Assembly: GCA_965112735.1 (NCBI GenBank)
Contig: OZ218956.1
Coordinates: forward strand, 2,790,001-2,854,000
Source of the DNA: Phaeosaccion multiseriatum
Taxonomy: Eukaryota; Protista; Ochrophyta, other classes
Direction: 5' to 3'
Length of the DNA stretch: 64,000 bases
A program made the position numbers and the translations under genes. Each line of letters opens with the position of its first letter. Position 1 is the stretch's first letter. Under the pieces are notes generated by a model, which had not been told where the DNA came from, did no database searches, and saw nothing but the letters and a program-made list of their open reading frames with translations. Below, piece after piece: positions 1-64,000 of this stretch.

Positions 1-1997
1 CCAGCAACGACCCGGGCATGAGGCTGCGACTCCTCACTGAAGCCAATAAGGTCCTGAGGGATCGGCGCAAGAAGGTGAGAGAAGAACGGGGGCGAAGAAG
101 AGGGACAAGGCAGCGCGCAAAGAAGCTTATTCTTTCGGCTTTCTGTTTTCAGGTTGCTTGCAAGTTCCCTGTCGAGGGCAGAACCCCTTTATTCTCTCTC
201 TTTCTCCCTCCCTCTCTCCCTCTCTCACAAACCCGTCCGTGGCCTTTTCCCCTCGTGCTTCCTTTCCGATGTTGTCCTGTCCTGTCCTATCCTGTCCTAT
301 CCCGCTTCGCCTTGCAAAGTGGACCAAAGTCGCCGGAGGAGGTACAAGAAACGCGGGAGGAGGGACGCAGGGGGAGCAAGGGGGGCAAGAAGAGGAAGGC
401 AATGCAGAGGAGAGGTTGCTGAGGGCGCAGAAGCAAAGGCGAGAGAGGCGCATCACTGACAAGCTCACCAAGGCTGCCGCCATGCCTGAGGGAACGCAGG
501 CCTCAGGTACTTCTACTCACTCACTCAATTACTCACTCACTCACTCACTCACTCAATCAATCAATCAATCAAGTCAGTGAATCACCACCTTCTCTATCGG
601 AAACTCTCCCTCTCCTCCTCGCCCCCCCCCCTCCCTTCTCCATCTCCATCCACTGCCATCCCTCTCCTCCTTCTCTACCCTCCGCCCTCTGCAGGCATCC
701 GCTACGCCCCCCGCGAGTGGGGATCGAAGGCCCCTGCACCCGGCGCTCCAGGGGGGCCCAACGCCTTTCGAGCTTCGCTTAGCTTGGAGGAGATGCGCCT
801 CGCGGCCTGCTGGTGCGTGTGTGCGAATGTGGTTGTGTGCGTGTGTGTGCATGTGTGTGTGCGTGTGTGTGTGCGTGTGTGTGTGTGTGCGTGTGTGTGT
901 GCGTGTGTGTGTGTGTGCGTGTGCGTGCGTGTGTGTGTGTGCGTGTGTGTATATGCGTGTGCGTGCATGTGTGTGTGTGCGTGTGTATGTGTGTGTATGT
1001 GTGTGTGCCTGTACGTGCATGTGTGTGTGTGCATGCGTGTATGTATGTATGTGTGTGTGTGCATGTGTGTGTGCGTGCGCGCGTGTGTGTTTTGCATGCT
1101 GTGTGTGTGCGCATGTTTGCGGTATCGACGTCAAGATCGATATCAACTGAACATCTCTACCCAACCTCCGTCGTTTACAATACTTCTCCCTCCCCTCCAG
1201 GGACGGTATGGTAGCAACCGAAGCACACTACGCAGCCGTCGCCGAGGGCCGTCTCTCGTCCCACGACCACAACCGCCACCGCCAGCTCCAACAGGCTGGC
1301 GACGCCTCCGTAGACCTCCTTCGTATCGACGTGGATGTAATCGAGGACCTTCTGGAGGCGGCAGGAGGCTTCTTCGTCACGGATGCACAGGCCGCGGTAG
1401 AGGTGGAGAGCATTGAGAAGGACCAGATGGGAAGGAGCTCTCTCTTCCAAGCCGTCAGGTACACGTATCGTTCGCTCCTTCTCCGTGTGCGTGCGTGTGT
1501 GTGTGTGGGTGGGTGGGTGTGTGTGCGTGCGTGTGTGTGCGTGTGTGTGTGCGTGTGTGTGTGTGCGTGTGTGTGTGTGCGCGTGTGTGTGCCTGCGTGC
1601 GTGTGTGTTTGTGTGTGTGTGTGGGTGGGTGTGCGTGCGTGTGCGTGCGTGTGTGTGTGCGTGTGTGTGTGTGCGCGCGTGTGTGTGCGTGCGTGTATGT
1701 TTGTGTGTGGGTGTGTGTGTGTGGTTATCTCCCTGGGTGCCGTAACGCGCCACGTAACGCCTCCCCCCCTGGACAGATGGTTCCGTGGCTGGATGGTGGC
1801 GAGGGAACAAGCCGAGGAGGCAAAGGCCCACCCCCCTCCCCAATGGAGACAGCGCGTGGCAAGCATGCATCGAAGCATACGCTCCGCTTTCGACGGGTGA
1901 GCTGTGGCGGTACGCATACGGGCATATGACCAGGCTGGCAGGCAGGCATATGGGTAGACTGACAGGCTCTACCTACTAGTTTGCTTTGCTATGATTT

Positions 1998-2045
<48 letters not shown>

Positions 2046-3263
2046 AGTCGAGTAACTGAGACAGAGCCCGAGCTGCGGGGAGGGCGGGGGGGGGGGGGCG
2101 CGAAGTGTGCGTCCCATCTGCTGACACTAAGTGCCCTCTGCCTGCTTTCGGCTACATGCTGATACTAAGTGCCCTCTGCTTGCCGCCCCCTTCAACCCTC
2201 TCGGTTGCCCATCTTCAACGAAACAAATGCACGGACGCACGCACGCGCCCACGTACACACTCCCCTCCATTACATCAGAGTGGCACGCTTCCAGGCGGGG
2301 CTGCGCGAACGTTTGGAGCAGCAAATCGCCACCAGAGAGTATGAAGAGTCGGCTCAAGGACTGCCGCTGGGACAGGGAGCAGCAGCAACCGCAGTAGTTG
2401 GTGATAGAGTAGCAGGAGGAGGAGCACGAGGAGGAGGACGAGGAGCACGAGGAGGAGCACGAGGAGGAAGAGGAGCTGGAGAGCCGGCGGTGGTGGGCGG
2501 TGGCACGGCTGGAGCCACCAAAAAGGGACGGACGATGGCAGCCAACGGCCTCCCCCCGCCCCCGCTGCCAAGACTCCCCTCAGCCCCCCCAGAGAGCAAG
2601 CATGAAGGTACCACGGAAGGTACGAAGAGAGAACAAACGGAAGCTTTCGAGTTGACCTCATGGAAGGGGGGGGCTACCTTCACTTTACTTTTGTAAAGGT
2701 TTAGCAAGTTCAAGTTTGGAGTGCAAGTTCAAGTTTGTTGTGAGGGGCTCTCGAGGCGGATCCGTCCTCCAAAGGGAGCAGGAGGGGGGAGGGGGTAATG
2801 AGGTTAAGCGTATACCCCCCTAATCTTCGCAAACCCCCCCCCCCCATTTGTTGTCCCCTCGTCTGCTCTCTTTGTCACTACAAACTTCCAATCGTGTGTG
2901 CAGCTTCGAGAACGAACGGCAGAAGGGGTAACCAGGAGGAGGAGGAGGAGGAGGAGGAGGGGGAGGAGGAGGAAGAAGAAGAAGAGGAAGAGGAAGAGGA
3001 AGAGGAAGAGCAAGAGGAGGAGGAAGACAAGGAAGCAGCAGGCGACGAGGGACCTCCCCCGATATCCAGAGTGGCCATCTCCGCCGTTGTGTCCAAGGCC
3101 GCGAGCAGTAGGGGGGCGGCGTCGATAGCCAAGGTATGCTTGGGTCAGTGAGAAGCGATGCTTGGGTACCCTTGGTTGCTATCTGTTGGCAGCCTCGTTG
3201 TTGTTGTTATGGTTGAGTGGGGGGCGGAGGGGTGCCCAGCGCTCTCTTTCACTGTGTGTCTCT

Positions 3264-3308
<45 letters not shown>

Positions 3309-3403
3309 TTTCGTTCTCGTTCTCTTTCTCTCTCTCTCTCGCTGCCCACCTCTGACTCTCTGCGGCCTGCATGTGTGTGTGCGTGTGCCGTGCGTGTACG
3401 TGT

Positions 3404-3441
<38 letters not shown>

Positions 3442-6134
3442 GCATGTGGGTATATGTCCGTGTGTGTGCCTCCCCCACCCGTCCCGAGCACAGCACGCCG
3501 TCCTGACACTGGACATTGTGCACGCAACTGCTGAGAGACCCCGGCCCTCTTCCCCCTCAGACCGAAAGAGGAAAGGTGAGAGAGAAGGAGGGGACAGAGC
3601 GAGAGGGAGAGGGGAAGAGAGGAGGAAGAGAAGAAGGAGGAGGGGAGAAGAGGTCTCCTCTCTCTCTCTCTCTCTCTTCTCAGACTTTTCCGTTACACCT
3701 CTCTCGAGACAGAGACATGTAACTAACATTAACTGACATGTAACTGACATGTAACTGCTTGTCATGATGCGTCGCCATGCTCCCCCTCACAAGATGCACT
3801 CCTCAGCTCCCCCTTCCTCTCCCCCTCCCTCCTCCTCCCCCCTGCCTCCCTCCCTCCTCTCTCTGTTTAGCCCCCCCCGGTGACGGCCTTGCACTTGAGG
3901 GCCAAACCCCGTCAGCGAAGGCCGCTGAAGCTGCAGAAGAAGCAGCAGCAGCCAAAGCCACGCCCTCTGCCCCTGCCGACCCGTCAACGCTGGAGATACT
4001 CGAGTGGCTCAAGACCAGCCGCGCTCACGTTAGTAACCAAGGCGCATGCACGCACACGCACACGCACACGCACACACACACGCACACGCACACGCACACA
4101 CACGCGCACGCATGCACGCACTCACGCACCGTCTTTGACGTTGGATGGGTTGCTTCTCTCTCTCTCTCTTAGTCTCTATCCTTTTTATCTCTATCACTCC
4201 GTCTCTCTCTCGTCCTCTTCCAACTCTTTCTCTCACGTACTCTCACTCTCACTCCCCCTTCTCTCTCTCACGGCGGGGCAGAGCGACAACATACCCGGCG
4301 ACGCCCCTGCTGCATCACGAACTGGTGTACCACCAACTGCTGCCCCGACCCAGGGGGGTGCCAAAGGCCTGCCACCCGGGGGGGCAGGACCCAGGGGGGG
4401 CGCCCTGCCTCCTCCTCGCTGCGACGCCGCCGCTTGGATCGACTTGGCCTTCAGGGTACGTACTAAGTACTAGTATGTAAGAGCCGGTCTGCAAAACGTT
4501 CCGTGGGGATGATTGAGGATTCTTCCCTTTTGCAATGCCGATGCCAATGCAACCTTCCCCCCTCTCACCCCCTCACACATACACACACGTATATATGTAC
4601 ACGCACGCACACACGCATCCTCCCCCCCCCCCTCTCTCTCTCTCTCTCTCAGGAACCCTGGGCGGCTTGTGACGAGACCATCCACCCCGTGGACTTGGCC
4701 CAGGCTCGCTACCTCGCCTCCCAGCTGAGATCGTTCCTCAAGAACATTCCCAGGGACCACCGCAGAGGGCTTGGCTTCGATGATGTACTCGTGGAGGTAC
4801 TCATGGTCACGCCCCCTCCCTCCTCCATCAAACATGGTGCTGGTGCTGGTGCTGGTGCTGGTGCTGGTGCAGGCTCCGGCAGGCTGGGGTCGGGGCCTGC
4901 TTCACGGGCCGGGTCAAGGCCGGGGTCGAGGGGGGGGGGCGACGCGCCGAGTGGTCAGCCGCAGGCAAGACGCATCATTCGACTGGGGCTCTTCCGCCAT
5001 GCGTCTCGGAATAGCACGAATAGTAACACTAGTAGTAGAAGGGGGGGGCGGGGTAGTCATAGCAAAGGCAGTGGGCATAGCAATGGTAGGAGTAGTGGTG
5101 TGGGCGGTGAGGGGGGTGACGACCCACTCACCTTCGAGGAGCGGTTGCTGCAGGAGGCCCAAACGCGAGGGGACCCAAGTACAGCAGGCAGCGGCAGCAA
5201 GAGGAGGGGGAGGGATTTGGAGGCAGATGGGGCGGCTGCAGATGCCAAGGGCCTCAGCGACTTTGTGCGGAAGCTTTCCGTCCAGGTAAGGAACAGGGGG
5301 TGTGAGTGGTGACTTCCCTCCCTTTCCATACGCCTCCACACTACTCTCGCCCCTCCCAACATGTGCGCAATCAGTGAAGAACTGCGCCATCGGTATGCCT
5401 CTACTCTTGCTCCCCGTATGCCTCTACTTTTGCTCCCCGTATGCCTCTACTCTTGCTCCCCGTATGCCTCTACTTTTTCTCCCCGTATGCCTCTACTCTT
5501 GCTCCCCGTATGCCTCTACTCTTGCTCCCCGTATGCCTCTACTCTTGCTCCCCGTATGCCTCTACTCTTGCTCCCCGTATGCCTTTACTCTTGCTCCCCG
5601 TATACCTCTACTCTTGCTCCCCGTATGCCTCTATTCTTGCTCCCCGCATGCCTCTACTCTTGCTCCCCGTATGCCTCTACTCTTGCTCCCCGTATGCCTC
5701 TACTCTTGCTCCCCGTATGCCTCTACTCTTGCTCCCCGTATGCCTCTACTCTTGCTCCCCGCATGCCTCTACTTTTGCTCCCCGTATGCCTCTACTCTTG
5801 CTCCCCGTATGCCTCTACTCTTGCTCCCCGTATGCCTCTACTCTTGCTCCCCGTATGCCTCTACTCTTGCTCCCCGTATGCCTCTACTCTTGCTCCCCGT
5901 ATGCATTCGTGAGCCCCCGGGGCCGGCCTTGGAAAGAGCAAGTTGTGAGCTGTGTGTGTGTGTGTGCTTGCCGCTCTCCTTCCTCCTGCACCGGGTATGC
6001 CATGTTTTGTCATCCCCTGTCTACATTCCCCCCTCCATCCTCTGCTGATGCCAGCCACCACCGCCTTTGCCCCCTCTTGCTCGCGCCTGCCTGCCTGCCC
6101 GTCTACCTGCCTGTCTGTCTGCTTTCCTGCCTGT

Positions 6135-6187
<53 letters not shown>

Positions 6188-9100
6188 TGCCTGTCTGTCT
6201 GCTTTCCTGCCTGCCTGCCTGCCTGCCTGTCTACCTGCCTGTCTGTCTGCCTGCCTGCCTGTCTGCCTTCCTGCCTGCCTGCCTGCCTGCCCGTCTACCT
6301 GCCTGTCTGTCTGCTTTCCTGCCTGCCTGCCTGTCTACCTGCCTGCCTGCCTGCCTGCCTGTCTGTCTACCCATATGCCTGCCCATGTGCCTGCCTGCTG
6401 CTCGTGTACTGTGTGCTCCAAATCAAGCAGATTGGCTTCACCCACAGTCTCTCCGACACGATGAAGGAGCAGCGTGAGTGGCTAGGGTGGGAGCGGAAGC
6501 TCTACGGCCCCTTGGAGGCAGAGCTTCCTCCTGAGCTTCTGCAGGCCCAGGCCTTTGCAAGGCATGTCGTGGACTCCATTCGGAGGTGAGAAGAGAAGCA
6601 AGTTGAAGTTGAGGGTGACAACCACCAGATGAAAGCAAAGCAAAGCTCGGCCAGAGCAAGTTGAGGGTGACGGCCAGATGAAACCAAAGCAAAGCTCGGC
6701 CAGGGACAGGGCAAAAGGAACGCCAAGGGATAGAGTGTAGCATAGCCAAGTCAAAGCCCTGGGGTACAGCAAAGACAGGTATAGCCATGTTTACCCGGTA
6801 TAGCCATGTCTACCCCTTTACTCTTCGGTGTCTACCCCTTTACCCCTATTTCCACATGCCTGCCATGCCCGCGTCCCAGCCCCCCCCCCCCCCCCTCCCT
6901 CCCTCCCTTCACAACAGAGCCGCAGAGATGGAGAGAAGGGTGTCCGGCGCTGGTGGAGGAGAAGGAGGAGGGGAGGGAGGGGGGGGAGGGGGGGGTATGG
7001 ACTTTGACGAGATGAGACCCTTGCTCAACAAGGCCGGCCTTCTCACAAATGGCACCCGGGGACACCTACACCTCCTTCTGAAACGTTTCTTTAGGGAGGA
7101 GGCGAAGCACGCAGGCTTCGGGGAGGTGACCCAATGGGCCAAAGACAAGGTCATCGGGGCCATCTTTCGAGAGGCCGACAGCTCGGGGGACAGAGGCTTG
7201 AGCTACTTTGAGATGCTCAAGTTGTTGAAGCGATTGGGCAGGCAGGACGTGCCTCTCGCGCTGGGGGGAGAGGCGGAGTACATTAAGGCGTTACGGAATT
7301 TGGGAGTGGAGCAGGACCAGCACGGGAGGCTTACTGAGGCAGGGCTGGGCGCCTTTTATCGCAGGTTCGGACGGTTGAAGGACGATGCCAGGCGGCTTGG
7401 GCTGGGCTCGTTGGATTCCTTCATGGGGTTGAGTTTCAATTTGGTGGGCGAGTTGGACGCTCGAGCGGTGGACTCGCTGGAGGTGTTGCTGGAGCCGCAC
7501 GGGAGGGTGCGACGCGCGGAGAAGAGGGACCTGCTAGCCTCGAGGTGCATTCGCGACTTATACTGGGACTTCAGCTGCCATCGCCTGTCGGACTGGTTCT
7601 TTCCGCCCACTCCCGCTCCCGCTTCTTCCACCTTCACCCTCGATGGTGGTGGCGGTGTCTTCCCCTTCCCGTCCTCTTTTCTCTCCTCGACCTCGCTCCG
7701 AGCCTTCCTCTGCGAGCCGGGGAGGCTTGCCGAAGCCGTGACGGGGTGGCAGCAGGAGCTTGCCGACGGTTTCAGAGGGGTCATTCCCGAGCTACGGGAG
7801 GCCGTGAGGAAAGAGCTTGGGGATGCTTCGGCGGATGTAGCGTCGGCCGATCTGTCGGGAACTTTCTGGATGGGACATGCTGAGAAGGAGGAGAAGAAGA
7901 AGGAGGAGGAGGAGGCAGAGCAGGCGGGAGGAGGAGGGGAGGGGGGGGGGGAGGAGGGGGGAGGAGGAGGGCTTCTGTCGCGAGGGGTGGAACTGCCGCC
8001 GCAGCAGTTGGTGATACAGCAGCAGGAGGAGGATACGGAGAAGAGGGGGGGGGAGGAGGAGGAGGACGAGGAGAAGGAGGGGGAGGAAGAGGAGGAGGAG
8101 GGGGAGGAGGAGGAGGGGGCAAAGGGAGGCTCGGAGGGGGAGGAGGATGTCGACGATCTCGCTGACTTCATCGTCCCTTTGGGCACGCTTGCCACGCTGG
8201 AGAGCCTGACGAAGGAGCTGACCAAGGTGAAAGAGGGGGGGAGGAGAGGAGGGGGGGAGGGAGAGAGGGAGGGAGGGAGGGAGGGAGGGAGGGAGGGAGA
8301 GAGGAGGGAGGGAGGGAGGCAGGGAGGGAGGGAGGAAGGGAGAGAAAGAGAGAGAGGGAGGGAGGGAGGGAGGGGGGGGGGGGAGGGAGAGAGAGAGGGA
8401 GAGGGAGTGATGAAGTGATGGAGAGAAAACAAGAGAGCGAATAAACGAACGAACGTGTGATAGAAGCACGCACCCATTTGCTGCCATTTACCCCCATCCC
8501 CATCCACTGCCATTTCCTTTCTCTCATCAGGTGGAAGACCTCCTACACTCGGATGTCCCGCGCGCCATGAAGATGGAGCTGGAGGCCAAGCAGCTGACGA
8601 TGACTCGGCAGCTCCACAGCCTAAAACACGACCTCGACATGTCCTGCTTTGTTGCGGCAGCGAGGTTCCTGCGCTTCTACGATGGTGAGGGAGGGAGGGA
8701 GGGAGGGAGGGAGGGAAGGAAGGAGGGAAGGAAGGAAGGAGGGAGAGAGGGAGGGAGGGAGGGAGGGAGGGAGGGAGGGAGGGAGGGAGGGAGGGAGGGA
8801 GGGAGGGAGGGAGGGAGGGAGGGAGGGAGGGAGGGAGGGAGGGAGGGAAGGAGGGAGGGAGGGAGGGAGGGAGGGAGGGAGGGAGGGAGGGAGGGAGGGA
8901 GGGAGGGAGGGAGGGAGGGAGGGAGGGAGGGAGGGAGGGAGGGAGGGAGGGAGCGAGGGAGGGAGGGAGGGAGGGAGGGAGGAAGGGAGGGAGGGAGGGA
9001 GGGAGGGAGGCGCAGGGAGGGAGGGAGGGAGGGAGGGAGGGAGGGAGGGAGGGAGGGAGGGAGGGAGGGAGGGAGGGAGGCACAGACAAGGTAATCCGTG

Positions 9101-11568
9101 TGCGCGTCAGGTCGCTCCTAACCCCCCTCTTACGTATGGATACAAACACCTCTTACGTATGGATACAAACACCCCTTACGTATGGATACAAACACTTCTT
9201 ACGTATGAATACAACCACCTCTTACGTATGGATACAATCACCTCTTACGTATGGATACAAACACCTCCTACGTATGGATACAAACACCTCTTACGTATTA
9301 GGAGCCCGCTGCATGCTGGAAAGCGTGTCAATGGTGGGGATGGGGGATGAAAAGGTGACGCTGCGGATGAGGATGGAGGGGCTTCTCAAGGACGTGTTTG
9401 ACTACTTGCCACCAGGCAAGGGGGAGCCCTCGCCAGGTGAGTGGCTCTTAGTGTAGAAATATTGCCACATGCATACACACACACATGCATACCCACATAC
9501 GCGCGCACGCACACGCACACACACAGGGAGGGAGGGAGGGAGGGGCAACGAGATGAAGAGAGAGCACAGAGAGAGAGAGAAGAAGAGCCGAAGAGGAGAT
9601 GAGCGGAAAGGAAAAGGTCACTCACACCCTCTTGGCACATACTCACGCGAATGAATGCACAACACACCCACCCCCAAACCCCCGTTTTGTAACTGTCTGT
9701 ATACCCGACGTGTAACCGACGTGTAACCGACGTGTAACCGACGTAGTCCGTCTTCGTGAGGAGACTCGAGCGAGCTTGGCGGAGGAGAGGCGGAGGGCAG
9801 TCATGGAGGAGCTCGACACGGAGCTAGAGAGGCAGGCCAAGCTTGGTGAGGGGGGGAGGAAGGGGGGTGGGTGGGTGAGCAAGGAAGGAAGGGGAGTGGG
9901 TGGATGCGTGCCGGTGTGCGTGCGTGCGTGAGTGCTTGCATGGGGGCGTGGGTGGGGGCGTGGGGGCGTGCGTGGGTGGGTGAGTGGAGTTTAAGTTTGT
10001 GCATCTTCACTTTTGCTCTGCTGTTGTGAACCACATGCTTGCCTCTGCTCAACCAACAAACAAACACACAAATCAAACCAACCAACAAACAAACAAAAAT
10101 AAAAAGGCGGTGAGAAGCAGCGCAAGCGAGAGGAGGCCCGCCGCAAGAAGCTTCAGACGCGTCTCACAGAAGAAGTACAGCTCTACCGCCGAGGCCTCGC
10201 AGCAAGGGAAAGGGCTGAGCTCAAAGACAGCGAGCGGGTGCTGGCACAGGAGCTCTGGCAGCGTCTTGTGACCCTCAGGCAGAGGCGGAGGAGGGGCACG
10301 CTAGGAGCCGTGGCGGCGATTAACAACCTTGCTGTGCTGCTCGTGGAGGGAGGAAGTGGGGGGGAGGAGGCGCACTACGAGCGCATGGTTAGGGAAGGGA
10401 GGCAGCTGCTGGCCCTTGCCGTCAAGGTGGGTGCGTGCGTGGGTTGCGTGGATGGGTGTGGGTGGGTGCGTGGGTGCGTGCGTGGGTGCGTGCGTGGGTG
10501 CGTGCGTGCGTGGGTGCGTGCGTGCGTGGGTGCGTGCGTTCATGCGTGTGTGTGTGTACTTCCACCTTGAACCCCTTGTACCCCCTTAAGCCTCATCCCC
10601 CAATCTCGCTCCTGCTGTCCCTTCACCCTCAGATAACGGAGAAGGTGATCAGCAGCTCTCTCATGCTCGGTAGCACATCCTCGTTCTTGGAACACCGCAA
10701 GGCTATCGAGGAGGAGGAGAAGGAGAAGGTGGCGGAAGAGGAGGAGGAGGGGGAGGAGAAGGAGGGGGGGGGGGGGGTACCGGAGGGGGGGGAGGAGGAG
10801 AATATCGAGCTCGGACTCTCTCCCCTCGCGGTGACGCTGAGCAACCTGCTGTTCGCGTTGAGGGAAGAGCACGATGGACCTAGTGTAAGACTCCGAAAGC
10901 AGAGGGAGAGGGAGATGAGGAGAAGCAGCAGCAAGAGGCGACTGCTCGACCCCTTTGCAGACAGCAGTGATGATGATGATGATGATGATGATGATGCTGA
11001 TGGTGAGGAGGAGGAGGAGGAGGAGGGGGAGGAGAAAGGGGGCGATGGGGAGGGGGGGGGGCGACGAAGGCAGCAGAAGCAGCTTGAGGAGACGGAGGAG
11101 GAGAAGGCCATTCGGCTGTTGTACGAGCGATGTCAGAGCGTCAGCGGCGCCCTCACAGACGTGCAAGTAAAGGTATGTGCGGGTGTGGGTGTGTGTGTGT
11201 GTGTGTGTGTGTGCGTGCGAGTGCGGGTGTGTGTGTGCGTGTGTGTGTGTGTGCGCGTGTATGTGTGTGTGTGTGTGTGTGTGTGCGTGTGTGCGTGTGT
11301 GTGAGAGAGTTGAGTGTTCGCTTTGCTCTTCGAAGAGGGCCTAGAGAAGATGTGTGTCGTTATTGCGCTAGTGGCCCGACTGTGTCGGTATCGAAGAGAT
11401 CGACTTGGCGACTCGAACATCTCAACTTGCCGTGTGGGGGAGCTCTAAACTCTTCCGCCACTGCCCTCCTCGCACACATAAACGCACGCACACACATATA
11501 CACACATACACACACTCACACACAAACACGCACGCACACAAACACACACACGCATCCACACACACATA

Positions 11569-11615
<47 letters not shown>

Positions 11616-13099
11616 CTCCAAACGACGCCCCCTCAGGAGGCGAACGACAAAGAGCTCATGTGCGCTGGAGTGGGCATGGTGACCTTCCTCGACGACTTGC
11701 AGTGGTTCCATCAGAGAGAGCTGTGCAGCTTCCTGGAGCCGGAGCCGGAGCAGACGGAGGAGAAGGCTCCAGAGGTCGACGACAAGAAGACGAAGAAGAA
11801 GCTCAGGATCCGCAAGAAGAACGGAGAGCTCGATCTTGATGTACTGGCAATCGTCGATCCTAGGAAGGCTGCGAGGATACGCAATCGAATGGCGCGGCAG
11901 GTGCGTGTGGGGTGAGTGAGGGGGTGAGTGAGGGGGTGGGGGAGGAGAGAGGGTGTGGAGGGGGCAGGGGAGAGGGGAGAGGGGAGAGGGGCGAGGGGAG
12001 AGGAGGCACAGCACATAGGGGGTTAGGTAGGGCATGCATATCCACATCCACATGATGCCATCTGTAGGCATCCATATGGCTCCCCAGTCAGCCGACAACT
12101 GCCCTCCACTCATTCATCACTCATCACCCTGTCCCCCGCCCCGGCCGCCTTACCGTCACGCACGCACACACGCCCACGCACGCGCACGCACACACGCATG
12201 CACACACGTACGCACACCTACGTATACACGCACACGCATACACGCAACCGTGATGCACTCGTTCCTGTGTGCCAGGCGAGTCAACAGAAGAGGAAGGCGG
12301 ATCGGCTGGGGCTGGACCAGACCAAGACTAAGGTGAGTTGGCACAGCGACGGATGTAGGGCTAACCCTGAGGGGTTGTGGATGATGGAGGGGAGGCCCAA
12401 GACTATGAAGCGGAGGCCCAAGACTATGAAGCGGAGGCCCAAGTGAGGGGATGCCGCGTGTAAGGAGGAGGAGGACTTGAAGAGGAGTAAACGTGTGCAT
12501 GCATGTACCTCCCCATGCTCGTGCCAAGTATCCATACATGGGGCGGTAACTGTGCTACCCTTCTCCTTCCAGGCCACCTCCCTCGGTCACTCAAGAAGCG
12601 GAGCGACAGACCGGGCGGGCGGGACAGCCAACGTCGTGCTGAACCCTCTCACTCTCTTGTCACTCTCTCCCCCTCTCTCTCCCTCCCCCTCTCACACTCT
12701 CTCCCTCCCCGTTTCACTCCCTCCCTCCCTCCCTCCCTCCACCCCTCTCTGTCTCTCTCTCCACCCCCCTCCTCGCCCCTCACGCACCACATGCTGTTAT
12801 CACAGGTGCTCTCCAACTTGATCTCCCCGGCCTTGCTCAAGAAGCAGGCATCAGCATCCGCATCAGCACCAGCAGCAGCAGCAGCAGCAGTTAGTGATAC
12901 AGTAGCAGGCGGAGGAGGAGATGGGTGGAGGGCCAAGGCTGAGACGTGGCGTGCGGAGAAAGCGCCACTCCACTCTGGCTCTGAGTCTTTGTTCGCCAAG
13001 ACCCTTGGGAAGTTCAAGACGCTGAAACTGCCCACCGTACACACCACAACCGTCGCTGTCAGGACCGTACAAAAGAAGATGGAGGGCTCAGCAAAGTAA
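1..13099 (+). CDS. Large multi-exon EF-hand / coiled-coil / TPR-like protein of unknown function; 5' end lies outside the window
   Basis: Phase-consistent GT-AG exon chain (approx. 1-74, 320-506, 695-812, 1201-1458, 1777-1896, 2048-2104, 2279-2619, 2904-3133, 3494-3574, 3871-4028, 4282-4455, 4653-5285, 6431-6585, 6919-8226, 8531-8684, 9302-9436, 9747-9845, 10107-10426, 10633-11172, 11637-11900, 12276-12332, 12806-13099). EF-hand loop [12 protein letters not shown] at 7177-7212; TPR-like helix AINNLAVLL. Could be two genes if the stop at 2696 is used instead of the 2620-2903 intron. Confidence 0.7.
813..1722. repeat. Two intronic imperfect (GT)n/(GTGC)n microsatellites (813-1110 and 1483-1722)
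   Basis: Directly visible; they produce the spurious CV/HT ORFs. Confidence 0.95.
5393..5904. repeat. Intronic 23-bp minisatellite GTATGCCTCTACTCTTGCTCCCC, about 22 copies
   Basis: Period 23 nt; the ORF track shows the matching 23-aa repeat [23 protein letters not shown] in all three frames. Confidence 0.95.
6085..6400. repeat. Intronic (CCTG/TCTG)n tract before an acceptor
   Basis: Directly visible. Confidence 0.95.
8686..9078. repeat. (GGGA)n tract directly after a splice donor, with G-quadruplex potential; shorter copy at 8235-8405
   Basis: About 390 nt of near-pure GGGA. Confidence 0.95.
9126..9298. repeat. Intronic 23-bp minisatellite CCTCTTACGTATGGATACAAACA, about 7.5 copies, ending at the acceptor
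   Basis: Directly visible; the last copy runs into TTAG at 9298-9301. Confidence 0.9.
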
Positions 13100-13604
13100 G
13101 CGGGGGCCTTTGCAGCAAACAGCCCAGTCGTGGGTAGTGGGTGCATGTATGCATGTAGGCAGGGTAGACGTATGGGTAGGTGGTGAAGCGACGAGAGGGA
13201 ACATCCTCCTTCCCCTCCTCCTCAGAAAACCCTTTCACTAGTAAGAGAGGTTTGAACATTCGCATCGTGTTGCCCTCGTCGAGACAAGTCGAATGCCGGT
13301 ATCGTTGCCTCCTGCAACCTCTATCAAGTTCAGTTCTATGGCCCTGCAGCGTGTGAAAGCCTAGCAAATTGAAACTCCTGTTCCTTACGTAAGGGCCATG
13401 CGGGTCTTACGTAAGGGTGTCTTGCAGCCCAGAGGGCCCTCATTCTCCCCCGTTGAGCAGTTTTGGTTACTCGTCCCAGGTAGGGGTGGGTAAGGGGAGT
13501 GCAGCAAGACCCTCCGAATCTTTGGTGACTTTGGGGGCGCTTTTTCTCTCTTTTAGCACTCGATTGATTTGCGTAAGAATCGCCCAAATCGCCCCCTACT
13601 TCGG

Positions 13605-14042
13605 AAAATGACGCTGGGAGAAGCGCTATAGCTCTTCGTGTAGCTCTTTGAGATCCCCACCGATCCATGGTCATTCGGCTTTCATCGCCTCTTCCCTTCC
13701 GTAGTTATCAGCATTTCCGCAGCAGCACCCAATTCCCCGGGGGGGGGGGGACGGGGGATGTGCACGCCACGGAAATCGCACCAGGCTTGCCAAGGGTCCT
13801 GCTGCTGCTCCACTGTGGCTAGCCGCCGTAGCGCTGCGCCTGTTCTCTTGCAGAAGGGCGGGCAAGCTGCCCATGAGCGATTTCCGTAGCGTGCACCCCC
13901 CCCCGGGAAGGGGATGCTGCTGCGGAAATGCTGACAACTACGGAAGGGAAGAGGCGATGAAAGCCGAATGACCATGGATCGGTGGGGATCTCAAAGAGAT
14001 AAGCTACACGAAGAGCTATAGCGCTTCTCCCAGCGTCATTTT
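13605..14042. repeat. Long inverted repeat / fold-back element (MITE-like or hairpin-RNA locus)
   Basis: 13605-13728 is the reverse complement of 13914-14042 except for one substitution and a 5-nt indel; looser pairing continues inward to about 13790/13860. Confidence 0.9.
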
Positions 14043-14386
14043 GATCTCATTTTCGAAGTGCCAAAAAATTATTATTGGGGGGGAAATCGGGCGATTTTCT
14101 CTTCTTTCTCTGTTCTCTTCTTTGGGCGATGATTCCGCAGCTCTTTTACAGACCTGTCTACAGTGTCTTTGGAGGTGGGCCGCCAGAGCTCCTTCACAAA
14201 AGTCTCTGCTGCTTTTCCAACCTCATGCCCACCCCACCCGCCCGCCCACACGCACGCAGTACTGCCTCTTGTCCAACTGGCGAGAAGGCTTGTGTCCCCT
14301 GCCTGTCCTGTACCCGTCCACACGGCCGTCGCCAGACGACCACAACAGGGTGGGTGGTCTCACAACAGTACACAACAGTACTAGTA

Positions 14387-16203
14387 TTAGGTCGCCTGGC
14401 GCATGAGGCTGCCGGACCGACTTGGTAAGTGGTTCTGCTCCGATAGACTCGAGCCCAGAGCGGGCAAAGGAGGCGAAGACTTGTTGCCAAAGCGGCTGTT
14501 TACGAGCAAAGAGAAAGCAAGGGTGACGAGGAGGGAGGACAGAGAAGCTCAGAGAATGTCCAGCACTCGCTTTGAACTGGAGAGGGAAGGAAAGGAGGAG
14601 GGAAGGGAAGGGAAGGAAGGAAGGAAGCGACCAAGGAAGGAAGGCAGGAAGGGAAACATGGGAGGTAGGGAAGGAGGGGAAGCAAGCAAACAAGCCAGCA
14701 AGAGACAAGAGAAGCCCGCAAAGCAAGCGCACCTGACGGAGGATATGCCGCTCCCCTCTGACTGACTCTGCGGATGCGTCGGATGACCGCCAGCCACACC
14801 GCCAGCCACGCCCCCCCCCTTTTGCCCGGCGCTGCTGTCCAACGAGAACACGGCCTCCAATGAGAGTTGAGCCCTTTGGAAGAAGCTCTTGAGAGGCGCC
14901 TCCATGGCTCGAACCCTTTCTTGCCCCTCGTCCGCCGCAGTGAAGCGCAGCGTCGCCTCCCACACCGACATCATGTCCACCAGAGCGTCCATGCTGCTCA
15001 TGCTGCTGGAGCTGATAGACAGTTGCCGGTGGTGGTGATGGCGCCCGCTGGTACTACCACTACTTCCACCACCACCACTGCCACTAGCGCTGACCTTGCC
15101 TCGGAAGACCTGATGCAGAGGCCGGAGGTGATCTCGAGCGGTCTTGGCGTCCCCCTGCATTAAGAGCACTCGAGCGAGCATAGTGGTGCCTTGCACCTCA
15201 TTCAACAGAAAGCCCTCCTGTCGGGCGTTACGGATACACATGGTAAGGTGCGGGTTGGCGGCCTTGAGGCTTTGAATCTGCTGCGCCTCCTCTCTGCTGC
15301 ACGGCGAGAGTTGCCTCTCCTGCCTCCCCTGCCTCTCCACCCCCTGCTGCTGCGAGGCTACACCTAACCCCCCGTTGAGCGCATCATTCTGCTGCTGAGA
15401 AGTGGCGCCTGCACTCGTCTTGGCCCTTCCGCGCCGCTCTTCCCTAGCGCTACTGCTGGTGCCGAAGAAGCGAAGCCGCTCTGTGACCATTCCGCCGCCT
15501 TCCCCAGAGGAGGCCTCTCCGCCATTCATTCGGGAGCCCGAGCCCCGGTGGTGGTGCGGCGGTGAGTGGAGGTGTCTCCAAGACAAGAGACCGTCTGCGG
15601 AGCCCTTCCAACGCGGCGACACCGATCGGCGCCTCTTCTTACCGTAGATGCTGCCGCCGCCGCTGCCGCTGTGACCGTTGGGGGCGAGGGACCGTCTGCT
15701 TTTTACTTCATTGACTTCATTGCCGATATCCTGCAGGGCATCGAGCCACACTTCGTTTCCGCTGCCGATGTCCTGCAGCGCGTCCAGCCAGCCTTCATCA
15801 CCACCATCCCCACCACCACCTTTACGGCCGCCTCCGCCTGCTGCCCCCTTCTCCTCTTCCCCCTTAAGCCAGACTGAGGACAAGTCTGCCCGCCCCCCGG
15901 CCCCGCCCCACTCCTCCTCCCCCTGGCTCTCTTCTTCGTCGTCGACTACCCGAGCAACCAATGACATGGGTTTCAGACGGTCGAGGTTGGGCATCATCTC
16001 ATCGTTTTCTCTTCTATCCTCCTCCGCGTCATGCTCCTCCTCCTCCTCCTTCTCCTCCTCCTCCTCTTTCGTCTCCTCCTCCTTCTCCTCCTCCTCCTCT
16101 TTTGTCTCCTCCTCCTTTATCTCCTCCTGCAACTCCTGTTCCACACCTCCACCCTTTTCCTTTTGCACACTATCCCGCTCCCTCTTGTCGTCATCAAACG
16201 CCA

Positions 16204-16241
<38 letters not shown>

Positions 16242-19200
16242 AGCAGCTCATTCCCTGGATCAGCATAGCCCTCCTGCATCTGCTCTCCTCCATTCCTAGT
16301 CGTCGCAAAGGCCAAGCTACCCATCCCGCCATCCCCCTCTCCATCCTCGTCTCCATCGCTGCCGCTGGCGCTGCCCTTCGCTCGGCCCAACTCGAGCATC
16401 GCCCTGCCTCCAAGACACTCCGACGACGTGGGTGGGCTTGTAGAAGTGAGTGAGGACATGAGGGAGGGATTCTTGCTCGCGTCTGCCAAAAGAACCACCA
16501 CATCTTCGCCACCTTCCTCCTCTTCGTCCTCGGACTTGCCCTTGCCCTTGCCGGCCCACCTTTCCAAGGATGCCAGCGATTCCTTTTGCTCCTCTCCTGG
16601 GTCTATTGGTGGTGGGGCGGAGAGCGGCGGCGACGTGGAAGGCGGTGGTACATCTTGCTCCTCTCGCTCCTGCCCACCACCATCCTGCAGCGGGTTCGGA
16701 GGCTGCACAGTGGTTTCCTCCTTGTCATCCGCCCTCTCTTGGCCCTCCTCCTCGCCGGCGTCGCGATCCCCCTTCTGCTTCTCTTCCTCTCTTTCTGGCA
16801 GCTTGCGTTTGCTCCTCCTCCGCCATCCTCGCCACCCTTCGTCCTCCTCGCTCCTCCTCCTTCCGTCCCTTCCACCGCCCTCTGCTGCCTTCTCATCTCC
16901 CCCTTTCATTTCCCGCAAAAGCTGGGCGTGGTCCCTCAGAGCGATGGAAAGGTCAATTTCCTCGCTCAAGAAGAGAGGATCGCCCCTCTCATACCCATAC
17001 CCTGCGTAGCCCATTTCAGATCTCCCTTCAACATCTTCTGTGTCTTCTTTCTCTTGTTCTTGTTCTTGTTCTTGTTCTTGTTCTTGTTCTTGCTGCTCAT
17101 GCTCTCCCTCCTCCTGCTTCTCATCATCCTCCTCCTCCTCCTCCTCCTCCTCCTCCTCCACCTCCTCTCCCCTATCCAGCAAAGTCATGATGCCCCCGGT
17201 GCTACCCCTCTTGGCATAGCCGCCCATCGCCGGAGCCATCCACGATGACTTTCGCCCCACCGTCGCTGAGGGCATCATGTCTGCGTGTGCGCTTGACGCC
17301 ATCGCCTTATCTCCCCCCTCGCCTCCTCCTCCTCCTCCTCCTCCTCCTCCCCCTCCTTGCCCCATCCTGGCGCCACACACGCCTCGGGCTGATTGATTAT
17401 GGGCATCTGCGCCTGGCAGGCGCAGCAGCTCCCTCTCGTTCTTGAGGTCCGCAATGGCGGCGTTGACCTTCATAAAACACAGCTCCCCTCTGCAGCAGAA
17501 GAGCAGCGCCGACGTGATGGAGGGAAGCGTGCCCTTGACCCACCCCTGGCCGCTTCCCGTCTCCATCCAGAGCATGAGCATCTCCTCAGCTGTGGCAAAG
17601 TCCTGTCCCAGCAGCGCTGCCTGGTAACCGGCGCTGCAGTACAGCGGATTGGGATGCTTACCCACCCGCTCCCTCACCTCCTGCACCCTCCCCTGCACCT
17701 GATCCCGCACCACCTTCGACAGCATGAAGTACCTCTCTGCTGGCCCTCGTCGAGTCGCCTCGTAAATCTCACACACCAGACCGATAAGTCGCATTCTCCG
17801 CATCACAAAGGGGTTCGTGCCCCGAAATCTCTCCGGCACACGCCTGCGAATGGAGCGATAGAGCGCGCTGAGACCACTCAGCTCTCTTGTGGCAATCCAG
17901 ACCAGCCCGATCCAACTGCACACTACATAGAGATGGAAAGGCTTGGAAGAAGCCGAGGAGCTGCCAATGTAGGCAGCAAAACCCGCACGGGCCGTGGTGT
18001 ATTTGGGTGCGTCTGCTCGCATGCACTCGGCCATCGCCTTGGCGCCGAGCAGCATGGCAACAGGCTCGTACATGACTAGGCAAAGGGGGGAGGGCCGGCC
18101 TGCTGCCTCCCACACGTCCACCTCCTGGCAATAGCGGTCCACCTGTTCGTTTGTTCGTTCGTTTGTTTGGAGACATCGGGGCCCACACCACACAAGAGAG
18201 AAGACAGGTGGGTGGTGAGTAGGGCGGTGGATGACGGGGCGAGCGATGGGAGAGGCTCATTGTCTATTGCCTCTTGCCTCTACGCTCTTTGACTGGGACA
18301 TGCCACAGTATCGTATGTATCCAATCCAAAGATCACAAAAGGGTCAGAGCACACTCACACACACACACACACACACATAAAGAAACAGGCACTGTACCCA
18401 CCCCACTCACCCACCCTTGCCGCTACCACAACACGCGTCGAGCCAAACAAAGTGCCTCTTCTTTGCCTCTCCACCACCACACATCACCTTTCTACTCTGT
18501 CTGACATGGCCTTGCTTCTCCACCACCACACATCACCTTTCTACTCTGTCTGACATGGCCTTGCTTCTCCACCACCACACATCACCTTTCTACTCTGTCT
18601 GACATCGCCTTGCTTCTCCACCACCACACATCACCTTTCTACTCTGTCTGACATGGCCTTGCTTCTCCACCACCACACATCACCTTTCTACTCTGTCTGA
18701 CATGGCCTTGCTTCTCCACCACCACACATCACCTTTCTACTCTGTCTGACATGGCCTTGCTTCTCCACCACCACACATCACCTTTCTACTCTGTCTGACA
18801 TGGCCTTGCTTCTCCACCACCACACATCACCTTTCTACTCTGTCTGACATCGCCTTGCTTCTCCACCACCACACATCACCTTTCTACTCTGTCTGACATC
18901 GCCTTGCTTCTCCACCACCACACATCACCTTTCTACTCTGTCTGACATCGCCTTGCTTCTCCACCACCACACATCACCTTTCTACTCTGTCTGACATGGC
19001 CTTGCTTCTCCACCACCACACATCACCTTTCTACTCTGTCTGACATGGCCTTGCTTCTCCACCACCACACATCACCTTTCTACTCTGTCTGACATGGCCT
19101 TGCTTCTCCACCACCACACATCACCTTTCTACTCTGTCTGACATGGCCTTGCTTCTCCACCACCACACATCACCTTTCTACTCTGTCTGACATGGCCTTG

Positions 19201-22200
19201 CTTCTCCACCACCACACATCACCTTTCTACTCTGTCTGACATGGCCTTGCTTCTCCACCACCACACATCACCTTTCTACTCTGTCTGACATGGCCTTGCT
19301 TCTCCACCACCACACATCACCTTTCTACTCTGTCTGACATGGCCTTGCTTCTCCACCACCACACATCACCTTTCTACTCTGTCTGACATCGCCTTGCTTC
19401 TCCACCACCACACATCACCTTTCTACTCTGTCTGACATCGCCTTGCTTCTCCACCACCACACATCACCTTTCTACTCTGTCTGACATCGCCTTGCTTCTC
19501 CACCACCACACATCACCTTTCTACTCTGTCTGACATCGCCTTGCTTCTCCACCACCACACATCACCTTTCTACTCTGTCTGACATCGCCTTGCTTCTCCA
19601 CCACCACACATCACCTTTCTACTCTGTCTGACATCGCCTTGCTTCTCCACCACCACACATCACCTTTCTACTCTGTCTGACATCGCCTTGCTTCTCCACC
19701 ACCACACATCACCTTTCTACTCTGTCTGACATCGCCTTGCTTCTCCACCACCACACATCACCTTTCTACTCTGTCTGACATCGCCTTGCTTCTCCACCAC
19801 CACACATCACCTTTCTACTCTGTCTGACATCGCCTTGCTTCTCCACCACCACACATCACCTTTCTACTCTGTCTGACATCGCCTTGCTTCTCCACCACCA
19901 CACATCACCTTTCTACTCTGTCTGACATCGCCTTGCTTCTCCACCACCACACATCACCTTTCTACTCTGTCTGACATCGCCTTGCTTCTCCACCACCACA
20001 CATCACCTTTCTACTCTGTCTGACATCGCCTTGCTTCTCCACCACCACACATCACCTTTCTACTCTGTCTGACATCGCCTTGCTTCTCCACCACCACACA
20101 TCACCTTTCTACTCTGTCTGACATCGCCTTGCTTCTCCACCACCACACATCACCTTTCTACTCTGTCTGACATCGCCTTGCTTCTCCACCACCACACATC
20201 ACCTTTCTACTCTGTCTGACATGGCCTTGCTTCTCCACCACCACACATCACCTTTCTACTCTGTCTGACATCGCCTTGCTTCTCCACCACCACACATCAC
20301 CTTTCTACTCTGTCTGACATCGCCTTGCTTCTCCACCACCACACATCACCTTTCTACTCTGTCTGACATCGCCTTGCTTCTCCACCACCACACATCACCT
20401 TTCTACTCTGTCTGACATCGCCTTGCTTCTCCACCACCACACATCACCTTTCTACTCTGTCTGACATGGCCTTGCTTCTCCACCACCACACATCACCTTT
20501 CTACTCTGTCTGACATGGCCTTGCTTCTCCACCACCACACATCACCTTTCTACTCTGTCCGACATCGTCCGCTGCCTTCCTACAAACCCCACAAACGACA
20601 CGACAAAAAAAACACGGCAAACCGACAACAGATACACGCACGCATGTACGCACGCACCTGTGCCAAGTCCCCATCCACAATGGCCTTGGCAGCCAGCACG
20701 CCCGCCACCTCCAGCCTCAGCAGCGGGGGCAGGTCCTCCTCCGCATAGAGCGGCTCAATAGTGAGCTTGAAGGCTTTGTCCTGGTCCGAGGCAAGCAAGT
20801 GATGCGCCTTGAAGAGGTGGGCTCGAACAAAGTCCTCCTTCAGCACCAGCCCCATGCTGACGGCCGCCTTGTGCCCGCTGAGCTCCACCGCTCGATCGGC
20901 GAAGCGAGCCATGTCTGCACTATTTTCTCCCTTTGTGAACTGAGCAATCTCGCAGCCGGCGAGCACCTGTGTGTGTGTGTGTGTGTGGGTGGGTGCGTGA
21001 GGACCAAGTATGTTAAGTTCGTGGGGTGCGTGACTATGGAATCTGCTCTGCTTCGCTCTCTTCCCCTCACACACACACTACACCCACCAGTGCAAAGTCC
21101 AGCGCGTGTCTCTCCGGCCAGCTCCTTTTCTGTAACGGTCGCATGATGCCCACCCCCAACAGCTCCAGCGCCGCCTCTACCATGTCGTGCGCCTCTCCGT
21201 AGCTGCCCACAGGGAGCAGCGTCCGCCGCACGGCGATGGCGTAGGCCCTCACAGCGTGGAGCACCAACACGTTCCAACCCTCAGCCCCCCCGTAGTCGCC
21301 AAGCTCCTCCTTGGCGGGAGGATCACACACGCACTGACGCCAATGATCAGCGATGACGAGGTGTTTGAGCTCGCTAGGGAGGGGGGGGGGGGGGAGAGGG
21401 GTCGCAGCAAGATAAAAGCAATGGGGCCGGAGGGGCAGAGGAGAAAGCGGTACGGCAGGGCAAGAGGGAAGGGAAGTCAAGCGATGCTCTCACCACTCCT
21501 CCTTCCGTTCCTCGCCCTCTATAAGGAGAGGTAGGAGCCGCGAAACAGACTTGAGTTCTCCTTCGATGGATGGCCCTTCGCCCGTGCCCCCTCACTCCCT
21601 GCCTCCCTGCCTCCCTCCCTCCTGCCCTCATTTACTCACAGACACCCTCACTCACTCACTCACTCACTCACTCACCTTCCCTGGTCCTTCTCGAGGTACA
21701 GCGCCGCCCTACGGTGCAGCTTTCTGCGGTAGCTGTGAAGGAGCATTCCGTAGGCCGTGTGTCTCAGGACGGAAGAGTAAAAGTAAAAGTTCCTCCTTAA
21801 GCCCGTCTGCAAGTTCTCAATCTTCCACATGAGAAGGTTATCGTTCGAGAGCCGCTGGAGGGAGTCTGCCAGCTGACGCTCGCCAATGTCGGCGGGGAAC
21901 ACCTTGAGAGCAAGGAGGGCCTCCAGGGTGAACACTTCACCCACCACACTGGCCACCTTGGAAGCGAGGGTGGGTGCGAGAGCGGGTGTGGGGTGGGACA
22001 GACAGCGGGAGAAAAGAGAGAGGAGGAGGGGGGGGGGGGGGAAGGGGTCAGGGGAGAGCGGTGAGTGAGACAAACAAAAAACTGAGAGAAACACACAGAG
22101 GGAGAGATACACACACACACACACACACACGCAGAGAGAGAGAGAGAGCCCCTTCTTGCCCCCTCCCCGCCCCCCCTTGATGACCCACTCCCTCCCTCCC

Positions 22201-22927
22201 CCACCCCTAACCTTGAGCACCAAGCTGGCGAGGGGGTCCAACGCGTCGATCTGCGCTACAGCAATGTCCTTGAGCGAGGAGGGAATGCTTTCCACAAGCG
22301 ACGCCGCCACCCCCCCCGATCCCTCCTTGCCCCCCTTGCTAGCCTGCTCCCGCTTGAAGGCCTCTGACAGGCCCGCTACAAGCCGCTCTTCGTCGGCGCC
22401 GTCGCCAGCCCCCTCCTCCTCGTAATCATCATCGTGATCATCGTCGGGGTCGCGTTGGTCGTCTTCGGTCGTGTTGGTCGCCTTGTTGCCCGAGCTCAGG
22501 GCTGCCTCAGCGGGCAGCAGCTTCCCCTCCCCCCAAGCCCCTGTTGATCCTCCGCTGCTACTTGAGAGAATTCTCCTCCTGGTGGGTTGTGCCCTTAACG
22601 TCTCTGCCACCGTTCCAATGTGGCTGTGCCGCCCGTTGTTGTTTCTCTCTAGAGCTGCTGAAGGTACTACCGCAGTAGCTGTAGCTGCCGACAAGGAGAA
22701 GGTTCTTGTGGCTCTTCCGTCGGAAACCCCCGCCTTCCTCCGGGGGTCGTTCTCGTTGCGAACCTTCCCTCTCGAAAAGGATAGCCTGCCAAAGCCGCCG
22801 CCGCCGCTCTTGCGCTTCAATGTCAGCCCCTTCCAGCCCTTCTTTCCTTCCTTATCAACACTACCCCTAGTCACTCCTACCCCGCCTCCTCCTGCTGCTC
22901 CTGGTACAGCTGCTGTATCACCAGCTG

Positions 22928-22961
<34 letters not shown>

Positions 22962-25900
22962 CGCAATGGCGTCCTCCTCCTCCTCCTCCTCCTCCTCCAG
23001 CCGCGCCTCTTCCTCCGTTGGTGGTGGGCGGAAGGGCTCAATCTGAACCCCTCCTGCTTTCTCCAGGGCACTGCACATTTCCCGAATGAAGAAAGGGTTG
23101 CCTTCACAGTTGCTCACCACCACCTCCTTCAAAGAAGCGTCGAGGCTGTACACGCCGAGGCAGCTTGCAGCTAAGGCCGACGCGTCCTGCGACGATGCAT
23201 GTCATGAAAGTGCACATTTGGTGGTAGTGGTGGTGGTGTGTGGGGGGGGGGGGGCAGAGCAAAGGGATGAGGGATGAGGAGAGGGAAAGAAAGGCGGGAG
23301 GGAGGGAGGGAGAAGCAAGAAGCTCGCAAAAAGCACTTGTGGGGAGGAGGGCGACCCTTGCCCCCTCATTCCTTTCGATTTGGACTCTGACTGACTCAGC
23401 GCTCAACTCGTGGCCGTGGCAGAGCCAAACACACAAGGAAATAACAAAAACTAAACGAAAGGCGAAACGAAAGGCGAAACGAAAGGCGAAACGAAACGAA
23501 CACACGAAACGCACCTTCTCATTGAGCGTGGGAAGGCCAATCTTGCTCACCCCAGGCACGGCGAGGAGCTGCCTGTACCTCTGCCTGCCCCCTCCCTCCT
23601 TGTAGTACTGCTCTGGTCGGCAGGACAGTACGAAGCTCACCCCCTCTGCGCGCAACGCAGGCGCCCGCTCCCATATGTCAATGAGCACTCGCAAAGACGT
23701 GGCGTCGGTGTAGTGAAGCCCGTCAATGGCCACCACAAGCCCTTTCCTCTTGCCCCGGGTCGGGTCCGCCTTGGCCCCAGAGCGCAACAGCCCCACACAG
23801 AGCTGCCGCAACAGACGGTTCTTCTCCTGAGGGGGCAAGTTGTAAAAGGGCTTGGCACAGTCCTTGGGAGCTCCCTTGAGGCCCACCCCCAATTGCACAG
23901 ACAGGATGGGCAGGACGTTGCTAATGTCGTCGGATAAGAGTGCCTTTACCGCCGCAAAGTCGTAGCTCTTAGGTCCGTCTGGGGTGTGTGTATGTGTGTG
24001 TATGTGTGTGTGTGTGTGGGTGTGTGGGTGTGTGTGGGTGTGTGTGGGTGTGTGTGGGTGTGTGTGGGTGTGTGTGTGTGGGTGGGTGGATGTAAGGAGC
24101 GTGTTGGTGTAAGGGCCGTGTGGCGAGAGGAGGGAGGGGAAAACAGAAGAGGGGCCGTGAGTGGTGTCGTGCTGAGGTATAACTGAAGTAGTAGGCGGGT
24201 ACTACTGGAGAGCAGAGAGCAGACGGTGCGAGTGAGCGAGAGAGTCCTAGATTGGGGCAGGAAGGGGCCAGCTCCAAAATCATGTCTACTCATCGCTCTC
24301 TTGTAAGCTAAAAACCCCACGCGCACCATCAAACTGCCCTTCCTTCACGCCGTCCTGGGCCACGCTACTCAAAACACGCAAGCAACAGAGTTTATCCTCT
24401 TTGCTTATCTGTGTGTGTGTCCCTCCCCCCGCCCCAGAATGATATCCTTCACTTGCACCCCCTCGCCCCCCTGACCTTCTCCACAGCCCCACCCCAACCC
24501 GTCCCGGTACCTGTCGTGCTTCGAACCAACCAACCAACCAACCAACAGACCAATCAACCAATCAATCAACCTACCAACCAGCCAACCAACCAACCAACCT
24601 GCGGAGGCGGGTACATCAAGGAGCTCATCAATGATGTGTGTGACGAGCTGCTCCACCAATTGCAAGGGTTGCATACTGTCGGTGGAGTCGCAGATGAGCC
24701 GCACCAGCCCACACCTGCCCCTGCTTCCACTTCCGCTTTGGTGCGGCGTCTTCTCCTTGTTCTTCTCCCCCTGCTGCTGCGCTACCACGGGCAAGTCTCC
24801 TCCTCCCTCGCCGCTATCGTCTCTGGTATCACTACCACCAACACCACCACCACCATCGTGAGGGAGAGCAGTAGCCCCGGCATCAGCCGCAGCATCAGCC
24901 GCAGTAGCACCAGCAGACGCACTACTCTCCACCCCGACTGACGAGTCGGCCCCACCACCACCACCACCGACAGCAGCAGCACCACCGGCAGCGGGGGTAG
25001 CAGGAGGCCCATCGGCAGCCGCCTTGCTCGCCTCCGCCTCCACAGAGGAGGAGGAGCAAAAGCCGCCCTTCTGCAGGAAGCTGTCCGCCGCCGCGAGCAT
25101 GAGCGCCGTCTTGCCCATACCCGCGTCAGCCTCAATGACCACCGTCCTCCCCTTGCCCTGGGCAGCCCCCTCCATCACGCGCCGTACCTCCACGAGTTGG
25201 TTACGCCTCCCCACGAGCACGTTGCCGCCATCTGCACCGCCCGCGCTGTCGCCGTCGCCGTCACCTCCCAAGCCCTCCTCCCCCTCCTCCTCCTCCCCCG
25301 GGTGCAACCCCATCGCCGACCTATGCAGTCTGCGCTCTGCCTTGAAGATGCGAATGTCCTCTGATTTCCCCTTGGGACGAATGACCCCGACTGGCTGCAC
25401 CTTGACTAGACCCCCCTTGCCAGAGGTGCTCACGAGAGAGCGAACGGCGTTGGAGTCCGCAAGCACCCCGATTCCCTCTCCGTGTGCGTGTGCGGCGAGA
25501 CGAGCGGCGAGGTTAACCGTGTCCCCGACGAGCGCATACTCGCATCGCACTGTGCTGAGGCCCAGAAGGGAGATGCACACCTGAGGTGGGGTGGGGTGGG
25601 GTGAGGTGGGGTCGGGGGGGAGGGGGTGTAGCGGTGGTGGTGCGCGACCAAGACGGCAGGGGTGTGAAGGTGGACGTGAAGATGGAGGTGAAGATGGAGG
25701 TGGAGGTGGAGATGAGGGCAGGGATGGGGAGGGGGGAAAGAAGACAAGACTCTCAATCAGCTCCAGTCTCAGCATTTCAGAGACTCTAACAGACTCTCTC
25801 TAGTGTCTTGGTACTGCACGCCAGTGCTGGGCACGTCAGTGGAGAACCAACCTGTCCCGCAGCCACGCCGATGCCGGCAAGGTGGTCCCTCTTTTTGAGC

Positions 25901-27937
25901 TGGTGGTGGATCTCAGTTGCGGCCTGGAGCGCCTTCTCATTGTTGTTCTCAAAGCTGCACCCCGGGGTTCCGAAGGCGAAGATCAAGCTCAACCCCTTCT
26001 CGTCCATCATTACCTTTGGGTCGGGAGAGAAGAGAGGAGAGGAAGAGAGGAGAGAGAGAGAAACGGAGGAGAGAGAGAGAAAGAGAGAAAAGAGAGGAAG
26101 AGAGAAGAGAGAGGGGAAGAGAGAAGAGAGAGAGGAAGAGAGAAGAGAGAGGAAGAGAGAAGAGAGAGAGGAAGAGAGAAGAGAGAAGAGAGAGAGGAAG
26201 AGAGAAGAGAGAGAGGAAGAGAGAAGAGAGAGGGGAAGAGAGAAGAGAGAGGGGAAGAGAGAAGAGAGAGAGGAAGAGAGGAGAGAGAGAAACGGAGGAG
26301 AGAGAGAGAAAGAGAGGAGAGAGAGAGGAAGAGAGAAGAGAGAGAGGAAGAGAGAAGAGAGGGGAAGAGAGAAGAGAGAGAGGAAGAGAGAAGAGAGAGA
26401 GGAAGAGAGGAGAGAGAGAAACGGAGGAGAGAGAGAGGGGAAGAGAGGAAAAAAGAGGAGGAGGGGAGAGAGAGGAGGAAGACAGGAGAGTGACGGAGAC
26501 GGAGACGGAAGCCAAGCCACGGAAGCCACAGAGTCACAGAGTCAGGAGGACATGAATGGGGGCCGGGTGCACTATCGGCTTCCGACAAGGAGGGACGGAG
26601 GGAGGGAGGGTGTTGCCCCACATGTCCATCACACAGTGCCATCGCCCCCCATCCAGTGCCATCGCCCCCCATCCAGTGCCATCGCCCCCCATCCAGTGCC
26701 ATCGCCCATCGCCCATTCCGCCCAGGCAGAGGACCGCGTAACTACCGCACCTTGTTGATGAAGCCCTTCTTGCGCAGCACCACCCGTGCCGCCAGCTCCA
26801 CCGCCCTTGCCACCGCGTCCACCTGGTCTGTCATACACGGCTTTCTTCCGCCCCCGCCTCCTCCCCCTCCCCGTCCACCCCCTCCTTCTTGCCCCGCTCT
26901 CTCCTCCTCCCCCTCGTCCGCCTGTCCTCCTCCGTCCTCGCGTGAGTCATGCTGCCCCTGCTGCTCCCCCTTCGCGACGCCCCCCCCCCCCCCGCCGCCT
27001 TTGCTGACGAGAGTGCTCAACTGCTGCGGCACGCTGTTTCCCCTCACCATCCCTAACCGCATTCCCTGACTGATGCCCATGGCAGCATCTTGGAGCGTCA
27101 GAGTGTGTGAGGAGCTCACCACTCCTCCTCCGCCGGTGCCGGTGTGTCGCGCGTGCAGGGCCCAAGAGGCCTCCCTTGCGAGCCCCCCGGTGGTGCCGTA
27201 ACCGTCGTAACCGTCACAGTCTTCTTCCCCGTCTTCCTCTTGTGAAGGGAGAGCCTAATGTTAGTGGAGGGGGGGGGGGGTCCGTGTGTGTGTGTGCGTA
27301 GATTCGGTATGAGAGGGGGCTTGCGGACAGAACAGTGTCAAGTGCATGAGCGCACGGACGACCATTAGGTGCCATCGAAGACTGCCGTACAACCAACTTG
27401 CATACAGAGCACCAATCGACCAACAGACAGACCTGGTCGTTGAGGTGCCCAATATCGAACTTGACAAAGGCCACTGCAGCCGGGCGCAGCTCTCCCAGCC
27501 ATGATACCTGAGCACACACCAGACGGCAAAGAAGGGAGTGGGAGAGGATAAGAGGGGAGGAGAGGAGGGGTGGGGGAGGGGGATCGTGGAGCATGAGCAT
27601 TCCAAGGCAGGCAAGGCGTTTGAGCCGAAGCACAGCACACGGCCTGGCTTGGCGACGTCGACTCCGCTCGGGAGAAGGAAATACAACAGCCATACCTGGG
27701 CGTTCTTGAAGCTACTGCTGCCGCTCAAGCTACTGACGCCCTTAAATAGGGGCCAGGGCCTCGTGAAGGAAGAGGAAGGTCCATTGCTCGCGCCCTCCCC
27801 CCCCTCGTCATCGCTTCCCTCCAGCCTCCGCTTCGCCTCCTGCACTACATCATTATCCGCTGCAGCCGTTGCCGTTGCAGCAGCACCCCCACCACTTCTG
27901 CCAACACTCCCACCACCACCACCACCACCACCACCAC

Positions 27938-27977
<40 letters not shown>

Positions 27978-28117
27978 TGGGTCTGAGGAAGGAGAGTAGA
28001 TGTCGTCCCAGTCATCGAGCGAGCCCTCATCCTCCCCCTCTCCAATGTTGTCCAGTCGGAGAAGGCTCCTCCCCTTCCCTCCCAGTCCCATGGCCCCGCC
28101 GCCGCCGCCGCCCCCCC

Positions 28118-28155
<38 letters not shown>

Positions 28156-30599
28156 TGCTGCTGTCCCTGTTGCACCACTAGTCCATGCTTAAATCTCTCA
28201 GCAAAAGAGTCCGGAATGTAACGCAAAAAGGCCTCTGCCAGCAGCTTGTAGTCATCCTCCCCAAACGACGGGTCCTCCAGGAGTGGCGCCAGCTCAATCT
28301 CCTTCTTGAGCCCCGACGAGGGGGCTCCCAATCCACCCCCGAGGGATGTCCCCCCTACTACTGATCCCATGGTGACCCTACCTTGCTCCGCCTCCACTTG
28401 GAGAGAGTCGGGAAGGCTATTCGGGGCTTCCAGGCGCACGCAGCCGTCGGAGAGTTTCTCGCCCCACTCTCTGTTGAAGTTGGGAGGTGTGTTCGAGGTC
28501 GAGTAAGGCAGCAGCAGCAGCAGCAGCCGCCGCCAACAGGAGGGGGAGCAGGAGGAGGAGGAGGAGGAGTAGGGAGGGAGGGAGGGATCGAGGGTTAGGC
28601 GGGGTAGATGGGAGGATGGATGGTGCACACACACACAGAGAGACAGAGAGAAAGAGACAGGCGGCGTAGGTATTGGAAGGAGAGCCAAGGCTGGAGGGGA
28701 ACAAAAAGTACTTTTGGGGGGGGGGGGTACTTTTGCTTCTGTGTTTCGTCACAGCACCGCACCCCAATCGCCACTGTACTCACCCCGCCCCACACAGATT
28801 GGCCGCCTCCCTGCTGAGCACGCAGTCCTTCTTGAGGCTCTTGTCGTGCGCCACCGCCAGCTGCGTGATGACGGGCCCACACACAAAGTGCCATCGCTTG
28901 GTGCAGTAAGAAGCGACGGTGTTGACACGTTGCCCGGCCATACCGGGCCCTTCCTTGCCTCCCCCTCCCCATGTAGTGCCGACTTCCACGGCGGTAGGAT
29001 TTCCCGCACCGATGGAGCCGTGCAATGTGAGTTTGAGGTCGATGCTCTCGCCGAACTTCTTCTGCTGCACGCTGTAAGGGGAGTGATCCTGCAGCATGGC
29101 GCGGGCGCAGTCCACGGCCACATGGGTAGCGAAAGCGATGCCCCTGGCCTCACACGCCCGGCACTCGCCGCAGCCTTCCAACAAGTGGTGTACATCAAAA
29201 CCAAAGTCGGCCCTCTCGGGGTGGCAGCAGGGTTCGTAATTGAGCAGCCGGTGGCCGTGTTTGGATTCACAGATGGCCGCAAAGACTCGCCCGCACCACT
29301 CATTCCTGGCAAGCTCCGCTACCGAAAAACTGACGAGCAAAGCGTCGCCGGCGAAGCACTCTACGTCCCCCCCTCGGTTGTAAATCTCCCCCAGCAGGTT
29401 TCCAAAGTATGAGTTGATAATGTTCCAAAACGCCTCAATACCGCTGTCCCCGAAGCGGGCGAACTTCTCCATGCTGGAGGTGAAGCCGCTCACATCCACA
29501 AACAGCACCGCCGCCGCCCCGGGGAACATGTGCACCCTCCCCTTTATCTTGCCGCCCTGCATCGGTCCCTGCCCCTGCCCTGGCCCTTGCATCTGCTGCG
29601 ATTGCTGCTGCATGACCAACTGCTGCTGTTGCCTGTGAAAGGCGTTCATAGGTGCTCCCCCCGGCATCAGTCCAGGCGTGGCACTCGGCCCCGCCCCCGT
29701 GCCGAGGGCAGCCGTGGAGCCAGCACAGGAAGACCTCACTGATGACCGTGCCGACACGGAGTCCTCCCCCCCCCCCGGCGACTCAGCGCGCGTAGGCGTC
29801 GAAGCGAAGCCTCCCACCCTTCCTGTCGTACTGGAGCTGGACAGGCCTGCTGTATGAGGAGGATGAAGAGAAGCGGTGTGGAAAAAGAGGAACCCATCAG
29901 TGAAAGGAAGTTGTGACAGAAGTTTTGGGGTGCGGGGCAAGGCTAGACACAATTTCGTTTTTTTAGTTTTAGTTTGCAGTCCCACATAGAGGAGTTCAGC
30001 CACTTGGAATGGTTTGCTTCCCTCTCTCTCTCTCTCTCTTGCACACCCCGCCTGCATCTGTATCCACATAGAAAGCTTACCGGCGTCATCGCCTGCCGTG
30101 GCAACAGCAGCAGCCCCTGCGGGCAGCTCAAAGCCATTTGCGCTGAGCAGTCTTGATACGACCCTCCTGGGCATGCACGCCGCGAGGCACTGCAGAGCGA
30201 TGGAGGGGGCCGTGAGCTCGAAGGTGAGGCTGAAGTCCTCTGCCCGGCTGCGGAGGGACGGCCTCATGCTGCGTGTCCTGTCCAAGCCGTGCGGTGCAGT
30301 GGCGCCGGTGGTGGCGGAGGAGGGGGAGGTGGAGGAGGCTGGCTCGAGCAGAGGGGCTGCAAGGCTCCGACGCTGTTGCGGAAGGCCCTCCGAGTCATCT
30401 TGATGTGGGGGCAAGAAGGGACGGGGCATTGGCGTTTGGAGTGTTCGCAGAGGGAGTGGGCAGGAACGTTTGGAGTGTTCGCAGAGGGAGTGAGCAGGAA
30501 CGACCGGAGGTGAGTCAGGGGAGCAGAAGAGCCTGTATATCCCCAGATTAGATCCCTGCTGCCCTCTTCACGTACGTACACACACGCGAGACACGCACA

Positions 30600-30673
<74 letters not shown>

Positions 30674-31251
30674 GTGCTGGGCGCCCCCGGAATGGTCAAC
30701 CCGCTGGAAATCTCCTGCTGGCTCACAGACCTCTCGATGCCGCGGGAGAGCTTCTTCAGCTTGCGGATCCGCTTGGTCGCCCAATGCGTCTTGGCCGGCT
30801 GAGCCGAAGAAGGATAGCCTGGTGCGGACTCTGACTGCCGCCGACTGAAAGCAGAGGAGAGGAAAGGGTCTTCCGGCCCGGCGACAGCAGCAGCACCAGT
30901 GGAATAAGATACTGTGGCCACCGTCGCCCGAGGGAACAGTCCGCCTGACATTCTATTCCCGTCCCCAGAGCCTGGTCCTGGTCCTGGTCCACCGCCACCC
31001 CCCCCCTCACCCTCCTTGGTCTCGCCGGCATTGATGGCGGCACCGCCATTATCCACCCTCACCACACCCGAGACGACGCCCTCCGATGACCCCAGAATGT
31101 CCCCTGTCGTGGACCTCCTTTCCTTCTTTCCGGTGGCATCCTTGACAACCGATGTGGATGACGACGCGATTCTTGACATCCTCCCCCCCGAGGCCTCTGG
31201 CACGTTGCTGGCATCATGTCCCTGAGCCTCTTTCGAATGTGCGCAACCCAT
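14387..31251 (-). CDS. Soluble adenylyl cyclase-like (ADCY10/sAC family) protein: class III cyclase C1+C2, STAND P-loop NTPase, winged helix, helical/TPR-like C-terminus
   Basis: C1 VLFVDVSGFT...GGDVECFAGDALL; C2 WLGELR, FINK|VMMDEKGLSLIFAFGTPG, EYALVGDTVNLAARL; LVGR and Walker A EADAGMGKT; Walker B VVAIDGLHYTD; CEGNPFFIREM; LKVASVVG and AYGMLLHSYRRKLH. About 15 exons with consistent splice phases. Stop is at 14387 if the 14496-14732 intron is spliced, otherwise at 14549. Confidence 0.92.
18469..20567. repeat. 49-bp minisatellite, about 43 near-identical copies, inside a cyclase intron
   Basis: Unit CTCCACCACCACACATCACCTTTCTACTCTGTCTGACAT(G/C)GCCTTGCTT; no spacers. Confidence 0.98.
26025..26712. 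repeat. Cyclase intron with an AG-rich higher-order repeat (26025-26490) and a 20-bp tandem repeat ATCGCCCCCCATCCAGTGCC x3.5 (26634-26712)
   Basis: Directly visible. Confidence 0.9.
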
Positions 31252-31591
31252 CTCCCTGGCCTCCTCTCCTGCTCTCCTCCTGCTGCTGCTGCCCCTGCGC
31301 TACCAGGAGGGCTCTTCCCGGGTGGATTGGGCTGTCCCACGGGCGCAAGTTCCTATCCTCTTCCTCTTCCCCTTTCCCTTCCTCTTCCAACCCGTCCACC
31401 CGCCTCTTTCATTCGATACAGTCATTCCCCATTGCAACAAAGAGGAGGGCTCTTCCTGCCGGGGGATGGCTTTTTCCGGACTCAAGTAGAAAGGCCTTTG
31501 GGGGAGTCGCGGAATCACAGGGGCAGATGGGGCAACGATTTTTCTCCTTTTTCCTCTGTCTCCTCGATCTCTCCCTCCCCCTCTTATTCTC

Positions 31592-31626
<35 letters not shown>

Positions 31627-31627
31627 A
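31252..31627. promoter_or_regulatory. Probable bidirectional promoter between the cyclase (-) and P4H-like (+) genes
   Basis: Divergent start codons about 375 bp apart; inferred from the arrangement only. Confidence 0.5.
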
Positions 31628-33646
31628 ATGCTTGGAGGAGGCCCCTTCTTCAGCGTCCTCGTCCTACTGTGTCAGACGAATGGCTCGGATGCTTTCCCTT
31701 TGAAGGCCTATGGAGCCCATGGCCGAGTAGGCAGAGGGAGAGCAGGCGATGAAGGAAGAGGAGGAGGAGGAGGAGGAGGAGGAGGGGGACGAGGAGGAGG
31801 AGAAGGGGAGGGCAGGGCGCGAGGCGGAGGAGGAACAATAGCAGCAGCAGCAGCAGCAGGAGGAGGAGGAGGAGTAGCCGCAGGAGAAGCAGCCGCTTCA
31901 GTAGCCGCTGCTGGAAGTGCAGGAGGAGAAGGCACTGCACTGTCACCCGACCCCTCCTCGCTGAGCTTCTACCAGACCTTCGGCAGTCGGGGCGCCACGA
32001 TCCTCAGCAAAGATCCACTTATTGTCCACATCAGAGGCTTTCTCAGCGAGGTTTCATGTAAGCAACTCATTAAGAGTGCCGAGCAGAGGGGGATGGAGGC
32101 GTCGACGGTGGTGGACGACATTGAGCAGGCAAGTCTATCTCTGAATGTCATGGGAGAGACTATCCGCTGGAGCCCCAAAACCCCCTCCACTCGCTCTCCC
32201 TCTCTCTCTCGCTCTCTCGCTCTCTCCTCATTCACTCGCTCTCTCTCTCTGTCTCTCTCCTCACTCACTCTCTCTCTCCCGTCTCCAACATGCAACCCCG
32301 CAGTGGGAGGGCAGGAGCAGCGCGACCTGCTGGCTGAAAGACGGCGGGGGAGGTGAGGAGGCTGACGGGGGGGCGGCCACCGCAGCGGTGATTGTGGCGC
32401 TGGACGAGAAGATCGCGCGACTGACCCGGCTTCCTCCCAGCCACCAAGAGAGCTGCCAGGTCATTCGGTATGGAGAGGGGCAGTCCTACGAAGAGGTGGG
32501 TCAGGGTACAGAGCAAATACGCCCCAGCGGCCCGGAACCGGCAACACGTCTCTGTCGCTCTCCGAGTCTTGTCAAAGAGCAACGACAACGAATTGATAGG
32601 CTTGCGTCCGCCATGTTGCTTCGGGTCTGGTGTGACTGACTGACTCACTGACATATGAGTATACGCATCCACCCACCCCCCGTCCTTCGATAGCACACGG
32701 ACCACCTCGACAGTTTCAACGAGTACGCCTGCGGAGGGAGGCTCTGCACGTGCCTCGTCTATCTCAGTTGAGTGCAACAACCTTATTAAACCTTATTAAA
32801 TCCCAGTCCTTGGGGCTCAGTCGCCTCTCCCAAGCTTCCTTCCGCCCCCAATGGCAACAACGCAACAACGTAGTTGAAGCTAGAACTGGGGGGGCGCTTT
32901 GAGGGAATGCTCACACGGAGCTGCCTCTCCTTTCCTCCCTCCCCTCTGTATCCTCTTCTCGGTGCATCCGCCCCGCTCCTGCAGACAGGTGAGAAGATAT
33001 GGAGAAGCGTGTGTGTGGGGATAGGCTTATGATTATATACGCGTATACCCCCCATGCCTCCCTTTCTTGTCCTTGCTTAACTTTTCTCCATTCGTCGCCC
33101 CTCTTCTCCTCCTCCTCTCCTCCTCCTCTCCTCCTCCTCCTCCTCCTCCTCCAACACCTCTGTTGTAACCGTAACCCTTCCTTCTCCCCAGCGGAGGGGG
33201 CTGTGACTTCTCAGGCGGTACGACTGCCTTTCCCCTGCTCCCCCACCAGCCCCCTGTGCCGATGGCTGGCGACGCCTTGTTTTGGTACAACGTCAAGCTG
33301 CCAGTGCAAGACCCGTCCTCCATGTCGGTGGAGCCGAGAAGCCTACACACGGGCACCCCAGTAAGCACGGGCATTAAGGTAGGGGGACCGGACTCATCCA
33401 CCTTGACATCATTTTCTAGTTTTGCTTCAATTCCCTTCCTTGCTTCTGCCGAAATGACCCACGCAACCCTTACCTCACTGCCTCACTACCTCACTGCCTC
33501 ACTGCCTCACTGCCCAGTACGCGTGCAACAAGTGGACGCACCCTTTGCCGTTCAAGACCGCACTACAGCCGCGGCCGGAGGCGGCACCGCAAGGCGAAGG
33601 ACAAGGCGAAGTCGAAGCCGAAGTCGAGGACGACGAAGGAGGATGA
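31628..33646 (+). CDS. Prolyl 4-hydroxylase alpha-like 2OG-Fe(II) dioxygenase with a possible N-terminal signal peptide
   Basis: LSKDPLIVHIRGFLSEVSC, RSSATCWL, ESCQVIRYGEGQSYEEHTD (HxD), GGRLCTCLVYLN, GGTTAFP, GDALFWYN, SLHTGTPV..GIKYACNKW. Exons 31628-32128, 32304-32495, 32694-32766, 32985-32988 (microexon), 33192-33378, 33518-33646. Confidence 0.9.
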
Positions 33647-33731
33647 TGAGACGAGACTCAACCGTTCAGGCTGAACCGGGGGGTGGATGATGAGACGAGA
33701 CTCAACCGTTCAGGCTGAACCGGGGGGTGGA
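33641..33731. repeat. 44-bp tandem duplication overlapping the P4H stop codon
   Basis: GGATGATGAGACGAGACTCAACCGTTCAGGCTGAACCGGGGGGT occurs twice in tandem. Confidence 0.9.
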
Positions 33732-34957
33732 CAGCCGCAGTCCCGAGTGAGTGAGTGGGTGAGGGAGTGAGCGGGTGATTGCTCCAGCGAGGGGGGTTGG
33801 GCCGGTGATAAACAGAGGCAACCACCGCGGTGATAAACAGAGGCAACCGCAGCAGAAAGAGCCGTTGTGGGACCGTGGCCAAGGAGATCGAGTACTCGTA
33901 CCGCGGGTGGCTTGTTGTAGAGGAGTAGCTGCCCCCCCCCCCCCCCTTGGAGAGCAAGGTGCGTTCACCTTCACAGCTGTAGCAGATAGAGATAGAGACA
34001 GACAGATAGATAGATAGAGAGAGACAAAGAGAGAGGTATGTAGAGGACTTTACACACCGTTGGGCGGGGAGGGTTAAGACAGCTACCTACCCACCATGGT
34101 TGCTGCTGCGGAGAGGGAGACTCTGAAGGCTTTGAGGGCCTTTATTGATGGCTGGATCCAGAGCTCAGCTCAGTCCGACTCGCTTCATTTGCGGATTGAG
34201 GGGGGGCTGGGGGGGAACGGGACGGACACACCTCCCCGGTGTTCCCCGGCCCTGAGCAAAGCGGAGCAGAACAGACCAGAGCAGGGCACCGACTGTGGAG
34301 ACAGGGGGGAGCCTCAGCAGCCTCACGGACCGGCTTGAACGGTGAAGGGACACTACCTACCGCACCCTCCCTTGTTCGCGACGACCTTCTGAGCGCTCTG
34401 TTGTAACGTACACGTTTATGTTATGTATCGTGTACCGTCGGGTGCATCCGTCGCGTTTCGCACCCAATTGAGCAGCAGCGCGGGTCAGATTGTTCTGTGG
34501 TTTCCATCCCTCCTCATCGCTTCCAAATAGAATTAAATAATAAAAAATGGTATCAGCGAGGGAGGGAGGACACAGCTTTACGGGGGTAGGTGTCAGTCTA
34601 GTAATAGTACGACTCTTAACACAGCGCATAAATCAACGTCATTTCCTCGATTGGTTGGGTGCGATGGGTCACCCGCGGAAAATTATTTCATCATCGATGG
34701 GCCTGCGTGAGCAACTCTAGCACCAAGCACAAGCATAGTGCGGCTCCTTGGTATGAAGGGAGGGGGGTGGACAGAGTCATTCCGTCCTCCCCTAGGGGGA
34801 GAGCGTCGTCGTCTGTTCAGTTTCAGTATTTTTGTTTCGACCTTTTGTCCATTTGGGCAGGCAGGTGTATATACTGTGTCACACCGTAGGTTCACGATCG
34901 CATTTCATGAAATAGACAAGAGTCAGCCTTGTCTCGGTAGTTTTGTCACACCACGCC

Positions 34958-36985
34958 TCACTTCTTCTTGCCCCACGCCGCTCGCTTGTCGGCCTTTTTG
35001 TTCAAAGCGCCTAGAGTGGCCTTCTTCTTCTTCTTCTTCTGCTTCCCTCCCCCCGCCTTGGCCCCGGAGCCAGCGCCAGTGGCACTCTTGCTCGACCTCC
35101 TCTTCCTTCCACCTCCCCCTTCCGCCCCACCCCCGCCTCCAGCACCAGCCCCTGCCTGCTTGCGTCCCTTCTTGGCCTTGCTTCCCTTGTCCCTACCCAG
35201 CACTCTTCTCGCCGCCCCTCTCTTCTCGATGGCCAGCCCTCCGTCCTTCCCTGCCGTAGGCGCCTCCTTGCCCTGACGTCCCTTTGTTCGCTTTCCACAC
35301 ACCATGACTCGTATGGTCCGCCCTCTCTTGGCTCCTTTGATGGTGATGACACTTTCGTGGAGCCGGAGAGCATCCGCCACACTCCCTCGGTCCCTGCATG
35401 AGCAAGAGTAGCGAGGAGTGATGGAAGGGTGTGGGGGGGGGGGGAGAGGATGCTTCAGCAAGGGGCAACGAACGAGTGCACAGGACTTGTCGTACAGTCA
35501 CTGTTACCTTTCCTACAAGCCTCTCTCTCCCTGCCTCTCCGTCTCTTGTCTCTCTGCGTGTGCGTGTGTCTATCCCTGCCCCTCTGCGCCTGCCCCCTTC
35601 CCACCCCCCCTCTCCCTTCGTACCTAAGCAGGAGATAGCCGAAGCCCTTGCCCAGCTGTGTCTCCTGATCTCTAATGAGCCGCACACCCTCGATGGCGGC
35701 GTCCCCCTCGGCGAGTTGGGCCGCAAAGTGCTGCCGGACTTCCTCCTCGGACGCGTCGAAGGGGAGCCCCCCCAGGAACACTGATCTGCTGGGGTCCGGC
35801 TCCGGGTTCTCCCTGTCCACGCGAATGTGCTTCCCCTCCACCTCTGTGCTGTTGAGCTTGAGGGCGTTCTCAACCGAGTCCCGGGCGGCAAAGCGAACGT
35901 AGGCATTGATACTGTCCTTGGTCTCGTCGTCCAGCAGTCCCTTCGTGCGAGAGGGGGAGAGGAAGTGAGATGGTTGGATGAGGGAGAGATTCCAGGTCAG
36001 TCGGCCAGTAGCGTCAGGGGTACGACACGAGACACCGAGCAGTTTGACACACGTGGGGGGGGGGGGGGTGGGGAGGCAAAAAGTTGATCCATGACAGAAT
36101 GATCAATCACTTCATGCATTGATCAATCGCTCAGGAGGTCGACCAATGCTCGCCTCTGATCTCCTCCTCCTTTCATTCACCACCACGTACCTTGTTGACG
36201 CACACCTTCCTGACCAAGTTTTGGTTCCCGTGGTCGCCCACCCTCGTGCCCTTGACCGCCACACTGCGCAGCCGCACCGTCTCCACCGTGCCGCACGGGC
36301 TGAAAAGGGCCTTGACCTGCCTCGGGTTGACGCTGCAAGGGAGATTGCCCACAAATACCGTCCTCTCCTCCATTCCCTTGCCGGGGCCCTTGTCTCCTCC
36401 TTCCTCTATCGCAGACAACCCGGTTTCCGTCTGGTCCTTCTTCCTGTCCTTCTTCTTCTTGTTCTTCTCCTCCTCCTGTTTTGTCTTCCCCTTCGTTGCC
36501 ACATCCGGACCCGGCTGAGGTATTGCGCCCTTTTCTGAGCCCCCCTCGGCCTCGTCGGTGTCCTCCTCCTCACTGCTATCTTGCCTCCCCCTCTGCTCCT
36601 CTCTCTCTTCGTCGGAATCCATCTCCATCTCCTCTTCTTCTTCCTCTTCCTCTTCATCTTCTTCTTCTTCACCATCATCATCATCCGCAGCTGCTGCACT
36701 CCTTCGCCTGGACGCCGCTGCTGCTTCCTCCTTGGCCGCGTCCGCCTTGGCAGCAGCCTCCTCTTCCCTCTTCCTCTTCTTCTTCTTGCCTTGCCCCATC
36801 CCCACTCTCGCCGCCACCTTCTCGGCCCACGCTAGATCTGCTGCCTTCGATGGCCTTTCTTTTCGCTTCAGAGTCTTCTCGCCGCTGAAGAGGGCGCCCG
36901 TCTCTCCCCCGCCTTCTCCGCTCCCTCCCCCGAAGAGGGAGGCCAGCTCCCCAACCGCGTAAGCCCCTCGCTTGGTCATTTCCAT
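34958..36985 (-). CDS. RBM34: RNA-binding protein 34 / Nop12 (two RRMs, ribosome biogenesis)
   Basis: ERTVFVGNLP...FSPCGTVETVRLRSVA, NAYVRF, HIRVD, RSVFLGGLPFD, VRLIRDQETQLGKGFGY; Lys-rich tail; three exons (approx. 36985-36191, 35941-35624, 35394-34958). Confidence 0.88.
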
Positions 36986-37354
36986 TGAAGGCTATGGCCG
37001 GGCCGTGCATCGATTTGTTGACTTATTTTGTTGACTTACGTTTTGCCTACTGTTATAGTATACATATGTGCTTACGTATTTTTTTTTTTTTGAATTAAAC
37101 CGAAACGCCTCTTCGATTCTTCTGACCCCCTAAAGTTTCCAGAGCTTCCTGTGCGCTCTCTCGTCACGACCGCCAAAAACAAAACAAAAACATATTTCAC
37201 CCGTAGGGCCGGGTGCTGCCTGCTGACGACAACCGTCAGGAAGACGGAAGAAGAGAGAAGGAGTTAAAGTTGCAATAGGAGGGGAGTGTGTTGTGTGTCG
37301 CCAACCACACAAACACTAGTGGCACCAGTGAACAAAGTCCAAGGCACGGAAGAC

Positions 37355-40300
37355 ATGGCGTCACGTATCAGAGCAGGGGGTGTGGCAGTGTTGCTGGGCC
37401 TCCTTGGCCGCCAGCATGTTGCGCACGCGCAAGCCGGCTGCGCTCTCAGCAATGTGCAAAGCTCCTCGTCCGGCTGGGTAGTGGGGGCCGGAGGTGGCTC
37501 CATTGATTGTCCTTCTCAGGTGAGGAAGGATCGAGGCCAGCTTGGAACTGGGGGTTTGGATTTGGCAGAACGAGCATTCGAGACAACGGCACCGCAATTC
37601 CCCCTAGCAAAAGAGATCCCGCCACGCATGGCTCCCCGCCCTACTCTTATCGTTTTTTTCCTTCTTGTTCTCTACCGTCCATGCATGGTGCACCCTGCGC
37701 TTTTTTCAAAGACGACCGTCTCAGTCAGCGGCGCCTTTTCCATCTTGCTGAATGGCGATCTGACCACCTCGGGGCTGCACCTCAGCGTCATGGGGGGGGC
37801 TGCTGCGGTGACCGTGTCGGGGTCAGGTCAGCTGACCATGAGGGACTCCTCTGCGCCAGACGGGGGAGCCATCGTGGTCAGTCAGGGTAGACTGACTGTG
37901 TTCACAAGGGCCCTGTTCGAGAACTGCTCTTCCACAGGTACACAGGTGCTGCTTGTTATCCCAGCCCTTTCCCTGCGCCGTAGACCAGGCTGGGCGATGG
38001 TGGGAGTGAAAGGGGCGGCGATGAGGGGTATCTCGGGTCCACTGCTTTCCATATGTGCCATCCTTGGCCTCCCCCCTCCCCGCTGTTTTGCGAGATGCAG
38101 CGCCTTTACGGGGCGAGCTCCGTCGTTGAGCGAGACAGTCAAGCGCAGCATGTGCCCCTGCCCTGCTCTGCTCGCGCATGCCCTCTAACCCATAACCTCC
38201 CCCTAACTCCCCAAACCATGTGCCCCCCCCAAGGCGGCGGGCCCACGCAGGGAGGAGGGGCCATCAAGTCCATGCAGGGGGCATCAGTCACCTTCGAGCA
38301 GGAGGCCATCTTCCGTGGCTGCAGCGCTGCGCAGTAAGTCAGTTTTCTCTATCTTCTCTCGTCTCTGTCTCGTTTCTCTCCGTGGATGATGCGATGGGAA
38401 GGCCTCCCCTCCTTCCTCTTGCTGCCATCATCGTTTAGCCCCCCTCTCCTCCTACTGACCGTACCTACTGCTGCACTCTGCGCCCTCACTCATCCTTCCA
38501 GAGGGGGTGGGGCTGTCAACGCCTTCAACTCAGAGTGGACCCTCAACGGCCCCACCACCTTCCAGGGAAACTCTGCAGGGGGAGCCGGGGCCTGGAGCAG
38601 CATTGGCAGCAACGTAAACTTCAACGGGCCCGCCGTCTTTGACGACAATGAGAACACCAACGGGGGAGAAGCGGGCGCCATGTTTGTGCAGATCGCCGGG
38701 CCGGCGCTGACCGTCAAGTTCAACAGCTGCGTGAGCTTCACTAACAACAAGGTGTGTCACAGAGAGAGAGAGAGAGAGATTACAACAAGCTTTTGCTGTC
38801 TTCGCCCTAGGACATAAATTGTCTTTGTAGTGCTTTTTCCATCCCAATCGCTCGCATCTTGCTCAGCAAAGTGCCCCTCCATCTTGGCACGGGTGTGCCG
38901 TGTCCTATCTCACGTCACAAATGAATTTGTCATCCCCCATCTTCCCAACCCCGCCACAGGCCTCGGCAGACGCCACGGCCGCCAGCTGCCACGACGACAT
39001 TCAGCGCCGCTGCGATCTCTTTGCGGACGCCAGCACGGTGTGCGTGAGCGATGAGACACAGACCTTTAGAGGCCTGCTTGACTCGGTAAGAGGCATGGTG
39101 TGCTGGTGGGGCACAAAGATACAATAGATATAATATATTGAACGGTGGAGGGATAATACGACGGTGGAGGGGGGGTGGTTCGGTGTGCGGGTGTGTGGAC
39201 TCGGACTACTGTTTGTTGGTGAACGCGTCGGTTGTCCCCCGTGATAGTGGCATGTACCTCGACCTGGGGCGTTTTTCACAATCATATGTGCCGAGCTCTG
39301 ATTCCGTCCTGACTGCCTGCCTGCCTGCCTGCCTCCTCCTCCCCCTCCCTCCCCTTCCTCCTGCTCTCCCTGCTTTTCTTCCCTCCCCACCCCAGCACCG
39401 TCTGTACTACTGTAACGGCTGCGGTTACTTCGACATTCGTGAGAGGCTGGAGGACGGCCCCGGGGAGTGGCTCGAGCCAGTGGTACCCCTCACCGTCACC
39501 ACCGTCCCTCAGTGCGATGTGAGTACCCGGCAACGAGTCAGAGGAGAAAAGAGGAAGAGGAAGAAGAGTTGAGAGTGAATGTGTGCCCGATTGGAAGTGA
39601 AGGAGCCAGGCACGCAAACTGCCCTTCCTTCGCCTATTTACGCATCCCTCCTCCTCCTCCTCCTCCTGCTCCTCCTCCTCCTCCTCCTCCTCCTCCTCCT
39701 CCTCCTCCTCCTCCTCCTCCTCCTCCTCCTGTCCACAGGCTCTGCCTTCGACCTGCACCGGAAGCGCCTCCCCTGGGACCGACGGCGCTGAGGAGCCGGA
39801 ACGGGCCGCCACCCCTCCCACTCCTACCCCTACCTCCCCCCCTGTGGCTGCCCCCACGACCACGCCCACCTCCCCCCCTGTGGCTGCCCCCACTGCCACT
39901 CCTTCCTCCCCTCCGGTAACGGCACCCACCCCCTCCACCGGTGGGACGGACGACTGCGCTTCCCTCTGCGGTGACATCGAGCCTTGCTACACTGAGCCTC
40001 TGTGCAGCACTGGTGGTGCAAGTCTGGGTTGCTCGGCTCGGGGCCAGGCCAACTGCAGGTGAGAGAAGGGAGAAGGGAGAAGGGGAAGAGGGGAAGGCGC
40101 TCGCCTTCTTTGCTCCTCCTGTTCCTTCCACCTTATGTCCGTGCAGCACCAACTGAGAGAGAAAGTGCCCTCTTGGCCTATCTACCCCATCCACTGCCAT
40201 CCCCCCCACCTTCGTGTGTTTGGGTGGGCTGCTCGGTGGAGAGCATAAGTGCCATGGTTGACACGATGTGTGACTGACTTTCTTGCCTTTGGCCTTGTCT

Positions 40301-41189
40301 TGCTTCGATTCTCACCCATGACTCCTCCTCCTCGCTCCTCCTCCCCCCGTCCGCCCGCCCCATCCTTCTACTGCCATCCATCCATCCATCCATCTATCCA
40401 TCCTGGCATGAATTCATTCAATCGTTCATCCCTTCACTCCAAAGGTTCTGCGGCTTTGGAGTCTTTGTGGGCATCCCCTGCTCCGGAGGCCCAAGTCCGA
40501 CACCCACCCCTCCCACCCCCACCCCTCCCACACCCACCCCTCCCACCCCCACCCCACCCACCCCTTCCGCCGGCGGAGGAGGAGGTGATAATGACTCCTG
40601 CGTTGGCGTTGGTGCCTGCTTCATTGGCATCCAGACATGCGAAGTCGCCCAATGCCCCGGGCAGAGTGGCTGCATTGGAACTACCGGTTGCAAGTGAGTT
40701 CGATACCTTCTGAAGTCCCCCTCCTCTTTTGCTTTTACCTCAGTCCCCGCAATGTGATACAGTAGCTAGGGTAGCGGCGGTGGAATACCCAGGGGAGGGG
40801 AGGAGTTGCGTTGTCTCAGCATTTGACGCCGTCTCTTCCGCTCCCTCCCTCCCTCCCTCCTTCCTTCCTTCGTTCCTTCGTTCCTTCCTTCCTTTCTTCC
40901 TTCCTCTGCACACAGGTACTGCGGCTTTGGAAGCTACGATGCATGCACAGGTTCCGCACTCGTAGGATCGGCACCGGCAGCAACCACGCCACCGGCAGCA
41001 ACCACGCCACCGGCAGCAACCACGCCACCGGCAGCAACCACGCCACCGGCAGCAACCACGCCACCATCGGTAAACTGTGCCACCCTGGGGTGGGCGGGTA
41101 GCTGCGGTGCCTTCACCGACGCTGATTCGTGCAACTGCTGGAGAGCCTCCTCCTTCGCCTGCGTGTGGTCCGGTAGCAGCTGCTACTAA
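37355..41189 (+). CDS. Secreted GGA(I/V/M)-repeat beta-helix (POMP/pectin-lyase-like) protein with Pro/Thr stalks and Cys-rich modules
   Basis: Signal-like MASRIRAGGVAVLLGLLG; DGGAI, GGGAI, GGGAV, GEAGAM with FxxN spacing; two C(R/K)(F/Y)CGFG modules; (PPAATT)x5; nine phase-consistent exons. Confidence 0.8.
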
Positions 41190-41459
41190 ACTCATGCTTT
41201 GGGTTAAGAGAGAGAATAGAAGACTCGGAAGGGGAGGGAGGCACCCTGAGTACCTAGCTACCCATATGAAGCTTGCTGAGCTGCCGACCTACCTGCCTGT
41301 CTGACTGTCCACCACGTTTTTGACAATTATAAAGGAAGTCGTTAAGAGAGTGAACGTGAGGTAAGGGCGGCTTTCCCTTGGGAAGGACCCTCTCCGTTCC
41401 TTTTGTAACCACACTATAATCACAATCCCATCGAGGACTTTGCCCAATGCAAAGTTTTT

Positions 41460-41920
41460 CGGCCCCGAGCACGCCTAGCGGCCTAGGCTCTAGGCCGCTA
41501 GGCCGCTCTAGGCCGCTCACTTTTCAGCCCTAGGCGGCCTTTAGCCCGCCTCTAGGCAGCCTCCCAGTGACCGTGGGCGCGTGCGTGGTGCCGCCCAGCC
41601 AGTGGGTAGCAGCACACCTGTAGGCCTGCACTCCTCGTAGGGCCAGCGAGGCGGAAAGAGACAACACGAACCAAGTCTACTCCTCACTTATCCCATGCAA
41701 TACATTTGCTTAAAACTGACGACACTTGGGCGGGTTCCGGGCCAGCCCAGGGGCATATGAGCATATTCCCGCCCTGGACCTGCGCCTTGTTGGCGTCTGC
41801 CCTAGGCCGCGGGCCTCCGGCCCCCACCTAGGCCGCCGCCTAGGCGGCCTATAAATAGGCCGAGGGCCTACGGCCCTCGCTAGGCCGGGCAATTTTCCAA
41901 AATAGGCCTAGGCCCCTTAG
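41460..41920. mobile_element. Possible non-autonomous DNA transposon remnant with CTAGGC subterminal clusters
   Basis: About 12 CTAG sites in two clusters (41472-41560 and 41798-41915) around a ~240-bp core; no convincing TIR or TSD. Confidence 0.35.
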
Positions 41921-42042
41921 AGGGGGACTCCCAATCACACCCAACTGCAGTCGGATGGCACCCAAGGGCCGAAATCCTCCCGTCGTGTGCCACCATAAAA
42001 TGATGGAGACCTTTGTCTTCCCTCTCTCCTTCTAAGCTGGAG

Positions 42043-45000
42043 ATGAAGAGGTCGACGAGTCTCTCGCAGATCGCGACTGCCACGGCCAAGCTCGCTGCGG
42101 TGACGGCCTCCGCCAGCAGCGTCAAGGCCAGCTCACCCAAAGGCTCCAAAAGCGATGGGAGTGCGCCAACTGCAGCCACCAATAGCAGCAGCAGCAGCAC
42201 TGGGGCTAACGGCTTGCCTTTCTCCGTCACGCGGGAGCTGTTCTATGCTCTGCACGGCATCGACAACTCCCTGGAGGCTGTCGGCCGCGACGATTTGAAG
42301 CGGGACGGGCAGGGGCTGGTAGATGGGCTGGTGGCTCTGTTCAGCTGCAAATGGCTGGACATCACGGACGCCTTCAGAGATCTCATTACCGTCTGCTTAT
42401 GCAAGGTAGGGAGGGACACCACAACCCCGGTGCACACATCTTCAAACGCCACAAGGGGGATTCCCCACCGTATGTGGCGTTGTTACCGTGTTCCATCGTC
42501 ATCATTGTGCTGCTTGGCGTCGGTTTATTATTCTCATCCAGGCTGAGCTGAAGCCTCACTGACTCCCAACTCGTGTGGTGAAGAAATGAATGGAAGGATT
42601 GCATGCATGCAGGCGAGGGTTGAATTCGCTTTGCTTGGCCGTACATTCTTCTTTATCGTCCACCATTCAGCACCCATAATGCATAATGCGGTTCCCTCTT
42701 ACTGCTGCTGCTACTGCTGGCTTCCCCCATTGCCTGCCCCTAGATCGTTTCCAAGTGCGACGGGCTGAGTGTGACCAATGTGTTGTACGATCTCCTAGCC
42801 GTCCTCGATGGCAAGAAGGCCAAGCCTGTGGGGGTCAGATGCGCGGTCTTGTATGCCCAGGTACGAGTGTGTGTGTGTGTATGTGTTTGTGCGTGTGTGT
42901 GTGTGTGTGTGTGTGTCTGTGTCGGTTTGCGTCTGTGCATGTATGTGGGTGCTTGTGTGTACGTGTGTGCGCGTGTGTGTATGTATGTGAGGGCATATGA
43001 ATCAGCGTGCTTTACTTGGTCTGAGGGACATAATGATGTGAGAGTGTGGGCTTTGCATGAAGGTGCGCTGAGAAGAGCTCCTCTCTCTCTGCCTTCTCTC
43101 TCCCTTTCTCTCCCCTTCCCCCCCACCACCCCCCTCTCTCTCTCTCCCTTCCCCCCCCCCCCCCCAAAACACACTCTCCCTTCCCCTCTCTCCTCCACAG
43201 GGCCAACTGTGCTTAGTCTCAGGCATTCGAGCGGCGAGCTGCCTTCCCACAGCAGTCACCGCCATCTGTAAGCAGCTCAAAGCTCCGGAGCATGTCGTGC
43301 GTCTGTACGCACTGGGGGCATTGGCCGACCTTGTGCAGGGGGTGCAGGAGGTGGGCTCCAGCGTACATGGAGAGGTAAGGGAGGGCAGGGAAGGAGGCAG
43401 GGAAGGGAGGAGGGGGGGGGAAGAGGGGGAGGGGAGGGGAGGGGAGGGGAGGGGAGGAGAGGGAAGAGGGGGAGCGGAGGGGAGGGGAGGGGAGGGGAGG
43501 GGAGGGGAGCAGGGGAGAGGGGGAGCGGAGGGGACAGGGTCACGCACCCTTACTAAAGATGGCAGTGAACATATCGGTGGTGATGGGCGTGGAGTTAGAG
43601 AGAGAGAGAGAGAAAGCGGCAAGCACCATAAAGAACATCATCTTACCCCCACCCCCATCCCACACCAACAGGCTTTCAAGTACAGCGTCCGTTGCGTGGG
43701 CGACAAAATACCAGAGATCCGCGTCGCCTGCGCCCGACTGTTCGGCAGCATTGGCAAGTTTTGTGCCACGGGCAACGACATGGGGCCGGGGGGCATGAGG
43801 GGCAGCTTGGGGAGCAGCGGCAGTGGAAGTGGCTCAGCTCCTGCAGTGACACTGGACATGCTGCTGCAGCCGAGCCTCAAGGGGCTGGAGGACGAGTCTA
43901 CGGCAGTGCGGCTCGCCATGGCCCAGGCGGTGGGAGAGGTGAGAGGAGAGAGGAGGATGGTGCTGTTCAAGGCGAGGGTCGGCCATGGGTTGGGGCTTTT
44001 CTGTATTTGGAGGGGGTCACTCGGGCAAGAGGGGCAATAAGAGCTCTCTCCCTCTCTCCCTGTCTCTCTTTTCTCTTCCTCTCCCTGTCTCCCTGTCTCT
44101 CTTCCTCTCCCTCTCCCTCCCTCCCTTTCTCCCTTCCTCTCCCTCTCTGTCTTTCTTCCTCTCTCTCTCTCTCATTGCGCACACTTCAATGGTAACGAAC
44201 CCATTGTGACTCACTTCAATGGTAACGAACCCATTGTGACTCACTTCCAACTCTCCGCCATACCATGCACACAAAGATCCTGGCGGCCTCTATCCGAGCA
44301 AGTGTGGCAGAGCGTGATCGAAAGGTAGTGCGGCAAGCTAGAGACCAGGACAACGACGAGGAAGGCAAAGGAGGGACGGTCAGCACTAGCGGGTCGGGCG
44401 GGGGCGGCGGCGGCGGCGGCGGAGGTGGGGGAGGAGGAGGAGCAGCAGCAGCAGCAGGAGGAGGAGGAGGAGGAGGAGGGGGGGTGGGGGGTGGGGGGGG
44501 GCACCATCACCAACTCTCGGGCATTGAGAAGCTGAAAATGGGCTTGAAGGGCATCGGCCTGCAGAAGGCTGACAAGGCCGGGGCGAGCAGCGGCGGCGCA
44601 GGAGGGGCAGGGGTCAGCTACTTGACCTTTGAGAAGGCCCTCGAGTTCCTGGGGGACGTGTTTGCCAAGGTGTGAAGGGTAGATAGATGGACCGCGGGGT
44701 ACTGCGATGCGGCGATAGAATGTCCGGGCCAGGTTGTTGGTGGTCCCATGCGTGGTCCCTTGTAGCCCTTTCCTGGTGGTGTTGTTTGTATCCATCTTGC
44801 CGCCGCGCAAGCCTTGCATCCCCCTTCTTTCTCCCTCCCTCCCTGCTTGCCTCCCTCCGTCCCTTCCTCCCTGCCTCCCTCCTGTCCTCCCTCCCTCCCT
44901 CCCTCCCTCCCTCCCTTCCTCCCTCTCCTTTTCCTTCCCTCCAACACGCCAACAAAGCCTCATCACGCCCCCCCCCCCCCCCCCCACCCTCCTCCCTTCC

Positions 45001-45751
45001 CCTTTACACCAGGCAACCCTCCCTACCGCGGGCAATCGAGACCACATGTCGGGTGTTGCAGCAGCCTACGTATGCCTTCTAAGATGCGTCCGCCCCCGCC
45101 TCACCACCACCTCGGTGCCCTGGGTGGGGCGCAGCATCATCAACTTGCTCGACTCCGACTGCCTTCCGCAGAGCAGCAACGACGCCTCTCTTGTACGCAC
45201 CTCTGTGCAGTACATTATGCGGGAGGCGCTGTGTAATCACATCCCTGAGAGTCTGCAGCTATTGGTGATACGGGAGATGATCGCTGTGCTCATGGACGTC
45301 ATCGATACCAAGCACGCGGGCACGTCGGGTGAGTGAGTGAGTGAGTGAGTGAGTGATTGATTGAGTGAGAGTGAGTGCGTGAGTGAGTCAAGTGAGTCGA
45401 GTGAGTGAGTGTAGTGAGTGAGTTGAGTGAGTGAGCGCGTTGAGTGAGTGAGTGAGTAGCACCCAATCGCAAAGGTGTCACTCACGTCCCCCTTCTCTCA
45501 CCCCTCACCCCTCACCCCTCGTCTCCTCTCCCCTCCCTCAGGCCTGGCCGAAGATGCCCTGAACGAGCACCAGCTGCAGCTGTGCCTTGTAGAGCTCAGT
45601 CACCTCATTCACACGGTGGGGCAGGCGTGTGCGGCCCTGTCCGCAACCCTGCAGGAGGTGCTCTTTGCGCTGGTGGCCAACAGCAGTTACGGTGTGCGCT
45701 TCGAAGCCGCAGTGGCCCTTGCATCATTAGGTGAGAGAGTGTGTGTGTGTT

Positions 45752-45795
<44 letters not shown>

Positions 45796-46504
45796 TGAGA
45801 GAGAGAGAATGAAGAGAGAGAATGTGAGAGGGAGAGAGAGATAGAGAGAGTGAGGGGGAGAGAGAGAGTGAGAGAGGGAGAGGGAGAGGGAGAAAGAGAG
45901 CGAGCGTGAGAGAGAGAGTGAGAGAGAGTGACTGGGAGAGAGATACAGAGAGTGAGAGGGAGAGAGAGCGACGGTGAGAGAGGGAATGAAGAGTGAGAGA
46001 GTGAGAGAGAAGGAGATCACAACGATTGCCATGTATATCCCTCCTAAATCCCTTTCTTTCCTTCCTCTTCCTCCCCTCCCTTCCTTCCTTCCTTCCTTCC
46101 TTCCTTCCTTCCTCTCCCCGCTCAATCATCACACCCCCCCCTCCCCTCTCCAGGAGCTGCTGTTCCAAGCCTCACAGCAGGTCTGTTGCGCCACTGCCTC
46201 GACGCCATGGCCGACAACAAGGACGCGCTTATGCATGTGCCTCGCAGCGCCAACCCCCGAGGGGCCAACGGCAGCTCGGGAGGGCCCCAAGGCCTCTTGA
46301 AGATGCTCTCATCCTTCTCCTTTAGCAATCTCATGGAGGAGAAGGGGGGTGGGGGTGGGGACGAGGAGGAGGGGGAGTACACCCCGGGGGGAGGGAGTCC
46401 GGCGGCGGTGAGTGCTTGCTTGAGCTTGGGCTTGGGCGGTTTTTGTTATGTTCAACGATTTTGTGAATGCCTTCGAATGTCTGCTCCTCTCTTGTTGTCA
46501 CGAC

Positions 46505-46563
<59 letters not shown>

Positions 46564-47594
46564 GAGGGGGGCGGGGCTGCCACAGTCACTCCTTATTCTT
46601 TTACTTCGAACATGGCTAAGCTCTAGTGGATGTACTCTTCCTCCCCCACCCACCCACTCCGACAACACCTTCCCTCCCTCTCTCCTTTTGGGGGGGGGTG
46701 CTCCGCCTTCCTTCCTTCCTTCCTTCCTTCCTTCCTTCCTTCCTTCCTTCCTTCCTTCCTGGCGCCTCTGTTGCCGCATCCCAGGGCGCAAACGGAGGGT
46801 TCGTAGCTACCCAACCAGGGGCAGGAGGAGAGGGGCCCAATGTTTTGAGGGGCGGAGTGTCGCCAAGTGCTCGTGAAGCAGGTGGTGATACAGCAGCAGC
46901 AGCAGCAGCAGGAGGAGGAGGGACAAGGGGCCACCAAGGAAGCAGCAGAGGATCTGGAGGGTCGGGAGGAGGAGGAGGAGAAGAAGCAGAGGGGGGGGGG
47001 GGCTCCTCCTCCTCCTCCGGTGGGCGATAAGAGGTCAAGAATGCACGCCCTACACGGGCACGCAGCGGCAGCCAACATGCTTGTTCAAGTGTCGCAGAGA
47101 CTGCCTCTCAGGGTGCCCAAGGAACTGGTGGAACAGGCCTTCGGGGTGGGCAGGGAGCTTATTGAGATGCAGTTTCAGTTCCGGGCCAACGGACGACAGG
47201 CAGGGGGGAGAGGGGAAGGAGGAAGAGGTAGGGGGGGGCCTTCTCCGTCCATGGGTGTGGTGTGCACGTGTGTACGGACGGGATGGTCGCTGCTTTCGGC
47301 GCTCTTTTCCGTGGGTGGAGGCGTCTGGGCGGAGACGCATCACAAGGAGTTGTTCAAGTATTGGAGCTGGGCCATGCAAGGTGAGGGTGTGTGTGTGGGG
47401 CGGGGGGGGGGGGGATGGCAGTGGATGGATGGGACACCGGGGGCTGAAACATGGATATGCATAGATGGATGGGTGGATGGATGGATGGGTGGATGGCAAT
47501 GGAAGGAAGAGGAGGGGACGTGGAGAGCCTGGTTGGGGGTCCGTCCGCACCCAAGTCATCGCTGTTTGTTGGGCAGACCATCATCCATAGGTTG

Positions 47595-47626
<32 letters not shown>

Positions 47627-50600
47627 GTATGTGTCTGTCTGTCTGTCGGTCGGTCGGTCTCCATTCACTTCATTGGCTTTCTGCCCTGCTTTCCTTGCTA
47701 TGCTTCCCCATGAATCCCTAACGGCGGAGACTTGTCCATCTCCCTCTCCCTCTCCCTGTCCTCCTTTTAAGTCAAAAAAATAACTGTCTCCCTCTCCCTT
47801 TGCTTCATACATCTACCGGAGCAGCCGCTACGGGGGAGTTAGGGTCGAGTGGACAGAAACCCACACCCCCAGCCACGCCCCCGGCAGCAGCAGCAGCAGC
47901 AGCAGCAGTTGGTGATACAGCAGCAGCAGGGGGGTCAAAGACGGTGAATGGTGACGATATCGGCGACGAAAACGGCCTTGAGACCCCCGGGGGGGAGGCC
48001 GAGGAGCAGCAGGAGGAGCAGCAGGAGGGCGGCGACAGCGGTGCTGCTGAGCCCCAGCCCCAGCCAGGTGGTGATGGTGATGATGATGAGGATGAGGATG
48101 ATGACGGGTCGAAGCCAAAGTCTCTGCCGCCGCCCGTCTTAACTCGCTCGGACGAGGACCGCACCCACAAAGCCAAAGGCCGAGGCCATGACCATAACGA
48201 CAATGACAACTACAGCAACACCAACAACAACAACAACGACGACGACGACGACGATGACGATGACGACGATGAGGATGACGAGGATGAGGATGAGGTGCCC
48301 ATCTCCCTTCCCGGCCTTGACCACACGCACGAGCTCACCTTCCTGGACGCCGCCGTGAGAGCATTGCTTTGCTACGCACGCTCGTGTCCAGAGACGCTCT
48401 ATACCGTCCCGGGCTGCCTGGCCGAGACGGTGAAGCTGGTGCAGCAGTCCATGGAGGCGGTGGAGGGGCGGCTCAAATCTCCCGTCAAGACGCAAGGCAT
48501 CATCTTGCGAACACTCGTCAAGGCCATGTTGATGGAGTGCTATTCATGGTTGCCCCCGGGATGCTTCCCCACCTCATGCGACAAACTCTTTCAGTGGGCA
48601 CAGGACCATTTCAAGGTGATGGGTGAGGGGTGTGGATGGGGTGTCGGGTGTGGGGTGTGGGAGGAAATTAGGAGTGCTGCTGAGACCACGAGAGGCTGCA
48701 AAGGGCAGGGCTAGAGACAGAGATGGGGGGGGGGGGGGGAGAGAAAGAGACAGAGAGATATTGACAGAGAGAGAGAGGCAAAGAAAGAGAGAGAGACAGA
48801 GAGAGAGACAAAGAAAGAGACACAGACAGAGACAGAGACAGAGACACCGAGAGAGAAGGTCACTCACAGCAGCCTCGGCCTGTTTCTCTCTGTCCCCTTC
48901 CTTGGGGCGAAGGCTTCCCCTCCCACCTCCCTGTCTGCCTACCTACCCACCTACCTACTTTACCTACCTACCTACCTACTTACTTACGTACCTACCCACC
49001 TACCTACCTACCTACCTACCTACGCTCACTCCCCATCCAATTCAATTGACTCACAGATGTACACGACCAACGATGTGGAGGCGTCCCTCCTTCCCGCCCT
49101 TGTGAACCCTGAGGACGGTGTGCTTGACATTGCGGGCAGCGCACATACCTCGCCTTTCACAGGGGTCGGCAGCACGGTGCAGGTCGGTGGTGGAGGAGGA
49201 GGAGGAGGAGGAGGAGGAGGAGGAGGAGGAGGAGGAGGAGGTGGAGGAGGAGGAGAAGGAGGAGAAGGAGGAGGAGGAGGAGGAGGGGGGAGGGAGGAGA
49301 GGGAGCTGGCACTTCAAACTTTCCCTCTGTTGCGTGCTTGAAAGGGCTCTGACACGTCCACTTCATTCCCTTTCTCGGCGCTTGCCCTCTGGCCTCTTCT
49401 TCCCCTTTCCTTACCCACTCACCCTCCCCCCCCCGCCTATCGATTCATTTCCCGACTCCACCCCCAACCCCAACAAACAAACCAACAAACAAACCAACAA
49501 ACACAACACAAACAGACGGAAGACACCGACGCGATGATGGCACTTCACGCACAGACCGTTGGCATACCCATCGGCCACCAAGAGAGAGACGCCATGGTCG
49601 GCTCCTCCAACATTTGGTCCTCAAAGCTCTATGACTGCATCCGCTTAGACGGTTCCGGAACCGGCGGGTCGGGGGGTACGGCAGGTGACGGGTCGGCGCT
49701 TGCTCGACCACCCCCAACCCCTCTTCATGGGCCCGAGTGGCGTCGGCCTCACCCCAGTTCGAGTAGCATCAACGTGCGGTTGTTGGATGCGGCGGTGATG
49801 GTATTTGCCTCCACTTTCGGTCTGCAGGGAGGGGCGGAGCAAGCTGAAGCCTTGCATCAGCTCGTGTTGCTACTGCCCGACGGTTACAGACCGTACTTGG
49901 GCAAGACAAGTGGTGGGGGTGGGGGTGGTGGGACGAAGGCGCACACCGGGGGAGGGGGTGCCGGCCTCGGCGCGAGTGGGGGCGGCGGCGGGGGGGGGTT
50001 AGGGCCCAGCCCAGGGGGAGGGGGGATGGGGGGAGACGGAGGAGGGGGAGGCGGAGGCCGCTTCAGCCATCAAGTGAGACTGTCATCGGCGCTGCTGCTG
50101 ACGGAGGAGGAGGCAGCAAAGCGGGAGAGGAGAGCCCACCCCTTGCTGTGCAACGTGGTGACGCTTCTCCTCGCGACTCTCAAAGCCATGCCTGCCCACA
50201 GCGAGCGTCGCTACAGCATCGACGAGCAGTGGGTGGTGCTCTCCCGACAGATGTTGCTGGAACTGCTTGCGGCCCCAAGCTCGATGGTGCGGCGGGCAGC
50301 AGCGGAGTGCATGGGCCTTCTGGCGCTTAAGGTGGGTGGATGGGGGTGCGTGCGTGCGTGTGTGTGGAAAGGGTGGGGTGGGGTGCGCAGCGGGACTTCA
50401 GTCTTTGGTTTGGTCGGGGGGTTGATGGGTTGGTTTGGTTTGGTTTGGTTTGGATGGTTGGTTGGTTGCTTGGTTTGTTGGTTGGTTGGCTGATTAGTTG
50501 GTTGGTTCGTTGGTTCGTTGGTTAATGGGTTGGGTGGATGGTTGATAAGTTGGTTGGTTGGTTGGATGGATGGTTGGTTAGTTGGTTGGTTAGTTGGTTG

Positions 50601-53600
50601 GTTGTTTTGGATGTTGGTTGGTTGGTTGGTTGGTTGATTAGTTGGTTTGTTTGTTGGTTGATTGGATGGTTGATTAGTTGGTTGTTTTTTTGGACGTTGG
50701 TTGGTTGGTTGGTTTGTTGGTTGCATGGTTGGTTGGTTAGTTGGTTGGTTGATTAGTTGGTTGGTTGTTGGTTGTTGGTTGGTTGGTTGGTTCGTCAAGA
50801 GGTGCGGTGTACTGTTTGTTGAAGGTGGGATTCACTCTCTCTCTCTCTCCCTCTCCTCCCTTCCCTCCCCTCCCCCACAACCCCCAGGTGGGAGACTCCT
50901 TGGGCATCTACCTTGTCCAAGACTTGCTCAACATCGTCAAACACAGGCCCTCCTCTGTCCGTAGGCCGCCCTCGGCAGTGCTGCTGGGAGGGGCCGACAA
51001 GGAGCGAGAGGTAGCAAGGCATGGGCTGCGCAAGGCTGGTGCTCTCTTCGCCCTTGCCGCCATGAAGAGGACGCTGGGCAATCAGGTAAGTGTGTGTGTG
51101 TGTGTGGCGTGTGTGTGTGTGTGTGCGTGTGCATTTGTGTGTGTGTGTGCGTACGTGGGCGTGTGTGTGGTATGCGGGTGCGGCAAGGGGTCGAACCAAA
51201 ACCACCCTCCGACCCCTGTGCAGAGGAAGGAAACATGGAAGGCTTCCTCACCCATACGCACACGCACACGCACTCGCACGCGCATACAAACGCGCACACA
51301 CCCCACCTGTTCACCCGCTGTGTGCCCTTTACCCTCCTCTCTCATCCTCTTTCATTCCTTCTGCTTCTCTTGTCTCTCTTCCCCCCCCCCCCCCTCCCTC
51401 CCTCTCTCTCTGTATCACCAACAGGTCCTGTTGAAGTGGTTCTGGGCAGACCTCCTCCGCGCCCTTGGTGTGCTCGAGGCGGAGGAGGCCCGAGGAGGAG
51501 GAGGAGGAGGAGGAGGAGGAGGCGGAGGAGGAGGAGGAGGAGGAGGAGGGGAACCTCAGCTTCCCCCGCAGCCCGTCCGCACCTGGTCCCTGCACTCGAT
51601 GGGCATTTGTCTCAAGGCGGTGGAGGACAACACGGAGGGGGCCACGCTCTACGTCGTCGTACAGGAGACGTTGCAGGTGTGTGGTCAGTATGTCAATGGT
51701 CCAGTAAGTCAGTGGGGCCTTGTCGAAGTGGATTTTTATCATCACATGACACCCTGTACCCTGCTCGCTGGGTCTCTTTCCTTACAACCATTATCTCCAA
51801 TGCTCTACACTCTTAACCCCCCCCCCCTCCCTCTCCCTCTTCCCTCCCATCCTCTCCCCCTCCCCCCCCCCCCCAATACACATCCATCCATCCATCCACC
51901 CATACACACCCACCCAGATCCTCCGCTGCGTGATGGACATTACCGAGCTACACCTCCTCAGCTGGTGGACCTCCATCCCTTCCACCAAGGCCGCCGCCCC
52001 TGTCCTGTCCCTCCACAAGCACTCGCCCTCCCTCCTCGTAGGCGAGGCAGGGCTGCTCGGCTGTCTGGCCCGACTTATGGCGACCCTCCTGCCGCAGATG
52101 CAGGCTCTACAGCCAAGCCAAGAGGCCGTGGCCAAGTTCATTGCCATGTGAGTGAGTGCGTGCGTGCGTGTGTGGGTGCGTATGTGGGTGCGTGAGGGCG
52201 TGAGTGCGGCGGCGGCGCAGGGTAGAGGTATATGGGCAAGAGTAGAGGCAGATGGGTAGGGTAGACGTATGTATGTATATACGTAAGGTGTGTGCTGACG
52301 CCCGACACCCTGTACTGATGAAACCCAACCCGACCGGCACCCTGGGCCGTCCTATCGAGCAGGTGGGACGTACTCTCGCGCCACAGCGACTGCCGCGTGA
52401 AGCGCTACTGCCTGGAGTTCATCGAGCTGCTGGCCATGTTCGCCCCTGAGCAGATGGGAGCCGCCCTGCCGAGGTTCATGCCGTTCATTAAGGTGCGTGG
52501 AAGGGGGGCGAGAGGGAGGGGGAGAGAGACTTGAGTGTGGCTGTGTTGGGCGGGCATGCGGGCGGGAGGGAGGAAGGGATGAGGAAGACACGCTTCTTCC
52601 TCGTCACGTGATGCGAGCGAGGATTTTGCTGCCGTGTTGAGTCTCTCTTTCTTCTTCTCTCTTCTCTTCCCTCCGCTCCTCCCTCCTCTGTTCTCCTCTC
52701 TCGTCTTCTCTTTTCTACGTAGTTTGCTCATCCCTGTGTGTGTGCATTGTGTGTGTGTGTCTGTGCCCCCTTCCCCCCGTGTGTATGTATGTACACTTGC
52801 CATTTGTGATGAATCAGGGGGTGTTGACCAACCCGTCCTCCGTGAGCTCCGACAGCGTAGTGGCGGCGGCGTCGTGCCTCAAGATCATCTCCTCCAGAGC
52901 ACCCATGGCCATACAGAGACACGTAGCAGAGGTGAGACCACAAGGGAACAAGACGAACAAGGGAACAAGAGGAACAAGGGAACAAGGGGAACAAGGGAAG
53001 GTCCCACGAAGCAGAAAAAGAGACAAAAGAAAGGGAAGGAACGTCGAATGAAGCCGTGACCAAAGGGAGGGTCGAGTGAAATCAGTGAACAAGAGAGGAG
53101 GAAGGAAGGAAGGAAGGAAGGAAGGAAGGAAGGAAGGAAGGAAGGAAGGAAGGAAGGAAGAGAAGTAGAACGAGTTCCGCCGACCAATACGTCATAATAC
53201 GTGCAGCTTGTGACTGAGCCACCCATCCACGGCCACCCTCTGCCACCCCTACCATCTACTGCCATCCCTACCATCTACTGCCATCCCCTCTCAGATCGAC
53301 CTGTTCGGATGTTTGGAGAAGGTGCTCGGGGCGCGCACGTGGGGGGGGGCGCCCTTCTGGAGGGGAGTGGCCCTCTCAAGGGACGTTGAGCGGCACTACA
53401 CACACAGGTGTGAATTTTATCAATGTCGATATCCATTTCGATATTCATATTCGATGTGTTCGGTCAATCAACAACTCTGGCGCTCGAAAGAATAGTGGAA
53501 CTGAAATCAAACGCGCGTAAACGCACGTACACACACACACACACATGCACACACACATACACACACGCACACCCACAGGCGCTTCGCAGCGGCACAGCTC

Positions 53601-56600
53601 ACACTCGCCATTGAGACCATCGTGGCGGAGGACCAACGCGGCTACCGGCCTATCCACTGGATGCTCTTCGGGAGGGCCCTGCTCATTGGCACGGGGCATC
53701 TGCTCGCAGACGGGGGCGCCGGAAGGGGCGAGGACGGGGGCGCGGGGGGAGGGGGAGGCGAGGGCGGAGAGAGTGGCGGCGGCGGTGGAGAAGGAGGCGG
53801 AGGAGGAGGTGCGGGAGGCAGTGAAGGAGCTGGAGCGGGAGGGGATGGAGGGGGTGCTCCTGGGGCGACGGGCATGATGGGAGTGCACGACTGGAGCTCA
53901 GCGTGTCAAATGGCGAGGAGGACCCTTTCGGAGCTCGCAGCGCCTTTGGCGAGTGTACGCTGGCAGGTAGGTGGGCCGCTTGGCAGTTGGAGAGAGAGAG
54001 GGGGGGGGGGGGAGGAGGACAAGGAGAGTAGAAGCGTCAGTGGTCAGTCAGTGATAGTCGTTACTTAGGTCTGTGTAGGAGAGCTGACGAAGAGAGTGGA
54101 TCCGTGGAGGAGAGAGAGAGACAGAGAGTAGAGAGAGAAAGGGGCGTGTAGGTGGGGTGGGCATGTATGTATGGTGAGTGTTGGTGCTGTTGGTGCTGCT
54201 CTGCGCTGTTACTATGCTTTTTATACTTGTACTTGCTCTAGCCTGCACCTGTCCTCTGCTCTGCTCTTCTCCGCCTTGGTTGCCTATTCCCACCCTGCCC
54301 TTCTCTCTCTCCCACCCTCTTGTACTCTACCCTTCTGCCCTGCCCTACTCTATTCGGCCGGGATATATAATCTGCTCTACCCTACCCTACCCTGATACCC
54401 TGCCCGACTCTACCCTACCCTGCCGGTCCTGCTCCGCTCCTCCCCCTCTGCTCTCTGCTCTGCCCTCCTTCAACCTTTCTCGTCAGGTCAAGTGGACAGC
54501 GACGAACTGTTGCCTCATGGCCCTGAGAGCCCTCGAGGCGTCAAGGGGGCGCTTGGGGGCGAAGGAGGACACGCGACTGTCGATGTTGGACATTGCACAG
54601 GTACGTAGCACTACGTAAAAACATTGTGCATTCTGTTTGTGTTGTCATGTCTCCTTTTTTTTTGGCCTGCGTTGCCCTGCGTTGCCCTGCTCTGCTTTGC
54701 TAGGCTAGGCTAAGCTAGGCTAAGCTTTGCTCTGCTTTGCTCTGTTTTGCTTTGTTTTGCTTTGTTCTGCTCCGGCTCGTACCCTCTTCCAGGTCGATCC
54801 ATCCATCCATCCATCCATCCAAGAGTCCACTTTCTCTCACCCCAACATTGCCCGTAATCGCCTCCACTATATAACACCTTCCTCGCTCTCCTCCCCTCCT
54901 CCTCCTCCTCCTTCTCCTCCTCCTCCTCCCCCCTCCTCCTCTCCGTCCTCCTCCTCCCCTCCTCCTCCTCCTCCTCCTCCTCCTCCTCTCCGTCCTCCTC
55001 CTCCTCCTCCTCCTCCTCCTCCTCCTCCTCCTCCTCGTCCTCCTCATCGTCCTCCTCCTCCTCCTCCCCTCCTCCTCTCCCTCCTCCTCCTCCTCGTCCT
55101 CCTCCTCCTCCTCCTCCTCCTCCTCCTCCTCCCCTCCTCCTCCTCCTCCTCCTCCCCCTCCTCCCCCTCACCCCCTCTATTGCGCAGGCTCGAACCCTCG
55201 TGACGAAGGCTGCAAGGAGCAATGGCACAAACGCTGCTGCTTTAGCGCAACCCCCCGCCCCTGCAGATGGTGCGGGGGAAGGAGACGCTGTGCCCACGCC
55301 ACCATGGCAGGTGGTACCGCAGTTCGCGTGTCTGTATCTCGAAGACCTTATTAGCACGGCATGCGTCGCTGCCACGGCTTCCACCGCCGACAGCGAGCTT
55401 CTTGAACTGCAGGAGGCGGGTGAGTGAGTGAGTGAGGGAGTGGGTGAATGAGTGGGTGAATGAGTGAGTGAGTGGGTGAATGAGTGGGTGAATGAGTGAG
55501 TGAGTGAGTGAGTGAGGGGGTGAGTGAGTGAGTGAGTGAATGAGTGAGTGAGTGAGTGAGTGAGTGGGTGAATGAGTGAGTGAGTGAGGGAGTGAGTGAG
55601 AGTGAGTGAGTGAGTGAGTGAGGGGGTGAGTGAGGGAGTGAGTAAGTGAGGGAGTGAGTGAGTGAGGGAGTGAGTGAGAGGGAGTGAGGGAGGGAGTTTG
55701 AGAGTGAGTGAGTAAGTGAGTGAGTGAGCCGTAGGGTATGGAGGAGGGAGGGGGATGAGGGGAGCAGAGGGTATGGGATGGGGTGGACGGATTGGTCGAG
55801 AAGAGTTCAAAGAGTGGTGGAAGTGAAGAGCATACGCACCACCGCAGACGCACGCCCACCACACACCTATCAATACCTGTCTGCGGTCCTCTCTTCTTTG
55901 TGCGTGTTGCCCTCGTAAACACCTTCCTTTCTTTCCGCCGCCTTCCCTTCTCTTCCCTTCCTCCCCTCCCCTCCCTCCCCTTTCCTTCCCTTCCCTTTCT
56001 TTCCCTCTCCTTCCCTTCCCTTCCGTCCCTTCCGTCCCATAAAAGGTGTGCGTCTTCTCACGGCCGTGGTTGAGCTTTTCTCGGCGGCCCTCGACCCCGA
56101 CGTTGAGCACTCCATTCGAACGCAAATTGGAGGCAGAGAGCGAAGGGTGCGGGGTCGGGCCATGGAGCAAAGCATCAGTCAGATGACCAGTGCTGTGCGC
56201 CCCTCCTTACGATGCGAGGTGTCGCCCTCGCTGGTGCGGCGGGGGTGCGAGCTGGTGGTAACGATGGTGAGGCACGGGCTGTTGAGCGATCCTCTGGTGC
56301 TCACTCGCATCACTCGGTTGGTGGTGCCGCCTGCCCTCGTCACGAGCGTGGCTGCGGCGAAGAGGAGAAAATCCATTGCAGCAGCGGCAGCAGGAGGAGG
56401 AGGAGGAGGAGGAAGAGGAGGGGGCAACAGGATGGGCATTGGTGGCCGTAATAGAGGCTTCGGTGGGCGGAGCAGAGCATTTCCCAAAGCGTCCGTCAGC
56501 CCGCGGGTGCGGGGAGGCGGCGCAAGTGCGGCGAGTGAAGGTGGAGGCGGAGGTGAAGGGCTCACTTCGCCCTCAGCCACAGCCACACCGGCTGAGACCT

Positions 56601-57549
56601 CCCCCGTAAGCACGGGATGGTCGCGAGGGCCGTCGAGGGCAGGCAGTCGCGCCCCCACCCCGACCGGGGGGGGGGAGGAGGACAAGACATCTGCAGCGGC
56701 AGCACAGGCACAGCGTGACGCTGAACTGCTGCTGCTGCGGCCCGAGCCGAGCACGCAATTCGCGTCGCACGTGCCCGTGCTGGAGCGTCTTGTTCGCCTG
56801 CATGCCGCGGCGGATCTGCAGCTTGTGTCTGCAGGACTGATGGACGGAGTGGTGTTGCAGGTCATGAGGGAGGAAGCGCAGGGGCCGAGGAGCCTGTTGA
56901 GCGACGCGCAGAGAGGTCATCTCGCCACCAGTCTGCAGGACTACCTCCCCGCTCTGAGAAGGCAGTGGACGGCCTCTTGTGTGGATGCGGTGCGTTTGCT
57001 GCAGAAGAGCAAACAGCAGCCATGGCCGGCGCTAGCCCGTCCGCGTATAGGGGTAGGGCTAACGTACTCCCGAGGCGTGGGCCTGGCGGCAATCAAGGTA
57101 CGGCACAAGGCACAAGCAGCAGCGGGGGTTGGGCTGTTTTCTGACTCACTGACTTGCTGACTTGCTTGACTCTTCCACCCTCCACCGGCCGAAAGGATGT
57201 GCCGAAGAAGGTCCATCTTCTTTCTACGTGCAGTACATAAAAGAGTATATATAGTGTATATAGAGAGGATAGAGGATAGAGTATATCGAGTTCTATAGAG
57301 TTTATAGAGTCTGTCCCTGCGCGCTCTCCTCTTCCTCTCTCTCACGCCGAGCCCTTGCCCCCCCCTTCCCTCCCTTTGTCCCACCTGAGCAGAAGCCCCT
57401 GTCAAAGAGCTGGCCAAACATGGCGGCTGCTAGTGCGACGTTCGCCATCAGTCCTCCTTCGAAGGCGTCCGGCAGGTCCAGCAGCAGCAGGACGGCAGTG
57501 GATGGAGGAGAGGGTGATAGAAATGGTAATGGTGGGGTTCACAATGACA

Positions 57550-57585
<36 letters not shown>

Positions 57586-59920
57586 CGGAGAGCAGCAATG
57601 CCGATCTCTCCTTCCTCTTCTCCGCGGCTCTGGCGGGGCTGTGCTCTGTGCAAGAAGGCCTCTCTCTGCGACGGGCGGTGGGCGGCGGGGAGAGACGTGC
57701 CCTAAGGATTCATTTGGCAGCAGGGGGGAGGATTCTGGGCGAGATGATGGAAGATGAGGAGTTGGTTCCGGGGGAGGGGGGCAATGGCGGTTACTCAGCT
57801 CGGGAGGCGGAGGAGGACGATGACGAGAAGGATGAGGCGACGGAGGGAGATCGGGCGGAGGAGGACTGCTATTACCACCTCTTGACGATGCAGGCCTTGC
57901 TTGCGGCACCGCTTCTCGGCCCGCAGAAGGTGAAAGGAGGAGGAGGAGGGGGAGGAGGAGGAGGAGGAGGAGGAGGAGGAGGAGGAGGAGGAGGAGGAGG
58001 AGGAGTGGATGGATTCGAGGGTATGGAGGACAGGGGCGTCCATGCGCAAGGGGACAGGATAGAGGGCAGGGGGGAAGCCCTGCCGGCGGAGGCTCTACTA
58101 GAGCTTGTATCGCTGCTCTCGGCGGGACCCTTCCTACCCGGGCTCGGCACTCGATTGGGCCACTCGCCTAGGCTGGAGGAGGCGGCTTTCGGTGTGGTCC
58201 GAGCGCTTCTCGCAGGGCCTCAGGTGAAGCGCTCCCTCGAGGAGGCGGCGGCAGCGGCAGCAGCAGCAGGAGGAGGAGGAGGAGGAGAAGGCTTTGGTGA
58301 TACAGCAGGGGAGGGACGCGTCGTGCTGTCTCGAGGCGGTGGTGCTGGTGCGCGGCCTTTGTGGGAGGCTGTGCTTGGTCTCGTTGTCAACACAGCCCGG
58401 CCCGCCTTCCCGTCGAGTTTTCTCACGGAGAGTGGAGGCGCTACACCCAATGGCAAGAGGAGGGGTGCCCAGGAGAAGGAGGACGCGGTGTCTTTCGTGC
58501 CATTCCTTCATCACTTACCAGGGCTCTGTCCAGAGGCCGATCGAGCCTCGATCCTTCCCGCACTGCTGCTGCTCTCTTTGCGCTGGCTGGCTGCCACCAT
58601 CGAGGTACCGTTTCCGGGAGAGGGAAAGAAGGGGAAGGAGGAGGAGGAGGAGGAGGAGGAGGAGGAGGAGGAGGAGGAGGAGGAGGAGGACTCAGCGTGT
58701 CTGGCGGGGACCTCGGGAGGGGCGGTGCTTCTCCTGAAGACGTGCTTGCAGCGAGCGGCAGGGGAGGTAACAGGAGGCAGGGAGGGAGGAGGACAGCAGG
58801 ACCAGGACCAGGAGCAGCAGCAGTTGGTGATACAGCAGGAGGTGGATTGGCCTCGGCTGACGGACAGCGCGTGCAGGACGGTCAGTTTGATGCTTCAAGA
58901 CTTCCTCAGTCCCTCACCGACCACATCAACATCGGCATCGGTATCGACAGGAGGCGGCGTGGGCGGAGGGGGAGCGGTCCCGCTTGCCAAGGGTGTGCGC
59001 GTGTTGATGGATGCCCTCACGGCCTTCGCCGAGTGCGGCTCCTGTGGCCTCGAGGCTGCCTCCCGGCCCATCGCAGAGGGTCTCCAGCGGCCTGCCGGGC
59101 AGACTCGCCCCTCCGCGCGAGCGGCGTTGCTCGCAGGGACCCGCACTCTGATGATGCGTTGTGCGTCAGAGCCTGCGGCTGCTGCTGCTGCTGCTGCTGC
59201 TGCCGCCCAACAAGGAGGAAGCACTGCGACTGCGAGTGCAAGCGTGAGTGCGAGTGCGATTCGTCTCTCCAAGGCGGATGTGTGCCGCGTGTTGGGCCCG
59301 CCCTCCCTCATGGCGTTGGGCAGTGAGCTCGACGCTGCAGAGGGGTGGTCTGGCACCTCTCAGCAGCAGCAGGAGGAGGAGGAGCAGGTAGAGTGTTTGT
59401 TGGAGGGTCTGCGGGTGTCGACGGTGGTGGTAGGTCTGACACAGCCGGAGCATCAGGCCAGAGTGCTGAGCGTGGTGCTGCCCCTGCAGTGCCGAGCTTT
59501 GCGTCTTCGCCAGCCCAAAGTTTCCGATATGATTGGACAGGTAAGGAGGCGTCTTGTTGCTTGCAACTCTTGGGCCTCTCTCCCTCCCTACCCTGCCGCT
59601 GCTTCTGTTGCTGCTGTCGACGAGCGAGCCTACCCTCAACCTCACATCTCCGCCCCCCTCGCATCAACCCCCGCCCCTCCTTCTCCCTCCGCCCTCTCTA
59701 TTGCTGTACGCACCAGGCCCTTCTGCACGTGGCCCGAGGCGCGGCTGCGGCTTTTAAAGAGGCCATCCAGCCCCTCCCAGCAGAGGACCGCACAGAGCTG
59801 CAGACGGCCGTCGCGGCAGCCATGCAGGCAGCCCAGCCACGACCTGCAGCGCCACCAGCGGGGTCGAGGAACGAGATACGGATGGACTTTTCGGGCTATT
59901 CCAAGAGACAGCATGATTGA
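42043..59920 (+). CDS. HEATR5: HEAT repeat-containing protein 5 (HEATR5/Laa1/SWEETIE family, AP-1 accessory factor)
   Basis: Family-like blocks LNEHQLQLCLVEL, VRFEAAVAL, RLLDAAVMVF, VRRAAAECMG, QPVRTWSLHSMG, RWQVKW, LEDLISTACVAAT, LQEAGVRLL..VVELF...DPD, MEQSISQMTSAVRP, C-terminal IRMDFS; more than 20 exons, all phase-consistent except one junction near 46408-47002. Confidence 0.88.
50400..50790. repeat. Intronic (GGTT)n microsatellite
   Basis: Directly visible. Confidence 0.95.
54880..55728. repeat. (CCT)n tract before the acceptor (54880-55170) and (GAGT)n tract after the donor (55420-55728) of one HEATR5 exon
   Basis: Directly visible. Confidence 0.9.
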
Positions 59921-59998
59921 GGAGACACGGGAAGAGAAAGGGTGCTTTCAAGCCGGTGCTTCCAATCTGCACACGAGCTTCCTATTTACAGAGGTTCA

Positions 59999-60025
59999 TT
60001 ATTTACATCTTGCCTCCTCCTCCTC

Positions 60026-60056
<31 letters not shown>

Positions 60057-61059
60057 GGCTCCTCCTCCTGCTCCTGCTCCTGCTGCGGCTCCTCCCCCTC
60101 CTCCCAGGCGCTTTTATAGAGTATGCCGCTGGACCTATTGCTCGTGCACCCCGCTCCTTCTCCTCCTCCTCCTCCTTGTTCTTGTTCTTGTTGTTCTTTC
60201 CCAGCCGTTACTCTCTCCAACTCACTCACCAACAACGATTCAACGTCCTCCTGCGCCTGGATCACTCGCAGCAGCTGCTCCACATGCCCCCTCAGCTTCT
60301 CATTCTCCTCTCTCATCATACGCTGTCTTTCATGTGATCCCGGCCCCTCCTCAAGCGAGCTATCCTCGAAGGGGTATGTGCCGCCGTCTGCGACAGTGCT
60401 CAATTCCTCAGACCACAGTTGGTGCTGCTGCTGCTGGCTCGTGTCATGGTGGTGCTGGCTCGTACCTTTCTTTCGCTGCGATAATGAGGGGAGGTCCACT
60501 CTGCATGACGGAGCATTTGTTTTGGTGTCCTCGCTTTGCGCTACACTCTCCATGCACGCTCCAACTTGCTCCTGGTGAGAGGCGGCGGGGTGGTGAGGAG
60601 GAAAGGAGAAGGCATGCAAGAGAACAACGCACCGCGTACTCCGCCCCCCTCCCCCTACTGGGTTCCTACTGGGTGTCCTCTTACCTCTATCGGAGCAGCA
60701 CCAAGAAGCCCGCTTTGAGGGGCCTCGCCTCGGAGGAAAAACTGTTGCTGCTTGTACGTCTCGTGGTTGTGCAGCGCCAGGGTAAGAAGCTCCTCTAGCG
60801 ACTGCACCTTGGCGTCCTTCATCCGACCGTGGTGCTCCGACTGAGCGAGCTGTGACTCGACTTGCTGGCGACGCTCCTCCTCCTCCCTTAGCTTCAGCGT
60901 GAGCTGCTCGATCACTGCCTCCCGCTCCTGAGCTCGAGCTTCCTCTGCCTCTGCTTGTGAAGAGCGGAGCTGCTCCTCTAAGTTACTAACTTTCTGCTGG
61001 AGTTCTGTCCTATCCTTGCTCACCCATGACCGGACAAGCAGGCCTTGTAGCTCGTCCAT
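59999..61059 (-). CDS. Two-exon coiled-coil protein of unknown function
   Basis: Exon 1 MDELQGLLVRSW...PIE with donor GTAAGA near 60685; exon 2 EQVGACME... after CACCAG; phase 0; heptad-rich E/Q/L segments. Confidence 0.65.
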
Positions 61060-61293
61060 GGCCTTGGCTGGTGGTTTTGTACAATTTGGTTTGGGATCCG
61101 TTTGGTTTGGATAGTATTGATCTGCATCAGTTGGGTCTCCGCGCATCGTTGCCATTTGTGCCCCCCACAGGTGCCCACCATCCAATGAATGAACTGGAGG
61201 AACGGTAGGGTGTGTGGCCGTGCTCTTTGCACCCCACCCTGTTTCTAAGGATGCGGCCGTGGCCTGAGTGACGTGGGAAGGCGCCGCTCAAGA

Positions 61294-63442
<2,149 letters not shown>

Positions 63443-64000
63443 TAGAACAAGAACCGCAAAGAGGGGGCAGAAACCAACGCAGCTCTCATCTACTCGGCGG
63501 AGCAAGAGAATTCGCATCATCCGGTCATGGTGAGGCTTCATGCCGGAGCCACTGCTGCGTGCCGACTACGGCAGCCCACAAAGAGACTTGAGATTTGAGC
63601 AGCAGCAACGCAGTCGCTGCGGCGCTCATAGCGACAAGCGGCGTCCCAGTGCTTTGAAACGGAGGATGCTCAGGAAAGAAACCGCACCAGCGACGAGGCT
63701 ACCACATGCACTGGCGAGCTCTTTCAACTGCACAAACCACCCAGCCGGACATTCCCCTCAGCAAAGACGGGGAAGAAGGCACTCTGTGGCTGAGCGTCGG
63801 GTGCGAAGCGAGACTAGGCGACCAGTCCGTGCGGCAAGTAGCAAGGCCCCTTGTGGTGTGTGTTTGGTGCTCTGTGAATGGTCAGCAGGGCTGTGCAGTG
63901 AAGTGAAATCGCAAGGAGGATGCTCAGGAGAAGCGAGAAGGGTCCGTCGACATAACACGAAACGGAGCACCAGACGTCGTCACAGCGCACGCAGCGCAGC

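What the first reader, a model, noticed from the sequence alone, without database searches (positions are those of the whole stretch)
29140..29360. sAC-type cyclase that appears to lack the bicarbonate site and has a Cys/His (CxxCxxC) insertion beside the active site
Seen: after the catalytic GDALL the protein reads ...EWCGRVFAAICESKHGHRLLNYEPCCHPERADFGFDVHHLLEGCGECRACEARG..., about 55 extra residues with 7 Cys and 5 His, including CGECRAC. Both metal-binding Asp (VDVSGFT, AGDA) and the C2 residues INK and NLAAR are intact. Established knowledge, aligned by eye from memory: human ADCY10 binds bicarbonate through Lys95 (GGDILKFAGDA) and Arg176 (IGQAVDDVRLA); here those positions are Cys (GGDVECFAGDA) and Ala (CGPVITQLAVA). 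The Thr405-equivalent is Ala (EYALVG). Inference: a catalytically competent cyclase that may sense metal, an Fe-S cluster or redox state instead of CO2/bicarbonate.
Basis: partly seen in the sequence, partly recalled or inferred. Interest (0 to 1): 0.8.

Follow-up and report, generated by a model that had tools for sequence, protein, structure and literature searches.

The report
Cys/His-rich loop in algal soluble cyclase
A stramenopile alga's soluble-type adenylyl cyclase really has a cysteine/histidine-rich 65-residue loop and lacks the mammalian bicarbonate-binding residues. The missing bicarbonate site is shared by its whole subfamily, while the Cys/His stretch is found in no relative, so a sensor role is unproven.

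Summary
**Observation: confirmed.**
- The minus-strand C1 exon (28784-29849) reads as quoted.
- Between strand beta3 (GDALLVSF) and helix alpha3 there are 65 residues; the median in 157 related cyclase domains is about 12.
- The loop holds 7 Cys and 5 His, including CGECRAC.
- A formal alignment to human ADCY10 puts Cys at Lys95, Ala at Arg176 and Ala at Thr405. Both metal Asp and the C2 Lys/Asn/Arg are intact.

**Interpretation: partly supported.**
- Loss of the bicarbonate residues is not special to this gene. Cys at the Lys95 position (motif GD[VI][EDQ]CF) is invariant in the stramenopile relatives aligned: Tribonema, Heterococcus-like, Ectocarpus, Choristocarpus and unnamed lineages.
- Bicarbonate-insensitive sACs lacking K95 or R176 are already published (PMC12867704).
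- The Cys/His segment is absent from every available relative. Their loops are 11-49 aa with 0-4 Cys.

**Is the segment coding?** It looks coding by codon usage and has no gene-typical splice signals, but no RNA data could be laid.

**What it most likely is:** a lineage-specific expansion of a variable surface loop, possibly zinc-stabilised. A conserved metal or redox sensor is not supported.

Other readers of this scan noted several sAC-like paralogues elsewhere in this genome.

Interest is modest.

The parts
14549..31251 (-). Approximate extent of the multi-exon gene. It encodes an N-terminal MGCAHSK, then C1, a low-complexity linker, C2, a P-loop (AAA_16-like) NTPase and a helical/TPR-like tail.
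   Evidence: tblastn of the full-length relatives P0003/P0004 (2360 and 2189 aa) and of P0005/P0155 gives collinear hits from 30303 down to 17468. AAA_16 scores E=6e-7 and TPR_4 is weak. The two ends of the gene are not verified.
28784..29849 (-). Exon encoding a low-complexity N-terminal stretch and the whole C1 catalytic domain.
   Evidence: Acceptor CATACAG| at 29850 and donor GGG|GTGAGT at 28783. Human ADCY10 matches at E=2e-7. The AlphaFold2 model has pLDDT 81, and the top Foldseek hits are all human sAC.
29137..29331 (-). The 65-residue beta3-alpha3 loop (residues 77-141 of the 259-aa C1 translation).
   Evidence: Loop length comparison. Codon log-likelihood is +0.22 per codon in frame, like confirmed exons, with a GC-by-position pattern of 0.60/0.49/0.71.
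29152..29295 (-). Cys/His-rich core, C89 to C136, with 7 Cys and 5 His. It includes HGH, CCH, HH and CGECRAC.
   Evidence: The middle of it (about K100-C130) has no counterpart in any relative. pLDDT there is 60-65.
29356..29358 (-). Cys68, at the position of human Lys95 (bicarbonate ligand). It is invariant in the relatives aligned.
28855..28857 (-). Ala235, at the position of human Arg176.
   Evidence: second, weak stretch. Relatives have A, T or G here.
29494..29496 (-). First metal-binding Asp (D22; human D47).
   Evidence: invariant.
29344..29346 (-). Second metal-binding Asp (D72; human D99).
   Evidence: invariant.
26751..26759 (-). INK at the end of a C2 exon. The Lys corresponds to the substrate-binding Lys334 of human sAC, or the Lys just 5' of VMMDEKG does.
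25500..25535 (-). C2 motif A-LVGDTV-N-LAA-R, with Ala at the Thr405 position and the Asn412 and Arg416 equivalents.
   Evidence: The same Ala or Ser is present in relatives.
28903..28965 (-). Second, Gly-rich insertion in C1 (residues 199-219), predicted disordered.
   Evidence: pLDDT is below 50. It is absent from relatives.

Best explanation
The stretch is real coding sequence. It is a lineage-specific enlargement, rich in Cys and His, of an already variable surface loop (beta3 to alpha3) in the C1 catalytic domain. The protein is a stramenopile soluble-adenylyl-cyclase-like enzyme (C1-C2-NTPase-helical tail).

The enzyme probably makes cAMP, since the metal Asp pair and the C2 Lys/Asn/Arg are intact. 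It cannot bind bicarbonate the mammalian way, but that is a property of its whole subfamily, where an acidic residue plus an invariant Cys replaces the hydrophobic residue plus Lys95.

The Cys/His residues most likely hold one or two zinc ions that tie down the long excursion. That would be a structural knuckle, with C130/C133/C136 at the N-terminal cap of helix alpha3 plus a His or a distant Cys. It would not be a conserved sensor wired to catalysis.

Shown here: the sequence, the alignment, the subfamily-wide traits, the non-conservation and the coding-like composition. Inferred: zinc binding, the location away from the active site and enzymatic activity.
For: -: formal alignment to ADCY10.
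- a confident C1 fold that matches sAC best. The insert has pLDDT 60-80 with short helices, while the Gly-rich second insert scores 42.
- the Cys at the K95 position is invariant in the aligned relatives. Loop length there varies from 11 to 49 aa. The Cys/His core is unique to this gene.
- codon usage and GC-by-position in the insert match confirmed exons in the reading frame only.
- six confident introns of this gene all have G at -1 and G at +5 of the donor and a CAG acceptor, and are about 190 nt or longer.
- the only in-frame GT..AG pair inside the unique part (29270 to 29175, 96 nt) has T at -1, A at +5 and an AAG acceptor.
- Cys+His enrichment with P about 5e-5.
- the only profile resemblance is to the C-terminal end of the QueC profile (E=0.49, chance level).
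Against: - No RNA run is indexed for this organism.
- No relative closer than about 55% identity exists in the searched collections, so conservation within the genus or family is untested.
- No known Zn or Fe-S domain profile, solved structure or Atlas cluster matches the insert.
- This gene is full of neutral low-complexity insertions, so this one may also be functionless.
Confidence: 0.42

Rival explanations
1. Neutral expansion segment. This would be a lineage-specific insertion in a tolerant surface loop, with no metal bound and no function, and its Cys/His richness would be a compositional accident.
For: - The same gene carries many insertions absent from relatives: about 120 aa of low complexity before beta1, a Gly-rich insert at residues 199-219, and polyQ/polyG/polyA in the linker.
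- Loop length at this site ranges from 11 to 49 aa among relatives and up to 120 aa in other cyclases.
- The Cys/His are not conserved.
- No domain match.
Against: - Unlike the other insertions it is not low-complexity.
- Twelve Cys/His in 49 residues with CxxCxxC, HxH, CC and HH spacing is unusual for a cytosolic loop (P about 5e-5 to 2e-6).
- It is predicted partly helical rather than disordered.
Confidence: 0.33
2. The Cys/His segment would bind a metal or an Fe-S cluster, or form reversible disulfides. It would couple metal or redox state to cyclase activity, replacing bicarbonate sensing.
For: - CxxCxxC is a classical Fe-S/Zn spacing.
- The pseudo-symmetric pocket has an invariant Cys instead of Lys95, and a second Cys (VCGP, the I168 position) is conserved in the Tribonema/Heterococcus/Ectocarpus group.
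- Together these hint at thiol chemistry in this subfamily.
Against: - The loss of K95/R176 is shared by relatives that lack the Cys/His segment, so the two are not coupled.
- No fourth-ligand CP motif.
- No profile match.
- By fold topology the loop lies at the far end of beta3 from the catalytic Asp (inference).
- No conservation.
Confidence: 0.12
3. Gene-model artefact. Part of the stretch would be an unrecognised in-frame intron, and the mature protein would have a loop of about 33 aa, like Tribonema's 35 aa.
For: - Removing 29270 to 29175 (96 nt, GT..AG, in frame) would give a loop of 33 aa that aligns end to end with Tribonema's.
- There are no RNA data to exclude it.
Against: - The donor has T at -1 and A at +5, and the acceptor is AAG without a pyrimidine tract. 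All six confident introns of this gene have G at -1, G at +5 and a CAG acceptor, and are about 190-700 nt long.
- Codon usage and GC3 of the stretch are coding-like in this frame only.
- The alternative with good signals (29296 to 29144) would delete segments homologous to uninterrupted ORFs of relatives.
Confidence: 0.08

Closest known systems
Human soluble adenylyl cyclase ADCY10 (PDB 4CLF, 4CLL, 5IV4)
   Same: - Tandem C1-C2 in one chain.
- Best sequence hit (E=2e-7) and best fold hit.
- D47/D99, K334, N412 and R416 equivalents are present.
- An N-terminal helix and a downstream P-loop NTPase plus helical tail.
   Different: - Lys95 is Cys, Arg176 is Ala and Thr405 is Ala.
- The beta3-alpha3 loop is 65 aa instead of about 10.
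- There are many low-complexity insertions.
- The N-terminus looks acylated (MGC...).
Bicarbonate-insensitive, pH-controlled sACs of sea urchin (R176N) and salmon (K95N), PMC12867704
   Same: They are sAC orthologues with intact catalytic residues that have lost one of the two bicarbonate ligands. The paper concludes that such replacement abolishes HCO3- sensitivity.
   Different: Those are animal proteins that lose one ligand to Asn. Here both ligands are lost, Lys is replaced by an invariant Cys preceded by Glu/Asp/Gln, and pH regulation is untested.
Stramenopile 'GDV[ED]CFAGDA' sAC-like subfamily: Tribonema minus JKP88DRAFT_152612 (P0001), Heterococcus-like P0006/P0155, Ectocarpus P0161/P0162, Choristocarpus P0007, unnamed P0002-P0005 and P0158-P0160
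   Same: - 30-55% identity over C1.
- Cys at the K95 position and no Arg at the R176 position.
- Ala or Ser at the T405 position in the members whose C2 was examined.
- An enlarged beta3-alpha3 loop with a first helix (PICQAIRAA aligning with WCGRVFAAI).
   Different: None has the Cys/His-rich middle segment. Their loops are 11-49 aa with 0-4 Cys and 0-3 His.
Spirulina CyaC and other class IIIb bacterial cyclases (PDB 1WC0)
   Same: Class III fold with the same metal Asp pair.
   Different: They are homodimers with Lys and Thr at the specificity positions, are bicarbonate-responsive, and have a short beta3-alpha3 loop.
C-terminal end of the QueC profile (Pfam PF06508)
   Same: The GCGECRACEAR stretch matches profile positions 191-207 of 210. 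From my own knowledge, that part of QueC is a CxxCxxC zinc site.
   Different: The score is at chance level (E=0.49, 10 bits). There is no homology, and the fourth ligand is undefined.

Membership tests
sAC-type (ADCY10-like) class III cyclase | Two class III catalytic domains (C1, C2) in tandem in one polypeptide | tested here: met
   C1 is at 28784-29559. C2 pieces at 27439-27507, 26751-26830, 25852-26040 and 25500-25583 are collinear with the C2 of P0003/P0004/P0005/P0155.
sAC-type (ADCY10-like) class III cyclase | Catalytic residues split between domains: two metal Asp in C1, and Lys, Asn and Arg in C2 | tested here: met
   D22 and D72; Lys of INK / KVMMDEKG; VNLAAR.
sAC-type (ADCY10-like) class III cyclase | Closest solved relatives are ADCY10 rather than transmembrane AC or GC | tested here: met
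   phmmer top hits are 4OYA and 4CLF. Foldseek ranks 1-17 are all human sAC.
sAC-type (ADCY10-like) class III cyclase | C-terminal STAND-type P-loop NTPase and TPR-like region | tested here: inconclusive
   AAA_16 scores E=6e-7, 30.6 bits, just under the 32.6 cut-off, with a GMGKT Walker A. TPR_4 is weak. The full-length relatives P0003/P0004 carry PF13191/PF13401 and align down to 17468.
Bicarbonate-regulated sAC (mammalian mechanism) | Lys95 and Arg176 equivalents lining the pseudo-symmetric pocket | tested here: not met
   Cys68 and Ala235. Cys is invariant and Arg is absent at that column in the relatives aligned.
Bicarbonate-regulated sAC (mammalian mechanism) | Thr at the second specificity position (class IIIb, human Thr405) | tested here: not met
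   Ala in EYALVGD. Relatives have Ala or Ser.
Bicarbonate-regulated sAC (mammalian mechanism) | Activity stimulated by HCO3- | not testable with these tools
   Needs an enzyme assay.
Zinc-binding or Fe-S cluster-binding module | Match to a known metal-binding domain profile or structure | tested here: not met
   Pfam gives only the QueC C-terminus at E=0.49. PDB phmmer gives no hit at E<=10. The Atlas gives no usable hit.
Zinc-binding or Fe-S cluster-binding module | Four ligands in canonical spacing | tested here: inconclusive
   C130-x2-C133-x2-C136 is present, with candidate fourth ligands H124/H125, C111/C112 and others. No CP motif. The geometry could not be measured because no coordinates were returned.
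Zinc-binding or Fe-S cluster-binding module | Ligand residues conserved in orthologues | tested here: not met
   Only the C89 position (ICQ in the P0002-P0004 lineage) is shared with some relatives. The rest are absent. No relative above 55% identity was available.
Spliceosomal intron (artefact hypothesis) | Donor and acceptor like the gene's confirmed introns, and comparable length | tested here: not met
   the candidate inside the unique part lacks G at -1, G at +5 and a CAG acceptor, and is 96 nt against about 190 nt or more.

The most novel reading that the evidence does not exclude
The Cys/His segment, together with the subfamily's invariant pocket Cys (the Lys95 position) and the neighbouring VCGP Cys, might form a thiol/metal switch. 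In that case this algal sAC-like cyclase would report zinc, iron-sulfur or redox state rather than inorganic carbon. That would be a new input mode for soluble adenylyl cyclases in photosynthetic stramenopiles.
Probability: 0.1. Interest if true: 0.7.

Novelty: new variant of a known kind. Interest (0 to 1): 0.3.

Why it matters
sAC is the textbook CO2/bicarbonate sensor, and cAMP has been linked to CO2 responses in marine algae.

- **Subfamily result.** The stramenopile sAC-like relatives examined replace the bicarbonate-binding Lys with an invariant Cys and lack the Arg. Their regulation must therefore differ from the mammalian model. This fits the recent finding that non-mammalian sACs are not bicarbonate sensors.
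- **The Cys/His loop.** It would matter only if it binds a metal and affects activity. At present it is a single-species feature without expression or conservation support.

Tried and rejected
- **Reads.** No read or contig evidence for splicing was obtained. Letters of 26042-26252 were sent to no search tool afterwards: the local BLAST database was masked there, and later references stop at 26040 or start at 26260.
- **RNA runs.** The look-up of sequencing runs found four runs from one study that hold the DNA. None is on record as RNA.
- **Pfam.** It does not recognise the C1 exon as Guanylate_cyc, even at E<=10.
- **Closer relatives.** Three word searches, the exhaustive profile search of 1.84 billion representatives and the metagenome scan found no relative above about 55% identity and none with the Cys/His segment.
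- **The insert alone.** Pfam, PDB and ESM Atlas searches gave nothing. There is no second copy in the window by blastn/tblastn. The findings index by sequence gave nothing.
- **Structure.** The model's coordinates are not exposed, so Cys/His convergence could not be measured. A C1-C2 model of this protein was not attempted, because a spliced protein has no reference and long sequences may not be typed.
- **Intron hypothesis.** Rejected as unlikely.
- **Literature.** Searches found no description of stramenopile sAC pocket residues.

Full report
**What is there**

The window is GC-rich (about 60%) eukaryotic DNA with microsatellites and introns. The finding lies in a long minus-strand gene. Its pieces are collinear with full-length relatives of 2189-2360 aa, from 30303 down to at least 17468.

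- The C1 exon runs from 29849 to 28784.
- It is bounded by a CAG acceptor and a GGG|GTGAGT donor.

**Check of the observation**

phmmer against all PDB chains gives human ADCY10 as the best hit (E=2e-7). The alignment shows:

- VLMFVDISGFT aligns with AVLFVDVSGFT (first metal Asp).
- GGDILKFAGDALL aligns with GGDVECFAGDALL (second metal Asp).
- Lys95 therefore corresponds to Cys68.
- A second, weak stretch aligns GQAVDDVRLA with GPVITQLAVA, so Arg176 corresponds to Ala235.

An AlphaFold2 model of the exon's C1 part, built on a 10-sequence alignment, has mean pLDDT 81 and pTM 0.79. The 17 best Foldseek matches in the PDB are all human sAC, followed by CyaC.

For C2:

- KVFMFDKG aligns with KVMMDEKG.
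- EYALVGDTVNLAAR aligns with DYTILGDAVNVAAR of a photoactivated class IIIb cyclase.
- The substrate Lys, Asn and Arg are therefore present, and the Thr405 position is Ala.

The loop between beta3 and alpha3 is 65 residues with 7 Cys and 5 His. In 157 related cyclase domains aligned to one profile the median loop is about 12 residues. Against 914 aa of conserved coding sequence of the same gene (4.7% Cys+His), 12 of 65 has a binomial P of about 5e-5. That figure is post hoc.

**Is the insert coding?**

No RNA evidence could be obtained. Another agent working on this genome also reported finding no RNA data. Indirect evidence favours coding:

- **Codon usage.** A codon log-likelihood trained on homology-confirmed exons versus introns of this gene gives +0.22 per codon for the insert in frame, and negative values in the other frames. 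Confirmed exons score +0.08 to +0.58 in leave-one-out tests. Introns are mostly negative in all frames; the highest single value is +0.05.
- **Base composition.** GC by codon position is 0.60/0.49/0.71 in the insert against 0.62/0.46/0.75 in exons.
- **Splice signals.** Six confident introns of the gene all have G at -1 and G at +5 of the donor and a CAG acceptor, and are about 190-700 nt long.
- **Candidate intron 1.** The only in-frame GT..AG pair inside the unique part (29270 to 29175, 96 nt) has T at -1, A at +5 and an AAG acceptor.
- **Candidate intron 2.** A pair with better signals (29296 to 29144) would delete segments homologous to uninterrupted ORFs of relatives. WCGRVFAAI aligns with PICQAIRAA, and CEARGIAFATHVAVD aligns with ADARLAVATKVAVD.

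I put the intron artefact at about 8%.

**Relatives**

Five searches were run:

- three word-index searches in different length classes;
- an exhaustive HMMER profile search of 1.84 billion representatives, which found 5763 hits at E<=1e-3 but only 6 at E<=1e-30;
- a metagenome scan.

They recovered a small subfamily, identified through:

- Tribonema minus (P0001);
- a Heterococcus-like protein (P0006/P0155) and a JGI relative (P0160);
- Ectocarpus (P0161/P0162);
- Choristocarpus (P0007);
- P0005;
- an unnamed lineage with uninterrupted 2189-2360-aa ORFs (P0002-P0004, P0158, P0159).

Identity to the query over C1 is 30-55%. In the 12-sequence alignment the Cys at the Lys95 position is invariant, within the motif GD[VI][EDQ]CF. 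Among the 157 wider hits, 106 have Lys there and 25 have Cys, and the Cys is nearly always preceded by Glu or Asp. None of these relatives has Arg at the Arg176 column; they have A, T or G. Of the six relatives whose C2 was inspected, the four nearest (P0003, P0004, P0005, P0155) have Ala or Ser at the Thr405 position, as do the more distant P0012 and P0018.

The 'lost bicarbonate site' is therefore a trait of this stramenopile subfamily and is not specific to this gene. Loss of one of the two ligands is already published: sea-urchin sAC has R176N and salmon sAC has K95N, and both are bicarbonate-insensitive and pH-controlled (PMC12867704).

**The Cys/His segment is not conserved**

- All subfamily members except the brown-algal gene models have an enlarged beta3-alpha3 loop of 32-49 aa. 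It has a first helix and a conserved run into alpha3.
- The middle of the query's loop, about K100 to C130 (HGH, CCH, HH and the first Cys of CGECRAC), has no counterpart in any of them.
- Their loops hold 0-4 Cys and 0-3 His at non-aligned positions. Only the C89 position recurs, as ICQ in the P0002-P0004 lineage.
The caveat is that no relative closer than about 55% identity exists in the searched collections.
- The insert matches no domain profile, solved structure or Atlas cluster. The only resemblance is a chance-level hit of GCGECRACEAR to the C-terminal end of the QueC profile (E=0.49), which from my own knowledge is a zinc-binding CxxCxxC tail.
- In the model the insert has pLDDT 60-80 with short helices, and C133/C136 sit on the first turn of alpha3. 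A second, Gly-rich insert (residues 199-219) is predicted disordered with pLDDT about 42.

**How it most likely works**

The enzyme has all residues needed for cyclisation, so it is probably an active adenylyl cyclase (Lys at the base-recognition position). This is inference. Its pseudo-symmetric pocket carries Glu-Cys and Ala in place of Lys and Arg, so it should not bind an anion like bicarbonate. This is also inference, resting on the published role of K95/R176.

The Cys/His stretch is best read as a species- or lineage-specific expansion of a tolerant surface loop. Given the density and spacing of thiol and imidazole groups in a cytosolic protein, I think a small zinc-stabilised excursion is the most likely mechanism (about 0.4). 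A neutral, metal-free insertion follows at about 0.33. This gene has many other insertions that are absent from relatives.

A regulatory metal, Fe-S or redox sensor is possible but unsupported (about 0.12):

- The loss of the bicarbonate ligands is not coupled to the insert across relatives.
- By the topology of the class III fold, the beta3-alpha3 connection lies at the opposite end of the beta2-beta3 hairpin from the Asp-bearing turn. It is next to the active site in sequence, probably not in space.

**Comparison and novelty**

By domain order, catalytic residues and best sequence and fold matches, the protein belongs to the sAC-type cyclases. It fails the features that define bicarbonate regulation.

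The most solid new point is at subfamily level: an invariant Cys replaces Lys95 in stramenopile sAC-like cyclases. I found no description of this in two literature searches. The Cys/His loop itself is a single-gene curiosity until expression, conservation in sister species or metal content is shown.

I rate it a new variant of a known kind, with modest interest (0.3).

Other first-stage notes report several further sAC-like paralogues in this genome. I could not inspect them.

Noticed in passing
window 29356-29361 (Glu67-Cys68) and relatives P0001-P0010, P0155-P0162: Subfamily signature GD[VI][EDQ]CF: an acidic residue (Gln in one relative) plus an invariant Cys replaces the hydrophobic residue plus Lys95 of other sAC-like cyclases. 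Among 157 related domains, 25 have Cys and 106 have Lys at this position.
   Followed up: partly
window 28879-28881 (Cys227 in WHFVCGP): A second Cys, at the position of human Ile168 next to the bicarbonate-contacting Val167, is conserved in the query, Tribonema, Heterococcus-like, JGI P0160, Ectocarpus and P0010. It is Phe or Ser in the other lineages. Together with Cys68 it might form a thiol pair in the pseudo-symmetric pocket. The geometry was not tested.
   Followed up: no
window 29560-29849 (-) and 27990-28170 (-): There are long low-complexity insertions. About 100 aa rich in Ser/Gly/Ala/Gln lie between the N-terminal helix and beta1 of C1. PolyQ, polyG and polyA runs lie in the C1-C2 linker exon. 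Both are absent from relatives.
   Followed up: partly
window 31231-31251 (-): The upstream ORF begins MGCAHSK (Gly2, Cys3), a possible myristoylation/palmitoylation signal on a 'soluble'-type cyclase. Whether this ATG is the true start was not verified.
   Followed up: no
window 30590-30672: A long (CA)n microsatellite lies inside an intron of the cyclase gene. Similar (CA)n/(GT)n and GA-rich repeats fill other introns.
   Followed up: no
They lie in a repeat-rich intron between two C2 exons. They were left out of all later searches.
   Followed up: no
L002/L003 (PJEL010013029.1) and L084 (JAANST010353769.1): Relatives from unnamed NCBI assemblies encode the whole C1-C2-NTPase protein as one or two uninterrupted ORFs of 2189-2360 aa. 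This indicates an intron-poor stramenopile-like lineage that carries the same Cys-for-Lys95 signature. The organism was not identified.
   Followed up: no

Follow-up and report, generated by a model that had tools for sequence, protein, structure and literature searches.

The window analysed here is a stretch of 64,000 nucleotides from the ochrophyte alga Phaeosaccion multiseriatum ([GenBank:OZ218956.1], positions 2,790,001 to 2,854,000). It is intron-rich, has a G+C content of about 59% and forms part of a 67-Mb assembly of 22 contigs. A prolyl 4-hydroxylase (P4H) gene lies on its forward strand at positions 31628-33646. This gene was rebuilt locally from window coordinates as a model of six exons, all on the forward strand, with an open coding sequence of 1086 nt (361 codons). 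Exon 1 (31628-32128) is followed by an intron of the GC-AG type (32129-32303, donor CAG/GCAAGT, where the slash marks the splice junction), and joining across this intron produces a spacing equal to that of the orthologues. Exon 2 occupies 32304-32495. Exon 3 (32694-32766) encodes HTDHLDSFNEYACGGRLCTCLVYL, with the HxD iron ligands, plus the base A of the next codon. The candidate exon 4 is a microexon of only four nucleotides, ACAG, at 32985-32988, which would complete an Asn codon (A/AC) and open a Ser codon (AG/C). Exon 5 (33192-33378) supplies the third base of that Ser codon and then GGGCDFSGGTTAFP...SLHTGTPVSTGIK, including the distal His and the 2-oxoglutarate (2OG)-binding Lys, and exon 6 (33518-33646) includes the stop codon. 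At the junctions in question, exon 3 ends with GTC TAT CTC A at 32766, followed by GTTGAG; ACAG is set in CTGCAG/ACAG/GTGAGA; and exon 5 begins with the C at 33192 in CCCCAG/CGGAGGG. All the strings quoted in an earlier, sequence-only reading of this DNA were found by a sequence check to lie exactly where that reading had placed them.

Judged from its similarities, the gene product is a member of the P4H/2OG-Fe(II) oxygenase family (PF13640, P4Hc type). The predicted N-terminus of the 361-aa product is signal-peptide-like. The iron triad is present, with HTD in exon 3 and the distal His (SLH, in SLHTG) in exon 5, and it aligns with that of the Tribonema minus protein P0001 and, via P0001, with that of the Bacillus anthracis P4H 5IAX. 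The Lys that binds the C5-carboxylate of 2OG is found in GIK/YACNKW, a motif that spans exons 5 and 6 and is aligned to GTKYVCNKW in P0001 and to GEKWIATQW in 5IAX. P0001, annotated as an Fe2OG dioxygenase, is the nearest named homologue: the joined model is 52% identical to it (E 2e-61), and the E-value of the model against a local profile of homologues is about 1e-72. P0001 itself matches solved prolyl 4-hydroxylases from Bacillus anthracis, PBCV-1, Chlamydomonas and human, with E-values from 2e-18 to 1e-9, and it passes PF13640, as do P0008 and P0012. With exon 5 as the query, a full phmmer search returned 11 proteins, among which P0001 ranked first with 57% identity, and exon 5 alone also gives a weak match to the PBCV-1 prolyl 4-hydroxylase. 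Pfam searches with individual exons returned no match because the exons are too short, and the joined 361-aa model was compared locally, with P0001 and with the homologue profiles. No paralogue of exon 5 was found in the 67-Mb genome.

The sequence-only reading had proposed ACAG as a microexon on which an intact P4H core depends. With ACAG included, the predicted protein indeed runs CLVYL-N-S-GGGCDFSGGTTAFP, within an open coding sequence of 361 codons that carries the HxD...H...K core. If ACAG is skipped and 32766 is joined to 33192, the frame shifts and a premature TAA is met at 33362-33364. Frame reconstruction thus bears out, for the 33192 acceptor, the claim that the distal His and the 2OG-binding Lys are lost on skipping. 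The broader statement that direct joining of exons 3 and 5 shifts the frame is correct for this acceptor only, whereas a second AG at 33195-33196 gives an in-frame GT-AG join. Likewise, ACAG is needed for the intact core under the best-supported model, but the in-frame join to the second AG, or a lesion or error at 32768, would also suffice.

The two introns that would flank ACAG each look ordinary in their internal signals. The upstream intron (32767-32984, 218 nt) contains a branch-like CTCAC at 32910-32914; after it come 62 nt of pyrimidine-rich sequence free of AG (32921-32982), and the intron ends with the acceptor CAG at 32982-32984. The downstream intron (32989-33191, 203 nt) starts with the donor CAG/GTGAGA and ends with the acceptor CCCCAG; two branch-like GTAAC motifs are located at 33165-33169 and 33171-33175. 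No other AG intervenes between these motifs and the CCCCAG at 33191, which follows them at a distance of 17-23 nt. A scanning rule for the choice of AG has been described (PMC1431707). Both introns are unique in the 67-Mb genome, and an origin from introners or repeats was discarded. The possibility that one intron is a copied cassette of the other was also rejected: they share only CT-rich low complexity, with a local alignment score of 26 against a shuffle mean of 17.7 and a shuffle maximum of 29. Recursive splicing at CAG/GT was considered as well, and it would rejoin exon 3 to 33192 with the frame still broken.

The strength of these signals was evaluated with splice-site matrices trained on 33 introns of the same genome, which were inferred from adjacent kinesin-motor exon matches. 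Their donors follow the consensus CAG/GTRAG, their acceptors come after a C/T-rich tract, and the shortest of them has 104 nt and the longest 1008 nt, the median being about 285 nt. An argument based on intron size, in which the 425 nt between exons 3 and 5 would be an outlier, was dropped in view of the upper end of this range. A 30-column acceptor matrix proved to be overfitted, as the P4H gene's own acceptors scored low with it, and a pooled-tract acceptor model was therefore used. The donor of ACAG, cag/GTGAGA, scores 14.1 bits, above all 33 training donors, and the runner-up donor in the 425-nt gap scores 2.1 bits. The acceptor of ACAG scores 8.0 bits and is the top acceptor of the gap, where the runner-up has 1.0 bits (leaving aside the AG inside ACAG itself); the other four acceptors of the gene score 5.1-7.1 bits. 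There are 31 candidates in the gap in which an AG followed by GT or GC would fix the frame, and among them ACAG has the highest upstream pyrimidine fraction (0.72), together with the consensus donor GTGAGA.

Several estimates indicate how often such a site would arise by chance. Composite AG/N/GT sites with both scores at least as high as those of ACAG occur only twice in 327 kb, ACAG included, when both strands and ten frame-fixing spacings are counted. The chance expectation per 425 nt is 0.0026 if both scores are required and 0.009 if the summed score is used. A plain motif count, defined by at least 70% pyrimidines, YAG, an exon of 1, 4, 7, 10 or 13 bases and GTRAG, leads to an expectation of about 0.005 per gap. 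In a shuffle test restricted to the 4-base spacing, 0.86 sites are expected per 128 kb, or about 0.003 per gap, and the ACAG site is the sole match to this pattern in the window. Moreover, a lax cut-off still yielded no composite site in 13.2 kb of sequence from 39 gaps between kinesin exons. The strong acceptor/donor pair around ACAG exceeds chance.

Homologous proteins provide a second line of evidence, at the position that follows YL. An Asn is found after YL (or FF) in the Tribonema protein P0001, in P0008 and P0012, in the environmental metagenome contigs L017 and L018 and in the Bacillus anthracis P4H, and it is exactly this conserved Asn that ACAG supplies (A/AC). A Ser occupies the position in two other P4Hs, P0003 and P0010, and an Arg was seen in none of the homologues retrieved. 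Neither of the two nearest orthologous loci shares the microexon structure itself. In Tribonema minus (L016), one exon covers the whole stretch between HTDH and CNKW and reads ...CLIYLNGGDDFDGGRTAFP. In L017/L018, the sequence reads ...CGGRLCTCLIYLNDDYT, then one intron and then GGRTVFP, with the intron located four codons downstream. The homologue profiles have no power to discriminate at the protein level, placing three versions of the protein within 2 bits. The microexon version (YL-N-S-GGG) scores 230.6 bits against the profile of all homologues and 233.8 bits against that of the closest four; the Ser version, in which 32767 is joined to 33192, scores 230.4 and 231.9 bits; and the Arg version, which uses the AG at 33195-33196, scores 231.7 and 233.4 bits. 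With ACAG included, the YL...GG loop exceeds the family minimum by four residues, and the test is neutral because the gain from the Asn is offset by this extra length. No transcripts or proteins of this gene from this or a near species were found, either in word searches with exon 1, P0001 and exon 5 or in a full representative search, and no close relatives were detected among metagenome contigs by a 28-mer DNA scan and a protein-guided scan.

The donor at the end of exon 3 is the atypical element of the locus. In the normal register, this site (CTCA/GTTGAGTGC, 32763-32775; TCA/GTTGAGT) scores -5.7 bits, lower than any donor of the training set. When the register is moved one base downstream, to CAG/tTGAGT, and the +1 column is left out, the score is 9.7 bits, equal to the upper third of real donors, and a shifted-register match this good is present at only 11 of 17,906 GT sites (0.06%). 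This near-perfect shifted match is not due to chance. The site is either a donor recognised by U1 in a shifted or bulged register or a donor that carries a G>T change at 32768. There are precedents for the first possibility. Shifted registers and registers with a bulge at +2/+3 have been validated in human cells for sites such as /GUU..AGU, and the +2/+3 bulge donors are rare in human, at about 0.03% of sites (PMC4856993). Like these shifted-register and bulge 5' splice sites, /GUUGAGU has weak normal pairing with U1, but a one-base shift allows it to pair at 8 of 9 positions, and bulging of one U allows it to pair from +1 to +6. The U1 encoded in this genome (L041:1501) begins with the canonical ATACTTACCTG; hence poor canonical pairing, strong alternative pairing and a canonical U1 5' end are found together here. 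The registers reported by Roca and Krainer (2009), Roca et al. (2012) and Tan et al. (2016, PMC4856993) come from human cells only, whereas their use in the alga is what we infer.

Comparison of the possible models suggests that the microexon reading is the best supported of them, and we consider it probable that ACAG is a genuine 4-nt microexon, probably included constitutively, with ordinary introns of 218 and 203 nt on either side. The flanking splice signals look functional, and inclusion restores both the frame and a conserved residue, although other in-frame options exist. From these features we infer that ACAG is used in the mRNA, and used constitutively, as well as the order of intron removal and the register of U1. 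According to this model, each flanking intron would be served by a separate set of signals (donor, branch-like motif, pyrimidine tract and CAG acceptor). Introns of this genome are short (by the median given above), and therefore each of the two is probably recognised as a unit. They would probably be removed sequentially, because an exon of four nucleotides cannot hold the 3' and 5' splice complexes together. U1 would probably pair with the weak-looking donor TCA/GTTGAGT in a shifted or bulged register, and cleavage would still occur at the G at 32767. The mRNA would then read YL-N-S-GGGCDFSGGTTAFP, with the distal His and the 2OG-binding Lys kept in frame, and inclusion of ACAG would most likely be constitutive. 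The model requires a donor of a rare type, a requirement shared with the model based on the second AG.

Among the alternatives, the most substantial one, which we nevertheless regard as unlikely, is a single intron of 424 nt whose donor was once CAG/GTGAGT. The T at 32768 would then be an assembly error, a G>T lesion or the trace of a lost G, and ACAG would be a decoy that arose by chance. The true or ancestral mRNA would be CTC AGC GGA, giving YL-S-GGGCDFS, and a real lesion might mean that the gene has become a pseudogene very recently. The odd donor is well explained in this way, given the 9.7-bit match one base later that only 0.06% of GT sites attain. Moreover, the join of 32767 to 33192 is in frame, its profile scores of 230.4 and 231.9 bits are the same as those of the microexon model, and Ser does occur at that position in P0003 and P0010. 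However, this explanation demands a rare event at one specific base and, in addition, a chance composite site (0.003-0.009 per gap) that happens to encode the conserved Asn. Open exon-sized frames of up to 1,635 codons in the assembly argue for a low error rate, and the remaining exons are intact, with every catalytic residue present. A combination of the two models can be imagined as a speculation: a G>T change may have been tolerated since ACAG restored the frame, which would account for both signals.

A systematic listing of the canonical in-frame joins brought up another model, a single canonical GT-AG intron of 430 nt (32767-33196) that uses the second AG and leads to YL-R-GCDFSGGTTAFP with no microexon at all. 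We find it improbable. The acceptor in this case is the AG at 33195-33196 (GAG, 33194-33196), on the forward strand and 5 nt past the CAG at 33189-33191, and the protein would begin this segment with YL-R-GCDFSGG. The join is in frame with canonical dinucleotides, and its acceptor scores 8.0 against 5.1 for the CAG in a crude matrix, mainly because of the G after the AG. Its protein scores of 231.7 and 233.4 bits match those of the microexon model, with the loop length nearest to that of the family. Nevertheless, a well-placed CAG lies 5 nt upstream, and among closely spaced AGs, GAG is the weakest competitor. In the part of PMC1431707 that summarises Smith et al. (1993), it is the base preceding the AG that decides such competition. 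The Arg that would be introduced at the YL-N position has no counterpart in any homologue retrieved, and the strong composite site at ACAG would be left unexplained. Nor would anything be gained with respect to the poor donor, which is common to this model and the microexon model.

The same second AG allows a more elaborate scheme, to which we give slightly less credence still. In this scheme, ACAG would be a regulated cassette with three outputs, and a splice choice of four bases would tune the prolyl hydroxylation of secreted or cell-wall proteins. Inclusion would give the active enzyme (YL-N-S...), skipping to the CAG acceptor would give a truncated protein without the distal His and Lys, and skipping to the GAG acceptor 5 nt later would give an in-frame Arg variant. 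The on/off splicing switch suggested in the sequence-only reading found no support in this analysis, and the in-frame AG at 33195-33196 implies that skipping of ACAG need not be all-or-nothing. The neuronal microexons of animals (3-27 nt) are regulated cassettes, and ACAG resembles them in being very short and in having strong flanking signals. However, most of those exons have lengths divisible by three, and their inclusion is alternative and relies on dedicated enhancer proteins, whereas ACAG has four nucleotides, its skipping breaks the frame and no sign of regulation was seen. The start of exon 5 can also be compared with tandem acceptors of the NAGNAG kind, as it likewise has two AGs, the second of which is in frame for the join without the microexon. 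In NAGNAG acceptors, however, the spacing is 3 nt; with the 5 nt found here, the two sites lead to different frames, and each upstream choice has just one productive partner.

Finally, homopolymer indels are the commonest error of long-read assemblies and a run of five Gs (33196-33200) sits at the very start of exon 5, where an extra G would put 32766 and 33192 in frame with Thr-Glu after YL, but such an error is very improbable, as it accounts for neither the strong ACAG site nor the odd donor, replaces the conserved Asn and has a small prior for one particular 5-base run, given the long open exons elsewhere. The weights assigned to all these models use rough priors, in which the apparent error rate is low (open frames of up to 1,635 codons) and other models make up the remainder.

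Ultra-short coding exons are rare but known, and ACAG is probably a further example of this known feature, in a stramenopile alga. The closest parallels come from plants, where coding exons of 1-15 nt have been missed by annotators and sequential removal of their flanking introns has been proposed (PMC8831610). Like the 1-nt exons of APC11 and VPS55 (Yu et al. 2022, PMC8831610), the candidate ACAG would be an internal coding exon of a few bases with AG and GT at its flanks. In both cases there is a strong GTRAG donor, the exon is needed for the frame and gene predictors miss it. In contrast, RNA-seq and RT-PCR support the plant microexons, and land plants share them, whereas ACAG is a candidate drawn from genomic sequence and has no counterpart at the two nearest orthologous loci. 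A literature search on microexons in stramenopile algae found no paper. Two further candidates for tiny-exon splicing were considered and set aside. First, in a MutS-family case of 2 nt (L046), the inserted AG adjoins the next exon, so that a 2-nt exon and an odd acceptor would leave the same mRNA. Second, kinesin exon pairs without a single-intron solution might be taken as a sign of frequent microexons, but several of them have internal stops or vague boundaries.

The finding is chiefly relevant to gene annotation and introduces no mechanism of a new kind. If the ACAG exon is real, automatic annotation of this gene would give a broken or truncated enzyme, and other genes of the genome are probably affected in a similar way. 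The locus also offers a clean test of microexon splicing in stramenopiles: ACAG lies about 200 nt from either exon, so that mRNA would be decisive. With ACAG included, the predicted mRNA is CTC AAC AGC GGA and the junction reads CTATCTCAACAGCGGAGGG; a single intron, with 32768 miscalled or mutated, predicts CTATCTCAGCGGAGGG; the join to the second AG predicts CTATCTCAGGGGCTGTG; and skipping of ACAG predicts CTATCTCACGGAGGG.

The first intron of the predicted prolyl 4-hydroxylase (P4H) gene (window 32129-32303) is a GC-AG intron with a donor of the classic form, AG/GCAAGT. Its join is confirmed, since the spacing there is equal to that in the orthologues.

The composite-site scan, in which an acceptor AG, a few bases and a donor GT are sought at frame-fixing spacings and scored by splice-site matrices, flagged two other candidate tiny exons in the window, both on the plus strand. 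The first, in another gene, is a possible 15-nt exon at 3561-3575 (ccccctcAG/ACCGAAAGAGGAAAG/GTGAGAG), and the introns flanking it are rich in CT/GT repeats. The second may be a 13-nt exon at 62181-62193 (cccaatAG/AGCATTATATCAA/GTGATGG); it is preceded by a long C-rich tract and followed downstream by an exon starting at 62266.

Outside the window, an exon junction in a MutS-family gene of the same genome (locus L046, G000:C1:2142300-2144400; about 1017-1790 within the locus) involves the Walker A exon, which ends GPNCGGK/GTGAGA, and the next exon, which starts cccccAG/TACCTTC. Joining the two leaves a Ser codon two bases (AG) short. Either a 2-nt exon supplies them or the AG itself is exon sequence after an odd acceptor, and mRNA cannot distinguish between these two readings. 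A single U1 snRNA candidate is located at L041:1501-1675 (G000:C4:4597269-4597443). Its Rfam score, 57.8 bits, is under the gathering score of 69.5, but despite this its 5′ end, ATACTTACCTG, is canonical, and the candidate also contains an Sm-like AATTTTTTG.

Upstream of the P4H gene, a soluble-type cyclase gene lies divergently on the minus strand, with its start at 31251 (interval 31251-31628). The start codons of this divergent pair are only ~380 nt apart, which suggests that the two genes have a common promoter region. At the other end of the P4H gene, a perfect tandem duplication of a 44-nt unit (2.1 copies, 100% match; 33641-33731) starts with the last sense codon and the stop codon and extends into the 3′ UTR.
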